A DNA stretch of 64,000 bases, from the NCBI GenBank assembly GCA_950072105.1, contig CATMOE010000004.1:1-64000 (forward strand), written 5' to 3'. Made by a program: the position numbers and the translations under genes. The stretch's first letter is position 1. Each line of letters begins with the position of its first letter. The notes under the pieces were generated by a model. It made no database searches. It was not told the DNA's origin and saw nothing but the letters and a program-made list of their open reading frames with translations. Source of the stretch: an uncultured Dehalococcoidia bacterium. Lineage in GTDB: Bacteria > Chloroflexota > Dehalococcoidia > Lucifugimonadales > UBA3495. Positions 1-64,000 of the stretch are shown here, piece after piece.

Positions 1-1624
1 ACCAGGAGTCCAAACCCACCACCACTCTCATGTTTTTCTCCCCTTAAAAGTGTCCCATTATCGCTGAACGCCTACAGTCATGCGCCTGTCTAGTAAGGCC
101 CAAATCAGAGGGCATGGCAAGGAACGTCAAGAAGAAGATGAAATAAAGGACTATGTAGATGAGCTGGATGCTTGCATTACTGACACCTGGTTTGTAGCAG
201 AGCGGGCAACTATATTTGACAGGCCCCATTTCGAAGCGCTTTTGACGCAAGGAATCTCTATGCGCCGCCAAGGTACCATTGACGGACTAATATTGGGATC
301 GGTTGACCGGTTGTCCCGAGACCCGTTCTATGGCGGAGCAGTATGCCGAGACGCGCTTAGGGCCGGACTCAGGCTATTCTTCGCCGAGGATAGGCTTGAT
401 GCTTTCCGAGAAGAGGATCAAGTCAATATAATCAGTCACCTAGTAGCGTCTCGGAAATACGCTCAAAGACTAAAAGCCCAGACAATGCCAGCTAGAAAGG
501 CCAGAGCTCGCGTTGGGAAGATACCGAATGGGCAAGTCCGTTGGCCATTTGATTACGATTCGTCCAGCGGTAAGGCTTCGCCGAACCCAGAGCGGGCTCG
601 TTGGGTCCAGAAATGGTATCAAGAGTTGAGAAACGGTGGATCGTTGGGGTCCATCAAGAAGACGATGGAGCAGGCAAAAATCCCCGCGCCGAAAGGTGGT
701 ACTACGTGGAGCCGTTCGACCATTAGGCGTATCTTATCTGACCCGGCAATAAAGGGAGACTTTACGTATGGATTCGAAAGAATGGAAGCCCGAGAGTATT
801 GGGAACCTTCCCGGAGGGTTCCTTCAGAGCCGGTGTTGATATATTCCGATAAGACGGACGCAATCTTAGAAGTCGAAGAATGGGACTATGTCCAGATGGT
901 CCTTGGAAGAAATAAAGAGTACTCTCGCCGAAACACACAGTATGACTATTCACCATTGAAGGGGCTAGTAATATGCCCGTGTGGGCGCAAGGTGGGCGCG
1001 TACACACACCGCAAGAGTGGGATCGGTTATTTTCGCTGCGGTACCTGCCGCAACGGGGATGTGAGCACCCAGAAACTTTGGGACTCTGTTCGTGATTGGT
1101 TAGAATCTTGCATCTCCTCATACAATGTATTTGCCGCTTTGGTTTCAAACGGAATGGAGGCACCGGACTCAATTGGGCAGATCGAAAAACAGGTAGCCGA
1201 GGATGTAGCGGAGATCGAGGTGATCAACGAGTCGATTACCCGGGCGATTCGAATGGGTGTACGTCTGAGTAGTTACGAGGACCGTTTTGAAAGCATCATC
1301 CAGGAGTTGGAAGTCCGTCTGGCTCAGGTACAAGCGAGTCTGGCAGTGCGGCAGAATGTGCTTAATGATCGGAAAGAAAGGGAGGCAGCGGTTCTCACCC
1401 TCGAATCGACGATTAACGCATTTCGGGCTCGGCTACCGTCCGTTACAGATTCCGAGTGGCGTCAGCTATTGCTTGATTTGGGGTTGACCGCAGTGATCAA
1501 ACCCAGGAGTAAAGCGGATATTATGGTCAGCGTTAGACTCTCGACACTAATAAATCAGCGGATCGAGCAACCTGTGGCCCAGACCGGGCAAATTCTTGGT
1601 GGGGTTATGTACCTTCATTCTTAA
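1..1624. mobile_element. Right end of an integrative element (prophage/IME/island) inserted in comM; continues left of the window
   Basis: Large serine recombinase ending at a truncated comM 5' fragment; sequence looks less GC-rich than the region beyond ~1625. Confidence 0.8.
80..1624 (+). CDS. Large serine recombinase/integrase (resolvase + recombinase + Zn-ribbon/coiled-coil)
   Basis: RLSSxxQ catalytic Ser motif, DRLSR, PFDY, WSRSTIRRILSDP, CPCG...CGTC Zn ribbon, coiled coil; true N-terminus may be frameshifted. Confidence 0.92.
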   Translation: MRLSSKAQIRGHGKERQEEDEIKDYVDELDACITDTWFVAERATIFDRPHFEALLTQGISMRRQGTIDGLILGSVDRLSRDPFYGGAVCRDALRAGLRLFFAEDRLDAFREEDQVNIISHLVASRKYAQRLKAQTMPARKARARVGKIPNGQVRWPFDYDSSSGKASPNPERARWVQKWYQELRNGGSLGSIKKTMEQAKIPAPKGGTTWSRSTIRRILSDPAIKGDFTYGFERMEAREYWEPSRRVPSEPVLIYSDKTDAILEVEEWDYVQMVLGRNKEYSRRNTQYDYSPLKGLVICPCGRKVGAYTHRKSGIGYFRCGTCRNGDVSTQKLWDSVRDWLESCISSYNVFAALVSNGMEAPDSIGQIEKQVAEDVAEIEVINESITRAIRMGVRLSSYEDRFESIIQELEVRLAQVQASLAVRQNVLNDRKEREAAVLTLESTINAFRARLPSVTDSEWRQLLLDLGLTAVIKPRSKADIMVSVRLSTLINQRIEQPVAQTGQILGGVMYLHS

Positions 1625-1715
1625 AGGCCGGCAATCCCGGCGATATGTCTACTTCAGCCTGTACGATGTAGCCGTCGAGGCCCAGCACCGCGCAGGTTTG
1701 GGCTGTTGCAAGCAT
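1605..1715 (-). pseudogene. comM: 5' fragment of comM/yifB (Mg-chelatase-like AAA+ ATPase) interrupted by the element
   Basis: Manual translation MLATAQTCAVLGLDGYIVQAEVDISPGLPAF|KNEGT*; first 31 aa match the YifB/ComM N-terminus (…G.D...V.VEVDISPGLP.F); GGAG RBS at 1724-1727. Confidence 0.85.
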
Positions 1716-1751
1716 GGGAGCAACTCCGGGCGAATTTTTGATTGCGCCTTC

Positions 1752-2525
1752 TTAAAGGTCCTTGCTCACTCGGTCGACATAATCTAGCCAGACACCGTTG
1801 TTAACCGGCGCCGGAGACCCGCCGAACAACTCGGCGAGATGGGGCAGTTCATGTACCGGAGGCCGGTTGTCGCTCTCGGCGATCAGATCCTCGGGTATTT
1901 GGGCATGGTTGGGACCCGCCGCGCAGTAGGCGTACCAGTTCATCCTCGCCTGTTCTTCCAACTGGAACATGTTCATCACAGACTGGATAAGGTCCTTGCC
2001 CACGGTGGCGGCCCCATGGCCCAGCAAGAGCACGGCGGGTGCGTCTCCCAAAGTTTCGGCTACTTCCGTGCCGTCCTCGTCGGTCAGGATGAGTTTGTTG
2101 TGGGGATACACCGGCAGAGGGTGGCGGACCAAGTCGATCCCCTCTGGGCACATCGGCACCAGGGTCTTCTGGAGAACGCTCATGACCACGGTATAGCGAG
2201 GGTGAACGTGGACTATAGACTGGACTTCGGGCCGGGCCCGGTAGATGCAGGAGTGCATCTTGATCTCGTAGCAGGGGGTCAGCCCGGCTGGTCCTTCGAC
2301 CTGGCTTCCGTTTAAGTCGCAGACGACCATTTCGTGGGGCAGCACCCGGGACAAGACGTCGATGGCGTAGCCCCGTCCTTTGACCGCGAACCTGCCCGAG
2401 TCGGAAGGGAGTCTCATGCTGGCGTGGCCCAAGGATGCGGTGACTCCGGTCGTCAAACCCATCTCGGAAAGTATCCTGTTGGCCACGGCTACCTGGTATT
2501 TGACGTCGTCCAACTCCGTCGGCAT
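1752..2525 (-). CDS. Class II aldolase/adducin family protein
   Basis: GHAS.R, E..MH..IY.ARP.V.SIVHVH, LLLGHG metal-binding motifs. Confidence 0.88.
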   Translation of the reverse strand: MPTELDDVKYQVAVANRILSEMGLTTGVTASLGHASMRLPSDSGRFAVKGRGYAIDVLSRVLPHEMVVCDLNGSQVEGPAGLTPCYEIKMHSCIYRARPEVQSIVHVHPRYTVVMSVLQKTLVPMCPEGIDLVRHPLPVYPHNKLILTDEDGTEVAETLGDAPAVLLLGHGAATVGKDLIQSVMNMFQLEEQARMNWYAYCAAGPNHAQIPEDLIAESDNRPPVHELPHLAELFGGSPAPVNNGVWLDYVDRVSKDL

Positions 2526-2606
2526 GGCATGCGCTCCTCAAGGGCTGCATCCGGAAATGGGGTGCCTTGATGCGAGGCTTACTATACGGGAAGTTGGACG
2601 GTTAAT

Positions 2607-3431
2607 CTATGGTGCGGCGACAGTAACAACGGTGAGGTCGTTGGCGGCGGAGATGGTGCCCTGGTAATGAAGTCTGGCATCGTTGATCAATGGCTGGGTG
2701 TCGGCGCTGAAGGGGGAGTCTATGTGGGTGATGACCAACTCGTCAACCCCGGCTTGGGCGGCTACCCTCGCGGCCTCTCCGGCGCTGGAATGGCCCCGGC
2801 TATTAGCCAGTTTTCGGTCTTTGTCCGTGCAGAAGGCTTCATGGATCAATAACCGGGCCCCCTGGGACGCTTCGGCAACGCTGGGGCTAAAACGGGTGTC
2901 ACCCGAGAACACCACGGACACTCCGTGGGACTCTATCTTCCAACCAACGGCCCCGGGTATGTGGTCCGCGGGGAAGGTGCTGGCCCGGGTGTTGGGCCCC
3001 AGGGTGATCCATTGCTCGTTATCGACTGCGGTCCAACGCAAAAAAGGGCTTCCGTCGGCGAAGTAGGCGCCTTCCTGGTCCACCGAAGGGACGTTCAGTT
3101 GAGTCGCCAGGCAAACCTTCCCCAGCCGGTCCAAGGCTTGCTCAGTGCTGAAGACTTGGAGTGGCGCGCTTTCCGAGTCTACCCGGCGGCGTTGACCCGA
3201 GATGAATGGGATTCCGCCCATGTGGTCGCCATGATGGTGGGTGAGCAACACCTGATCAAATTGGCTTGCCAGCATGCCCACGGCCGCGCCCTGACGCATG
3301 ACCGAGTTACCGGAGCTGGAATCCAGCAGCAGCCGGGTACCGTCGGCGCAGTCAACGACGATGGCCGTGTGGGCCCGGTGAATGCAGTTCCCGGCTCCCG
3401 TGCCGAGAAATGTGATCGTTATATCTGCCAA
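2607..3431 (-). CDS. RNase Z/BN-like MBL-fold hydrolase
   Basis: FLGTG, THHHGDH, FSGDT, LIHEA, GHS, THI motifs; 274 aa, no obvious exosite arm. Confidence 0.8.
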   Translation of the reverse strand: MADITITFLGTGAGNCIHRAHTAIVVDCADGTRLLLDSSSGNSVMRQGAAVGMLASQFDQVLLTHHHGDHMGGIPFISGQRRRVDSESAPLQVFSTEQALDRLGKVCLATQLNVPSVDQEGAYFADGSPFLRWTAVDNEQWITLGPNTRASTFPADHIPGAVGWKIESHGVSVVFSGDTRFSPSVAEASQGARLLIHEAFCTDKDRKLANSRGHSSAGEAARVAAQAGVDELVITHIDSPFSADTQPLINDARLHYQGTISAANDLTVVTVAAP

Positions 3432-3453
3432 TGCTGATCTCCCAAGGTAATAC

Positions 3454-4098
3454 TTAAGGCTGGGACTCCTGCCATTCGGCCATCCTGAGCTCTAGTTTGT
3501 GTTGGCGCAGAGCCATGGTCAGGTCGCCACGGGTGCGCTCCAATACTCCCCGCATCATGTCGGTGCTGTGGCGGAGGCCAGCGGTAACGCCCTCGGGGAA
3601 GTCCACGGTTACCAACAGGCTGTAAATCTCGTCCATCACGTCCATCAATTCTTGGCAACGGTCGAAGGAGTCTCGACGCAGAGAGTCCAGGATATAACGC
3701 CGCAACTCTCCGATGACTTCAGCTAGACCGTTGAGGTAGGCTGGGGGGTCGATGCCCAGGTCTTCCGGTTGGGGGATAGCCCCGCCGGATATCACGGCGT
3801 AGGTGACGTTGGCCTCGGCGAACTCCTTGCGGGCGTCGGACATGAAGGGTGCGAAGTAGATCTCCGGGGTGTCTTGACGGAACGTCTCGGCGTCTTCAAG
3901 CCGCGCCCTACCTTGGGCGATGAGCTTGTCAGCCTCTTCCAAATGTCCCCGATGCACGGCCCGGATAGCGTTGGCCGAGAATCGAATGACCTCCCGGGAT
4001 ATTGGCAGAGCCTGTTCTCGGGAACGATTCCGAACCGTTAGGCGCTCAATGGCCTTGGAGACGACATCCGCCAAGGCCGGCTCATATGACGAAGGCAT
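3454..4098 (-). CDS. Translin/TRAX family protein
   Basis: RE...SREVIR.S..AI..VH, KEFAEA, YLNGLAEVIGELRR motifs. Confidence 0.82.
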   Translation of the reverse strand: MPSSYEPALADVVSKAIERLTVRNRSREQALPISREVIRFSANAIRAVHRGHLEEADKLIAQGRARLEDAETFRQDTPEIYFAPFMSDARKEFAEANVTYAVISGGAIPQPEDLGIDPPAYLNGLAEVIGELRRYILDSLRRDSFDRCQELMDVMDEIYSLLVTVDFPEGVTAGLRHSTDMMRGVLERTRGDLTMALRQHKLELRMAEWQESQP

Positions 4099-5084
4099 TA
4101 AACCCTACCTCCGGCCAGCCTGATCGCTTCTACCATGGCGCTGGCGGCCGCTTCAGGTTCGGCAGCCGACGCCACGGCAGCGGTCACGCAGATCGCGTCG
4201 GCTCCGGCTTCCACCACCGGAGCCACGTTGTCGATGTTGATCCCTCCGATGGCAACCAACGGCACTTTGGCCAGTTCCCGGGCGCGGCGCAACGGCTCAA
4301 TACCCTGCGGGGGCCGGCCCACTCCTTTGGTGGTAGTTTGATAGATGGCGCCGAAGGCCACGTGATCGGCGCCCATCTCCTGCGACTCAACCAGCTGGTC
4401 AAACTCCCGATTTGACCGCCCCAACACTTGGTGCGGAGCCAACACTTTGCGTACCTGGTCTACCGGCATATCGGTTTGGCCCACGTGAACTCCCGCCGAA
4501 CCGATGGTGGCGCCCAGATCCACGTGGTCGTTAACGATCAACATCACGTTGTTTTCCTGGCACAACTGCTGCAACGGCGTGGCCAGGGATAAAATCTCTC
4601 CCTTGTCCCGGAGCTTGTCCCGGAGTTGAAGCATCGCCGCACCGCCCCGGACCGCCGCTATGGCTATGTCCATGGGATCTCTACCGCCGGTCACCTGGGG
4701 GTCGATGATCACGTACAATCCCCGGATCTTGTTCGCCTGCGCCTGGCGAAGGGCGGCGCCCAGACCGGCGGTTAGGGCCGTTAGAGTTTCTGACAGGGCC
4801 TGGTCCATCTCGGAGTTTACCGGTCCTCCGGTCCCCTGTCCCGTTAAGACCGTTAGCAACTCCCGTGACGTCGTGATCAGCGTCAGCGCTTCGGGGAGGC
4901 CCAATTCGGACGTTCCTACAGACGGTGCGGCGGACAAGTGGGACATCAGCACCAGCACCAAGTTACGCAAACGGTGCAGAGCGTCGGAGGCGGCGGGCGT
5001 GGTCGGACACTGCTCGGCGACGGTGTACAAGCAATGCACCATGGAGTTGTAACAGTTTTCCGGCAGGGTGTTTGAGGTTGTCAT
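4098..5084 (-). CDS. thiE: Thiamine-phosphate synthase with N-terminal extension
   Basis: GLYVI, QLRDK, IVND, GVHVGQ.D, T.TK, VAIGGI. Confidence 0.9.
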   Translation of the reverse strand: MTTSNTLPENCYNSMVHCLYTVAEQCPTTPAASDALHRLRNLVLVLMSHLSAAPSVGTSELGLPEALTLITTSRELLTVLTGQGTGGPVNSEMDQALSETLTALTAGLGAALRQAQANKIRGLYVIIDPQVTGGRDPMDIAIAAVRGGAAMLQLRDKLRDKGEILSLATPLQQLCQENNVMLIVNDHVDLGATIGSAGVHVGQTDMPVDQVRKVLAPHQVLGRSNREFDQLVESQEMGADHVAFGAIYQTTTKGVGRPPQGIEPLRRARELAKVPLVAIGGINIDNVAPVVEAGADAICVTAAVASAAEPEAAASAMVEAIRLAGGRV

Positions 5085-5422
5085 ATATCTATCCCTTGAG
5101 GAAGGTGGCCATCACGGGCAGCGTCGATGGATTCCCGGACCGGCTTGGGAATTTCCACACCGTACCGGGAGAAGCTCTCCTCCACGTTGCGTCCGATGTT
5201 GCGGGGGTCGCGGTAGTAGTCCATCCCGGCTGCAGACTGTCCTGACGGAGAGGTTTGATGCACGGAAGCGACTGTCTTCCCCAAAGCAAAAGAGGACATT
5301 CGGCGTTGCATCTCATTGCTTTGACAGTGCTGGCAGGCGGGCTCCAGGTCAACGCCGATGGACCTGACAAAAAATGAGGAAACTCCGCCGCAAGACTGAC
5401 ATCGGTATTCGTAGATCGGCAT
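5081..5422 (-). CDS. FmdB-family zinc-ribbon protein
   Basis: MPIYEYRCxxC...CxxC. Confidence 0.85.
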   Translation of the reverse strand: MPIYEYRCQSCGGVSSFFVRSIGVDLEPACQHCQSNEMQRRMSSFALGKTVASVHQTSPSGQSAAGMDYYRDPRNIGRNVEESFSRYGVEIPKPVRESIDAARDGHLPQGIDI

Positions 5423-5559
5423 CGTCTGGTTTGGTTTCCCCGCCTTGGATTTAATGAGAACCGGTTGATCTGAAATTCCAGGTATTAGCCGTCTGAAGGG
5501 CGAATCAACGGACCATGGATTCCCAAGTCGTTATCCAACTAGATCACGAGGGAATGCGG

Positions 5560-5877
5560 CTAGGGATCAGTGGTCCATTCCTTACGCATCTGATTGAAAT
5601 CCGAGGTGACTTGGCCGCCCATCTCGCGTTTGATCCGGCCCATATAGTTGTCAATGCTTTTAGGACTGTCTTCGTCCACGTCTCGCGAGGTCTCTCCGCT
5701 GGGAACCCAGTTCAAGCTATCGCCCCACGAGGCTCGAAACGTAAATCCCGAAATCAGTTTGCCCAGATTTTCGCTGCCGCAACCGGAGCATACCGGGTCG
5801 GCCTTCGTGGACCAGGAATATGACAGAACCGAGGTTACGCCCTGGCAATCTTGGCATCGGTAGTCGTGGATCGGCAT
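5560..5877 (-). CDS. FmdB-family zinc-ribbon protein
   Basis: MPIHDYRCxxC...CxxCGS; start moved to the internal ATG at 5877. Confidence 0.82.
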   Translation of the reverse strand: MPIHDYRCQDCQGVTSVLSYSWSTKADPVCSGCGSENLGKLISGFTFRASWGDSLNWVPSGETSRDVDEDSPKSIDNYMGRIKREMGGQVTSDFNQMRKEWTTDP

Positions 5878-6026
5878 GAAGTTTGTCCTACGCTGAATCT
5901 CAAGAGCATTGTAGCATGGGCGGACATTGCCTTGAAGAGTGTTCCCAGGCTGAAGGCCTACCCGGCCGGGTGTATAATGCAGCCGACCGGGCCCACACCA
6001 TTCCACACGACTGCCGAGGTGCCGCC

Positions 6027-8798
6027 ATGCCCACCGCCGAGGGCCAAACCCTGCCCATGTTCGCTAACCCAGGCGCCCCTCTCTTGATGTTGATGGATGG
6101 CCATGCCATGGTCCATCGTTCTTTTCATGCCATATCGGCACAGGGACATCTCACTGTATCGGCCACCGGCGAAGACACCACCGCCGTAGTTGGATTCGCC
6201 AACACATTTCTCCGGGCCCTGCAAGACTGGAAGCCGACATATTGCGCCATCGCCTTTGATACTTCGGCCCCCACGTTCAGGCATATACAATTTGAACAAT
6301 ACAAGGCGCAAAGGGCGTCGATGCCGCCGGAACTGAGGCCCCAGTTCGATAGGGTCAAGCAGTTGATGGCTGGGTTTGGCGTTCCCATCTTCGAATGCGA
6401 AGGCTACGAAGCTGATGACATTATCGGCACCCTTTCCCGGCAGGCTGAAGAGCAGGGTATCGATACCATCATACTGACGGGAGACCGGGACACCTTCCAA
6501 TTGATTACACCTGGAGTCCGGGTGGACTTGTCCTACAGCATTCAGAATCGCAAGGTGTATGACGAAGTGGAACTGGCGGCCCGCTACTCGGGACTCACCG
6601 CCGCCCAGCAGCCGGACTTCAAGGCTCTCTTGGGAGATACTTCAGACAATATTCCCGGCGTGCCCAAAGTTGGCGAGAAGCGGGCAATCGGTCTGCTTAC
6701 CGAGTTCGGCGACCTTGAAGGCGTGTTCGCCAACCTGGAACACGTAAAACCACCCAGCGTGAAGCTTTCCTTGGAGGAGAATCGGGAACGGGCTTTCGAG
6801 AACCGCATACTGATGACCATCGACCGGAACACGCCGGTGGAACTGGACCCGGGAGCCTCCAGATTTGGTGTTTATGACCGAACCTCAGTGGTGGACCTGC
6901 TGACCGAGTTGGAGATGTTCAACGTCATCCAACGACTGCCTCCTTCGGTGGCCGGTGGCTCTACGGCACCCGACGCAGTCACCGCCACTTCGCCGAGAGA
7001 GCCCAGCGGCGATTATCAAGCCGTCCAAACCGAAGAGCAACTGGAAGCCTTGATCGCCGTTCTTGAAGAGTCTGGGAGCTTCGCCTTCGACACCGAAACC
7101 ACCGCACTGGACCCCATGCGGGCAGACTTGGTTGGCCTCAGCTTTTCCGTGTCTCCCGGCCGTGCCTGGTATGTCCCCGTCGGGCATAAAGAAGGCACTC
7201 AGCTTCCCCTGGAATTTGTCCTCGCCCGCTTGAGGCCGTTGATGGAGTCGACCGAACTGGCCAAATGCGCTCACAACGCCAACTACGATGTGATGGTGCT
7301 GGCCAATCACGGCATCAATTGCCAGAACGTAGATTTCGATACGATGATTGCCGCCCACCTATTGAGCAAGGGCGCCTTGGGGCTGAAGAACCTGTCGTTA
7401 AACGTACTAGGCCACGAAATGACCCCCATATCCGACCTGATCGGCACGGGCCGCAAGCAGATCACTTTTGATCAGGTGGACATTGCGGATGCCGTGGACT
7501 ACGCCGCCGCCGACGCCGACATGACCGGCCGGCTTAGGGAAAATATGGAAGGCCAAGTAGCCGCACAAGGTTTGACCGGCTTGATGGCCGATATGGAGAT
7601 GCCCTTGGTGCCGGTCCTGGTTACGATGCAGCGGCACGGCATCAAATTGGACGCCGGCGCACTTCACGAGATGTCCAGGGACTTGACCGAAAATATGTCG
7701 AAAGTGGAGGTGGACCTGTACGAGTCCATCGGCCATACGGTGAACATCAACTCGCCCCAGCAACTCAGCGGCCTACTGTTCAACGAGCTGGGATTGCCGC
7801 GCACCAAACGCACCAAAACCGGCTACTCCACCGATGCTAACTCCTTGGAAGGCCTCAAGGGCCTGCATCCAGTGGTTGACAATATCCTGGAATACCGCCA
7901 GATCTCCAAGCTCAAATCCACCTACGTTGATGCCCTGCCCGACATGGTCAACCCAACAACCGGGCGGATCCACACCAGCTATAACCAAACGGGATCGGCC
8001 ACCGGACGCATGTCCAGCAGCGACCCCAACCTGCAAAACATACCCATCCGAACCGATATGGGACGCCAGGTGCGCAAAGCCTTCGTGGCGGACAACTCAC
8101 CGGCGTGGCTGCTGTTCTCCGCCGACTACTCCCAGATCGAACTGCGAGTGCTGGCCCATCTGTCTCAAGACCCGGGCCTCTTGGACGCCTTCCGCCGCGG
8201 CGAGGACATTCATTCGTCCACGGCTTCGTTGATGTTCGACGTGTCCATGAACGACGTGGATTCGGACATGCGCCGCATCGCCAAGGTCCTCAACTTCGGC
8301 GTCATTTACGGACTATCCGCTCACGGCATCGCCCAGCAGACCGGGTTCAGCCGCGAGGAGGGAACCAAGTTCATCGAGTCATATTTCAACAAATACCCCG
8401 GAATCAGCGAGTACATCGAAAGCGTTAAGATCAAGACGAGGGAGACCCAGTTCGTGGAGACCGTGATGGGCCGCCGCCGGTACTTGCCCGACATCAACTC
8501 ATCCAACTTCAACGTGCGGGGGGGAGCGGAACGCATGGCGGTGAATATGCCGATCCAGGGCACCGCCGCCGACATCATGAAACTAGCCATGATACGGGTT
8601 CACCACCGCCTGGAAGAGGATGACCTGCGTTCCAAGATGCTGCTGCAAGTTCACGACGAGTTGGTCTTCGAGGTCCCACAAGAGGAACTGGAGGCTATCA
8701 AAGAGGTGGTATTCGACGAGATGCCCGCCGCGCTGGATCTGGACGTGAGCCTGAAAGTGGACATAAAGTGGGGCAATACCTGGGGCGACATGGAGTAG
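6027..8798 (+). CDS. polA: DNA polymerase I
   Basis: 5'-3' exo (DG, EADD, GDxSDN), 3'-5' exo DTETT, DYSQIELR, K.LNFG.IYG, VHDE; GAGGT RBS before ATG 6027. Confidence 0.98.
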   Translation: MPTAEGQTLPMFANPGAPLLMLMDGHAMVHRSFHAISAQGHLTVSATGEDTTAVVGFANTFLRALQDWKPTYCAIAFDTSAPTFRHIQFEQYKAQRASMPPELRPQFDRVKQLMAGFGVPIFECEGYEADDIIGTLSRQAEEQGIDTIILTGDRDTFQLITPGVRVDLSYSIQNRKVYDEVELAARYSGLTAAQQPDFKALLGDTSDNIPGVPKVGEKRAIGLLTEFGDLEGVFANLEHVKPPSVKLSLEENRERAFENRILMTIDRNTPVELDPGASRFGVYDRTSVVDLLTELEMFNVIQRLPPSVAGGSTAPDAVTATSPREPSGDYQAVQTEEQLEALIAVLEESGSFAFDTETTALDPMRADLVGLSFSVSPGRAWYVPVGHKEGTQLPLEFVLARLRPLMESTELAKCAHNANYDVMVLANHGINCQNVDFDTMIAAHLLSKGALGLKNLSLNVLGHEMTPISDLIGTGRKQITFDQVDIADAVDYAAADADMTGRLRENMEGQVAAQGLTGLMADMEMPLVPVLVTMQRHGIKLDAGALHEMSRDLTENMSKVEVDLYESIGHTVNINSPQQLSGLLFNELGLPRTKRTKTGYSTDANSLEGLKGLHPVVDNILEYRQISKLKSTYVDALPDMVNPTTGRIHTSYNQTGSATGRMSSSDPNLQNIPIRTDMGRQVRKAFVADNSPAWLLFSADYSQIELRVLAHLSQDPGLLDAFRRGEDIHSSTASLMFDVSMNDVDSDMRRIAKVLNFGVIYGLSAHGIAQQTGFSREEGTKFIESYFNKYPGISEYIESVKIKTRETQFVETVMGRRRYLPDINSSNFNVRGGAERMAVNMPIQGTAADIMKLAMIRVHHRLEEDDLRSKMLLQVHDELVFEVPQEELEAIKEVVFDEMPAALDLDVSLKVDIKWGNTWGDME

Positions 8799-8856
8799 GT
8801 GGGATCAGGCGTATCCCCCATATTTGTTGTAGTTAAAGGATGGTGGCAGATCAGGT

Positions 8857-9525
8857 TTGGCCAACGAAACAACAATCTATGAACAGCGGCACGTTACCCT
8901 GCGTACCGGCGGGTTGGCGGAGTACGTTGCTTACGCCAAGGAACAGGTTGGGCCTGAGCTGAACCGGCAAGGCGCCAAGGTCGTTTGCCTGCTTAACGGA
9001 TTCATCGGACAACCTCAAGAAGAGGTGATGCAGATAACCCGGTTTCCCGATTGGGATTCTTGGAACGGTTACCAACAAAACCGAATCACAGGCGAAAGCG
9101 GGCTGGTCGAAAAAGATGAAGCCCGGTTGTTGAAGGCCGTGGCGAGCCGGCCCAAAGACCAGATCCCTCCGGAGGACAGAAGGGCGGTTTACGGCTACCG
9201 GAGGTATTTCATCCGGCCCGGCGACATAGCCGACTTCGCCCACTATGGAGAGAACGGTGTGTGGCCCCGCATCGAGTCCCAAGGCGCGTGCATCCTCGGA
9301 CTGTGGACCACACTGGCCGTTACCGACCCCTTGGAAGTGATCCTGGTGACTGGATATCATGGGCCAGGCCATTGGGAGGAGACTAGAGTCACCGGACCCA
9401 AGCCAGAGGATGTTGACTCCGGTCTTTGGCAAGGAGATCTGGAGTTGAGGGCTCGCCGCGAGGCGATGACGTTAAAGACATGGGTGTGCCTGATGCAAGC
9501 GATTGAGGTCGCGCCAAATGGGTGA
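8857..9525 (+). CDS. NIPSNAP-like protein (two domains)
   Basis: IYEQR..TL..G and VY.YRRY.I.PG repeats with G.W patterns. Confidence 0.65.
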   Translation: MANETTIYEQRHVTLRTGGLAEYVAYAKEQVGPELNRQGAKVVCLLNGFIGQPQEEVMQITRFPDWDSWNGYQQNRITGESGLVEKDEARLLKAVASRPKDQIPPEDRRAVYGYRRYFIRPGDIADFAHYGENGVWPRIESQGACILGLWTTLAVTDPLEVILVTGYHGPGHWEETRVTGPKPEDVDSGLWQGDLELRARREAMTLKTWVCLMQAIEVAPNG

Positions 9526-9662
9526 GTCCATTCTTTAGCAGTTGGGATCCGTATCCGCAGAACCGTATCGACAAGGTCCTTCCACCGAAGGATGCCCCCT
9601 ACATGGGAACATCTGAATCTCACGTCTAAGCGCCGTCCTATGAGGTCGGCGGTGGAGAGCAA

Positions 9663-10550
9663 TTGGAGCTTCTGCGCAGCTTAGTATTCGTGCCCGGCAA
9701 CCGGGCTAACATGCTGGAACGGGCCACCGGTTTCGCGGCCGACGTGATCATGGCGGACCTGGAGGACTCGGTCCCACCCGATGAAAAGGGCAACGCCAGG
9801 GACCTGGCCGCCGAGTGGGTCCCCAAACTTCGCGCCATGGGCCATCGGGTCATGGTCCGGGTCAACGCCCTGGACACGGGGCTGATCCGGGACGACCTGG
9901 CGGCGGTTGTTGGACCTGACTTGGACGGCGTTAGCATCGGTAAGGCCGAGACTCCCCAAGACATGCGGGACGCCGATAGATTGATAAGCTCTCTGGAAGC
10001 CGCGGCTGGGATGGAACGAGGCCACGTAAAAATCGTTCCGTGGATCGAGAATGCCCGCGCCATCGTCAACGCCTATCAGATCGCCATGGCGTCGGACCGC
10101 ATCATCGCGATAGCTTTTGGCGCTGAAGACTACACCGACGACATGGGCCTGGAGCGCAGCGACACCGGCGAAGAGATCTACTATCCCAGAGCGGCGGTAG
10201 CCGTCGCGGCCAGGGCAGCCCGGGTGGAATCGTTGGACGGCCCATATGTCCGATTCCGGGACCCCGACGGTCTTCGACAGGATGCGGGGCAGGCGCGAAA
10301 ACTGGGATTCACCGGTAAATTCGCCATCCATCCCGCCCAGATTGACATAATCAATGAGCTATTCAGCCCTTCAGAAGCAGAGCTGACCTACGCGCGTAAA
10401 GTAGTGGACGCCTGGAGTCAGGCCGAATCCCAAGGCCGGGGTTCGGCCGATCTAGACGGACGAATGATCGACGTCCCGGTGATCAAGCGGGCTCAAAACT
10501 TGCTGGCCTTGGCAGAGTCAATCGCCGATAAGCTGACGGCTAAACGCTGA
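9663..10550 (+). CDS. CitE/HpcH-family acyl-CoA lyase
   Basis: RSLVFVPG, DLEDSV, VRVN, FGAEDY, GK.AIHP.QI, GRMID.P. Confidence 0.9.
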   Translation: MELLRSLVFVPGNRANMLERATGFAADVIMADLEDSVPPDEKGNARDLAAEWVPKLRAMGHRVMVRVNALDTGLIRDDLAAVVGPDLDGVSIGKAETPQDMRDADRLISSLEAAAGMERGHVKIVPWIENARAIVNAYQIAMASDRIIAIAFGAEDYTDDMGLERSDTGEEIYYPRAAVAVAARAARVESLDGPYVRFRDPDGLRQDAGQARKLGFTGKFAIHPAQIDIINELFSPSEAELTYARKVVDAWSQAESQGRGSADLDGRMIDVPVIKRAQNLLALAESIADKLTAKR

Positions 10551-10945
10551 TGGCAAGCCGCTCCAATCTCCCGGATAGAATCATCCTGGAAGGGATGCAA
10601 TTCTATGGGTTCCATGGGGTAAACGCGGAGGAACGGTCCCTGGGCCAATCCTACGTGGTTGACCTGACCGTGGAGATGGATCTGGGGGTCCCTGGCAGAT
10701 CGGACCATTTGGAAGACACCGTGAGCTACACCCACCTTTTCCGGGCGGTGCAAAAGGTGCTGGAAGGGGAGTCGAAAAACCTGCTGGAAGCCACCGCCGA
10801 GGCCGTTGCCAGGAGGATTCTGGAGGAATTTCCAGTAGACGCCGTGCAGGTGCGGGTGAAAAAGCCAAGACCTCCGATAAAAGGGTCGTTTGTTGACAAC
10901 GCCGTGGTGGAGATCTACCGGGTCCGCGATCAAAACCATTCCTGA
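10550..10945 (+). CDS. folB: Dihydroneopterin aldolase
   Basis: FYGFHGV..EE..LGQ, DTVSY, LLEA, V.K. Confidence 0.95.
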   Translation: MASRSNLPDRIILEGMQFYGFHGVNAEERSLGQSYVVDLTVEMDLGVPGRSDHLEDTVSYTHLFRAVQKVLEGESKNLLEATAEAVARRILEEFPVDAVQVRVKKPRPPIKGSFVDNAVVEIYRVRDQNHS

Positions 10946-10981
10946 CCCCGGAAATAAGTCGCTTCGTTACGGAGACTAGCC

Positions 10982-11581
10982 ATGAACGAAAAGGTGCACG
11001 ATTATCACGACGGCAACCGGCAATTGCAGGATAGATTCGACACCCGTCGGCTGGCCGACCATTTGACCGGAAGGGTTACCGAGACCATCGGAGAATCGCA
11101 GAAGGAGTTCATCGAAAAGGCGGACATGTTCTTCCTGGCGACGTGCGACCACAGAGGGCTGCCGACCTGCTCATACAAGGGTGGAGACCCGGGGTTCGTG
11201 CGAGTACTGGATGAAAAGTGGCTCGCTTTCCCGAATTACGATGGTAACGGAAAATTTCAGTCCATGGGCAACTTGCTGAAAAATCCAAATGTCGGCATGT
11301 TATTCGTGGATTTTGAAGGCCAACATCGGCTGCGATTGCAAGGGATCGCCACCATTCTCGACGACGATGAACTACTGTCCCAGTACCCCGAGGCTCAGTT
11401 CATGATTCGCGTCCAGGCGACCGAGGTGTACACCAATTGTCCCCGGTACGTTCACAAGTACCAGTTGGTTGAGCGGTCGGTGTTTGTTCCCAGACAGGGC
11501 CTGGATACCCCGGTGCCGGAGTACAAAAAGCGTGAAGACCTACAGGAGTATCTGCCGGCTAGGGACCGGCGCCCGGTCTAG
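10982..11581 (+). CDS. Pyridoxamine 5'-phosphate oxidase-like flavin-binding protein
   Basis: FFLAT, CSYKGGDPGFVRV, P.YDGNG, NCPRY. Confidence 0.85.
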   Translation: MNEKVHDYHDGNRQLQDRFDTRRLADHLTGRVTETIGESQKEFIEKADMFFLATCDHRGLPTCSYKGGDPGFVRVLDEKWLAFPNYDGNGKFQSMGNLLKNPNVGMLFVDFEGQHRLRLQGIATILDDDELLSQYPEAQFMIRVQATEVYTNCPRYVHKYQLVERSVFVPRQGLDTPVPEYKKREDLQEYLPARDRRPV

Positions 11582-11668
11582 AGCTTTTCTGTTTGCGTGA
11601 TTCAAGGCGTAGCCGGCGGCGGATTCATCGCTCAAGGTAAGCAAATCAGTGGCTACGGTTTCCGCCTC

Positions 11669-11678
11669 GTGGTATACT
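11669..11678 (+). promoter_or_regulatory. Extended -10 promoter candidate for rpmB
   Basis: TGgTATACT ~70 nt upstream of rpmB. Confidence 0.45.
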
Positions 11679-11747
11679 TGAAATCGCCATCCGAGCATGG
11701 CTGGGCGGCTCGGAGCCGGTTAATATTCGAGGATCGGATCAAGCAAT

Positions 11748-11957
11748 ATGAGATGTGACATCTGTTTAAAGGCTGGGATGACCGGCAACAACGTCAGCCA
11801 CTCCAACCGCCACACCAAAACCCGATTCATGGCCAACGTTCACAAGCAGACCCTGGTGCAGGACGGCAAGTCGATCAAGGTTAAGATCTGCACTCGATGC
11901 TTGCGGTCCCTCAGCAAGTCTGCCAAGGTCCGTAAGGCCGTCGCCGCGCTGGCTTAA
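11748..11957 (+). CDS. rpmB: 50S ribosomal protein L28 (Zn-binding type)
   Basis: CxxC..K....GNNVSHS..HTK..F..N, CTRCLR. Confidence 0.95.
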   Translation: MRCDICLKAGMTGNNVSHSNRHTKTRFMANVHKQTLVQDGKSIKVKICTRCLRSLSKSAKVRKAVAALA

Positions 11958-11992
11958 TACCAAAACGGCCAGACCCTGCGGCCTGCGCCGAT

Positions 11993-12682
11993 CTATTCCG
12001 GCTTCAACCCGTGGACGCAGCCATGCATCCGCGCCATCGATTGAGTCACTGGTTCGGCATCGTTAAAGATCGCCGTCCCGGCGACCAAGATGTTTGCCCC
12101 GGCTTTCACCGAGTCTTGGGCCGTCCAGTCCGCCTTCACCCCGCCGTCAACCTCGATCTGCGCCGCATATCCCTGAGATTGAATCGTCCGGTATAGACGT
12201 TTGACTTTGTCCAGGGCTTCCGGGATAAAAGACTGGCCTCCGAAACCGGGATTTACCGTCATCACCAGCACGATATCAAGAAGGGGCAGCACTTCTTCCA
12301 ACGCGGAAATAGGAGTGCCCGGGTTTATTGCCACTCCCACCTGATGCCCCGCCTCTTTTATCTTGGTCACGGTCCGGTGAAGGTGAGGACAGGCCTCGGC
12401 GTGAACCAATATTTGGTCCGACTTCGCTTTCATGAAGAAGGGCAGTAAATCGTCCGGGTTGTGAATCATCAGGTGGATGTTCAAAGGCAGATCGGTGGAG
12501 CGGCGTATGGCGTCGACGATTACCTCACCGAAAGATATGTTGGGCACGAACCGGCCATCCATTACATCCACGTGGATCAAGTCGGCGCCGGCATCGGTAA
12601 CGTCTCGTACCTGCTGTCCCAGGCTGGCGAAGTCCGCGGCTAGGACCGAAGGAGCGATGAGGATTCGTGCTTCAGAGGTCAT
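11993..12682 (-). CDS. rpe: Ribulose-phosphate 3-epimerase
   Basis: APS.L.ADF, HVDVMDG.FVPN, MTVNPGFGGQ, EVDGG. Confidence 0.97.
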   Translation of the reverse strand: MTSEARILIAPSVLAADFASLGQQVRDVTDAGADLIHVDVMDGRFVPNISFGEVIVDAIRRSTDLPLNIHLMIHNPDDLLPFFMKAKSDQILVHAEACPHLHRTVTKIKEAGHQVGVAINPGTPISALEEVLPLLDIVLVMTVNPGFGGQSFIPEALDKVKRLYRTIQSQGYAAQIEVDGGVKADWTAQDSVKAGANILVAGTAIFNDAEPVTQSMARMHGCVHGLKPE

Positions 12683-14021
12683 TGGCGGTTGACTCCAGTA
12701 ATTCTTTGGCGCGGCTCAATTCTTCGGCCACCCGGTTTGGCGCGGTACCCCCTGGATTGTCCCGGGCCGCTGCGGAGGACTCGGCGGTGATGCTATACAC
12801 ATCTTGGTCAAAACTGTCCGAGAAGCAGTGGTACTCTTCCAGGGTAAGATCCTGGAGGTCCTTTCCCTGGGTTTCGCAGTGTCTACACAGTTCTTTGACC
12901 ACGCCGTAAGCTTCCCGGAAAGGCATTCCTTTGTTCACCAGGTAATCGGCCACGTCGGTGGCCAGCATGAAGCTCTCGCCGGCCAGGCCGGCTACTCGCC
13001 CTTCGTCCAGAGTTAGACCTTTAAGCATGTCCGGATAGACCTGGAACGTGGCCAGCAGCGTATCGACGGCGTCGAAAAACCCCTCTTTATCTTCCTGCAA
13101 GTCGCGGTTGTAGGTCATGGGAAGCCCTTTCATCACGGTCAGCAACCCTATCAGATCGCCGTAGACGCGTCCGGTCTTGCCTCTGGCCAACTCGGCAAAG
13201 TCCGGGTTCCTTTTTTGCGGCATGATGCTGCTGCCGGTGGTGAATTCGTCGGAAAGCCGGATGAACCCGAACTCACGGCTAGACCAGAAAACGATCTCCT
13301 CGGAGAGACGAGAAAAGTGCATCATGCAGATGGCCGCCGCCGCCAGATAATCCAAGAGAAAGTCTCGGTCTGAGACTGCGTCCATGCTGTTGGCGCTGAC
13401 CTCCCGAAAACCCAACTCTTGGGCCAAAAAATCCCGGTCGGAAGGGTAGGCCACTCCAGCTAACGCGCCGCTTCCCAGAGGAAGAACGTCGGTGCGGCGG
13501 TAGCAGTCGCAGAACCGGTCGATGTCCCGTTGGAACATCTGAAAGTAAGCCAGCAAGTGGTGGGCGAACAGCACCGGCTGCGCCCGCTGCAGATGAGTGT
13601 ATCCCGGCATGATCACGGTCTGATACCGGGTGGCCAGGGCTAACAACGATCCCTGTGTCGCGCGCAAACCTTGTACGGTTTCCTTGAGAACGTCCTTGGT
13701 ATAGAGACGCATATCCAGGGCGACCTGATCATTACGGGAACGCCCAGTGTGCAGACGTCCGGCGGCCGGGCCGATCAGCGCATGCAGCCGGCTTTCGATG
13801 TTCATGTGCAGGTCTTCCAGAGTCTCGTCCCAAGGAAACTTATCCTCTTGAATCTCCTGACGCACCTTTCCCAGGCCATCAACGATCAGCCCGGCGTCCT
13901 CTTCGCTGATGATCCCCTGCTTGCCCAGCATTCGGGCGTGAGCGATGGACCCGGCGATGTCATGGCGGTAAAGCCTCCGGTCGTAGTGGATGGAAACCGT
14001 GTAGTTAGTGTAGTTGGTCAT
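12672..14021 (-). CDS. argH: Argininosuccinate lyase
   Basis: LHTGRSRNDQV, PGYTHLQRAQP, GSSIMPQKRNPD. Confidence 0.98.
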   Translation of the reverse strand: MTNYTNYTVSIHYDRRLYRHDIAGSIAHARMLGKQGIISEEDAGLIVDGLGKVRQEIQEDKFPWDETLEDLHMNIESRLHALIGPAAGRLHTGRSRNDQVALDMRLYTKDVLKETVQGLRATQGSLLALATRYQTVIMPGYTHLQRAQPVLFAHHLLAYFQMFQRDIDRFCDCYRRTDVLPLGSGALAGVAYPSDRDFLAQELGFREVSANSMDAVSDRDFLLDYLAAAAICMMHFSRLSEEIVFWSSREFGFIRLSDEFTTGSSIMPQKRNPDFAELARGKTGRVYGDLIGLLTVMKGLPMTYNRDLQEDKEGFFDAVDTLLATFQVYPDMLKGLTLDEGRVAGLAGESFMLATDVADYLVNKGMPFREAYGVVKELCRHCETQGKDLQDLTLEEYHCFSDSFDQDVYSITAESSAAARDNPGGTAPNRVAEELSRAKELLESTANDL

Positions 14022-14063
14022 TTGAGAACTAACCGCATATTCTCACTGAAATACCCGCCTAGT

Positions 14064-14879
14064 CTAGGACTGCAGATAGGCGAAGCTGGCCGATAAGTTT
14101 TCCAGCACTTGTTCGTGGGGTGGGATTTCCATGATTGCCGGCCCTTGGTAGTTCTTAGCCTCCAATAGTTGCAACATCTTCAAACAATCCAGGTCGCCGG
14201 TATCTACTGTGGGATGCGCCCGGCCGTCCCGGGCCTGTTTGAAGTGTACGATCTTGAGCATGTCCAGCGGTACCGCGTCTAGCTCTGCCAACGGGTCGCT
14301 CTCAGGATAGCGCCGCAATTGGTTGGTGGCGTCGGGGCAAAGTCCAAGGTAAGCGCCCTCCTCATCCGAGAGCTGCTTCCGGGCTTCGCTGACCAGAAGT
14401 GCCATGCTGCGAATGGGCTGTCCCGAATTCTCCATGGAGAGGATAACGCCCTGACTGGCCGCCTCCCGGGCTAACTCCGTCACGCCCAGGGCTTCCGGTG
14501 GTATGTCCTCTACCTTCTCCCATGCCTGATCGAAGGGACTGGGGTCGACGATTCTCAGGTGAGGCGTATGCCGGCCCACCAGCTTGGCTGCTTCCAATGC
14601 GGCTTGGAACTGTTCACCGCTGGGGTCAGACCTCTTCGTCAAGCACGGCCAAGCCATCGCTAGGTCGAAGTCTAAGTCCGGGAATGAGTCTACCAAGGCC
14701 TGCAAGCGGGGTAAGACCGGGCGCCAGTTTTCGCCTTCGCCAGATTCGCAGTCTCCCAAACAGGTCTGCCTGAGCTCGATGTGTTTTGCGCCTCTGGTTT
14801 TGGCGTCGGACACCAAGTCTGGCAGGTCCGTGTCGTTCAATTGAATTTTCCAGGAATTCGTGATCGCTCCGAAAATCAT
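14064..14879 (-). CDS. Xylose isomerase-like TIM-barrel protein
   Basis: IEL, MEN, D..N, HFK, GDLD, MEI pattern. Confidence 0.6.
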   Translation of the reverse strand: MIFGAITNSWKIQLNDTDLPDLVSDAKTRGAKHIELRQTCLGDCESGEGENWRPVLPRLQALVDSFPDLDFDLAMAWPCLTKRSDPSGEQFQAALEAAKLVGRHTPHLRIVDPSPFDQAWEKVEDIPPEALGVTELAREAASQGVILSMENSGQPIRSMALLVSEARKQLSDEEGAYLGLCPDATNQLRRYPESDPLAELDAVPLDMLKIVHFKQARDGRAHPTVDTGDLDCLKMLQLLEAKNYQGPAIMEIPPHEQVLENLSASFAYLQS

Positions 14880-15203
14880 CTTCGCCGCCTCTATAGAGTT
14901 TGTATTTTGGGTTTATTCTCCCCACCGGTTGGCTGAGCGAGCCCGATGCCGGATCCGGGGCGGAGAAAATATGCCTTGCCAACTCAATCGCTATGCCCAA
15001 TATATTATGCGGCAGGCCCCTTTGTCACTAGGTTGGCCGCCGGGCTGCGGTTGCGCCGGCGACCGGGAAGCCATTGTCTGTGCTAAGATTCAGTATCGAT
15101 TTTGGTGAATCTCACCACTAGGCTGACCCGGAATAGGCTGGCCTATCGAACCTATGATTACTTGGTGAATCACTACGTCTATCTTGTTGCCAGGGGGCTA
15201 GTG

Positions 15204-15563
15204 ATGACTCAACTCAATCAGGAAAGATGCGTGGCCTGCCGCCGGGACTCGCCTCCCGTGGAGCAGGAAGAGGTGGCAGAATTGCATGCCCAAGTGTCTG
15301 ATTGGGACTTGATTTCGGAAGATGGGATCAGCAAGCTGGACCGAGTTTTCAAGTTCGACAACTTCCAGCACGCCCTGGATTTCACCAACGAAGTTGGAAG
15401 TCTGGCCGAATCCGAGGGGCATCATCCCCGATTGACTACCGAGTGGGGACGGGTTGCCGTCACTTGGTGGACGCACAAGATCCGCAACCTTCATCGCAAC
15501 GATTTCGTTATGGCTGCTAAGTCCGATCAGATTTACCGGGATTTGGTGGCTGACGATACTTAA
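15204..15563 (+). CDS. phhB: Pterin-4-alpha-carbinolamine dehydratase
   Basis: F.F.NF..AL.F...VG.LAE.EGHHP, WWTH, DFVMAAK.D; start at the internal ATG. Confidence 0.92.
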   Translation: MTQLNQERCVACRRDSPPVEQEEVAELHAQVSDWDLISEDGISKLDRVFKFDNFQHALDFTNEVGSLAESEGHHPRLTTEWGRVAVTWWTHKIRNLHRNDFVMAAKSDQIYRDLVADDT

Positions 15564-15693
15564 CCGCTTTTCTTGGGGCGGGCTTCCCAAACAAGATTGG
15601 CCGGTGAGATAAAATCATGCTGATCTGTGCCATCGCTGGGACATTGTCCCGTAAATACCAGCATGTATTCATGTCTGGCGCCGGCTTGGGATT

Positions 15694-17697
15694 TTGACGG
15701 GATATATCGAGGCCAACGCAGATTTCGACACGGCCGTCATGGAGGCCGGCGACCGGTTTGTGTCCCAGGTCCAACCAGTGCTTCATCCCCGAAGCCTGGC
15801 GGTTGTCTTATTGAACTCTGAGGGTCATCCAGGCCAGGTGGCATTCACTTGGGGTCCTCCGCACCGCTGCGGAACCTCCCATGGCGCGTCCTTGCCCCAT
15901 AACCCCAGCCTTGCTGATATCCCGGAACATTCGCTGCGAATAAACCTCCAAGGACAGGAAGGTAGTTTAGGCGCGGTTCTGTTCCGCGGTGATTTCCCCC
16001 ATGGGTGCGGCTATGAGCAGGCGGAACCGCTTCAAGCCATCACCCGGCAATTGGCGTTGACGCTGGAGAATATCCAGTTGAAGGAACGTCTGCGCCGCAA
16101 GTCGATCGAAAACCAGGCTTTGGAGAACATCGCGTCTTTGTTTGCCGCCAACCTGCCACCCGGTCCCCTGTATCGGCGTTTCGCGGACGAAGTTAAGCAG
16201 TTGATGCACTACGACAGAATCACTTTCTATCTGTCCGATGAGCCGGGCGGCAACTTGAGCCGGGTCTGTCAGCTTGGTCTAGGGGTTTGCCGCAGCGAAC
16301 CTGGACCAAATCAAGATCTTGGCGGCGCGGCCTGGGAGTCGCTTGTTTCAAGCGGGACGGGTTTGATGATTCAGGACAAACCCCAACTCGGTCCCTCCCT
16401 TTGGCCAGATTTGGGCGACAATGCCGATCTCAGATCGGCATTGATAGTTTCCGTCCGCCACTCAGGTGAAGTTGCCGCTGTTGTTGCGTTGGAAAGCCAA
16501 TGGCCAAATGCCTATGGGCCGGCCGAGCTGGGCCTTTTGTCCAAGGCCGCGGAACTCCTGACGCCTTGGGTAGCAAATCTCCGCTTGGATAACGAGCTGC
16601 AAGGAAAGGCTAAAGAGTTGGCCGTCATCGACGAGATGGGGAAGGCACCAGGCTCTTTGGACGGACTGGAAAGGGTGTTTGGGCATATGGCTAAGGCGGT
16701 CAACGAGTTGATTCCATTTGACCATGCCACCGTGACCTGGATCGACCCGGCTGCCAGCGAACTCAGCGCTCTGCATTGGCCTGGTGGCGCTAGCAGGGCA
16801 GTGTACTTCAACAACGTCGATTGCCGCAGATTACAAACCTGTTTGCCGTTTGGTAATCAAGAGATAGGCGCTTTGTCTTTGACCCGTGAAGGCGGATCAG
16901 AGTTTACCGCCGAAGACTCTAGAGTTCTGGAACGGCTCGCCCTACTGGTTGCTCCGGTGGTCCAGAACGCGCGGTTTGCCATTCAAAGAGCGAAGGCGGG
17001 AGATGGACCGGCCCTACAAGTACAACGGTCAAAGAGGGCCGGCACCGTCCATGAGTTGCGGGCGCCGCTAACCGCTATTAAAGGCTACAGCAGCGCCTTG
17101 CTGCAGCCGGACGTTAACTGGCCGCCGAAGATTTACCGGGAGTTCCTGGAAACTATCGATCGGGAAACCGGCCGCTTAGACGATGTGGTTGGTGATTTGT
17201 TGCTAGCCGCCGATAGTCATCCAGACGTGCTAAGTCTCAATCTTCAACACGCCAGTATCGACGTCCTGTTTGATCTGGCGCAAGCCGATCTGGAGTTAGT
17301 CGATTGGTCTAAGACGGTAACATTTCAATGCGAGCCTGGCTTACCCGTGGCGCTGGTGGATCCTACTTGCCTGGTTCGGGCGCTGGGACACCTGATTCGC
17401 TGCGCAGCCGAGTGCACCGTGCCCGGAAAGGCGATCCAGGTTAAGGCGTGCCGGAGACAAAGCGGACCGGTCATCGTGATAGGGACGGTTAACCCACTCC
17501 GGCCCGGAAAGCCCAGCTCCAGGGGGCAACAAGCCCCTTCTTCGCATACGGATAACCGCCCGGCCCGAAGCTCTTTGGCTAATGACCTTCGCGTGATTGT
17601 TTCTAGAAATCTGCTTGATGCCCACGGCGTGAAGCTCCTGATCTTGCCAAAGGGACGGCCAACAGAGGTATTCAGTTTCCCCATTCCGCTCTTCTAA
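15694..17697 (+). CDS. Multi-GAF sensor with HisKA domain and degenerate HATPase
   Basis: GAF-like repeats, HELRAPLTAIKGY H-box; N, G1 and G2 boxes not recognisable; start uncertain. Confidence 0.75.
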   Translation: MTGYIEANADFDTAVMEAGDRFVSQVQPVLHPRSLAVVLLNSEGHPGQVAFTWGPPHRCGTSHGASLPHNPSLADIPEHSLRINLQGQEGSLGAVLFRGDFPHGCGYEQAEPLQAITRQLALTLENIQLKERLRRKSIENQALENIASLFAANLPPGPLYRRFADEVKQLMHYDRITFYLSDEPGGNLSRVCQLGLGVCRSEPGPNQDLGGAAWESLVSSGTGLMIQDKPQLGPSLWPDLGDNADLRSALIVSVRHSGEVAAVVALESQWPNAYGPAELGLLSKAAELLTPWVANLRLDNELQGKAKELAVIDEMGKAPGSLDGLERVFGHMAKAVNELIPFDHATVTWIDPAASELSALHWPGGASRAVYFNNVDCRRLQTCLPFGNQEIGALSLTREGGSEFTAEDSRVLERLALLVAPVVQNARFAIQRAKAGDGPALQVQRSKRAGTVHELRAPLTAIKGYSSALLQPDVNWPPKIYREFLETIDRETGRLDDVVGDLLLAADSHPDVLSLNLQHASIDVLFDLAQADLELVDWSKTVTFQCEPGLPVALVDPTCLVRALGHLIRCAAECTVPGKAIQVKACRRQSGPVIVIGTVNPLRPGKPSSRGQQAPSSHTDNRPARSSLANDLRVIVSRNLLDAHGVKLLILPKGRPTEVFSFPIPLF

Positions 17698-17804
17698 CCC
17701 GGCAGGGTCGAACTTGATTCCTTCCTGCCGATTCATTTCCTCGAGACATTCTCAGATGTCATTGTGCTAACATCTGTCGTGTTATTTCCATCTTGGGGGC
17801 CTTC

Positions 17805-18827
17805 ATGCTCGTCAACTACCGGTTGAGTTCCAAGGAGTTAAGCGGTGTTCCCGGCGAGGCCGCCTGGGCCGAATCGATGGGATATGACGGCGTATCCAGC
17901 AGCGAAACCGCCCACGACCCGTTTCTGCCCCTGGTGCTGGCCGCCACGTCTACATCACGGGTGACTTTGGCCACCAGCGTGGCCATCGCCTTCCCGCGCT
18001 CACCGATGGTGACCGCTCACACCAGCAGGGATCTGCAGGATCTTTCCCAGGGCCGTTTTCGATTGGGATTGGGGACTCAGGTTAAAGGACACATCGAGCG
18101 GCGGTTCTCGACGATATGGGAGGCCCCTGGGCCAAAACTGCGGGAGTACGTTCAGTCCCTGCGGCATATCTGGGATTGTTGGGCAACGGGGAGCAAGCTG
18201 GATTATCAAGGGAAGTACTACCAGTTCTCTCTGATGACGCCCTTCTTTAACCCTGGTCCCAGCCTCTATCCGGCGCCAACAGTCTTCACTGGGGCCGTGA
18301 ACGCTTATAACTGCCAAGTGGCCGGCGAAGTTTGCGACGGTTTGATGCTGCACAGCCTTACTTCGGCGGAGTACGTGCGCAACGTAGTTCGCCCCGGTCT
18401 GGAAAAAGGAGCCGAGAAGGCCGGCCGTGAAGGACCGCCAGCCCGGCTAACCGGTAGCGGCTTCATCATCACCGGGCCGAACCAAAGCAGCATCCGCGCC
18501 GCCACGGCCGAAGTGCGCCGCCGCATCGCTTTCTACGCCTCCACCAGGACCTACTTCCCGGTATTGGAAGCCCACGGGTTCGAGGAGATCGGGGTCCAAC
18601 TGCACCAGATGTCCCTAAAGGGCGAATGGGCGGAGATGGGCGAGTTGATCAGTGATGAAATGGTGGACGCTTTCGCCGTGACCGGCGAGTACGACGAGAT
18701 AGCCGGAAGATTCCTGGAAAGGTACGGAGACTTATTGGACGACGTTAATTTCTCACCCTCGACCGATGGGCCCATAGAAGAAGTCCAATTACGCCGGATA
18801 ATCCAGCAACTCCAGGACGGCGCCTAA
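17805..18827 (+). CDS. LLM-class, probably F420-dependent, oxidoreductase
   Basis: ETAHDPFLPL, AIAFPRSP, LGLGTQVK.HIERRF, FYASTR.Y. Confidence 0.88.
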   Translation: MLVNYRLSSKELSGVPGEAAWAESMGYDGVSSSETAHDPFLPLVLAATSTSRVTLATSVAIAFPRSPMVTAHTSRDLQDLSQGRFRLGLGTQVKGHIERRFSTIWEAPGPKLREYVQSLRHIWDCWATGSKLDYQGKYYQFSLMTPFFNPGPSLYPAPTVFTGAVNAYNCQVAGEVCDGLMLHSLTSAEYVRNVVRPGLEKGAEKAGREGPPARLTGSGFIITGPNQSSIRAATAEVRRRIAFYASTRTYFPVLEAHGFEEIGVQLHQMSLKGEWAEMGELISDEMVDAFAVTGEYDEIAGRFLERYGDLLDDVNFSPSTDGPIEEVQLRRIIQQLQDGA

Positions 18828-18853
18828 CGGTCGTCTCCTGACGGCTGACGGGT

Positions 18854-18934
18854 CCTTCGACAGGCTCAGGACGAACGGGCTCAGGATGAACGGGAAAGCG
18901 GCCTCCCACCGTTCGTGGTGAGCTTGTCGAACCA
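18854..18934. repeat. REP-like inverted pair between convergent genes
   Basis: CCTTCGACAGGCTCAGGACGAACGG ... CCGTTCGTGGTGAGCTTGTCGAACC, with a partial tandem duplicate at 18879-18893. Confidence 0.8.
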
Positions 18935-18948
18935 CTTTGGCATACTTG

Positions 18949-19692
18949 CTAACAACTCAGATATTGCCAATCCCTGGACCCAATCTCAAACCGGATGCGG
19001 CGAAACCCTTCGGCATAGGGAATTCCAGCCTTCTCCCCGCTCCGGACCGCTCCATTCGTCACCCGCTCAAGCCGGCCTTCCACGGGGCCGCGCATCTGGC
19101 TGGCGTGTTTGGTCAGGGAGTCGGCCTTCATCTGCAGGTACTCCGAGACATCCACGAAAACGTCGGGATCCTCGCTACCCCATAGATAAACTTCGGTGAC
19201 GCGATGTGGCTCCAACCCCTCTTTGGTGATCTGTTCCGGAAAGTGCCGTTCGTTCCAAGCGTAAGTGAACGCCGAATCCACCGCCACCTGGCCGCTCATA
19301 CGATGGTCACGGTGGGTGTGGCTGATGCTGCGGTAGGGGTCGATTGCCATGATGATGTCTGGCTTGTACATCCGGATGGCCCGCACCACCTGGCTGCGAA
19401 ACAACATGGTGTCTTCCAAACCGCCGTCGGGATGAGAGAGGAAAACCACGTACGCGGCCCCCATAACATCGGAGGCTTCCTGCTGCTCCCGCTCCCGGGT
19501 TGCCGCCAACAACTCTGGCGTCATGTCTCGATCCGAGGTGCCTTTGTCGCCGTTGGTGCAGAGGACTACCACCACCTCCGTCTCGGATTCACGGATCCAC
19601 TTTGATAGGGTGCCACCGCAGCCCCCCTCACAATCGTCCGGATGAGGGGTCACCGCCAGGGCCCGTCTGGGCCCTTCTTTTATGATTTCCAT
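18949..19692 (-). CDS. PIG-L/LmbE-family deacetylase
   Basis: PHPDD, TNGDKG, R..EQ..A, HRDH, H.SQ, AE.F. Confidence 0.92.
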   Translation of the reverse strand: MEIIKEGPRRALAVTPHPDDCEGGCGGTLSKWIRESETEVVVVLCTNGDKGTSDRDMTPELLAATREREQQEASDVMGAAYVVFLSHPDGGLEDTMLFRSQVVRAIRMYKPDIIMAIDPYRSISHTHRDHRMSGQVAVDSAFTYAWNERHFPEQITKEGLEPHRVTEVYLWGSEDPDVFVDVSEYLQMKADSLTKHASQMRGPVEGRLERVTNGAVRSGEKAGIPYAEGFRRIRFEIGSRDWQYLSC

Positions 19693-20086
19693 GTAGCTAT
19701 TGATCCTTCCTTGCTAAGAAAATTAGCCCCGTTGACGGCATCTATTGTTTATAGGTGCGAACCCTTGGTAACCCCTAAAAGTGGAACACCACCATGTTTA
19801 AGTTCAGTTATTTCCTGTATGGCGTATCCGGGGCCTTCCATTTCATTATTCTCGCTTCTTAACGATTAATTTCAAGAGGATGAACTTTGTGGAAAATGAT
19901 CCAGTCGATGCCCAGTCCAACATCCGGCTATATGCCAGTGATTATTCGGGTGCTCCGCTAGTTAGGAATGAGGTGATGTTTGAAAGTCACGGCATTCCAT
20001 GACCGAAGCCAGAACGACGTTGTAAGCATAGTACCAGCGTGGGTGGGCCGCAACCAGCGGCACGAACGAGGGAGGAACCCTGGCAG

Positions 20087-20776
20087 CTACTCGCCCAGGA
20101 TAGTTGTGCGGCCTAGAATGGTAACCATGTAGTGACCGGAACGGCCGGGTACCCGCTCTAACCACCGGAACTTGCTTCGGGCGGCGTTGCGCAAGGTTTG
20201 GGTGAAGCTGTGGGGTATCAGCCAGCCCACCCGGTCGAACAGGCTTGCCAGATCGTCGGCATCCACACTATCCATCTCCAGGAATTGGGCCGCGCCTTCC
20301 GCGGCCACCACCACTTTGCGCATGTCGCCCAAGGGGTTGATCGACTGGCAGAACTGCACGAACGCCAATTCCGCCGCTGCCGACCGGGCTGCCTGTTGGG
20401 CCTTTACGCGGCCAACCGGGGCAGACTCCTGAAGGGGTTCGGATGGAGGTTGAATTATCTCTTCGGCGGCGGGTGTTTGGCCGGACGGATCCACGGTGTC
20501 ATCACCGTCCACCGGGCTTGGAGCAATTTCCGGAGGAGGAGTTGGTGATTCGACGCTCTCGCTAAGACCGGAAGAATCGTCTACACTACTACCCTTTTCC
20601 GTGTCCAGCGCTTGGGAAGTGGCGCCGTTGGCCGCCGTGCCGGTTTCGGGGGAATAATGCATTAACTCTCTGGACAGGCCACGCAGCATCCCTACTATTT
20701 CCTGAAGTTCGGCTTGATCTTGAGACTCAACGGTTATCTGCGCGTTGCTTGGGAGAGAAATGGAAACCTTTACCAT
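20087..20776 (-). CDS. Hypothetical protein, possible C-terminal winged helix
   Basis: 229-aa ORF: small N-domain, acidic/Pro linker, helical C-domain ending W.ER.....G.Y.VT..G. Confidence 0.6.
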   Translation of the reverse strand: MVKVSISLPSNAQITVESQDQAELQEIVGMLRGLSRELMHYSPETGTAANGATSQALDTEKGSSVDDSSGLSESVESPTPPPEIAPSPVDGDDTVDPSGQTPAAEEIIQPPSEPLQESAPVGRVKAQQAARSAAAELAFVQFCQSINPLGDMRKVVVAAEGAAQFLEMDSVDADDLASLFDRVGWLIPHSFTQTLRNAARSKFRWLERVPGRSGHYMVTILGRTTILGE

Positions 20777-20996
20777 AATGCATTACCTAGCTATGAATAC
20801 CACCCCACCAGATAATACTAACCGACCGCAGTCTGGTAATCAACCGGACGGCGGTAGAAGTGTATAACCCCATTGGAACAGAACCATGGGTGATTCGTTA
20901 CCGCGGCGGCTTGAGGTGTAACAGTTTGGGCGAGAGTAACCAATCTTGAGACTCCAACCGGGACACTTTCCTTCGGTTGGGGCCAAGCCCACCGGC

Positions 20997-22865
20997 TTAC
21001 AGGCTTTGTTTGAGGAGGATTGCCAGGGAGCGGGTAAGGCCGGGGACCGCCGCTATTTCATCCAACGGCGCGTGCTTGATACCGCTGACCGAGCCGAACC
21101 GGCGCAGCAACATTCGCTTCCGCTTTGGGCCGATGCCGGTCACCATGTCGAGGGGAGATTTCAGACTGCTTTTGCTGCGTAGATTCCGGTGATAGGTTAT
21201 AGCGAAGCGGTGGGCTTCGTCGCGGATCCGCTGCACCAGATACAGCGCTTGGGAATTCCGGGCCAAGACGATGGGCTCCGGAGTATGCGGTACGTACAGC
21301 CACTCATTCTCCTTGGCCAGAGACGCCAGGGGGACGTTGTCCAGTCCCATCTCAAGGAACACCTCTAGGGCGGCCGAAAGCTGCCCTTTCCCGCCGTCGA
21401 TCAACACCAGGTCGGGGAAGATACCCCAACTGTCTTCTTTATCGTGGGCGCCATTGTCATCCGGACGATTCCCTTTGGCCCGGGCGTCTGCCATCCGCTT
21501 GAAGCGGCGTCTTAGCACCTCCCGGATGCTCTCGAAATCGTCCACGCCTTCCACGGTCTTTATCTTGAAACGGCGATACTCGGAAGACTTGGGCTTGCCG
21601 TCCTCGAATACGGCCATGCTGGCCACGGTGTTAGTGCCCTGAATATGGGAGATGTCGTAGCATTCCATGCGGCGCAAATCGGTGGGCAAGGTCAATTCTT
21701 CTTGGAGCTCGGCCATGGCCTGGTGGATAACATCCGTGTTGTCCAGCCACCTTACCCGGTGGTGTTTCAATCCCTGGCGGGCATTCTCCTCTACCATGTC
21801 TATCAGCTTCTTGTGCTGACCTCTTTGCGGCAGGACCAGACGAACGGGACCGCCCCTCAACTCTCGCAGCCACTCGCCGATCAACTCTTCCTCCTCTAGA
21901 TGGTGTTGCAGGAGGATCCGGGGCGGAATGGCCGAGGCCGACTGATAAAACTGTTTGATAAACTGGCCCATCACCAGGCCGGGAGACTCGTCCTGGGCGC
22001 CGTCCATAAAGAAGTGATCCCGGCCGATGAGCTTGTTGTGCCGGATGAAGAACACCTCGACCCATGTATCTGATTCGCTCTGGGTGAATGCGATGACGTC
22101 CATGTCGCTGATGGGGTTGGCGTCAACCTTGATCTGCTGCTCATCGGCGACCTTCTGGACGCTGCGCATCCGGTCCCGCAGAACGGCGGCTCTCTCGAAC
22201 TCCAGTTCCTCCGACGCTTTTTCCATGTTGGTCCGCAAGTCGGTGGTTACCGCTTCTGTATCGCCTTCCATGAACAGCGTGACCTGATTGATCACTTTGG
22301 CGTAATCTTCTTTGCTGGCCAGTCCGGTACAAGGAGCGACACACCGGTTGATGTAGTATTCCAAGCAAGGGCGCGCATCTTTGCCGGTGATGGCCTTGGT
22401 GCAAGACCGGTAGGGGAACAGCCTCTTTATCAGGTCCATGGTCTGGCGAACGGTACCGGCGGTGGCGAAGGGGCCGAAGTACCGGCCGCCATCTTTGGCG
22501 ACCTTGCGGGTGATGTAGACCTTGGGGAAATCCTCGGCAAGGTCAATCTTCAGGTAAGGGTAAGTCTTATCGTCTTTGAGCCGGGCGTTGTAGCGGGGTT
22601 TATGGCGCTTGATCAGGGTGTTTTCAAGGATCAGCGCCTCGGCCTCGGTGTCGGTGACGATGCACTCGAAGTCGTCCAACTGGCCGAGCATCCGGCGAAT
22701 TTTGTTGGGCAGATTGGCGGGCGATCCGAAGTAATTGCGGAGTCGGTTGCTGAGAACGCTGGCCTTCCCCACATATAGAACGTTGCCCCGGACGTCTTTC
22801 ATGATGTAAACACCAGGACGGTTCGGGGCGTTACGCAAGCGCCGTTCGAACAATGAAAGGGCCAT
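20997..22865 (-). CDS. uvrC: Excinuclease ABC subunit C
   Basis: PGVY...YVGKA GIY-YIG, CYDISH, IDGGKGQL, RDEAHRFA, HhH. Confidence 0.98.
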   Translation of the reverse strand: MALSLFERRLRNAPNRPGVYIMKDVRGNVLYVGKASVLSNRLRNYFGSPANLPNKIRRMLGQLDDFECIVTDTEAEALILENTLIKRHKPRYNARLKDDKTYPYLKIDLAEDFPKVYITRKVAKDGGRYFGPFATAGTVRQTMDLIKRLFPYRSCTKAITGKDARPCLEYYINRCVAPCTGLASKEDYAKVINQVTLFMEGDTEAVTTDLRTNMEKASEELEFERAAVLRDRMRSVQKVADEQQIKVDANPISDMDVIAFTQSESDTWVEVFFIRHNKLIGRDHFFMDGAQDESPGLVMGQFIKQFYQSASAIPPRILLQHHLEEEELIGEWLRELRGGPVRLVLPQRGQHKKLIDMVEENARQGLKHHRVRWLDNTDVIHQAMAELQEELTLPTDLRRMECYDISHIQGTNTVASMAVFEDGKPKSSEYRRFKIKTVEGVDDFESIREVLRRRFKRMADARAKGNRPDDNGAHDKEDSWGIFPDLVLIDGGKGQLSAALEVFLEMGLDNVPLASLAKENEWLYVPHTPEPIVLARNSQALYLVQRIRDEAHRFAITYHRNLRSKSSLKSPLDMVTGIGPKRKRMLLRRFGSVSGIKHAPLDEIAAVPGLTRSLAILLKQSL

Positions 22866-22870
22866 TACTT

Positions 22871-23224
22871 CTACACGGTGATTCCCAAGACGATGAGGAC
22901 CACCAATATCACGCTACCCATTATTAGGATACGGCGCAACTCAGCACCAATGTAGTTGGCCGAGGCGACATGTTCCCGCCGAAGGCGGCCAGGGCCCGCG
23001 GGGCGAGGCGCGCGGGCGGCCGCGGTTGCGGCAGGCGCATCCGCAGTGGCCTCGGAGGAATTCACAACACCATTGGCCTGACTGGCAGTTTCTTCGGCGG
23101 ACTGCTGATCTTCGGTGGCCGCCGTGGCTTCAACGGCGGGAATCCCGCTGGGACCCCGTTGCTGCCTTTTTCTTCGGTTGAGTTGTGCCTGGCGAGACGC
23201 CACACGGCGAGCTTTACCCGGCAT
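22871..23224 (-). CDS. Hypothetical protein with basic N-terminus and C-terminal TM helix
   Basis: GGAGG RBS; ELRRI followed by a hydrophobic tail; ends 5 bp before uvrC. Confidence 0.7.
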   Translation of the reverse strand: MPGKARRVASRQAQLNRRKRQQRGPSGIPAVEATAATEDQQSAEETASQANGVVNSSEATADAPAATAAARAPRPAGPGRLRREHVASANYIGAELRRILIMGSVILVVLIVLGITV

Positions 23225-23408
23225 GGAAATCTACCTCCTGATGTCCGTCACGCCCATGTTAGGAGCGGGAGTGTCTGAGCGAATCTCAACCAACCCGGTT
23301 CCTGGGCAGACAATTTTACTATAACAGCAATTGGCCGAATTGGGCAGTGGGCCTGGCAGTTTGGAGAGAACCTGCGGTTGCTTGGGGTGACCGGCGCCGC
23401 CCAACCTG

Positions 23409-23437
23409 GTAGGGGCAGGTTTCAAACCTGCCCCTAC
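23409..23437. repeat. GTAG-type REP palindrome
   Basis: GTAGGGGCAGGTTT-C-AAACCTGCCCCTAC perfect palindrome; second copy at 36276. Confidence 0.85.
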
Positions 23438-23461
23438 GTGCATCGCCATTCCGTGTTCGGC

Positions 23462-24376
23462 TTAGGCTCTGGGATGGCTCTTTTCGTATTCACGGTGCAG
23501 ATAGCCATCGGTGAGATGGGTATACACCTGGGTGGTGGAGATACTTGAATGCCCCAATAACTCTTGAACGTGGCGCAACGAGGCCCCGTTCTGCAAGAGA
23601 TGGGTGGCGAAGCTGTGCCGCAATGTATGCGGGGTGATCCTCTGGGGGAGATGCGCTTTTTCGCCGTAAGATTTCAGTATGTTCCACACCCATTGCCGGG
23701 TCAGCCGTTGACCGCGGTGATTGATGAACAAGGCTGTCTGGCTTTTCTCGGTTCCTAGCAATCCCGGACGCGACTTGTGCAGGTAGCTTTTAATCTCGGC
23801 CAGGGCCTTTGGGTACATGTATACGATGCGCTCCTTGGAGCCCTTGCCCCAGCAGCGGATGTAGGAATCGTTGAGGTCCACGTTCTGCAGATTCAGCGAC
23901 ACCAACTCGCCAACGCGGAGTCCCGTGGCATAGAGCAGTTCCAGGATGGCGGCGTCGCGGCGTCCCTCGTTGCTCCCAGAGCGGGACGCCATGTCCAGAA
24001 GTCGGGCAACCTCGTCTTGGGAGAGGGCCTTGGGCAGGGACCTTCCCACTCGGGGAGAACTCAGCGATTGGGTGGGGTCTTGGGTTACCGTGCCGCTTTC
24101 GGTCAAAAACCCGAAGAAGGACTTAAGAGCGGCAACCTTTCGGGCGGTGGTGGTGTCGCGGTAGCCTTTGTTGCCCCGCAGGTCGCTGATGTACTTATTC
24201 AGCAATTCCAGGTCCACCAGCCGCCAGGGACTACTCCCGTTTACTTCGGTTTTGTTGTGGTCCTGGAAGAATTGATAGAACTGGCCGAGGTCGTTGCGGT
24301 AGGCTTCGGAGGTGTTGCGGGAAAAACCTTTTTCGACAATGAGGTGCTGGAGAAACGAGTTTATAGACTGTTCCAT
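23462..24376 (-). CDS. xerD: Tyrosine recombinase XerD
   Basis: RD.AILELLYATGLRV.EL, GKGSKER, HTLRHSFATH, LGH..ISTTQVYTH. Confidence 0.9.
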   Translation of the reverse strand: MEQSINSFLQHLIVEKGFSRNTSEAYRNDLGQFYQFFQDHNKTEVNGSSPWRLVDLELLNKYISDLRGNKGYRDTTTARKVAALKSFFGFLTESGTVTQDPTQSLSSPRVGRSLPKALSQDEVARLLDMASRSGSNEGRRDAAILELLYATGLRVGELVSLNLQNVDLNDSYIRCWGKGSKERIVYMYPKALAEIKSYLHKSRPGLLGTEKSQTALFINHRGQRLTRQWVWNILKSYGEKAHLPQRITPHTLRHSFATHLLQNGASLRHVQELLGHSSISTTQVYTHLTDGYLHREYEKSHPRA

Positions 24377-24540
24377 ATGATCGAATCCTTTCGCTATAAC
24401 GAATTCCTTCGCTATTAGCAGATAAAGATGGGTTGGCGGATGACCACCAAGCCAATATCGTTGAATATTAGCAGAGGCACCGGGAATGTTATGTGTGCTA
24501 CTTGTACCGGTTACGCTGAATATTCGAAGTTTTCACAAAT

Positions 24541-24577
24541 AAAAACCCCTCGCCGTTATTGACGTTACGACGAGGGG
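24541..24577 (-). terminator. Intrinsic terminator after the thiolase gene
   Basis: Minus strand CCCCTCGTCGT/ACGGCGAGGGG hairpin followed by a U-tract. Confidence 0.75.
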
Positions 24578-24608
24578 ATGCGGGAGTCTGAGGTAGCGGG
24601 AGTATCGA

Positions 24609-25784
24609 TCAGCCGGTGCCAAGCACCACGGTGCCGGTGGAAGACAGAGAGCCGCCGGTACCGTTGACTAGGGATATCTGGGGATTTTGATCATTGGTCC
24701 CTTTACGGTGCACCTGCCGGTCGCCGGCCTCGCCGCGGAGTTGGCGTACCGCCTCTACCAAGAGGAAGCTGCCGTACATCCCCGGATGGGAATAGGACAA
24801 TCCGCCGCCGTTGGTGTTCAGGGGGAAGTCCCCGCCGGGCGCGGTGCGTTGGCCGGCAACGAAGTCCGCTACCTCTCCCCGGCCGCAGAAGCCCAGGGAT
24901 TCCAGTGTCAGCATGACCGTATAGGTGAAGGAATCGTAAATCATCGTCAGGTCGATATCGTCGTGGTTGATGCCGGCCTGGGCCATGGCTTTTGGACCGG
25001 TCTCCCGCGCGATCAGGGACGTGAGTGAAGGCATCATGCTGATCAAGTTGTGGTCGTGACCCTCCCCGGCGCCCAAAACCCAAACGGGTTCCTTGCGGCA
25101 AGCTCGGGCTCGCTCCGCGGTGGTCACGATGATGGACGCTCCGGAGTCCGTAACCAGGCAGCAGTCAAACAAGTGGAAAGGCCATGCCACGTAGCGGGAG
25201 TCGTGGTAGTCGTCAAAGGTCATGGGGGTGTCGTGCATCGCCGCCTTAGGATTTAGGTTCGCCCACTTTCTAGTGGAAACGGCGATCTCTGCCATGGCCT
25301 GTCTGGCGCGGTCTTCGCCGTATTCGTGCATGTACCGGGAGCAAGCCAGCGCGTAGTTGATGGGTTGACCAACCATGCCGTAAGGCGCTTCGTATTGAGC
25401 GACCGGAAGGTTAGGGTCGCCGGGGACCCGGCCCCGGGTAGACCGCCCTGCTTGTCCGTGGGTGATGAGCGCCACTTCACAGTAACCAGCCTTGATCGCG
25501 GCTATGGCGTGGGCGACGTGAATCACGAAGGACGAACCACCTACCGACGTGTTGTCGGTAAATCGGGGTTGGATGCCCATGTACTCGGCAGTGGCCATCG
25601 TGGAAAATCCGGCGGTGAAAACCCCGTCCACGTCACTCTTGGAGAGTCCGGCGTCCGCCAGCGCATTGTGGGCCGCTTCCGCATGGTGTTGCAGCGATGA
25701 CTTATTGGGCACCGTACCCATCTCGTCGGACTCGGCCACCCCAACGATGGCGATCTCCCGCTCTCTGGAACCGCTTGATGTCAT
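24609..25784 (-). CDS. Thiolase family protein (SCP-x/lipid-transfer type)
   Basis: AIVGV, DCCLVTD, YDSFTY, NTNGGGLSY.HPG. Confidence 0.88.
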   Translation of the reverse strand: MTSSGSREREIAIVGVAESDEMGTVPNKSSLQHHAEAAHNALADAGLSKSDVDGVFTAGFSTMATAEYMGIQPRFTDNTSVGGSSFVIHVAHAIAAIKAGYCEVALITHGQAGRSTRGRVPGDPNLPVAQYEAPYGMVGQPINYALACSRYMHEYGEDRARQAMAEIAVSTRKWANLNPKAAMHDTPMTFDDYHDSRYVAWPFHLFDCCLVTDSGASIIVTTAERARACRKEPVWVLGAGEGHDHNLISMMPSLTSLIARETGPKAMAQAGINHDDIDLTMIYDSFTYTVMLTLESLGFCGRGEVADFVAGQRTAPGGDFPLNTNGGGLSYSHPGMYGSFLLVEAVRQLRGEAGDRQVHRKGTNDQNPQISLVNGTGGSLSSTGTVVLGTG

Positions 25785-26095
25785 TCCTTTTTCCTCTCTC
25801 ATTGGGATTCCCGGGGCCGGTTTGCCGTCCGGCTCACGAATAGGCCGGCGTCCACGGCAAGCCTAATAGTTGATTCATGGAGCTGCCATGCCCAGCTTCA
25901 ACTTGGCCTCGTTCCGCAGCCGGAATGATGTTACACCAACCAACCTGACAGGACAACCGGTTTTTTGAACAGGTGGCGAGAATCGTCCTTGAGGTGATGG
26001 ACCCCACAGGGAACAACGGCGCTTCGGCATGGTAAAATATAAACAGAATCCGGCCTGGCCATGCCGCAGATGCCGGTGGGCTGCTCGGAGGGATT

Positions 26096-26815
26096 ATGCC
26101 TCTTAATTTCTGGATGGTGGTTTGCAACGCCGAGAACTTCCGGATAACGCAGGAGCGTGGGTTCAATTTACTGGGTTTGAAGCCACAGCACCGGCGCAAG
26201 GTTCAACGTATCGGAAACGGCGACCGCATACTTTATTATGTTACCCACAAGCGTAAATTCACCGCCACCGTCACGGCCACCACATCTTTCTTTGAGGACG
26301 ATACGCCCATCTGGGAGAATGAGGGCGGCGCCGATTGGCCATTCCGCATCGAGATAAAGCCTGAAATCATTTTGGAAGAAACTCAATACATCGACGCCAA
26401 CCTGCTGGCGCCCCGATTAGACTACGTGAAGCGGTGGACGCCGGAAAATTGGTATATGGCTTTCCAGGGAAATCTTCACCTGTTGCCCAAGGCCGATTTT
26501 CTTTTGATCGAAGAAGAGATGAAGAAGCTGAAGTTTGGGAAGGACTACAAGCCGACGCCAACCCTTCAACCTCCTTCGGGCAACCGCAAGAGAAAATCGG
26601 GTTCGAGGAGACACGGCGGACGGGGCGGGGGACAGAGGCCAGGTCTGGCGACCCCGGGCGCCGCAGCCCAGGCTCCTACGAGACCCGGAGCAACGGCGGC
26701 CCCAGGTGGCCCGGGTCAGCCGCCTGCTGGGGCTCAGTCGTCCCAAGGTGGCCCAGCACAGGCGCCTACTGGACCCACCGCGCCCGCATCTCCTGGGACC
26801 GCTCCCGATGGTTAG
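26096..26815 (+). CDS. EVE-domain (PUA-like) protein with basic and Pro/Gly/Ala-rich tail
   Basis: FW.......NF, GDRILYYV, P.RI; upstream TGgTAAAAT extended -10. Confidence 0.75.
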   Translation: MPLNFWMVVCNAENFRITQERGFNLLGLKPQHRRKVQRIGNGDRILYYVTHKRKFTATVTATTSFFEDDTPIWENEGGADWPFRIEIKPEIILEETQYIDANLLAPRLDYVKRWTPENWYMAFQGNLHLLPKADFLLIEEEMKKLKFGKDYKPTPTLQPPSGNRKRKSGSRRHGGRGGGQRPGLATPGAAAQAPTRPGATAAPGGPGQPPAGAQSSQGGPAQAPTGPTAPASPGTAPDG

Positions 26816-26876
26816 ACACTTTAACGCCGGGATCATGCGAACGGGAGTGTAAATTCGCCCCTGTAGGGCTCTCAGT

Positions 26877-28061
26877 TCAGATGTGTTCGATGACGGAGAC
26901 AGGATCCCGGCCAACCGTATCGTCTAGGGCGGCTTGGATCTCCTCCAAAACCTCCGGGTCCACCTCGTTTGACCGGATGGCCTTCAAGGCTTCCCGTGCG
27001 TCAAAAGTCCCGATCTGCCCCAAAGCCCATGCGGCGTGGCCCCTAACCAACGGCGAACTGTGAGATAAGGCTTCATTCAAGGCCGGGACCGCTGAGGGGT
27101 CTCCCAGGTTTCCCAAGGCCACGCATGCGTTCCTTTGCAGGCCCTCTCGCTTGGCGCGGAGTATCGGGCTACCCTTGAATCTTTGCCGAAATTCCTCCTC
27201 GGTTATCCGGAGCAGATCAAGCAGATCTAGGGTGCCCATTTTTGCTTCATGGGAGTCTCCCCTAGACCCTTGTTTCCACATCGCTGAGTCTCCGGTGAGG
27301 GCATTCCGGTTCACCGGGCAGACATCCTGGCAAATGTCGCAGCCGAAGACCCAATCCAGCATCTTGGGCCGCAGTTCCCGAGGTATGGGGCCCCGATGTT
27401 CAATGGTCAGGTAGGATATGCACCGGGTGTTGTCGATGACATAAGGGGCCACGATGGCTCCCGTGGGACAAGCGTCGATGCACCGGACGCAGGACCCACA
27501 GGTCTTCTTTAGAGGCGGATCCGGTTCTAACGCCAGGTCGGTTATGACCTGGCCTAGGAATATCCATGAGCCGTGGGTTGGGGTCAGGATGTTAGTGTTT
27601 TTGCCGAACCAACCCAGGCCCGAGCGGGCGGCCGCCGCCCGGTCCAGCATGGGGCCGTCATCCACATACCACCGAGCGTCGATCGGTGTTTCCAGCTGGG
27701 AAGATAAGCCCCGAACGTAGTCGCGCATCCGGGTCTTCATAACTTTATGGTAGTCCTGGAGCCGGGCGTACTGTGCCACCTTCCCCGCCGATCGGGGGGC
27801 GGTACCATCGGAAAGAACCGGGCGATAGTAGCTGAGGCCCAAACATATGATTGAGCGGGCGCCCGGTAAAAGCTCTTGCGGGCTGGTCCCCCGCATGACG
27901 CGAGCCTGGTGATACCAGGGCAGACCGTCCATCAAGCCGTCACGCAAGCGCTCCAGGGCTATTTCCCTGTCTTGGACGAAATCGTCAGTCGAGGTGATAC
28001 GCACTAGGTCGAACCCCAGTTCCAGCGCGTAGCCGGTGACGGTTTGTTTTAAGTTATTCAC
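26877..28061 (-). CDS. queG: tRNA epoxyqueuosine reductase with HEAT-like tail
   Basis: YA...DYH, GLGWFGKN, CGSC.RC..ACPTGA, CISYLTIE, GCDICQDVCP.N; GTG start inferred. Confidence 0.95.
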   Translation of the reverse strand: MNNLKQTVTGYALELGFDLVRITSTDDFVQDREIALERLRDGLMDGLPWYHQARVMRGTSPQELLPGARSIICLGLSYYRPVLSDGTAPRSAGKVAQYARLQDYHKVMKTRMRDYVRGLSSQLETPIDARWYVDDGPMLDRAAAARSGLGWFGKNTNILTPTHGSWIFLGQVITDLALEPDPPLKKTCGSCVRCIDACPTGAIVAPYVIDNTRCISYLTIEHRGPIPRELRPKMLDWVFGCDICQDVCPVNRNALTGDSAMWKQGSRGDSHEAKMGTLDLLDLLRITEEEFRQRFKGSPILRAKREGLQRNACVALGNLGDPSAVPALNEALSHSSPLVRGHAAWALGQIGTFDAREALKAIRSNEVDPEVLEEIQAALDDTVGRDPVSVIEHI

Positions 28062-28178
28062 TGATGCACCGGACCTATTATCCCACCGGTGGAGATCCCG
28101 CGCACCTTTTGGGAAAATCCACTGGCGTGCTTCCGGCAACCGCGTCCTGCCGGTCCGGCGTTAACGGATGCGAATCCT

Positions 28179-28697
28179 CTAAAGGTTCTCGCCGTGGAAC
28201 CGGCCCTGGTATCCCTGGCTCACCGGCTGGGTTAGGTGGAAGAACACCAATTGCATCAGGCGTGCATCTCGTTGCATCGCGTAGCCTTGATCGTTATGCA
28301 CCACCAGTAACGCTTGAGAGCGGCCTCGGTAGCCGGCGTCCCAAACAGCGGTGTGGATACTCACCCCGCTGCGCAACAGGCTGGACCTGGGACGGCCCAA
28401 GGCCATCAGATCCAGCGGGAGGTTAACGATCTCATTGAAGCTGATCAAGTAAGGCCCGAAGGATAAGCGAAGCCAGCCTTCCCGGTCGAAATCCAGGATT
28501 TCGGTGTCTGATAATGTCCGTTGATCCGGCCCGGATCCCATGGTGCCTCCGGAGGTCAGGCGAGAGACTTCTTTCAGGCTCAGGTCGAATCCGTTAGGCT
28601 GAAGCTGCTCGTCCAGAGATAGGTACGACTCGATGAGGCGTGACGAACCTAGGATCAACTCCGCGATTGAATTCCGGTCCAGAGCGTTAGATGTCAT
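28179..28697 (-). CDS. dUTPase / dCTP deaminase family protein
   Basis: QLQPNGFDL, RPRSSLLRSG, AVWDAGYRG, QLVF, YQG. Confidence 0.85.
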   Translation of the reverse strand: MTSNALDRNSIAELILGSSRLIESYLSLDEQLQPNGFDLSLKEVSRLTSGGTMGSGPDQRTLSDTEILDFDREGWLRLSFGPYLISFNEIVNLPLDLMALGRPRSSLLRSGVSIHTAVWDAGYRGRSQALLVVHNDQGYAMQRDARLMQLVFFHLTQPVSQGYQGRFHGENL

Positions 28698-28803
28698 GTC
28701 GCTTGCCAAAATTCTGGCCCGGACATTACCGCCGGTTTGGCGATGACATTCCGGGCCATTAGTTTCTTCTCCCTAGAATGCGGAGTTAAGAACCGGGATG
28801 GAC

Positions 28804-30429
28804 CTAGTCGTGCATGAAGTCTTGGACGTCTTGGGGCAACGGCACTACGACGGGAATCTCGGTGATCACGGCCTGAGTGGTTAGCATCATTCCCGCTATG
28901 CTGCCGGCGTTCTCCAAGGCGGAACGGGTTACCTTCAACGGGTCGACGATGCCGCGTTCCATCAGGTGGCAATACTCACCCTCCTCGGCGTCGAATCCCC
29001 AGTCGCCCTCGCCGTTGCGAACTTCGTTAAGAATTACCTCGCCGCGGTGGCCGGCGTTTTCGCATATCAGGATCAGTGGCGCGCTCAGTGCTTGCCTTAC
29101 CAACCGGGCGCCCAAAGCCTCCTCGCCGCTCAGCGTTGACTCCAACTTCTCTACGGCGCTCTCGGCTCGAATCATGGCCACGCCGCCGCCGGGCACGATA
29201 CCTTCCTCGACCGCTGCTTTGGTTGCGGATAGGGCATCTTCGGCTCGTGATTTACGCTCATTGACTTCCGGCTCGGTGGTCCCGCCGATCTTGATGACGG
29301 CCACGCCTCCCACCAGAGAGGCAAGACGCTCCTCTAGCTTTTCCCTATCGTAGTCGGAACTAGTCTCTTCGATCTGGACCTTAAGCTGCGCTGCGCGGTC
29401 CTTGACGGCGTCCGCCGAACCTCGGCCATCTATGATGGTTGAGTCGTCTTTTAGGGCAACCAATCTTCTAGCCGATCCGAGATGCGACATCTCCACGCTG
29501 TCCAAGCGCAGGCCCACGTCGCTGCTGATGACCGTGCTGCCGGTCAAGATGGCCATATCCTCCAGCAGGGCCTTTCGGCGTTCTCCAAACCCGGGGGCTT
29601 TGATGGCTACACAACCAAGAGTGCCACGCATCTTGTTGACCACAAGGGTCGCCAATGCCTCACCGTCAACATCCTCCGCTATGACTACCAAGGGCCGGCG
29701 GCCCTCTGCAATCACCATTTCCATAGTGGCGACGATGTCGGTGGGCGAGCTAAGTTTTTGATCGGTGATCAAGAAGAGGGGATCGTCCAACGCCGCTTCC
29801 ATACGGTCGGTGTCGGTGACGAAGTGGGGCGAAAGATAGCCCCGGTCTATCCGGACACCTTCTACGACTTCCAGTTCGTCGTCCATGGCTTTGGATTCCT
29901 CGATGGTGATGACGCCCTCCCGGCCAACTTTGTCCATGGCGTCTGCCAGTAGTTGGGCGATGGCCTCTTCATGGGCGGAAAGGGCCGCTACCCGGGCGAT
30001 CTGGTCCCGGTTTTCCACGGGGATCGCCATTTGTTTCAACTCGGTCACGACGGTTTCAACCGCCTTCTCGATGCCGGATTTCAAGGCCATACCGCTGGCG
30101 CCGGCGGCAACGTTGAGGAATCCCTGGCGTACGATCGCCTGGGTCAACACCACTGATGTGGTGGTGCCGTCTCCGACCACATCGTTAGTCTTGGACGCGG
30201 CTTCTTTGACCAGTTGCGCGCCCATGTTTTCGTAGGCGTCGGGCAGTTCGATCTCTTTGGCGATGGTAACGCCGTCGCTGCAAACCACCGGCAAGCCGAA
30301 CATGCGGCTGAAGAGTACGTTTCTGCCGCTGGGCCCCAGGGTTAAACCAACGACACGGCTCAGTTCGTCTACGCCGCGCATCAAGCTGGTTCGCGCTTCT
30401 GCACTAAAAGTTAGCTGTTTATCCGCCAT
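28804..30429 (-). CDS. groEL: Chaperonin GroEL (divergent paralog, no adjacent groES)
   Basis: [41 protein letters not shown]. Confidence 0.95.
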
Positions 30430-30538
30430 TCCTGTCTCCTCGGTAATTTATCATCCAATCTCTATAGCAGGCTCCCTGGAATCGAGCCGAAAATGATGGC
30501 GGAAAACAGGGAGATTAGTTGGAACATTAGACGATACC

Positions 30539-30567
30539 AATATGCGATAGTCGGGTTAGATTGTCAA
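30539..30567 (-). promoter_or_regulatory. Sigma70-like promoter candidate for groEL
   Basis: TTGACA-17 nt-CATATT on the minus strand. Confidence 0.5.
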
Positions 30568-30582
30568 CCGGTTTTCTAGCTT

Positions 30583-31134
30583 TCACGCCTGGAGAGCGGG
30601 TCCGTCTGGGTACGGGAGATTCAGCGGCGGCCCCCATAGCTTGACCCCGCTCTTGCCATCGACTTCGGCCATGATTTCCCGCACCGTCAGCCCAAGCACC
30701 GGATGGGTCAGTTCGGGAGCTAATTCCGCCAGCGGCGCCAGCACGAACGCCCTTTGGTGCAACCGGGGATGGGGTATCTGAAGATTTGCTTGCTCGACGA
30801 TAATGGCGCCGTAAAACAATATATCCACGTCGATGACTCTCGGTCCGTATCTAAGGCTCCATTCCCGGCCCATCTCCCGCTCCACCCCTTGGGTGATATC
30901 TAGGAGCTGGTCCGATGCTAGCCCGGTTTCCACCTCTAGGACGCAGTTGAGAAAGTCAGGCTGGTTGGCATATCCCCATGGAGCAGTCTCGTAGACGGAC
31001 GACGATCGCAGTGATTGAAGATTGCTTACCGGCTCTGCCGGAGACCGGAACAATAACTCGGCTGCCCTTTCCAGGTTTTTCCGGCGTTCTCCCAGATTGG
31101 TGCCCAAACCCAGGTATGCCGTTACCGTTTCCAA
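30583..31134 (-). CDS. folK: HPPK, dihydropteridine diphosphokinase
   Basis: AYLGLGTNLG, YET.PWG, GPRVIDVDIL, IPHPR...RAFVL.PL; TTG start after GGAGG. Confidence 0.95.
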   Translation of the reverse strand: METVTAYLGLGTNLGERRKNLERAAELLFRSPAEPVSNLQSLRSSSVYETAPWGYANQPDFLNCVLEVETGLASDQLLDITQGVEREMGREWSLRYGPRVIDVDILFYGAIIVEQANLQIPHPRLHQRAFVLAPLAELAPELTHPVLGLTVREIMAEVDGKSGVKLWGPPLNLPYPDGPALQA

Positions 31135-31985
31135 CCCGAAGGCCTCCAGCCCCGGACCACCGCATCGCTCATCCGGCAAACCCGAACCATGTGCCGCACG
31201 TCGTGAACCCGGACGATGTCCACTCCTGCAGCGATGGCTAGGGCCACCGTGGCAGCCGTTCCTTCTACTCTTTCCTCTACGGCCAGGTCCAGCACCATGC
31301 CGATGGTCGACTTGCGTGACGTGCCCAGCAGCAATGGATAACCCAAGGACGTGAACTCCCGCAATCGGTTCAGGATCTCAAGGTTGTGGTCGGGCGTCTT
31401 GCCGAACCCACTGCCTGGGTCGAAGATGATGTTTCCCTTGGGGACGCCGGCGTCGAGAGCGGTCTTGGCGCTGGCGGACAGACTGGAGGAGATGTCAGGT
31501 ATAAGGTCGTTGTAATGGCGTCCCTTCTGGTTGTGCATCAGAATGAGACCCGCGCCGGTCTGGGCGGCCACTATCGCGATCTCCGGTTCGGATTTCAGGC
31601 CCCATTGGTCATTGATAATCGCGGCGCCGGCGGCTACGGCGGTCTGGGCAACCACCGCCTTGCTGGTGTCCACGCTGACCGGCAGGTTGACGCGGGAAAC
31701 CATTGCCTCCAAAGCAGGCATAAGCCGCTCCAGTTCCTCTTCGGCGGTGACGGATTCATGGCCGGGACGGGTGGACTCGGCTCCTACATCTATAAAGTCG
31801 GCGCCTTCGGCCTCGAACCTTAGCGCTTGTTCAACGGCCACGGAAACGTCCGAGCCCAAGCCGTCGCCGGAAAAGGAATCGGGAGTCAGGTTGATTATTC
31901 CCATGACGTAGGTGCGCTGTCCCCACACCAGGGGCTCGCCATTGGCTACGGAAAGTTGGTTCAAAGGAGGCACCAGGATTCTCAC
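31122..31985 (-). CDS. folP: Dihydropteroate synthase
   Basis: MGIINLTPDSFS, GAESTRPG, DPG.GFGK, SRKS, RVHDV. Confidence 0.97.
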   Translation of the reverse strand: MRILVPPLNQLSVANGEPLVWGQRTYVMGIINLTPDSFSGDGLGSDVSVAVEQALRFEAEGADFIDVGAESTRPGHESVTAEEELERLMPALEAMVSRVNLPVSVDTSKAVVAQTAVAAGAAIINDQWGLKSEPEIAIVAAQTGAGLILMHNQKGRHYNDLIPDISSSLSASAKTALDAGVPKGNIIFDPGSGFGKTPDHNLEILNRLREFTSLGYPLLLGTSRKSTIGMVLDLAVEERVEGTAATVALAIAAGVDIVRVHDVRHMVRVCRMSDAVVRGWRPSGWKR

Positions 31986-32112
31986 GGTCGATCAAGAGGT
32001 ATAAGACGGTTCGCAGCCTATTCTACCACTCGGTCACCCTCGCCTTGCACCGCTTATACCCGTCTGCTAGGATGGGGCCAACCTGCCCGGCGGCGGGGGT
32101 TGCGAGGGGCTA

Positions 32113-33678
32113 GTGACAGCAGAAAACCAGTCGATTCAAATGAAATTGGTCACTCTGGAGCAGATGCGCCAGCAAGCCCAAAAGGGCGGCGGCCAGGAGC
32201 GCATAGACCAACAGCATAGCCGGGGCAAACTGACGGCCCGTGAGCGAATGGCGTTGTTGATGGACGACGGCTCCTTCGTTGAGATGGACACGTTCGTCAC
32301 TCACCGGGCGACGGATTTCGGCTTGGCCGACCGCAAGTTTTTGGGAGACGCGGTGGTCACCGGATATGGCCGGGTCGACGGCCGGCAAGTCTTCGCCTTC
32401 GCCCAGGACTTCACCGTGTTCGGGGGCTCTTTGTCCGAAGTGGTGAGCCAGAAGATCTGTAAAGTTATGGACCTGGCGGCCAAGACCGGCTGTCCGCTGG
32501 TAGGTCTGAATGACTCCGGGGGCGCGCGGATCCAGGAAGGGGTCACCAGCCTGGCCGCCTACGGGGATATCTTCCTGCGTAATACCCTGTTCTCCGGGGT
32601 GATACCCCAAATCTCGGTGATCGTGGGACCGGCAGCGGGAGGGGCAGTATACTCTCCGGCCATAACCGATTTTGTGTTTATGGTCAGCGGCACCGGTCAG
32701 ATGTACATCACGGGACCGGACGTGATCAAAGCGGTTACCGGCGAGGATGTTACCCACGAGGAGCTGGGCGGAGCGGCTTCCCATGCCACCCGCAGCGGCG
32801 TGGCCCAATTCGTTTATGAAACCGAGGAAGAGTGTCTGGCCGAAGTGCGGCGGCTGTTAGGTTTCCTCCCCGGCAATAATCTGGACGATTCACCCCTTGT
32901 AGTCACCGGCGATGGGGCAGGCCGGACTGACCCGGACCTTGCCCAATTGGTTCCGGATGACGCTAACCGGCCCTACGACATGCGGGACATTATCTATCGG
33001 ATCGTCGATGACGAGGAGTTCATGGAGGTCCATCAAAGTTTCGCTCCCAACATCTTGGTGGGCTTGAGCCGCCTCGACGGCCGCACGGTGGGCATCATCG
33101 GCAATCAGCCCCAACATCTGGCCGGAGTCTTGGACATCGACGCTTCCAACAAAGCAGCCCGGTTCGTCCGGTTTTGCGACTGCTTCAACATCCCCCTGGT
33201 GACATTGGTTGATGTTCCCGGATTCATGCCGGGCGTAGATCAGGAGCACGGCGGCATCATCCGCCACGGCGCAAAACTGATCTACGCCTATGCTGAGGCT
33301 ACGGTTCCCAAGGTTAGCGTCATCATACGGAAGGCCTACGGCGGGGCTTACATCGTGATGAGCAGCAAGCACCTGAGATCTGATGTCAACTTCGTTTGGC
33401 CATCGGCGGAGATTGCCGTGATGGGCGCCGAGGGCGCGGTTAACATAATTCACCGGGGGGAGATATCCAGCGCCGAAGACCCTGACCAGACCAGGAAGGA
33501 GTTGGTGGCCGACTACCAGGAAAAGTTCACCAATCCTTACGTGGCGGCTAGCCGGGGTTACGTGGACGACATCATCGATCCGTCAGAAACGAGGCCCCGC
33601 TTGATCCGAGCCTTGGAGATGCTGCAAAACAAGCGGGATACACTGCCGGCCAAGAAACACGGCAATATACCGTTATAG
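32113..33678 (+). CDS. pccB: Acyl-CoA (propionyl/methylmalonyl-CoA) carboxyltransferase subunit
   Basis: [43 protein letters not shown]. Confidence 0.9.
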
Positions 33679-33727
33679 CAAGCAGCTTTCGGCTATCAGC
33701 GTTCAGGAGAACCGATAGCTGATAGCC
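33678..33727. repeat. Heptamer (nnTCAGC / GCTGAnn) tandem array with inverted halves
   Basis: agctttcggctatcagcgttcag ... ccgatagctgatagc. Confidence 0.7.
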
Positions 33728-33749
33728 TTCAACCCAAAGGAGTGTATCC

Positions 33750-34757
33750 GTGGAATTTGGCGTCTTCTACCAGTTGCCTTGCTCGGAAGATCAGTCACCG
33801 TCACAGCGGTATTCCGACACCATCGCCCAGTCCCAACTAGCCGACGAATTGGGTTTCGACTCCGTGTGGCTGGCCGAACTGCACTTCAATCCGGAATTTT
33901 CCATCATGCCGGCGCCACTCCTGGTGGCCTCGGCTATCGCCCAAACAACCAAGCGGATAAAGGTGGGCACCGCCGTCAATCTGATGCCTTTACATAATCC
34001 GGTGCGATTAGCGGAAGAGGCCGCGACACTGGATGTTATTTCCGGCGGACGGGCCATCTTCGGTATCGGCAGGGGCTCCAATCCCCGCCAGTTCGCAGGC
34101 TACGGCGTCGACATAGCCGAGGGACGGGAAAGATTCCTAGAAGCCTTGGACTTTGTTCTGAAAGCCTGGACCTGCGACAAGCTTTCCTACGAAGGCGAGT
34201 ATTTTCAAGCCCAGGATCTGAGGATCACGCCCAAACCGCTGCAAGATCCCCATCCTCCGGTGTACATCGCTTCCAATAGTGCGGACACTTTCGGTATCGT
34301 TGGTTCTTTGGGACACAACATCCTGGTAGCGCCGTTAGTTGTTTCCGTTCAGGGGGCACTGGACGGTCTGGCGGTGTACCGGGAAGCATTGGGCGAACAT
34401 GGTCACGACCCGGCCAAGGTAAAGGTCAACGTGAACGTTCCGGTGTACGTCACCAAGGACAAGAGCAAGGCCAAAGGCATGCCCCAGGCCAGCTTTGACA
34501 ACTATCTGGGCCTGATCCGGGCCAACCGGACACGGTCGCTTAGGGGTATCTCCGAACTGACGTACGACCGGGTGTACGATGACTTTGCCGCCATCGGAGA
34601 CCCGGACCAGGTCGTGGAGAAGCTGAGATCGTTGGGCGGTAGGTATCAGAACCAAGAGTTCATGTGCTGGTTCAACACCGGTGGCATGCTTCCCCACAAT
34701 GAAGTGGAAAAATCCATGCGCCTCTTTGCTGAAGAGGTGATGCCTCATTTTGGGTAG
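33750..34757 (+). CDS. LLM-class flavin-dependent oxidoreductase
   Basis: GFDSVWLAE.HF, NPVRLAEE.ATLD..SGGR, PKPLQ.PHPP, LFAEEVMPHF. Confidence 0.92.
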   Translation: MEFGVFYQLPCSEDQSPSQRYSDTIAQSQLADELGFDSVWLAELHFNPEFSIMPAPLLVASAIAQTTKRIKVGTAVNLMPLHNPVRLAEEAATLDVISGGRAIFGIGRGSNPRQFAGYGVDIAEGRERFLEALDFVLKAWTCDKLSYEGEYFQAQDLRITPKPLQDPHPPVYIASNSADTFGIVGSLGHNILVAPLVVSVQGALDGLAVYREALGEHGHDPAKVKVNVNVPVYVTKDKSKAKGMPQASFDNYLGLIRANRTRSLRGISELTYDRVYDDFAAIGDPDQVVEKLRSLGGRYQNQEFMCWFNTGGMLPHNEVEKSMRLFAEEVMPHFG

Positions 34758-34864
34758 CGGTCAGCTTTCAGCTATCAGGAGACCGGTGAAATTCCTGAAG
34801 CCCATGCCGGTTTTTTTGGATGACATCAAAAATGCTGACGGCTGAACGCTGATAGCTGAAAGCT
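34756..34864. repeat. Heptamer tandem array with inverted halves
   Basis: AGCTTTCAGCTATCAG (34763-34778) is the exact reverse complement of CTGATAGCTGAAAGCT (34849-34864). Confidence 0.8.
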
Positions 34865-34874
34865 AGGGTAACCA

Positions 34875-36215
34875 ATGTCCTTGTTCGAACACCAAGCCCA
34901 AAGGCAGATGGCTAAGAACGCACCGCTGGCGGACCGGATGCGCCCCCGGACGTTCGATGAGTTTGTCGGCCAAGAGCACGTGGTTGGCGTGGACCGGGTG
35001 CTGCGGCGGGCTATCCAGGCCGACCGGCTGCCATCCATTATCCTATGGGGACCGCCGGGCAGCGGCAAAACTACCCTGGCCCGGTTGATCTCGGGCGTCA
35101 CTCAAGCCTCTTTCCAATCCGTCAGCGCCGTCACCTCCGGAGTGGCCGACTTGAGGCGCATCGTCGCGGAGGCACGGGACCGCCTGGGGATGCACCAGGA
35201 AAAGACCATTCTGTTCGTCGACGAGATTCACCGATTCAACAAGTCGCAGCAAGACGTGATCCTTCCCCATGTGGAAGACGGCACCGTGACCTTTATCGGA
35301 GCGACCACGGAGAACCCATCTTTTGAAGTCAACGCTCCCTTGCTGTCCCGGTGCCGGGTGTTCGCCCTTCAATTATTGACTCCCGAAGAGGTGGAAAAGA
35401 TCGTCCAACGGGCCTTGTCCGAACCCCAAAGGGGTTTGGGCGAACTAGGTTTAGAGCTGGAACAACCGGCGCTGGAACACTTGGTAGACATGGCCAACGG
35501 TGACGCCCGGGTAGCTTTGAACGCATTGGAGACCGCCGCCTTCGCCACGTCCGGCGTAGAAGACGCGACCACGATCGACCTCGAAACGATCTCCGATGCC
35601 TTGCAGCGCCGCCCTCCCTTGTATGACAAAGCCGGGGAGGGGCACTACGACACGATCTCTGCTTTCATCAAGTCGGTGCGCGGGTCTTCTCCTGACGGGG
35701 CGTTATATTGGCTGGCGCGGATGATCGAGTCGGGAGAGGACCCGCTGTTCATCGCCCGCAGATTGGTCATCTTGGCTGCCGAGGATATCGGACTGGCCCA
35801 ACCGGAAGCCTTGGCGTTGGCCGTGGCGGCCCAGCAAGCCGTCCACTTCCTGGGCATGCCCGAAGCGCGAATCCCCCTGGCGGAAGCTACGGTGTACCTG
35901 GCCACCGCCCCCAAGAGCAACTCGGCCTACATGGCCTTGGAACAGGCGCTGGATGACGTGCGTAAACGGGCTGGCGAGCCCGTCCCCCTGCATCTGCGTA
36001 ACGCCGTCACCGGTTTGATGCGCAACATGGGCTACGGCAAGGACTACCAGTACGCCCACGACCATCCGGGACACTTTGTCGAGCAGGATTTCCTGCCTCC
36101 CTCATTGAAGGACCGCCGGTATTACCAACCGACGGAGGAGGGGACCGAGAAAGAGATCAGCAAAAGAATGAAGGAGTGGTGGGGTGATGGGGACAAGCAG
36201 GACTCAGGCGTCTAA
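34875..36215 (+). CDS. rarA: Replication-associated recombination protein A (MgsA)
   Basis: PLADRMRP, GPPGSGKTT, DEIHRFNKSQQD, ATTENPSF, SAFIKS.RGS, PKSN. Confidence 0.97.
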   Translation: MSLFEHQAQRQMAKNAPLADRMRPRTFDEFVGQEHVVGVDRVLRRAIQADRLPSIILWGPPGSGKTTLARLISGVTQASFQSVSAVTSGVADLRRIVAEARDRLGMHQEKTILFVDEIHRFNKSQQDVILPHVEDGTVTFIGATTENPSFEVNAPLLSRCRVFALQLLTPEEVEKIVQRALSEPQRGLGELGLELEQPALEHLVDMANGDARVALNALETAAFATSGVEDATTIDLETISDALQRRPPLYDKAGEGHYDTISAFIKSVRGSSPDGALYWLARMIESGEDPLFIARRLVILAAEDIGLAQPEALALAVAAQQAVHFLGMPEARIPLAEATVYLATAPKSNSAYMALEQALDDVRKRAGEPVPLHLRNAVTGLMRNMGYGKDYQYAHDHPGHFVEQDFLPPSLKDRRYYQPTEEGTEKEISKRMKEWWGDGDKQDSGV

Positions 36216-36275
36216 GCATCAGTATTTGCCACACCGGAAACGCAACTATTTAGGTCTAAAGCTGGTATCGCGTGA

Positions 36276-36304
36276 GTAGGGGCGGGTTTCAAACCCGCCC
36301 CTAC
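36276..36304. repeat. GTAG-type REP palindrome
   Basis: GTAGGGGCGGGTTT-C-AAACCCGCCCCTAC between convergent genes. Confidence 0.85.
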
Positions 36305-36352
36305 TCGGTGCCGCCGATGTCCATTTGGCTCTTGGAATAGTCCGAACACAGA

Positions 36353-36943
36353 TTACCCGGTACTCAGCGCACTAATCACATCTTCAGATCCGACCACATC
36401 CGTTTGGCGGGGGAAGATTCGCTGGGTGAGGAAGTCGTGGACCTCCGGGTCCTGGTCGGAGCAGCAGTCTTCCACCACCAGTAGCCGGTAATCTAGGTCG
36501 GCGGCGTAGCGCACCGTGGAGAGGACCACGCCGCTGGTGGCATAACCTAGGATGACCAGGGTCTCGATATTGTTGGACCGCAACACCATGTCCAGGTCGG
36601 TGCCGAACAGAGCGTTGACCCGGTGCTTGCCCACCACCACCTCGCCGGGCAGGGGCTTGACCGACGGGTGGATCAGTTGCACCGGGTCGCTGACCGCCTC
36701 TTGTCCCGAGTTTTTCCGCTGGCTGAACGTCTTGTTGCGTGCGCTGATCTCCAGGTATCCCGGCCGGAACACGGTGGCCGAGTAGCAGACCAAGATCCCT
36801 GCGTCCCGCGCCGCCCGCTGCAAGGCCCGAGTTTTGTCCACAACCTTGCGGTCCACCGCGTGGGGCAGCGACCCCATCATCTCCACGTAGAAGTCGGCGA
36901 TGAGCAGGGCGGTGGTGGTTTTGTCCAACTCTATGCTAGGCAC
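36353..36943 (-). CDS. Isochorismatase/cysteine hydrolase family protein
   Basis: TALLI.D, K.R.NA..GTDL, G.ATSGVVLST.R.A.D.DY, DCC.D; GTG start after GGAG. Confidence 0.88.
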   Translation of the reverse strand: MPSIELDKTTTALLIADFYVEMMGSLPHAVDRKVVDKTRALQRAARDAGILVCYSATVFRPGYLEISARNKTFSQRKNSGQEAVSDPVQLIHPSVKPLPGEVVVGKHRVNALFGTDLDMVLRSNNIETLVILGYATSGVVLSTVRYAADLDYRLLVVEDCCSDQDPEVHDFLTQRIFPRQTDVVGSEDVISALSTG

Positions 36944-37040
36944 ATCAGCTCTCCCTGCGAGCGATCCGCGGACAGTCGTCAAGGGGGCATGTCAAGGCGA
37001 GCAAACCTGATTCGATGTTCCGATCGAGGCCATCGCCCGG

Positions 37041-37409
37041 CTATGCCTCGGGCAACTTGGTATAGTAGCAAAGCCGCTCCGAGAGCACGCCCTGGTCGCC
37101 CACCTTGATCAGGCCGCTGCCCTGTATCGGCGTACCGGGGACTGTCCACCAGACCCAGGCGGTGATTACCCCTTGGTCTTCCTGGGTGACCACTTCCGTG
37201 ATATCAAGCAACGGGTCGCTGGTCTTGCCACGTATACCTTCGACAACTTGCCACATTCCCGACAGGTACTCGGCGAAGCCCTGTTTGTTAATCATCCCGG
37301 CGTTGGGATCATCCAACTGGTAGTTGTCGGCCAGAGACCCCGTTATGATCTGGGCGTCACCCTTGGTCCAGCCCTCGGCGTACTGGCCTAGATAATCTCC
37401 TGCTGCCAT
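37041..37409 (-). CDS. SnoaL/NTF2-like small protein
   Basis: Y...W..GD......LADNY..DDP pattern; GGGGG RBS. Confidence 0.6.
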   Translation of the reverse strand: MAAGDYLGQYAEGWTKGDAQIITGSLADNYQLDDPNAGMINKQGFAEYLSGMWQVVEGIRGKTSDPLLDITEVVTQEDQGVITAWVWWTVPGTPIQGSGLIKVGDQGVLSERLCYYTKLPEA

Positions 37410-37467
37410 AGTATTCCCCCTTTATACGGATATTTGCGTCTTGGCGATAGCCTGATCGGGTCCTTTC

Positions 37468-37497
37468 CTGATGGCTGAATGCTGACCGCTGAGAGCT
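37468..37497. repeat. Heptamer (GCTGAnn) tandem array
   Basis: ctgatg gctgaat gctgacc gctgaga gct. Confidence 0.7.
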
Positions 37498-38543
37498 CAG
37501 CGCAATGCCCTGACCGCCTTGGAAGTTCGGCTCAGAGTTTCCTCCACATCTTCGCTGGAGATGTGCCGGTGGGTAACCATTCGGATCGCTGTTGGGCTTG
37601 GTGAGGAAACCTTGACGTCTTCGGCGCCCAAAGCGCCGATCAGCTTGGCAGAGGGGCCCAGGGATGGGTCCACTTCAAATATCACGATGTTGGTGTGGAT
37701 GCTGTCCGGGTCAACGGTCAGTCCGTCGATGTTGGCCAGGCCTTGGGCTAACCGGCGGGCGTTGGCGTGGTCGTCGGCCAAACGGTCGATCATGCTATCC
37801 AAAGCCACCAGTCCCGCGGCTGCCAGAACGCCTGCCTGCCGCATGCCGCCACCGACCATCTTCCGCCACTTGTTGGCCCGGTCGATGAACTCTCGCGTCC
37901 CGCAGAGAACCGAACCCACCGGGCAACTCAGGGCCTTGGATAGGCAGAAACTTACGTCGTCCACGTCCTTGACCAATTCTTTCGCGGGAACTTCCAAAGC
38001 CACTGCGGCGTTGAAGAGACGGGCGCCGTCCAGGTGGACGCTGGCTCCGGCGGCGTGGGCGACTTGGCCTATCTTGGCGGTATCCTCCGGAGTCAGAACG
38101 CCGCCGCTGCACCGGTTATGGGTATTTTCCAAGCAGACCATGGTGGTGGGAGACGTGTGCACATTGCCCGGTGGACGAATAGCGGCCTCCAGGTCGGCAG
38201 GGTCGATGCGTCCCTGATCATCATTGGGTATCAGTCTGATCTGGGCTCCGGCTAGAGCCGACGCGCCGCCGGCCTCGTTCCAGAACATATGGGCCTGGTC
38301 GCCCATGACGATCTCATCGCCCCGATGGCAATAGGTCAGCGCAGCCACCAAGTTGCTCATGGTGCCGCTGGCCATCAGCAGGCCGGCCTCTTTGCCTAAC
38401 ATCTCCGCCGCCCGCTCTTGAAGTTTGTTTACGCTAGGGTCTTCGCCGTATACGTCATCGCCCACTTCGGCGTTGGCCATGGCTTGGCGCATCTCCTCGG
38501 TGGGTTGGGTTAGGGTGTCGCTACGCAGATCAATAACGTCCAT
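37497..38543 (-). CDS. ltaE: Low-specificity L-threonine aldolase
   Basis: [42 protein letters not shown]. Confidence 0.95.
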
Positions 38544-38588
38544 GGAGACTCCTAAGTTCTTCGGGATAAGCGGTATTCTATCAAAAAA

Positions 38589-38738
38589 AGCTTTCAGCTA
38601 TCAGCAGGCCAGCGTTCAGCCGTCAGCTTTCAGTGCTCAGCTATTGGCTACCTACCTTTCACAGGCATTCGAAAAACCGGTCCGGGTTCCACGCCGGATG
38701 GTCTCCTGATCGCTGAAGGCTGACCGCTGATAGCTGTC
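38589..38738. repeat. Heptamer tandem array with inverted halves
   Basis: About 8 nnTCAGC-like units (38589-38650) and about 4 GCTGAnn units (38707-38738). Confidence 0.8.
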
Positions 38739-38802
38739 GGCTTCCTTGCTAAACTCTACAAGCTCTCCTAAGATGGTGTTAGCAAACAGGAGGAAGGAAG
38801 CC

Positions 38803-39444
38803 GTGCGCCAGAGTGCCGTATCGTTCAAAACCAAGGGATTGACTTTTGAGGGCGTAATGGCCCAACCCGAGCAGGAGATAAGCTCCTTGCCAGGAGTTGT
38901 CATCTGCCATCCCCATCCCTTGTTCGGCGGCAACATGGATAACAATGTTGTCCTAGCCGTGTCCCACGCGCTGGTGGAGCGAGGCTTCGTCACTCTCCGT
39001 TTCAACTTCCGGGGAGTTGGCAACAGTGAAGGGGAGCACTCCAAGGGTGAGCAGGAAAGCCAGGAAGTCCTGGCGGCCCTTGACCTGATGAGAGCCTGGC
39101 CCGGTGTAGATTCGAAAAAGATCGGGCTCGCCGGGTACTCTTTTGGCTCATCGGTGGTCCTCGGCAGCGCCTCATTGCACAAGAAAGTCAAGGCGATCGC
39201 ATTGATCTCGCCGCCGCTGCGGGCCGTGGAGAGCACGCCGCTGAAGAAAGGGAAACAGCCGACGTTCATCATAACCGGCGACCGGGATAAGCTGGTGCAG
39301 TCGGATCAATTGGACTCCGTGCTGGGCGCTTTTTCCCGAAAACCCGTAGTTAGCATCGTGGCTGGGGCCGATCATTTCTGGGCCGGCCATGAGAATGAGA
39401 TGATTCCAGAGGTCGTCAAGCACTTTTCCGAGCACTTGAAGTAA
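38803..39444 (+). CDS. Alpha/beta hydrolase
   Basis: CHPHPLFGGNM.N.VV, RFNFRGVG.SEG, GYSFG, GADHF; GTG start after AGGAGG. Confidence 0.9.
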   Translation: MRQSAVSFKTKGLTFEGVMAQPEQEISSLPGVVICHPHPLFGGNMDNNVVLAVSHALVERGFVTLRFNFRGVGNSEGEHSKGEQESQEVLAALDLMRAWPGVDSKKIGLAGYSFGSSVVLGSASLHKKVKAIALISPPLRAVESTPLKKGKQPTFIITGDRDKLVQSDQLDSVLGAFSRKPVVSIVAGADHFWAGHENEMIPEVVKHFSEHLK

Positions 39445-39450
39445 ATCTCC

Positions 39451-40368
39451 ATGGCATCGAACGGAGATCTTCCCGGCCCGGAGGCAACCGGGCCGCCGGC
39501 GATGTACAAGGACCTAGTCCTCCTCCAGTTGGCCGCCCTGATTTTTCTCGCGGATCAGTTCACCAAGTACTTGGCCCGGGCATTTCTGGATTTTGGCGAG
39601 TCATTCCCCCGGTACGGATTCATCCGGATCACCCACACCCAAAACACGGGCAGCGCCTTCGGTCTCTTCCCTGACCAAAACACCGCGTTGATCCTGGTGG
39701 CCTTCTTGGGCATCATCATTCTGGCGCTGCTTTACCGTAATCTTCGACCCGCTACGAATCTGCTGCGGCTTAGTTTGGGTCTCCAGATGGGCGGGGCTGC
39801 CGGTAATCTTCTGGACCGCTTGCTCCAGGGACACGTTACCGACTTTGTCGACATTGGCCCGTGGCCCGTGTTCAACGTCGCGGATTCCTCGATCGTGACT
39901 GGTCTGTTGCTGCTATTTTGGCTCCATGGCATACCGTGGGAACGCTTTGGACGTGGCAGGCAGGCAGAAGAAATTGCGGAGGCTGCCCGGTCTGCTCTGA
40001 TGGATCAACGTCAGTCATCGTGGTGCCCAGTCTGCGACGGGGTCATGGAGCCGGTGACGTGGGGATGGCGTTGCTCTACCTGCGGCGTTAAAGAACGGAT
40101 CGAACAAGTGATTGACACTCATAAGCCGTCGTCTGAAATCTCAACGCATCCTGCGGCATCTGGATCTGATCCGGACGCTGTTTACCGCGGCGGACCGGAC
40201 TTCGAGGCTACCCATTCTTATCGGTATGTGGACACACCGGACGCAACGGCTCACGTGGAACCGCCTATATCGCAAGATGAAGATGGGCAGCACTCTGGAC
40301 TCACGGAAAACGAGGAAGCTGGAGCAGCCAGCCCTTCGAATCTTGGCCCAGGCGAAAGGCCGGAATGA
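39451..40368 (+). CDS. lspA: Lipoprotein signal peptidase II with C-terminal Zn-ribbon/acidic extension
   Basis: DQFTK, NTGSAFG, GGAAGNLLDR, VTDF, FNVAD; then CPVC...CSTC. Confidence 0.9.
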   Translation: MASNGDLPGPEATGPPAMYKDLVLLQLAALIFLADQFTKYLARAFLDFGESFPRYGFIRITHTQNTGSAFGLFPDQNTALILVAFLGIIILALLYRNLRPATNLLRLSLGLQMGGAAGNLLDRLLQGHVTDFVDIGPWPVFNVADSSIVTGLLLLFWLHGIPWERFGRGRQAEEIAEAARSALMDQRQSSWCPVCDGVMEPVTWGWRCSTCGVKERIEQVIDTHKPSSEISTHPAASGSDPDAVYRGGPDFEATHSYRYVDTPDATAHVEPPISQDEDGQHSGLTENEEAGAASPSNLGPGERPE

Positions 40369-41297
40369 CTGCGTCGATCGGGACTGCTCGGGATTCCCAT
40401 AGAGAGTTCAAAGTCGAAGCGGGACAGGTGCGGTTGGACCAGTTTTTGGCCCTTCAGGATACTCAACTCACACGGGCTCAATTGCATCGATTAATCGTGC
40501 AAGGCCAGGTCCTTCTCAACGGGCGATCCGCCAAACCGGCCCAAAAGGTTCGCTCCGGGGATCTGGTTTCTCTTACCATTCCGCCGCCTCGGGTAACCGA
40601 TGTGGTGCCGCAGTGGATGCCGCTGACCCTGGTATACCAGGACAGCGACATAGTTGTCATCGATAAACCCGCCGGTCTTTCGGTGCACCCCGGTCCAGGG
40701 CACCCCGACCAAACATTGGTGAATGGATTACTGGCCCGATGCCCCGACATTCAGGGGGTTGGCGGCGAAATCCGGCCGGGCATCGTCCACCGGTTGGACA
40801 AAGATACTTCTGGATTGATGATGGTCGCCAAGAACCACTACGCCCACCAGGAACTCTCCAATCAGATAAAAGACCGCCGGGTAACCAAAGGTTACATGGC
40901 CCTGACCACCGGCGTCGTGTCCCCGGACTCCGGAATCATCGACCAGCCCATCGCCCGGGACCCGCGGCACCGTAAACGGATGGCCGTGGTGGCTGGAGGG
41001 CGGGAATCCCGCACCCGGTACCGCGTCCTGGGAAATCCGTCTGGACATAGCCTGTTGGAATTGGCTCTAGAGACCGGCCGAACCCATCAGATCAGGGTCC
41101 ACTTGGCCCATCTGGGACACCCGCTGCTAGGCGACGGAGTATACGGCAAAGCCAGCCCTCTCTTAGACCGGCACTTTCTGCACGCCAACCTGTTGGGGTT
41201 CCAACATCCCAGGACCGGAGAAGCGTTGGAGTTCCGGGCCGATCTGCCCCCCGAATTGGCGGGGGTATTGGATGATTTGAGGTCGGGAACCGGTTAA
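40365..41297 (+). CDS. rluD: RluA/RluD-family pseudouridine synthase with S4 domain
   Basis: RLDQFL, KPAGL.VHP, RPGIVHRLDKDTSGL, TGRTHQIRVH. Confidence 0.9.
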   Translation: MTASIGTARDSHREFKVEAGQVRLDQFLALQDTQLTRAQLHRLIVQGQVLLNGRSAKPAQKVRSGDLVSLTIPPPRVTDVVPQWMPLTLVYQDSDIVVIDKPAGLSVHPGPGHPDQTLVNGLLARCPDIQGVGGEIRPGIVHRLDKDTSGLMMVAKNHYAHQELSNQIKDRRVTKGYMALTTGVVSPDSGIIDQPIARDPRHRKRMAVVAGGRESRTRYRVLGNPSGHSLLELALETGRTHQIRVHLAHLGHPLLGDGVYGKASPLLDRHFLHANLLGFQHPRTGEALEFRADLPPELAGVLDDLRSGTG

Positions 41298-41308
41298 AGC
41301 CCCGTCTC

Positions 41309-41672
41309 CCATACCCTCCGCCATCGTGATGGACTGCATCGACTGACGAATCTCAGTTTGTTGCGGGAAAGGGGACGAAATCCCCCAACCCCCTTTACGA
41401 AAGGGGGGGTTGCTGCCAGCCACGTTGGACAAGTTCTAAACCCTTGTGTTCAGAGGATGAATTAAGGGTGGAATCAGCTAAAGCCCCCCTTTGGTAAAGG
41501 GGGTTGGGGGGATTTACTCCGTGCCCTAGAAAAAACGTTGGAGCCACAGCAGCACTACTTGCCCCGCCATACCACCGTCATCGTGATGGGCCGTAGCGAC
41601 TGACGAAACTTGGTTTGCGGTGGAAGAGTGGCGAAATTCCCCAACCCCCTTTACGAAAGGGGGCTTTGTTGT
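41309..41672. repeat. Two ~105-bp direct repeats flanking an inverted copy of their C/G-rich palindromic 3' part
   Basis: Copies at 41309-41415 and 41567-41672 share CATCGTGATGG, CGACTGACGAA and CCCCAACCCCCTTTACGAAAGGGGG; inverted unit at 41480-41515. Confidence 0.85.
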
Positions 41673-41700
41673 TGATGGGTGAGGATATCCTCGCTACAAT
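41672..41700 (+). promoter_or_regulatory. Sigma70-like promoter candidate for gltX
   Basis: TTGATG-17 nt-TACAAT. Confidence 0.55.
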
Positions 41701-41727
41701 GGAATCTATCGTGAACGGAGGGCCAAC

Positions 41728-43203
41728 TTGGCCGAAAACGTCAGAGTTAGATACGCCCCTAGTCCCACCGGCGAACCTCATATCGGCAATGTCCGTACCG
41801 CATTGTTCAATTGGTTGTTCGCCCGGCACCACGGTGGCAAGTTCATCGTTCGTGTGGAGGACACCGATCAGGAGCGGCTGGTGCCCGGCGCGGTGGACGC
41901 CGTCCTGGACAGCCTGGAATGGCTGAACATCCAATGGGATGAAGGCCCTCGGGTGGGCGGTCCATACGCGCCCTATGTACAGTCGGAACGCCTAAGCATC
42001 TACCAGGATCTGGCGGGAAAGCTCGTCGGTCAAGGCCGCGCTTACCGCTGCTACTGCAGCCGGGAGAAGTTGGAACAGATGAGGCGGGAGCGCCGGGAGC
42101 AAGGGTTCGCCACCAGCCATGCCTGCCAATGCCGGGAGATGACCGAGCGGCAGCGGAGCGATGCCGAAGCCGCGACTGGCCCGCCAGTGGTTCGGTTTGG
42201 GATGCCCACCGAGGGAGTTACCAGGGTCCACGATCTGATCCGAGGCGACGTGGAATGGCAGAACGACCTGCAGGAAGACTTTATCATCCTCAAGTCCGAC
42301 GGCTTCCCCACGTACCACTTGGCGGTGGTGGCCGACGACCATTTCATGGAGATCAGCCACATAATGCGGGCCGAAGAGTGGCTCCCCAGCACTCCCAGGC
42401 ATCTGCAATTGTTCGACGCCCTGGGTTTTGAGCCGCCCCAGTTCGCCCACCTTCCCATGATTCTAGGCCCAGACCGGTCCAAGTTGTCCAAGCGCCACGG
42501 GGCCACGGCGGTGTCGGAATACCGGGATAAGGGATTTCTACCCGGCGCGCTGATCAATTTCATGGTGCTGCTGGGCTGGTCGCTGGATGACAAGACCGAG
42601 GTCATGTCCCTGGATATGATCAAGGACAACTTCACTCTGGACCGGGTGACCAAGTCCGCGGCCATCTTCGACCAGGACAAGCTGGAATGGATGAGCGGCG
42701 TCTATATTCGAGAGATGTCTCCCAAAGAGTTGGCTGGGAACATGCTCCCCTTCCTAGAGAGAGACCTGCCGAAAGAATTGGTGCCGGTGGACCGCGACTA
42801 TCTGGATAGTATCGCGCCTCTGATACAAGAGCGGATCAAGCTGATGGAAACCGCGGCCGACTCCACTTTGTATTTCTTCGAAGAGCAACCCGAATATGAT
42901 CCCTCCAGCCTGATTCAAAAAGGGATGGAGCCCCAAGGCACCCTGGACGCCCTAAAGTCGGCCCTAGCGACGTTGAACTCTGCCTCCACCTTTGACCATG
43001 AATCCCTTGAGGAGTTGCTGAGGGCAACAGGTTTGGAGATCGGCGTCTCGCCGAGGCAGTTCTTTGGCGCTTTGCGGACGGCGGTAACCGGGAGGACGGC
43101 AACTCCTCCCTTGTTTGAAACTATGGAAGTGCTGGGCCGGGAACGGGTGTTGCGGCGGATGGAGTGGGCGGTCGAACGGCTGGCTAGCGCCAATCTTATT
43201 TAA
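41728..43203 (+). CDS. gltX: Glutamate--tRNA ligase
   Basis: RYAPSPTG.PHIGN, RVEDTD, PTYHLA, KLSKR. Confidence 0.97.
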   Translation: MAENVRVRYAPSPTGEPHIGNVRTALFNWLFARHHGGKFIVRVEDTDQERLVPGAVDAVLDSLEWLNIQWDEGPRVGGPYAPYVQSERLSIYQDLAGKLVGQGRAYRCYCSREKLEQMRRERREQGFATSHACQCREMTERQRSDAEAATGPPVVRFGMPTEGVTRVHDLIRGDVEWQNDLQEDFIILKSDGFPTYHLAVVADDHFMEISHIMRAEEWLPSTPRHLQLFDALGFEPPQFAHLPMILGPDRSKLSKRHGATAVSEYRDKGFLPGALINFMVLLGWSLDDKTEVMSLDMIKDNFTLDRVTKSAAIFDQDKLEWMSGVYIREMSPKELAGNMLPFLERDLPKELVPVDRDYLDSIAPLIQERIKLMETAADSTLYFFEEQPEYDPSSLIQKGMEPQGTLDALKSALATLNSASTFDHESLEELLRATGLEIGVSPRQFFGALRTAVTGRTATPPLFETMEVLGRERVLRRMEWAVERLASANLI

Positions 43204-43218
43204 TCAATATCGAGGACA

Positions 43219-44931
43219 ATGCCTATGAGCACCCCCGATCCAGTACCTTCCTCGGACTTCATCCGCAACATCGTCGAAGATGACAACCGTTCCGGCAAGT
43301 ACGATGGCCGGGTTGTCACCCGATTCCCTCCGGAACCCAACGGATATCTGCACATCGGCCATGCCAAGTCCATCTGCCTAAACTTCGGCCTGGCAGCCGA
43401 GCACGAAGGCGGTATCTGCCACCTGCGTTTCGACGATACTAATCCGGCCAGAGAGGACGTTGAGTACGTCGACTCCATCATGGAGGACGTGCGCTGGTTG
43501 GGCTGGGATTGGGGCGACCATCTGTACTACGCCTCGGACTATTTTGAACAGTTATTCGATTATGCTGTCCAGTTGATCAAAGAAGGCAAGGCCTACGTCT
43601 GCGACCTCAGCGCCCTGGAGATGAGAGAGTACCGGGGGACCTTGACCGAGCCGGGCAGAAACAGCCCTCACCGTGAACGCTCCATCGAGGAGAGCATGGA
43701 CCTGTTCCAGCAGATGCGGGACGGAGAGTTCGAGGACGGAGCAAGGGTGTTGCGGGCCAAGATTGACATGGCCTCGCCCAACGTGAATCTGCGTGACCCG
43801 GTGCTATACCGGATATTGAACACGGAGCATCACCGGACGGGCGCCCAATGGTGTATCTATCCGACTTACGATTTCGCCCACGGCCAATCGGATTCCATCG
43901 AGAGGATCACTCACTCTGTGTGCACCCTTGAATTTGAGGACCACCGGCCGCTATACGACTGGTTTCTGGACGAACTGGACGTGTACCACCCGCAGCAGAT
44001 CGAATTCGCGCGACTCAACATCAGCTACACAACGTTAAGCAAGCGGAGGCTGCGTGAATTGGTGGAGGAGGGCTATGTCACCGGTTGGAACGACCCTCGC
44101 ATGCCCACGTTGTCTGGGTTGCGCCGGCGTGGCTACACTCCACTCTCGATCAGAAACTTTTGCGATCGAATCGGCGTAGCAAAGCGGAACTCCATAGTTG
44201 ATCTAGCGTTGTTGGAGCATAGCGTTCGGGAAGATTTGAACCAGACGTCTCCTCGTGTAATGGCTGTGTTGAATCCTCTTCGGGTGGTCATCGACAATTA
44301 CCCCGAGGATCAGACCCAGGAGTTTGAGGCGGTTAACAACCCCGAGGACCCGTCGATGGGGTCACGAAAAGTCCCCTTTTCCCGAGTCATTTACGTCGAA
44401 CAAGATGACTTTCGCGAAGACCCGCCCCGCCGCTTTTACCGTCTGTCGCCGGGGCGCGAGGTGCGATTGCGCTACGCCTGCTACATCACCTGCGTCAGTG
44501 TGGTTAAGGACGAGACGACCGGGGAGGTGGTGGAACTGCACTGCACCTACGACCCCGAGTCCCTGGGCGGCTCATCGCCCGATGGACGCCGGGTGCAGGC
44601 TACTTTGCATTGGGTGTCCGCCGCCCATGCGGTGGATGCCGAGGTGCGCCTGTACGAGCATTTGTTTGTCACCCCGGAACCCGGCAGCGGCGAGGATGAC
44701 GACGCCGATTACAAGAGCGACTTGAACCCGGACTCCCTTACAGTATTGACCTCATGCAAAGTCGAACCTAGCTTGGCTGGGGCAGTCCGGGGCAGCCGGT
44801 ACCAGTTTGAACGGCAAGGATATTTCTGCGTCGACACGGTTGATTCCACCAACGGAAACCTGGTGTTCAACCGCACCGTTCCCCTACGCGACAGTTGGGC
44901 GCGGATCGAGCAGGCGGGCAAGCAGGGTTAG
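43219..44931 (+). CDS. glnS: Glutamine--tRNA ligase
   Basis: [37 protein letters not shown]. Confidence 0.97.
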
Positions 44932-44957
44932 AGCGGCAAAATCAGCGGTGTGGGACA

Positions 44958-45095
44958 ACCCCCTCTCTAACTCTCTCCATAAAGAGGGCGAGGACTGATT
45001 CCTTCCCCTCCGACGGGGGAAGGTTAGAGCCTGCCCTGAGCGTAGCCGAAGGGACGGGGGTGAAACCCCTCACTTCAATCCATTCTCACAAAGTA
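44958..45095. repeat. Composite REP-like cluster with a nested insertion
   Basis: Degenerate CCC.C.C.AAC.CTCTCC units; 44998-45061 matches the reverse complement of 52911-52950 with 25 extra nt. Confidence 0.7.
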
Positions 45096-45151
45096 TGAGC
45101 AGCCAATTAGAGACTCGCTCAAAGACTTGGGAAAGATACCGCCCGGGCGGC

Positions 45152-46171
45152 CTAACTTCCTAGCCGGTAAATCTGCAGCCGGTGCCGCAGGCTGTCCACT
45201 ATGTAGATCCGTCCCTGACCGTCTAGCTTGACGGATGTCGGACCCCATAGCAGTTTCTCCACGTTGGCCGACGTTTCCCGGTGGTGGTCGCTTCGGGGGT
45301 TAATTTGCGGCTCTAGATCGGCCGCCAGTCGGGCCGCCCCTTCGTCAGGGTTGGCCTCGAAGTAGGAGGAGGCCCAGGTAGAGGTCACCGAGTCGCCCCG
45401 GAAACAGGCGAGAACCTGTCCTGAAGGACTCAATACCTGGACCCGCTCATTGCCCCAGTCGCAAACGTAGATGTTTCCGTCCGGGTCCACGGCCAGGCCC
45501 GACGGGCGTTTGAACTGTCCTTCCCCGTCGCCGGAGCTACCCCATTGGGCCAGATAGCGTCCTGACGGGTCGAACTTTTGCACCCGGTCGTTGCGCCAGT
45601 CGGACACGTAAACGTCTCCGTTGCTGTCCAGGGCGACACCCCAGGGCATGTTGAACTGGCCTGGGCCGTCCCCCGCCTCCCCCCATTTGCCTAGGAATGT
45701 GCCATCCTTGCTGAACTTCTGGACCCGGTGGTTCAAGGAGTCGGTCAGGTACATGTTGTCTTCTGAGTCGAAGGCCATGGCCGAAGGACGGTCCAGTTGC
45801 CCGTCCTGGGACCCGTGGCTACCCCACTGCCCCAGCAGTTCACCCGCTTTGGTAAATATGGAAACACGTTGCAGGGCTTCGTCGGCCACATAAAAACGGT
45901 CTTCGCTATCGAAGGCCAGGGCGCTGGGCCACCAGAACTGACCGTCGCCGGTGCCGCCGGTCCCGAATTCTCCCAAGTACTCTTCGTCTACGGTGCACTT
46001 GACCACCCGTTTGTAGGGTAAGCGAAGCGCCGTTTCCGGTCCGGCCCGGTTCAGCACGTAAAGTATGCCCTGGGAATCCAAAGCCACGTCCACCGGATTG
46101 TTGAAGCCCCGTCCCGTGTTGGCTAGGAACCCGACGGTGTGGCTGTATGCGAAGCTGGAAGTAGCGGTCAT
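45152..46171 (-). CDS. NHL-repeat beta-propeller protein
   Basis: Repeated G.F..P.GVA.D..G..YV.D..N.RVQ.F units. Confidence 0.92.
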   Translation of the reverse strand: MTATSSFAYSHTVGFLANTGRGFNNPVDVALDSQGILYVLNRAGPETALRLPYKRVVKCTVDEEYLGEFGTGGTGDGQFWWPSALAFDSEDRFYVADEALQRVSIFTKAGELLGQWGSHGSQDGQLDRPSAMAFDSEDNMYLTDSLNHRVQKFSKDGTFLGKWGEAGDGPGQFNMPWGVALDSNGDVYVSDWRNDRVQKFDPSGRYLAQWGSSGDGEGQFKRPSGLAVDPDGNIYVCDWGNERVQVLSPSGQVLACFRGDSVTSTWASSYFEANPDEGAARLAADLEPQINPRSDHHRETSANVEKLLWGPTSVKLDGQGRIYIVDSLRHRLQIYRLGS

Positions 46172-46178
46172 TTTCGAT

Positions 46179-46259
46179 AGCAATCAGCCATCAGCTTTCA
46201 GCTATCAGCAGTTCGGACCGTTCCGGCCCCTGATAGGTGACTGGTGACCGCCGATAGCT
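46179..46259. repeat. Heptamer tandem array with inverted halves
   Basis: aatcagc catcagc tttcagc tatcagc ... ctgatag gtgactg gtgaccg ccgatagc. Confidence 0.75.
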
Positions 46260-46262
46260 CCT

Positions 46263-47663
46263 CTATGCCAGTTGGTATTCCCGGGTAGCGACGATCAGTT
46301 GCAGCATGTCGGCCACTCTCTGCTCGGAGCAGGCTACCAAATCGTCGCGGTCGAAGCGCAGGTCGCCTTGGGATGCCGCGTAGCCGGTCAGATGGCGGTT
46401 CGTGGCTTCCGTCACTTTCACGCCTCCGGCCAGGTCCAGGCAACGGTCCACGAAATCCTGGGGAGATAGAACGTCCTGACCATCCCGCATGCGGCGGATG
46501 ATCTCTTTGACTCCGGGTTGGCCGGCGTTTCCGACCTCTTGAGCCGCCGAGTTTATCCTTTCCACGAGGCTGCCGGTATCGATCCACTCAGTACCGGTGT
46601 GCCAGCCTTCAACCGAAGGCGGGTTTAAGATTTCCTGGCCCATGAAGTTGGCGTCCATGGCCAGGCCGACGATGCTCCAATCGGTGCTGCGGTGGCTTCC
46701 GGCCAACCGTGCGGTCCCCGCTACCATTTCCGCCGGGCTCTTGACCCGGGCGAAGCGGACCTGTTCCGAGCGGAAGAAACCGGAAAGAAACATGGTCCGT
46801 AGCACCGATTCTATGTTTCCGTGAGACCGTTGGAACTCGTCGGCCAGGATTTGTATCGCTGCTTCGTCGGGAGTATCTGAGACGAAGAAATTGTAAAGTT
46901 TGCTGGCGACGAACCAGGCACACGCCGGCTGGGCGCAGATTATATCGATGACGTCTTCCCCGTTGAACCGGCCGGTCTGTCCCAAAAAGGTCTTTGAGGT
47001 GTCGTCGTGGTCTTCGGGGTCGTAAACAAATTGCCAGTCTAGCCGGCCGTGGGGCCAGATGGAGTCCCGCGAGGCCCGTATGCTCATGTACTCGGCATTG
47101 GCGATCGTCCAACCGGTGAAGGCCCGGGCGCAGGATTTGACATCGTCCTCGGTGTAGTTGCCGATGCCCATGGAGAACAATTCCAGCAACTCCCGCCCAA
47201 AGTTTTCGTTGGGGGCCTCTTTGTGGTTGTCCTTGTTATCCAGCCAAAAGATCATCGCCGGGTCTCTGGCCAGTTCCAGCAATAGGGTTCGGAAGGAGCC
47301 GAGACCACCGCGGCGAAATATATTGGTCTGGTTGACCATGCCCTTGGCGTGATTGAGCTTACCGTACGCGGTGGCGAACAGACCATGCCAAAAGAGGGTG
47401 ATCTTCTCTTGCAGGGGGAAAGGCGTGTTGATCATGCGATATAGCCAGTAAGCTTGGGAGCTTTCGATGAGCATCAGGCTGTTTTGGTCGATGTGGTAGC
47501 GCCGGACCACATCGTCATCCAGGAGTGAGGCTTGGTCAGGGTGTAGCAGCTTCTCGACCGTGGCCTCGTAGCCCAGTTCCAGGTAGTCATCTAACTCCTG
47601 GGGAGTAGCTCCGAAACCAGCCCGCCGTAGTAGATGGGCGGTCAGCGCCCTTTGTTCGTCCAT
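46263..47663 (-). CDS. DUF1800 family protein
   Basis: AHLLRRAGFG, EK.TLFWH..FAT, DPAM..WLDN, PNENFGRELLELF, PP.VEGW. Confidence 0.9.
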   Translation of the reverse strand: MDEQRALTAHLLRRAGFGATPQELDDYLELGYEATVEKLLHPDQASLLDDDVVRRYHIDQNSLMLIESSQAYWLYRMINTPFPLQEKITLFWHGLFATAYGKLNHAKGMVNQTNIFRRGGLGSFRTLLLELARDPAMIFWLDNKDNHKEAPNENFGRELLELFSMGIGNYTEDDVKSCARAFTGWTIANAEYMSIRASRDSIWPHGRLDWQFVYDPEDHDDTSKTFLGQTGRFNGEDVIDIICAQPACAWFVASKLYNFFVSDTPDEAAIQILADEFQRSHGNIESVLRTMFLSGFFRSEQVRFARVKSPAEMVAGTARLAGSHRSTDWSIVGLAMDANFMGQEILNPPSVEGWHTGTEWIDTGSLVERINSAAQEVGNAGQPGVKEIIRRMRDGQDVLSPQDFVDRCLDLAGGVKVTEATNRHLTGYAASQGDLRFDRDDLVACSEQRVADMLQLIVATREYQLA

Positions 47664-48238
47664 GATTTTGGCCCCCCTCCCGGTGCTTGTTGGTGTTCGC
47701 GCTGAATGATACGGCATATCCGGGGATCCAGCCGTGCTTCGCTGGCTGGTAGTATAGCATCAGGTTCCGGGTCCCGGCCCAGTATAAAAAGGGGACGCCC
47801 GAAACGGCGAAGGGAGTGGCCTGGGCATCAAGGTAAAATGGCATAAAAAATAAAGTTACGCCTAGTTCTGTCTAGATTTTTATATTATTTTGGAATTCAG
47901 TTTAATATTCGAACAAAATCCCCTTGACAAGCAACAAGTAATAGAGTTTATTACTACAATAGCTTGGGGAAGGGGTGTGTGTTTGGGGTGGATGATGTTG
48001 CGGATAGGGGGTGAAGGCAAGAATTAAAACACATATATTTTTTGGGAAAAGTATTAAAACCCGTCTAAGTATCGCGGGCCCCAGCCAACGGCGTTCCTGG
48101 TAAACCGGGTTAGGTCGCCCTCAGTTTTAGTAGATAAGTAATCATTGTTATATTTGTTTTTTCCTCATTCTAGAAAGGGACGGCATCGGCGGGGAGCGAA
48201 TTCTAAAATAATTTCGCAGAAGGGGATTGGGTGTAAAG

Positions 48239-49069
48239 ATGATGTCGACAGCTGTAAAGGTTCTTAGCGACGGAGTTATCAAACTGGACGGCGGTTCCAT
48301 GTTCGGGCAAGTGCCCAAGATGGCCTGGGAGAACAGTGTGGTGACGGACAGAAAAAACCGCATGACACTGGGTCTCAATTGTCTGCTTCTTCAGATCAGC
48401 GGGCAGAACATCCTGGTGGACACCGGAGTCGGCACTAAAGACGCCGAGAATGACAAGGAAACCCTGGGCCTGGTGCCCAGCCGCTTACTCAAAGGCTTAA
48501 AGAGTATGGGTTTGGGCCCCAAAGACATAAATGCCGTGGTGCTTACTCATCTTCATTTCGATCACAGCGGCGGATGCACCCGGTTGGACCGGGCGGGGAA
48601 CATTGTGCCCACCTTCCCCAAAGCCACTTACTACGTTCAAGAGGCCTGCTGGGACGAGGCCTGCAACCCCAACGAGCGGTGCCACGTTACCAATCGGGCA
48701 GACAACTTTCTTCCCATCGAAGAGCGCGGTCAATTGGAGCTCCTAGACGGCGACTGTGAAATCATGCCCGGCCTGAACGTTATCGTCACCGACGGTCACG
48801 CCAAGGGCCACCAGATAGTCATGGTCAACCATGGCGGCGAGAGGATAGTGTTCCTGGGGGACATCGTGCCCACGCCGCACCATCTGAATCTGGGAGTCAT
48901 TTCGGCGTTCGACAACTCTCCGGAGACTACCTTGGAGCGGAAGCGGGACCTGCTCGCTGAGGCCGAGAAGCAGGGATGGTTGCTGGTCTTCTCCCACGGC
49001 CATGACGTGAGGGCAGGCTACCTGGAACGGAAGGCAGACACCGGATACCTGCGTCCCGTCGAACTGTAA
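48239..49069 (+). CDS. MBL-fold metallo-hydrolase (YtnP-like)
   Basis: LDGGSMFG.VPK..W, THLHFDH.GG, GH..GHQ, GD. Confidence 0.88.
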   Translation: MMSTAVKVLSDGVIKLDGGSMFGQVPKMAWENSVVTDRKNRMTLGLNCLLLQISGQNILVDTGVGTKDAENDKETLGLVPSRLLKGLKSMGLGPKDINAVVLTHLHFDHSGGCTRLDRAGNIVPTFPKATYYVQEACWDEACNPNERCHVTNRADNFLPIEERGQLELLDGDCEIMPGLNVIVTDGHAKGHQIVMVNHGGERIVFLGDIVPTPHHLNLGVISAFDNSPETTLERKRDLLAEAEKQGWLLVFSHGHDVRAGYLERKADTGYLRPVEL

Positions 49070-49107
49070 ACCTCTCGCGGCCCTTACGGGCTCTTACCAC
49101 GGATTTT

Positions 49108-49158
49108 GCGGCTGCCTACCGGGCTTGAAGAAGCCTTGATCGGCAGCCGTTGCTTTTT
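49108..49158 (+). terminator. Possible intrinsic terminator
   Basis: GCGGCTGCC...GGCAGCCGT stem followed by GCTTTTT. Confidence 0.45.
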
Positions 49159-49179
49159 GTGCTTATCAAACGGCCCTAG

Positions 49180-50565
49180 CTAGAGGACTTTCACCCGGAC
49201 ACCATCCCCCGTCAACTCCTCAAAGCGGGCCGGAGTGATGGTGTTGCCCAAGTTGTTCCGGCTGTGGGTATAGACTCGTATGTAGTTGCCGGTAAGACCG
49301 CGCCACTTGAGTCCGCCGTCCTGTCTCGTCGACGACTCCCACAGGACCGGATGGGTCTGACCCAGCTGATAACTGCGGAACGCTTCAAAACCTTCTTTCG
49401 CCATAGCTAACAATTGGGTGGTGCGTGCTTTTTTCACCGGCTGAGAAACCGGCCCGGACAGGTACACTGCGCTGGTTCCGGGCCTGGGCGAGTAGGGGAA
49501 GATGTGCATATCGCTGAATGCCATCGATGTGGCGAACGCCAAGCTCTCTTGAAATTCGGCTTCCGTCTCTCCCGGAAACCCGGCTATCAGGTCAGCGGTG
49601 ACTCCGGAACCGGGCACAGTATTGCGGACCAGGTCCACCTTTTCGGCGAACAATCCGGTGGTATAACGGCGGCGCATCATCTCTAGAATCCGGTCGCTGC
49701 CGCTTTGCAATGGGATATGGAAGTGGCGGCATAGGCGGGGGTCCTGCCAAAGCTCCAACAATCGAGGGTTGATTTCCTGGGGTTGGAGGGACGATACCCG
49801 CAAGCGCGGTACGGCGGTCTCCGCCAGGATTCGTTCCAGCAGCCTAGTTAGCGTGGCGCCCGGAATGTCGAAACCGTAGGTCCCCAACTGAGTCCCGGTC
49901 AAGACTACTTCGAGGCAACCTTCCGCAACCCGCTGGTTGATCTGCTCTACCAGCGACTCAGGGGGAATGCTGCGTTCTCGACCCCGGACTTTGGGCACGA
50001 TACAATAAGCGCAAACCTGGTCGCAACCTTCCTGAATCTTCACCATGGACCGGTTCCGGCGTATGTTGGCGGCCGGTTGCACCGAGTAGTCGAGTGCCGA
50101 GGAAACCCGTGGGTGACTATTTGCGCCGGTGTTCCTTTGCTCCAGCAAAGCGGTCACCATGGCAGGCAATTCTGCTTTCTCGGTGTTTCCTACCACCAGG
50201 GACACGCCTTCAACTTGGGAAAGTTCATCCCTGGACCGCTGGGCATAACAGCCGGTAGCGACGATCAGAGCGTGGGGATTCGCCCTGGCGGCGGCTCTTA
50301 GGGCCTGCCGGGCTTTGGAGTCGGCGGTGGAGGTCACGGTGCAGGTGTTGAGGACAAAGACATCGGCTTTGGCCGGAGACTGCACCAGGCGGTAACCGGC
50401 CGCGGCGAAGCGCCGGGCTAACATGTCGCTGTCGGCCTGGTTCAGCTTGCATCCCTGGGTGCGGATCGCCACCGTGCCCCGGAATGTAGCGTCGGCAGGC
50501 GACGCAAGTTCGGGCGTGTTATCCGGCGGAGAATCCAAGTTGATCAGGTCAATCTTCGTATTCAA
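49180..50565 (-). CDS. mtaB: tRNA t6A37 methylthiotransferase
   Basis: GCKLNQ, NTCTVT..AD.K.RQ, KIQEGC...C.YC.VP..RG, H.FPYS.RPGT.A. Confidence 0.9.
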   Translation of the reverse strand: MNTKIDLINLDSPPDNTPELASPADATFRGTVAIRTQGCKLNQADSDMLARRFAAAGYRLVQSPAKADVFVLNTCTVTSTADSKARQALRAAARANPHALIVATGCYAQRSRDELSQVEGVSLVVGNTEKAELPAMVTALLEQRNTGANSHPRVSSALDYSVQPAANIRRNRSMVKIQEGCDQVCAYCIVPKVRGRERSIPPESLVEQINQRVAEGCLEVVLTGTQLGTYGFDIPGATLTRLLERILAETAVPRLRVSSLQPQEINPRLLELWQDPRLCRHFHIPLQSGSDRILEMMRRRYTTGLFAEKVDLVRNTVPGSGVTADLIAGFPGETEAEFQESLAFATSMAFSDMHIFPYSPRPGTSAVYLSGPVSQPVKKARTTQLLAMAKEGFEAFRSYQLGQTHPVLWESSTRQDGGLKWRGLTGNYIRVYTHSRNNLGNTITPARFEELTGDGVRVKVL

Positions 50566-50941
50566 CAGGCACCAGATCCCATAGTTGCTCCACCGCTGAA
50601 GCTACGTCGTCGAGAATGGAAAAGAGGCGGTCCAGCCTTCCCCGGGACTCGCGGATATTCTGAAGCGACTCGCCGAAGGCGGCCAGCCGGTCGAAGGATT
50701 CCCGGATCCTCTTGTCCCGCCGCTCTTGCCCCAGTTGCTCGGCGTATTCCCGAATCGACTTGTCGTCATTGAGGCTTTGGCCTCGGCTCAGAGCCACCGC
50801 CTTTACCGCCAGAGTCAGGCTTCCCCACAGGAGGTCTTCCGATTGGGCCCACCGTCCGCCTCGCATGTCGCCCAAGGCGTTATCCAATAGCCGTAGGCTT
50901 TGGGACCGGTAGCGGTTAATGCGGGCTGTTTCGGTGGCCAT
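50549..50941 (-). CDS. PaREP1/HEPN-like small helical protein
   Basis: L..A...M..G...Q.E..LWG....AVKAVA..RG. Confidence 0.6.
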   Translation of the reverse strand: MATETARINRYRSQSLRLLDNALGDMRGGRWAQSEDLLWGSLTLAVKAVALSRGQSLNDDKSIREYAEQLGQERRDKRIRESFDRLAAFGESLQNIRESRGRLDRLFSILDDVASAVEQLWDLVPVEYED

Positions 50942-51022
50942 ATCGGTTATAACTCGTGCCTGGGCATGATAATCAATTCTAGCATAGGAACGTCGAGACG
51001 ACGGCGATTTAACCGGCGTTGA

Positions 51023-52675
51023 TTACCCTCCTACACCTTCCACGGTAGGAGGGGGGATCTGGAATGGCGGCGTCAGATTGGGAATGGGCACCTCGATAAC
51101 TACCGGGCGTTCGGCCTTTAACGCGGTGCGCAAGGCATCTCCCAGTTCCTGGTGGCTTCCAAGCTTGATGCCCATCGCTCCGTAGACCTCGGCTAGTTGG
51201 GCGAAGTCGGGGTTGTGTAACCGGGTGCCGATGACCCGTCCCTTCAACCGGTTCTGCTGCTCGATGTGGGACGCCCCCAGCATCTCGTTGTTAAAAACCA
51301 AAGTTACCAGGTTGATGCCTTCTTGGACGGCTGTGGCCAGTTCACTGGAAGCATATCCAAAACCGCCGTCTCCGATGGTGGCCACAACTTGGCGATGTGG
51401 GTTGCCTACCTTGGCGCCCAAGGCCGTAGGAAAAGCGTAACCCAGGGTAGCGAAGTAGCTGGACGTAAGATAGGAGCGGGGCTTGAGGACCGGGAACGCC
51501 AGGTGGCTCCAGTAGCCGATATCCGTGGTACCGGCCACCATGATGGCGTCGTCGTCCAGTTCCCGGCGCATGGTCTCGATGATCTCGGTCTGCATGGGAG
51601 CCATCTCTCTGATGCGCTGGCTGGACTCTTGGCGGATGGACGCCATCTCGCCCTCGGACCACTGGCTGGTCCGAGTGTTCCCTCCCAACTCAGCAAGCAG
51701 TGCCGTTAGCCCCAGTTTGCCGTCGGAATTGATGCCAACCGTAGTCGGGTAGTTGCGGCCCATCTCCTCGGGGTCGGCGTCGATCTGGATCAGCTTTTGA
51801 TGCGGCTGGATCGCCCATGGCACCTTGGGGGCCAAGTGCAAACGGCTTCCTATCACCAGGATCACGTCGGCTTGAGGCAGGGCCAGGTAACCGGGGCCGT
51901 GGGCGTAAGCGAAGCAGCCCAACGAGTGGGGGTCGTCTTCGGGTATGGCGCCCTTGCCTTCGGCCGTGGTGATAACCGGGGCGTTCAGGGACCTGGCCAA
52001 TTCCAGCAACTCGGCGGACAGATCGGCTTCACGGGCTCCGCCGCCGGCCCAGATGACGGGGCGGCGGGCCTGAGACAGCAAAGCAGCGGCCTCTTTTATC
52101 AGACCGGGATCGGGTGAGGTTTTGGCGAAGATTTCCGGTTCCGGCAGTTCGGTATCGCCCTTACCTGGGAGCATGTCCCAGGGAATCTCGATCTCCACCG
52201 GCCTGGGCCGGCCCGTGGACAGATGCTCCATGGCGGTTTGGACCATACCGGGGATGTCTTCCACTCGGCCGGCTCGGGCACACCATTTGGTCAATTGTCG
52301 GAACACATCCAAGGACTCGCCGATCTCATGCAAGGCCCCCCGGTTCTGGCCCAGGTTATAGCTTTCGATCTGGCCGGAAACCAGAAGCACGGGTGACGAA
52401 GTGGCGTAGGCGGTGCCTAAAGCGGCGGTGGTGTTGAGGGCGCCTGGCCCAGGGACGACCAAACCCACGCCGGGCTTGCCGGTGGTGCGGGCGTATCCGT
52501 CGGCCATATAAGCGACGCCTTGTTCGTGGCGAGCTAGAACCAGGCGAATGCTGGGCTCGTGATAGAAGGCGTCGAATGCGTCCATTATCTGGACCCCAGG
52601 AAGGGCGAAAACCACTTCCACGCCGTTGCGGGCCAAGGAACCTACCAGGGCTTGAGCGCCGCTCATCTCAGGCAT
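51023..52675 (-). CDS. ThDP-dependent enzyme (acetolactate-synthase-like family)
   Basis: VFALPG, RHEQ, GPG.LN, GDGG...N motif. Confidence 0.88.
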   Translation of the reverse strand: MPEMSGAQALVGSLARNGVEVVFALPGVQIMDAFDAFYHEPSIRLVLARHEQGVAYMADGYARTTGKPGVGLVVPGPGALNTTAALGTAYATSSPVLLVSGQIESYNLGQNRGALHEIGESLDVFRQLTKWCARAGRVEDIPGMVQTAMEHLSTGRPRPVEIEIPWDMLPGKGDTELPEPEIFAKTSPDPGLIKEAAALLSQARRPVIWAGGGAREADLSAELLELARSLNAPVITTAEGKGAIPEDDPHSLGCFAYAHGPGYLALPQADVILVIGSRLHLAPKVPWAIQPHQKLIQIDADPEEMGRNYPTTVGINSDGKLGLTALLAELGGNTRTSQWSEGEMASIRQESSQRIREMAPMQTEIIETMRRELDDDAIMVAGTTDIGYWSHLAFPVLKPRSYLTSSYFATLGYAFPTALGAKVGNPHRQVVATIGDGGFGYASSELATAVQEGINLVTLVFNNEMLGASHIEQQNRLKGRVIGTRLHNPDFAQLAEVYGAMGIKLGSHQELGDALRTALKAERPVVIEVPIPNLTPPFQIPPPTVEGVGG

Positions 52676-52714
52676 GGCATACCTCTGCAGATATAGGTCG
52701 GCTATAGCCAACAC

Positions 52715-52742
52715 ATCATAAGCGACCGAGTTTCACTGTCAA
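52715..52742 (-). promoter_or_regulatory. Sigma70-like promoter candidate
   Basis: TTGACA-16 nt-TATGAT on the minus strand. Confidence 0.55.
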
Positions 52743-52910
52743 CCTGGGAAATGGCGTCGGACCTGGGGTGCTGTTGCCAAAAATCCAACCCGGTGGCAAC
52801 ATAGGTTGGCGATGTGGTTCGTGCTGTGAAATGCACACTAGGCTAGTCAATATTGCTGATTAACCGTCGGACCAAATACAGTGCAACATTTGACTGATGC
52901 GTAAATTTTT

Positions 52911-52950
52911 ACCCCCATCCTAACCTTCTCCCGTCGTGGGGAAAGGGATT
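52911..52950. repeat. REP-like element, uninterrupted copy
   Basis: ACCCCCATCCTAACCTTCTCCCGTCGTGGGGAAAGGG; homologous to 44998-45061. Confidence 0.7.
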
Positions 52951-53053
52951 CGGCTTCTCCTTATTACGTGGGTAAAGTTTGTGGGGTGCTGGGCAGTCTA
53001 TTAGATCCAGTCGGTTAACTATGATCAACTCTGCAAAAAAAAGGCGGGCATTG

Positions 53054-54256
53054 ATGACAACTAAACCCTTCCGTTCCGTGGCTTTGCCGGTCCGGGTGCA
53101 TGGTGGACCCAATGTTATTGCACGTTTGTCCGATGAGGTTGACCGCCTGCGGGCGCAGCGTGTTTTCGTGGTCTGCGGCCAGACGGTGGCCCACAAAACC
53201 GATCTGCTGGACCGGGTGAAAGAGTCCTTGGGGGGAAAGTTCGCCGGGGTGTTCGATGCCGTTCAGGCCAGTTCTCCACTGCCATCGGTGGAACTGGCCA
53301 CTGCCCAAGCCAGAGACGCCAAGGCCGACCTCATCGTGGCGCTGGGTGGGGGCAGCGCCGTGGTCACCACCCGTGCGCTCATAATCCTGCTGGCGGAAGG
53401 AGGCCGGGCCCAGGACCACGCCACCCAATATCCGCCGGGCCAACCGCCGGTTAGCCCGCGCTTGATGAAACCCAAGATTCCCAACATAGTGGTGTTGACC
53501 ACCCCAACCACGGCGGTCACCCGCGCCGGAACGGCGGTGCTGGACCTGGAGACCGGGCATCGAGTCGAGCTTTTCGATCCCAAAACCCGCCCGGCGGCCG
53601 TGTTTTTAGACACAGATGCCCTGCTGACAGCTCCAACCTGGTTATGCTTAAGCGCCGCCGCCTCCTGCTTCAGCGGTGTGGTCGGGGCGTTGCAGTCGCC
53701 GGAGCAGGCCAACCCGCTGGCCGAGGGCGATCTTATCCAGGCCCTTGGCCTCCTGCGGCGAGACATGCAACTGGTAAAATCCCAAGAGGAAAGCGGCCGA
53801 TCCCGCGTCAACCTTTGCGCCGCGGCGATCTTGATGAACCGGGCCATGGATAGCGGAGCCGGTGGCGGCGGGCTCGGGGTGGTCAGTTCCTTGGCCCACT
53901 CCCTGGATAGCGGCTACCCGGAGTGCAGCCACGGTGATGCCTATGCCGTCCTGACGGCTCCGGGGATCGCGTTCAACAGGGACTTCAACCTGGCTGGACA
54001 GGCCAGGCTCGCCTCGATCATGGGAGTGATGAACGGGGATATGGATGACCGGCGGGGAGCGGATGCGGCAGCCGCCGCCGTGGCGGAGACTTACCGGCAG
54101 TTGGAGATGCCTTCCAGACTTCGGGAAGTGGGCGTGCCTGAAGACGGCGTCAAACAGATCGCTGTCGACTCGATGACCGACTTCGGGATAACCCGTAACG
54201 TGCGCCCGGTGAAAGACGCCGCCGAACTGGATGAGTTACTAAAGCAAATCTGGTAG
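53054..54256 (+). CDS. Iron-containing alcohol dehydrogenase superfamily protein (divergent metal site)
   Basis: ALGGGS, PTT, D..L...P, LAH.L...HG, P..L.EVGV. Confidence 0.8.
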
Positions 54257-54308
54257 CCTGATCAAAGGCCGGGCCGATCGGACAAGACATAACCGGGAGG
54301 GAGCAACC

Positions 54309-55859
54309 GTGCAATATGACTTTATAGTGGTTGGGGCGGGTTCAGCCGGCTGCGTGCTGGCTACCAGGCTGTCGGAGGACAGCAGCAAGTCGGTGCTGCT
54401 CCTGGAGGCCGGACCGGATTATCCGGAGTACGAGAATCTGCCTGTGGACCTGAAGCAAGGCAACAACGTTTGGCGTTCGGCTTACGGCCCACATAGCTGG
54501 GATTACCGGGCCACTGCGACACCGTTACAACCGGAGCCGATCGTCATTCCCAGGGGCAAGGCTACAGGCGGCTCCAGCGCAATAAACGGTCAGGTGCTCT
54601 TCCGGGGTGTGCCCGAAGACTACGACAACTGGGCTGCATGGGGGAACACGGAGTGGGGGTTTACCAAAGTTCTCCCCTATTTCCGCAAGCTGGAAAATGA
54701 CTTGGATTTTCGTGGAGACGATTTCCACGGCAACGAGGGACCCATCCCGGTGAGGCGCCCCAAATTGGAGGAAACGCTCCCGGCCTTTAAGTCCTTCTAC
54801 GCTACCTGCGTGGAGATGGGGTTCCCAGTGGACCCGGACCAAAACCATCCCGACTCCAACGGAATCGCATTACGGCCTTTGAACAACATCGACGGTGTGC
54901 GGATGAGCGCGGCGCTGACCTACCTCACATTGGCGCGGCACCGGCTGAACGTTACTATCCGAGGCGGTGTTACGGCCCGGCGCATCATCTTCGAAGGAAA
55001 GAAAGCGGTAGGCGTTGAGGCGGAAAGCGGTGGCGAAACATTCATCGTCAATGGCGACCAGATCGTGGTGAGCAGCGGCGCCGTGGCATCACCCCAACTG
55101 TTGATGCTGTCCGGGGTAGGTCCGGCGGAGCACCTGGCGGAAATGGGGATCAACCTGGTCCATGATCTGCCTGGAGTCGGCCAGAACCTGCGCGACCACC
55201 CGGCGGCCTTTATCCTCCTTCGAGGCACTGGGGAATCTCCCGATGAAGACGCACCCAACATCCAGGTGGGCCTGCGTTTCAGTAACCCGGGGTCGCCCAC
55301 CAGGGCTGACTTCCAGTTGGCCCCCATTCTCATGAGCAGCGAGCACCGCCCGGCCAGCGTAAAAATTGAAAGCGATGACTTCCATTTTGGCCTTAGCTGC
55401 GCCCTGCAGAACGCCACCTCGGCGGGTCAATTGAGGCTTGCCTCCACCGACCCCCACGTACAACCCGATCTGAACTACGACTATTTGTCGGATCCCGGCG
55501 ACCGGGCCCGGATGCGGGAGGCCCTACGTCTAGCCCTAAAGATATCAGAGCATCCCTCGTTCAGCGGGATGGTGTTGGAACGCCTGAACCCCACCGACGA
55601 GGACTTGGTGTCCGACGACACTTTGGACGACTGGATGTTGCGCAACGCCTACACCCAGCACCATACGTCCGGGACTTGCAAGATGGGAGAGGCTTCGGAC
55701 ACCATGGCGGTGGTAGACCAGTTCTGTCACGTCCACGGCATGCAAAACCTGCGGGTGGTGGACGCCTCGGTCATGCCCGATGTTATCCGGGCCAACACGA
55801 ATGCGACTACCCTGATGATCGCCGAACGGGTAGCCGACTGGATAAAAGAAGGCCGGTAG
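54309..55859 (+). CDS. GMC oxidoreductase
   Basis: [49 protein letters not shown]. Confidence 0.92.
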
Positions 55860-55923
55860 GGTATCCAACTCCAGTCCCAGCCGATAGAATCAGATAGCAA
55901 TCTTGTCACAGGATGGTTCTTCT

Positions 55924-57345
<1,422 letters not shown>

Positions 57346-57367
57346 GCGGGACGGCCCCAACCCCCGG

Positions 57368-57766
57368 TCACCAGAGAGGTAGGTCGCGCTCCTTGGCAAC
57401 TTCTAAGCAAGTGGGACACCGGGCCGCTTCGGCGTGATTCTTGGCATCCCAAACGTTCTCGCCCCTTAGTCCGCACAGGTAAAGAGGCTCTATCTCCTCT
57501 ATTCCCATGTCCTCTACGTAGTGAACCTCGCCGCTCATGGCCGCAGTTGGCCACCACCAAGGAGTAATACTGGCTGACAGGTCGCTAAGGGATGCCCTGA
57601 AGCTATCGAGCCAGCCCTCTTCGGGCAGTTCAACCATCCAGCGCCGGCCTGATGGACCGGCCTCACGGGACGCCTTCAGTTCACCGTTGCGTATGCATTC
57701 CCGGATGTCTGCCTGAGACAGATTTAGCCGGTAACTGGCGTCCTGAATAGAAAGTTTCTCCACCAT
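57368..57766 (-). CDS. Excisionase/MerR-like HTH fused to H-C-CxxC zinc finger
   Basis: LSI.DA...LNLS...IR..I.NGELKA; VH...LCG...CPTC; GGAGG RBS. Confidence 0.65.
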   Translation of the reverse strand: MVEKLSIQDASYRLNLSQADIRECIRNGELKASREAGPSGRRWMVELPEEGWLDSFRASLSDLSASITPWWWPTAAMSGEVHYVEDMGIEEIEPLYLCGLRGENVWDAKNHAEAARCPTCLEVAKERDLPLW

Positions 57767-58043
57767 TTCCTCCGGTTGGTCCCCAAGTGATCTGGACTGG
57801 ACCCGCAAGAGTGCGGTGCGCCGAATGACGGTTATCGCTCCCTTGAGGCTTTAAGAGTCTAGGCGAATCCCCGCGTCTCCGCAAGGGAAATGCTCCGCGG
57901 CTTGTCCCCAGGTTTCTTTGGGGTCCCCCTGACACCATGATCGGTGGGCTAGCCGGAATTATTCGGAGCCGAATAATCGGGGCGGGAACTTTTCTGACAT
58001 CATGATCGTCTATATTGGTAGAATACAGGACCGAGGTGAGGTA

Positions 58044-59232
58044 ATGAGGAAGCTATTGGCAGTTCTGGGGTTGCTAACCCTTCTGATCGTTCTGGCTTGC
58101 AGCCCGAGCGAAGGCCGGACCAAGGAGAGTTTTCCGTCATCATCGGTCACGAATCAGGATGACGGCGGGTTCTCCCGCTTAGTAGAGCAAGCAGTCGCCG
58201 CCGCCCCGATGGCTCCGCTGGCGCCCCGAGGGAGATGCGCTCCGAAATGCAAGTTCTCGCGAAGGTAGAGTCGGAATCCGCCGGGGGGGCCTCTGGCGCC
58301 TTGGAAATTGCCGAGCCGAAGGTCATATCCACGGCCTTCCTGTCGATAGAAGTCGATCTAGTGGAAGCGGCTACCACCCAAGTACGAGATATAGCCGATA
58401 GCCTGGGCGGGTTCCTGGAGAACCTGAACAGTTCCGGCGCTGATGAGGGCCAACAGGCGAATATGACCGTTCGCGTCCCTCAAGCCCAGTTTTCCGACGC
58501 GGTGGAGCGCATCGAGTTGGTAGGCAAGGTGCAAAGCAAGAACCTGGGGTCCGAGGACGTGTCCGAGAGGTTCATCGACTTGCAAGCCCATTTGAAAAGC
58601 TCCATTCGAGAAGAGGAGAGCCTTCTGTCCCTGTTGGGACGGACGACTACCGTGAGCGAAGTCCTGACCATCGAGCGGGAGCTTACCAGAGTCAGGTCTA
58701 ACATCGAGCGGTTCCAGGGTCAGTTGAACTTCCTGGAGCGTAGGATCGACCTGGCAACGATCACCGTGTCTCTGTTCTCTCCGGATAAGGCATCGGGCGA
58801 GCCGCCTTCGGCTTCCATGCGAATAGAGGTCAACGGCGTTACCGATCATGTGGACGCGGTCAAGTCGCTGGTGGCCTCATCCAATGGGGTGTGGTGGACT
58901 CTGTTCTGGTGTCGCTGCGCAACGGAAAAGAGAGCGCGGTTATGACCGTTCCCGTGTTCTCCGACGACTTCAACTCAACCGTGGGATTCCTAGAAGACCA
59001 AGGCAGGGTGCGCAGCAAGGATGTGCAAGAAGGAAAACCGGGCGAGGATGGCGCGGCGTCCCCGGAAGAAAAGCCCAGGGCCAGGATCGACCTGACGTTT
59101 GTCGAGGACAGCAACTCGGTCAATATCGGCTTGATGGTGGCCATTGCCGCGCCCATCGGCGCGTTGGCCCTTGGAGTGATTCTGGGGATCGGATTCTTTG
59201 GTGTTTACCGCCGCGGAGGCAGGACTTCTTAA
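58044..59232 (+). pseudogene. DUF4349-like lipoprotein split by two -1 frameshifts (possibly sequencing errors)
   Basis: LACS lipobox; T.RVP...F, EDVS..F.D....L, E.EL..V...IE...GQ...L; three overlapping ORFs rejoin by adding one C in CCCC (~58224) and one G in GGGG (~58886). Confidence 0.75.
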
Positions 59233-59312
59233 CTTCGGCTGCCCCATACCCCAGGATATTTTGTCTTCATCCAGTAGCGCTCCGGATACTTGGTCCGCGG
59301 CGCTACTGCTAT

Positions 59313-61028
59313 CTAGCCCTGCTGCTGTCCGGAGTTTTGTGTTAGAGGGTCTTCTAAGGTATCGGCCAAGGACCCGCCCGGCGGCACCATGGGATAGAGG
59401 TTGGTGGTGGGATCCACGACGAACTCGATCAAGAATGGCCCGTCGTGGTCCTGGGCGCGGCGCAACGCCGGCATCACATCCTCCCGGTCATCCACCCGCA
59501 ACGCCTCAATACCGTATGCCTGGGCTAGCTTGACATAATCGGGGCCCGGTATCGGCACCGCCTTGAGGTGGTTCTGGAAAAACATCTCCTGCCACTGTCG
59601 TACCATTCCCAAATAACCGTTGTTGAACACCGCTATCTTTACCGGAAGCTTCTCTTCAGTTACCGTCGCTAACTCTTGCAGAGTCATCTGGAACCCGCCG
59701 TCTCCCGCGATGCTCCAAACCGGCGCGCCGGGCCGCCCGGCCTGCACTCCCATGGCCGCAGGCAGTTCGTAGCCCATGGTGCCCAAACCTCCCGACGAAA
59801 CGAAAGAGTTGCAGCGGTCGAAGAATAGGAACTGGGCCGCCCACATCTGGTGCTGGCCCACCCCGGTGACCACGACGGTCTCAGGGTTTTCCTGGATCAG
59901 TTCGTTCAAGTCCCGGAGAACGTGCTGAGCTTGGAGTTTATCGCTGCTGGGGATGGCCAAAGAGGGATGGTCCCGTTTCATTCCTTCGATGTGGCCCACC
60001 CAGTCGGGCCGTTCCTTCCCCTTTACCAAGGGCAACAACGCTTGCAAGACAGTCTTGGCGTCGCCCACCAGCGGTACTTCCACCGGCACGTTTCGGCCTA
60101 CTTGAGAGGCCTCAATGTCCAAGTGGATGATACGGGCATGAGGGGCGAACGTTGAAGCTTTGCCGGTAACGCGGTCGTCGAACCGCATGGCCAGGCCCAC
60201 GATCACGTCGGCCTGGTCTACCGCCATGTTGGCCCAATACATGCCGTGCATTCCCAACATTCCCAGATTCAGGGGATGGTTCCCGGGGAAACCGCTCAAG
60301 CCAAGCAACGTGGTGATTACCGGAATACCCGTGGTTTCGGCCAGGGCTTGAACCTCCGCTGAAGCCCCGGAGGCGATGATACCGTGGCCGCTGATGATCA
60401 CCGGTCTCTCGGCGTCGTTGATCAATCGGGCTGCCTGTTGAATCCCTTCCAGGGTTTCGTCGGATAGGGGCGGTATTTCGGTCTTCGAGGCTTCAGGGAA
60501 CTCGACTTCCGCTTCTTCCAGTTGAACGTCCCTGGGGACGTCGACCAAAACCGGCCCCGGCCGGCCTTCGCGGGCGACCTGGAAGGCCTCCCGCATGACG
60601 TTGGGCAGGTCCCGGGCGTTCATAACCATGAAGGTTGCCTTGGTGCAAGGAGAGACGATGGCGCAGGTGTCGCACTCTTGGAAAGCCTCGGAGCCTAGGG
60701 AGGGGCGGGCAACCTGTCCGGTGATGGCCACCATGGGTACCGAATCGGCCTTGGCTGCCATGATGCCGGTGACCAGATTAGTTGCCCCTGGTCCCGATGT
60801 GGCAACGCAGACCCCAACCTTCCCGGTGACCCTCGCGTAGCCGTCGGCCGCGTGAGCCGCAGCCTGCTCATGGCGAACAAGAATGTGGCGGAGTTGAGGG
60901 TAACCCCAGAGGGCATCGTAAAAGGGGAGAATCGCCCCGCCGGGGTGGCCGAATATCACCTCTACCCCTTCCCGCAGTAGGCTTTCGCATATGATTGCCG
61001 AACCCTTGATCTTCAAAAGGGCCTCCAA
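59313..61028 (-). CDS. ilvB: Acetolactate synthase large subunit
   Basis: FG.PGGAILP.YD, RHEQ.A.H.ADGYAR, TSGPGATN, GMLGMHG, VGQHQMW, GDG, GMVRQWQ. Confidence 0.95.
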   Translation of the reverse strand: MEALLKIKGSAIICESLLREGVEVIFGHPGGAILPFYDALWGYPQLRHILVRHEQAAAHAADGYARVTGKVGVCVATSGPGATNLVTGIMAAKADSVPMVAITGQVARPSLGSEAFQECDTCAIVSPCTKATFMVMNARDLPNVMREAFQVAREGRPGPVLVDVPRDVQLEEAEVEFPEASKTEIPPLSDETLEGIQQAARLINDAERPVIISGHGIIASGASAEVQALAETTGIPVITTLLGLSGFPGNHPLNLGMLGMHGMYWANMAVDQADVIVGLAMRFDDRVTGKASTFAPHARIIHLDIEASQVGRNVPVEVPLVGDAKTVLQALLPLVKGKERPDWVGHIEGMKRDHPSLAIPSSDKLQAQHVLRDLNELIQENPETVVVTGVGQHQMWAAQFLFFDRCNSFVSSGGLGTMGYELPAAMGVQAGRPGAPVWSIAGDGGFQMTLQELATVTEEKLPVKIAVFNNGYLGMVRQWQEMFFQNHLKAVPIPGPDYVKLAQAYGIEALRVDDREDVMPALRRAQDHDGPFLIEFVVDPTTNLYPMVPPGGSLADTLEDPLTQNSGQQQG

Positions 61029-61183
61029 AAGACGCGCTGTCCCTGGTTAGTGCAGTTTAATCCTCTATCGTGTCCGTTGCTCGCGTCCACCGCTACTTAT
61101 TCCGCCGGATTTTGATACCTGGTTAAGCCTTTGCTTTTGAGCCGATGCCCGTCAACCGGAACTTGATGTCCAGATTTTCTAAA

Positions 61184-61463
61184 CATAAAAAAGCCCCGGC
61201 CCTGATAGGGACGGGACGGAAAGTCGCCCGCGGTACCACCCTAATTGCCCCGGCTAACCGGGACCTCTCATTTAGGACACTAACATGTCCCACCGCTTCT
61301 AACGGGCGGCGATTCCGGCCTGGCTTACGCTCCCTCACCCGTAAGTGGGGGGTTCAGCTGGCAGCTCCGGAGGGATATTCGGTGAAGATCGATGCGCCTG
61401 CTTCCACCGTACCAGGCTCGCTATCCACCTACCCTTACCTACTCGTCTCCATCACAGCTATTA
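61184..61463 (-). ncRNA. T-box riboswitch (probable Ile specifier AUC) with intrinsic terminator
   Basis: Minus strand: Stem I with AGUA/GAA loop-E, AGCGA and GGUG boxes, GAAU-AUC-C specifier loop, AAUUAGGGUGGUACCGCG T-box, GC hairpin plus U-tract. Confidence 0.92.
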
Positions 61464-61469
61464 GCGAAA

Positions 61470-61499
61470 ATCGTACCATTTAGAGGGCTTAACTGTCAA
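61470..61499 (-). promoter_or_regulatory. Sigma70 promoter of the T-box/ilvB transcript
   Basis: TTGACA-18 nt-TACGAT with TG extension, immediately 5' of Stem I. Confidence 0.75.
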
Positions 61500-61545
61500 A
61501 TAACCCATCGACTAAGATGGCAATGGTCTGGACACCTTCAAGACC

Positions 61546-62742
61546 TTAATCGCCGTTGCCAGAGAGCGCGATGCCGATCCACCAATGGCGTCCCCTGGCC
61601 TTCCGTTGACGAACGAAGCCCATCTCCGATAGGTTTATGCCGAAGTCCCGCTGGCGGAGTGGTTTCTGATCGTTTTCGTCGCACCACCTCAAGTAGGCGA
61701 TGTACAGCTCACGGGCCGTGGCTGCGTGCTTGTCGGCGGTTTCACAGCATTCTTCCACAAACCGGCCGATCAAGGAGTTCACGCTAATTGGCAGACTCGG
61801 CCCCGGTTCCCCGTCGGCGTTATCCTCGGGTTCGCTGCCGCCTTTCTCGCCGGCTGCATCTTCCTCCAACGGGTTCTCTGGTATTTCGCTGTGCGGCTCA
61901 AGCGAGGCCTCGTCCTCGCCCCCGGTTTGTTCCGCGATGACGTCCTCAACCCGCCCGTTCTCACTGGTTTCTTGGATTGAACCCGACCCATTGATAAGAA
62001 CTCCGGAGTCGATCTGGTCCTCCAAGGCGAAGGGTAGATCGGTTGACATTGGCAGCGCAGTATCCGGTACAGGGTCGATGAAGTCTTCCGTTGGCAGGAT
62101 TGGAGTTTTGGGTAGGGATTCATTGCAGGGGGCGGATTTCCCGTTGGCCACGGAGAATTTATTTTTGGTTGGGGTGGCCGGCGGCGATTGCGACGGGGAT
62201 GACATCAACCAGTCTTGCTGCGCCGCCGGCCCAGTTAGCCAATTTCCCAGGGCCCGGCGATGGCGGGGCTCCAGGTCTACGCCCAGGCTGTTCGCCAATC
62301 GGTCCATGAAGTTGGTAAGACACACTACCAAAACAACGTCCAGGATCTGAGACTCTTCTAGACCGGCGTCCCGAAGTTGTTCCACGTCGTTTTCGGTCAG
62401 GGCGCCGGGGACCTGGGTAATCTGTACCGCGAAGTCCAATATACGGCGGTCAGTGGAAGACAGAGGGGCCTGGGTATAGTCGGAAAGAAAGTGGCTGGCC
62501 ATTTCCAGGTCTTGCGAGTGGCGGCGGAGGAAGCCCGCATGGGTCATTGCCCCATACCGGCATCTGTTGGCCACCGAAACAACCGTGGCGATCGCCTCTT
62601 CCTGAACCCGGCTCAAGCCCGAGTTTCCGAATGAGATAACTTCATTCAGGCGTTTCACCACGTCCAGCGCTTCGGGTTTAAGGGACATCGCCTGGAAAAT
62701 CGCGGGCACGTCCGGTAGTTCCGACTCTTCGATCCAAGCCAT
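61546..62742 (-). CDS. AhpD/CMD-like peroxidase-related domain + acidic linker + primase-type C-terminal winged helix
   Basis: LS....E.IA.VVS..NxCxY...H, NF..RLA..LG; C-terminal F.EECC...ELY.AY..WC.EN...PL....FG..L...GF...R......W.GI.L. Confidence 0.75.
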   Translation of the reverse strand: MAWIEESELPDVPAIFQAMSLKPEALDVVKRLNEVISFGNSGLSRVQEEAIATVVSVANRCRYGAMTHAGFLRRHSQDLEMASHFLSDYTQAPLSSTDRRILDFAVQITQVPGALTENDVEQLRDAGLEESQILDVVLVVCLTNFMDRLANSLGVDLEPRHRRALGNWLTGPAAQQDWLMSSPSQSPPATPTKNKFSVANGKSAPCNESLPKTPILPTEDFIDPVPDTALPMSTDLPFALEDQIDSGVLINGSGSIQETSENGRVEDVIAEQTGGEDEASLEPHSEIPENPLEEDAAGEKGGSEPEDNADGEPGPSLPISVNSLIGRFVEECCETADKHAATARELYIAYLRWCDENDQKPLRQRDFGINLSEMGFVRQRKARGRHWWIGIALSGNGD

Positions 62743-63030
62743 ATCAATTCCCATATGCCGGGACTTGGGCGGCGCGATGTGCCGCCTTAAGAACGCCGTT
62801 CCCGGTGCTGCGGTGTAACTCTTTCGCTGAGGCCGGTTGAAGGGGAATCGTCCGGCCTCGGCCACATAGTATTAGCTGTCAGGTATATTCCCATACTAGA
62901 ACACGGTCATCTTGTTTCAAGCCGCCGTTGCGACCCAAATGGTTTTGCTTGCTTAATCGAGGGCGATAACGGGCAAACCGCCCCACGAACGGGGAGAGGG
63001 TTTTCTGGAGCGAGAAGTTGTTGTGGTAGT

Positions 63031-63648
63031 ATGATTCCCGGGGGTAGACCATTGAACGGATCCCAGCCGCAAGACAGCTATATTACCCGCGTACGGTACG
63101 TGGCAATGTTGCCTGGTGAAAAGCTGACCCACGTCTTCTCCCCGGCCACGGGATTTTCCCGAGAGCCTCCGGTTAGCGGGCATGTGCTGGTCACCACCAG
63201 CCAGAGGATTCTGGCCTTCTCCAATGAAGATGGGAATGACGAGACGCATATCGTGCCGGTGGAGGAACTGAGCGGAGTCGTGGTTAAAACCGTATCCCGC
63301 AACTCGGGGTCGTTGGTTCAGGGGATCTTCCTGGTTGTGGGTGGTTTATTTGTCTATGTGATTGCCGCGTTTTGGCTTGCCGGGCGGGTCGATTTACCAA
63401 ACGTGCCCATCATAAATATGGACTTGGGGGCTATCGGGGTCTTGATAGCCATCTTTGCCGGCGTCTTGCTCATCTGGAATTTCTACCGAAGCAATGAGTC
63501 TGGCTCGGTGACCTTCCAAGGCACGAACTGGGTGTTTAGCTTCCCGTACGAGAGTGAGGGGGCCAGGGAACAAGTCTATCGAATGGTGAATACGGTGTTC
63601 GTTGCCCGCCGGTCGGTTAACGGCGGTCCGCCGATGACCCCTGAGTGA
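63031..63648 (+). CDS. Hypothetical membrane protein (PH-like beta region + 2 TM helices)
   Basis: LV.T.QRIL.F pattern and two hydrophobic segments; start uncertain. Confidence 0.65.
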   Translation: MIPGGRPLNGSQPQDSYITRVRYVAMLPGEKLTHVFSPATGFSREPPVSGHVLVTTSQRILAFSNEDGNDETHIVPVEELSGVVVKTVSRNSGSLVQGIFLVVGGLFVYVIAAFWLAGRVDLPNVPIINMDLGAIGVLIAIFAGVLLIWNFYRSNESGSVTFQGTNWVFSFPYESEGAREQVYRMVNTVFVARRSVNGGPPMTPE

Positions 63649-63694
63649 TTCTTTGCACGAATCAGTGCTACCAAGATGGGATCTATCGGGGAAA

Positions 63695-64000
63695 TTAACC
63701 CAGGGATAGCCCGGGATCGATGTCCAACTCCAACCCGTACTGCTGGCCGCGCTGGTACTGGTAGTAGGCGCAAGCGGCGATCATTGCCCCATTATCGGTA
63801 CACAATATCGGGGGCGGGATAATCACCGGCAGAGGCGAGCGCTTGATTATCTCTTGGCGCAACCGCGTGTTGGCGGTGACTCCGCCGCCCAGGACCAGTC
63901 CTTTGGCATGGTAACGCTTAGCGGCGTCCACCAACTTGGCGGAGATCACATCCACCACCGACTCTTGGAAAGCCGCAGCCATCTCCCGCACCAACCGTGC
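63695..64000 (-). CDS. tsaD: tRNA t6A37 threonylcarbamoyltransferase, 3' end (partial)
   Basis: AA.FQ..VV, GGV.AN..LR, P...LCTDNGAMIA. Confidence 0.93.
   Translation of the reverse strand, partial: ARLVREMAAAFQESVVDVISAKLVDAAKRYHAKGLVLGGGVTANTRLRQEIIKRSPLPVIIPPPILCTDNGAMIAACAYYQYQRGQQYGLELDIDPGLSLG

Follow-up and report, generated by a model that had tools for sequence, protein, structure and literature searches.

The start of the 64,000-nt stretch of DNA analysed here (the window, which is the start of contig C4 in the 164-contig assembly G000) raises the question of whether a mobile element has split the competence gene comM there, and whether the gene could still be restored. A preliminary description made from the letters alone had proposed both. 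We conclude that the window very probably contains the junction, on the comM side, of an element with a serine integrase that entered comM at codon 32, that an insertion sequence (IS) has taken codons 1–8 of the integrase gene, and that the element is probably stuck in place, with comM likely off.

Results

The comM stub and its host flank

The short reading frame opposite the recombinase gene (36 aa, MLATAQTCAVLGLDGYIVQAEVDISPGLPAF-KNEGT*; Table 1) had been taken for a hidden comM (yifB) N-terminus, and this was borne out by the uninterrupted comM start of the same-genus genome G002 (L030), which is identical at 31 of 31 residues and goes on NIVGLPD. By itself the stub has no Pfam match and matches the TIGR00368 (YifB) profile weakly (E 0.069), so its expected alignment to YifB/ComM holds by tblastn, with matches to the comM N-terminus in most of 32 loci (E 1e-9 to 1e-17), and only weakly by profile. 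The GGAG ribosome-binding site ascribed to the stub is present, 8 nt before the comM ATG. An aldolase gene lies directly upstream of comM in the window and likewise in G002, and DNA likeness between the two runs from the aldolase gene through comM codon 31 and is broken at the junction. The change in base composition noted at the end of the recombinase gene is also real, with 51.0% GC in the integrase vs 58.9% at 1625–8000.

Table 1. Features at the left end of the window
Feature	Position	Strand	Basis or remark
Left end of ~1.58-kb IS3-type insertion sequence	1..76	-	Repeat copies; whole IS in L046
Large serine integrase gene without codons 1-8	77..1624	+	Pfam; intact 523-aa P0001
Element-side att arm	1601..1620	-	Within last integrase codons; symmetry about core
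comM stub ORF	1605..1715	-	comM codons 1-31 (1715-1623) plus element-coded KNEGT*
Crossover core AA (TT on +)	1621..1622	-	First two bases of comM Asn32
Integrase stop codon TAA	1622..1624	+	One core base plus two comM bases (Phe31)
comM ribosome-binding site GGAG	1724..1727	-	Sequence; same bases in G002
Host class II aldolase gene	1752..2525	-	Pfam Aldolase_II E 1e-34; synteny

A serine integrase cut by an insertion sequence

The recombinase frame that starts at 80 (514 aa to 1624, plus strand) does belong to a large serine integrase, but it is not the whole gene, codons 1–8 having been lost. It matches Pfam Recombinase (PF07508, E 5e-15), its top Foldseek matches are serine integrases (E 5e-20), and by profile it matches the SPbeta integrase YokA (E 3e-20); the Resolvase (E 2e-4) and zinc ribbon (PF13408, E 0.003) matches fell below the cut-off. 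In an alignment of 18 integrase sequences, four Cys residues are invariant, as are R11 and S13 of the R-x-S motif. The usual residue two positions before this motif in serine integrases is Tyr; in the clade aligned here it is V, I or L. The predicted model has long helices (a coiled coil) at residues 374–458 and is of low confidence at the C-terminus of the integrated form (496–523). The intact protein is 523 aa long (P0001, from a cluster of 241 sequences), and the intact 5′ end of the gene is present in L033 and L036, the latter an intact allele of the same species that is 99.96% identical. A T at window position 329 causes the change D93Y beside the conserved DRLSRD motif; because this position is G in all four runs examined and the Asp form occurs in 8 of 8 compared cluster members, the T seems to be a consensus error.

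Positions 1–76 replace integrase codons 1–8 and everything upstream, the contig being broken by an IS that sits between codons 8 and 9 (codon 9 is 77–79). The left end of this IS occurs in 12 copies in G000, each within 250 nt of a contig end. The whole IS is found in L046 (111–1689) at the same insertion point, with orfA (HTH_Tnp_1), orfB (rve) and TG...CA inverted ends, a domain pattern and end structure that we take to indicate the IS3 family. Several multi-copy IS ends and other repeats terminate many of the 164 contigs of G000, and tandem tRNA-like repeats occur in C107 and C15.

Such a repeat could have produced the join at the contig start as an assembly chimera, with the integrase whole in the cell. 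The IS is indeed multi-copy and ends many contigs, and at the other IS flank in L046 there is neither a match to the integrase 5′ end nor a target duplication. Against this, the IS-integrase join falls at the same base in L046 and in contigs of the independent runs X12 (contig 50–2600) and X13 (contig 50–1650), and P0050 is a 514-aa cluster member that starts at Met10. Because of this repeated join we regard the cut integrase as a real recurring allele and a chimera as very improbable. Run X7 breaks at 77, and intact and cut alleles may co-occur there. Comparison of 12 left with 15 right IS flanks in G000 for the 3–4 bp target duplication of the IS3 family gave only 2 short matches, both to one contig; C79, which shares 3 bases, was rejected as the partner contig, its flank not being the integrase 5′ end. 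None of the 15 right-end flanks in G000 matches integrase codons 1–8 (0/15), nor were the 430 bp upstream of the intact integrase gene found in G000, and an IS-adjacent deletion of the upstream DNA is likely.

The only integrase start left is Met10, at position 80, which keeps R11 and the catalytic S13; no SD-like motif precedes it in the window. In the predicted model strand 1 comprises residues 4–12, so starting at Met10 drops 6 of its 9 residues, and loss of most of this first catalytic strand would be expected to inactivate the integrase. The retained R11 and S13 count against an inactive Met10 protein, and the intact alleles of the same species (L036) and the X7 break at 77 count against immobility. 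The element might thus still be excisable, through a partly active Met10 protein or an incoming intact integrase acting in trans on the att arms. The arm and core in the window are intact, intact near-identical integrases occur in the same waters (the 241-sequence cluster and L036), and rescue in trans is described for archaeal split integrases (PMC8371274). However, besides the lack of an SD-like motif before Met10 and the 6 of 9 strand-1 residues predicted to be gone, the far att site of this copy is absent from the G000 assembly, and X12 has the cut allele only and no attP junction. We therefore consider continued excision unlikely.

The crossover core and its arms

To place the crossover, 13 intact comM starts were aligned with eight comM-to-element junctions (the window, L033, L036, L034, L035, L037, L044 and L093, of which the first three are almost identical, with each duplicate among the genome handles counted once) and two element-to-comM junctions (G001, L095; G508, L085). 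The only bases common to all aligned junctions and intact comM are AA, at 1622–1621 of the window, and this core is present in 12 of the 13 intact genes. The crossover had been placed near 1620–1625 (TTAAA); that range was right, and the core is now narrowed to the TT at 1621–1622 of the plus strand. Runs X13 and X15 have contig breaks at 1621/1650, and X15 has a loose end at 1621.

The element-side sequences are symmetric about this core. The motif TGTACCT (1608–1614), 6 nt off the core, is mirrored in the far arm of G001, and the G001 element arms are symmetric at 12 of 20 positions at shift 0, vs 2–8 of 20 at eight other shifts. The far arm of G508 matches the L044 arm at 15 of 20 positions. 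The crossover thus consists of a 2-bp core between unlike attB and symmetric attP arms, as befits a large serine integrase, and the junction, with its core set by eight plus two junctions, is an att site as had been supposed. The last 17 residues of P0016 equal a +1-frame translation of comM that begins at the core, and this protein tail is consistent with use of the codon-32 site in reverse orientation after a flip of the core. Such reverse use would agree with the rule reported for Bxb1.

The integrase reading frame extends over the core, and its stop codon is completed by comM bases. The stop is TGA in L034, L035, L037 and L044, and 18 of the best 20 homologues end at the same register as the window integrase. 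Read on the integrase strand, both far arms (2/2) instead give 18 codons and a stop (SSQVHKTEFIVNIAEVNY and STLEHNHSIEVTLAEIIV), so that a free circle would be predicted to code an integrase 18 residues longer. Beyond the att repeat the two far arms match at 16 of 36 bases vs 14 of 60 further out, and the matches by codon position are 5, 6 and 3 of 11; the ungapped BLOSUM score of the tail is 18 vs 0 and 10 in the other frames (n = 2 arms). With only two arms, these figures suggest that the free form has a conserved tail, although a promoter could also explain the conservation. None of the C-termini of P0001–P0201 carries the 18-codon tail. Both far arms also place an ATG or TTG in frame before comM Asn32, without a clear SD motif.

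The remainder of comM and empty sites

The rest of comM had been predicted beyond the far end of the element. This is the case in the sister genome G001, where the remainder, on another contig and close to its end, begins at Asn32 with a matching att arm, and where the integrase DNA is 99.74% identical to the window; in G000 no remainder was found by profile search or tblastn. Because guaB, the neighbour of the remainder in G001, is absent from G000 as well, the remainder may equally well have been deleted or have fallen into an assembly gap, and the missing guaB suggests a stretch between IS copies that failed to assemble. The remainder in G508 is an open frame (28–507), while that of G001 has a 1-base deletion and comM of G002 a 2-base deletion, each of which could be an assembly error.

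It had also been held that precise excision would restore comM, and this stands: Phe31 and Asn32 are joined in frame at the AA core, and RNA run X15 has the corresponding empty-site junction, its loose end at 1621 agreeing at 30 of 30 letters with G001 comM from codon 32. A contig with the occupied junction is also present in X15. The X15 host contig carries G001-type bases, not those of G000. Run X13 is broken at core base 1621, with a depth of 22 to 27, and X12 and X7 are unbroken there. The search for the two products of excision yielded the empty site in X15 and no circle: no attP junction (integrase to far arm) was among the loose ends listed, all but 27 of the total, for the four runs X7, X12, X13 and X15, which were examined as contigs, a form that drops rare variants and in which circles could be missed. 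Runs X21–X24, with almost no query words present, were left out. The empty sites show polymorphism, not excision.

These findings bear on the competence switch suggested for this genome, in which the element would excise on a signal and restore full comM, as in the case of skin and sigK. Excision at the AA core would restore the frame, the empty junction in X15 (30/30 bases) stands beside an occupied one with the X13 break at the same base, dprA is intact and comEC present in G000, and the G508 remainder is open. However, the integrase of G000 is cut, and its comEC (G000:C3:75733-76563, minus strand) is interrupted in frame by a TGA (477 + 357 aa) at a codon that reads GGG in G001 and G002, which could be a nonsense change or a consensus error. 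The deletions in the G001 remainder and in G002 comM, the G001-type host contig of X15 and the absence of an attP junction from the contigs of the four runs also argue against a switch, and lineages in which the element was never present account for the empty sites, since only 3 of 202 family genomes have the integrase. Hits at three or more other comM sites in the order, moreover, fit parasitism better than a domesticated switch. The proposal is thus not supported for this genome, and a regulated switch is quite improbable.

Distribution of the element

In the sample of 401 genomes of the order, the integrase was found in two, G000 and one distant match. The comM N-terminus was found in 178 of the 202 family genomes, and all 150 of the 150 matches listed span the insertion site. 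Seven genomes with partial comM matches were examined closely, together with two that had no match and G075. Codon-32 junctions are present in G000, G001, G010, G015 and G508; G560 and G499 look like frameshifts and were discarded, as was G513, in which another comM site is hit. The far-junction motif occurs in 5 of the 401 order genomes, in none of them at comM, so no third far junction was obtained.

The gene 3′ end is reached in 9 of 16 integrase loci, and 6 of these 9 adjoin a comM stub at the same codon, the AA core of codon 32 being used by integrases 46–100% alike. The remaining three complete loci (L038–L040) lie at a non-comM site with an attB-like arm; they were considered as excised attP forms and rejected, since their arm keeps the stop and is unlike the far arms. 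At this non-comM site (L038 2267–2410, L039 2266–2321, L040 10971–11110) the integrases are ~70% alike, L038 and L040 share ~140 bp at 75%, and an Rfam search of the three gave no match.

Between G000 and G001 the integrase is 99.74% identical, the stub 97.9%, the aldolase gene 96.5% and other genes 89.7–94.6%. Because the integrase (99.7%) is so much closer than the host genes (90–97%), we infer that the element spread recently and horizontally between the two species. The G015 locus (L093, 1498–1620) keeps the comM stub and att arm with host-like genes following and no integrase, and is a scar of the same element. There was no sign of a phage nature: 28 viral candidate contigs contained neither integrase relatives nor the far-junction motif.

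Discussion

Parasitic knockout of comM followed by decay is the simplest reading of this locus, because the integrase is cut and no circle was seen. Given the known chemistry of serine integrases, an attP x attB exchange at the AA core of Asn32 would have split comM, leaving an integrase gene that crosses the core and has a stop made with comM bases. The element would have spread recently between two species by horizontal transfer. An IS at codon 9 removed most of the first catalytic strand, presumably inactivating the integrase, and probably deleted upstream DNA too. According to the literature, ComM helps transformation to cure such elements, so the element would gain by its knockout. The copy present in the window has probably reached a dead end.

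Insertion into comM by a serine integrase is already a well-known kind of event, and what differs here is the host and the integrase clade; among the papers listed by a literature search, none dealt with this element or with comM islands of the marine group concerned. comM is the best-known serine integrase target: of predicted site-specific serine integrases, 12.4% have the magnesium chelatase-like gene (comM/yifB) as their target (PMC10083194). Further cases are Wolbachia sr1WO (PMC9203015) and alphaproteobacterial pipolins (PMC11551731). In those elements too, the serine integrase inserts at a conserved site of the gene, the core is 2 bp long and a gene half remains at either end, whereas the present host is a marine Chloroflexota and the integrase clade has V, I or L two residues before R-x-S. 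The AbaR islands in Acinetobacter comM share the target and the proposed benefit of escape from curing by transformation, but they are Tn7-like transposons with a measured transformation effect (PMC11441513), unlike the present serine-integrase element, which is known from sequence. Two reports view comM insertions as shielding elements from curing (PMC11441513, PMC12378983), and knockout followed by decay agrees with this view.

An attP inside the integrase 3′ end is likewise already published. In Bacillus phage Goe14 (bioRxiv 10.1101/2021.11.22.469490) attP also lies in the integrase 3′ coding region, the protein is shortened and a host gene is split, but the target is spoVK and 131 residues are lost, vs a predicted 18 here. 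In the serine recombinase DsiB of Dehalococcoides (PMC3146451), from the same phylum, the gene 3′ end overlaps attL and the stop comes from outside the island; its target is ssrA, which has a direct repeat and stays intact, whereas here comM is split with the stop at the core. The DsiB authors suggest that the protein is perhaps fully functional only on the circle (PMC3146451). Whether a circle-only tail controls direction is a question that the accounts of Goe14 and DsiB raise and that the present element shares.

For copies with an intact integrase, the arrangement allows a more speculative reading, which we put forward tentatively and regard as doubtful: the attP of this clade might be a built-in three-way switch of tail clipping, N-truncated ComM and core flip, through which such copies would toggle comM. 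In this reading the conserved tail of 18 residues would be removed by integration, so that the circle could conceivably code a version that integrates and the chromosome one that excises or stays idle; the far-arm ATG or TTG may let ComM lacking 31 residues still be made; and the flipped 2-bp core might, at a stretch, let relatives use the same site in reverse. If true, intact-integrase copies would toggle comM in marine Chloroflexota populations that hold both occupied and empty sites. The 2020 work of Mageeney on regulated gene integrity is said to list yifB as a candidate. Parasitic knockout, the reading we prefer for the window, brings marine Chloroflexota into the known conflict of mobile elements with comM, with at least four comM sites hit, and the locus provides attB and attP, mapped exactly, for an uncharacterised integrase of which intact natural alleles exist.

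Besides codon 32, insertions hit comM near codons 28, 346 and 354, that is, at least three further sites in the same order. In L022, L023 and L024 (G031, G009 and G008) comM is split near codon 354, at the MNPCP motif, by large serine recombinases of another family, whose gene also runs toward the comM junction. In L026, L027 and L028 (G027, G005 and G016) comM is split near codon 346, with the halves 62–93 kb apart on one contig. A recombinase-like ORF in L094 (G513, 1498–2602) splits comM near codon 28 and reads into antisense comM. In G001 and G002 the comM 3′ half also occurs as additional partial copies, downstream of the gene at a distance of a few kb (L095 7716–7874; L097 1226–1575).
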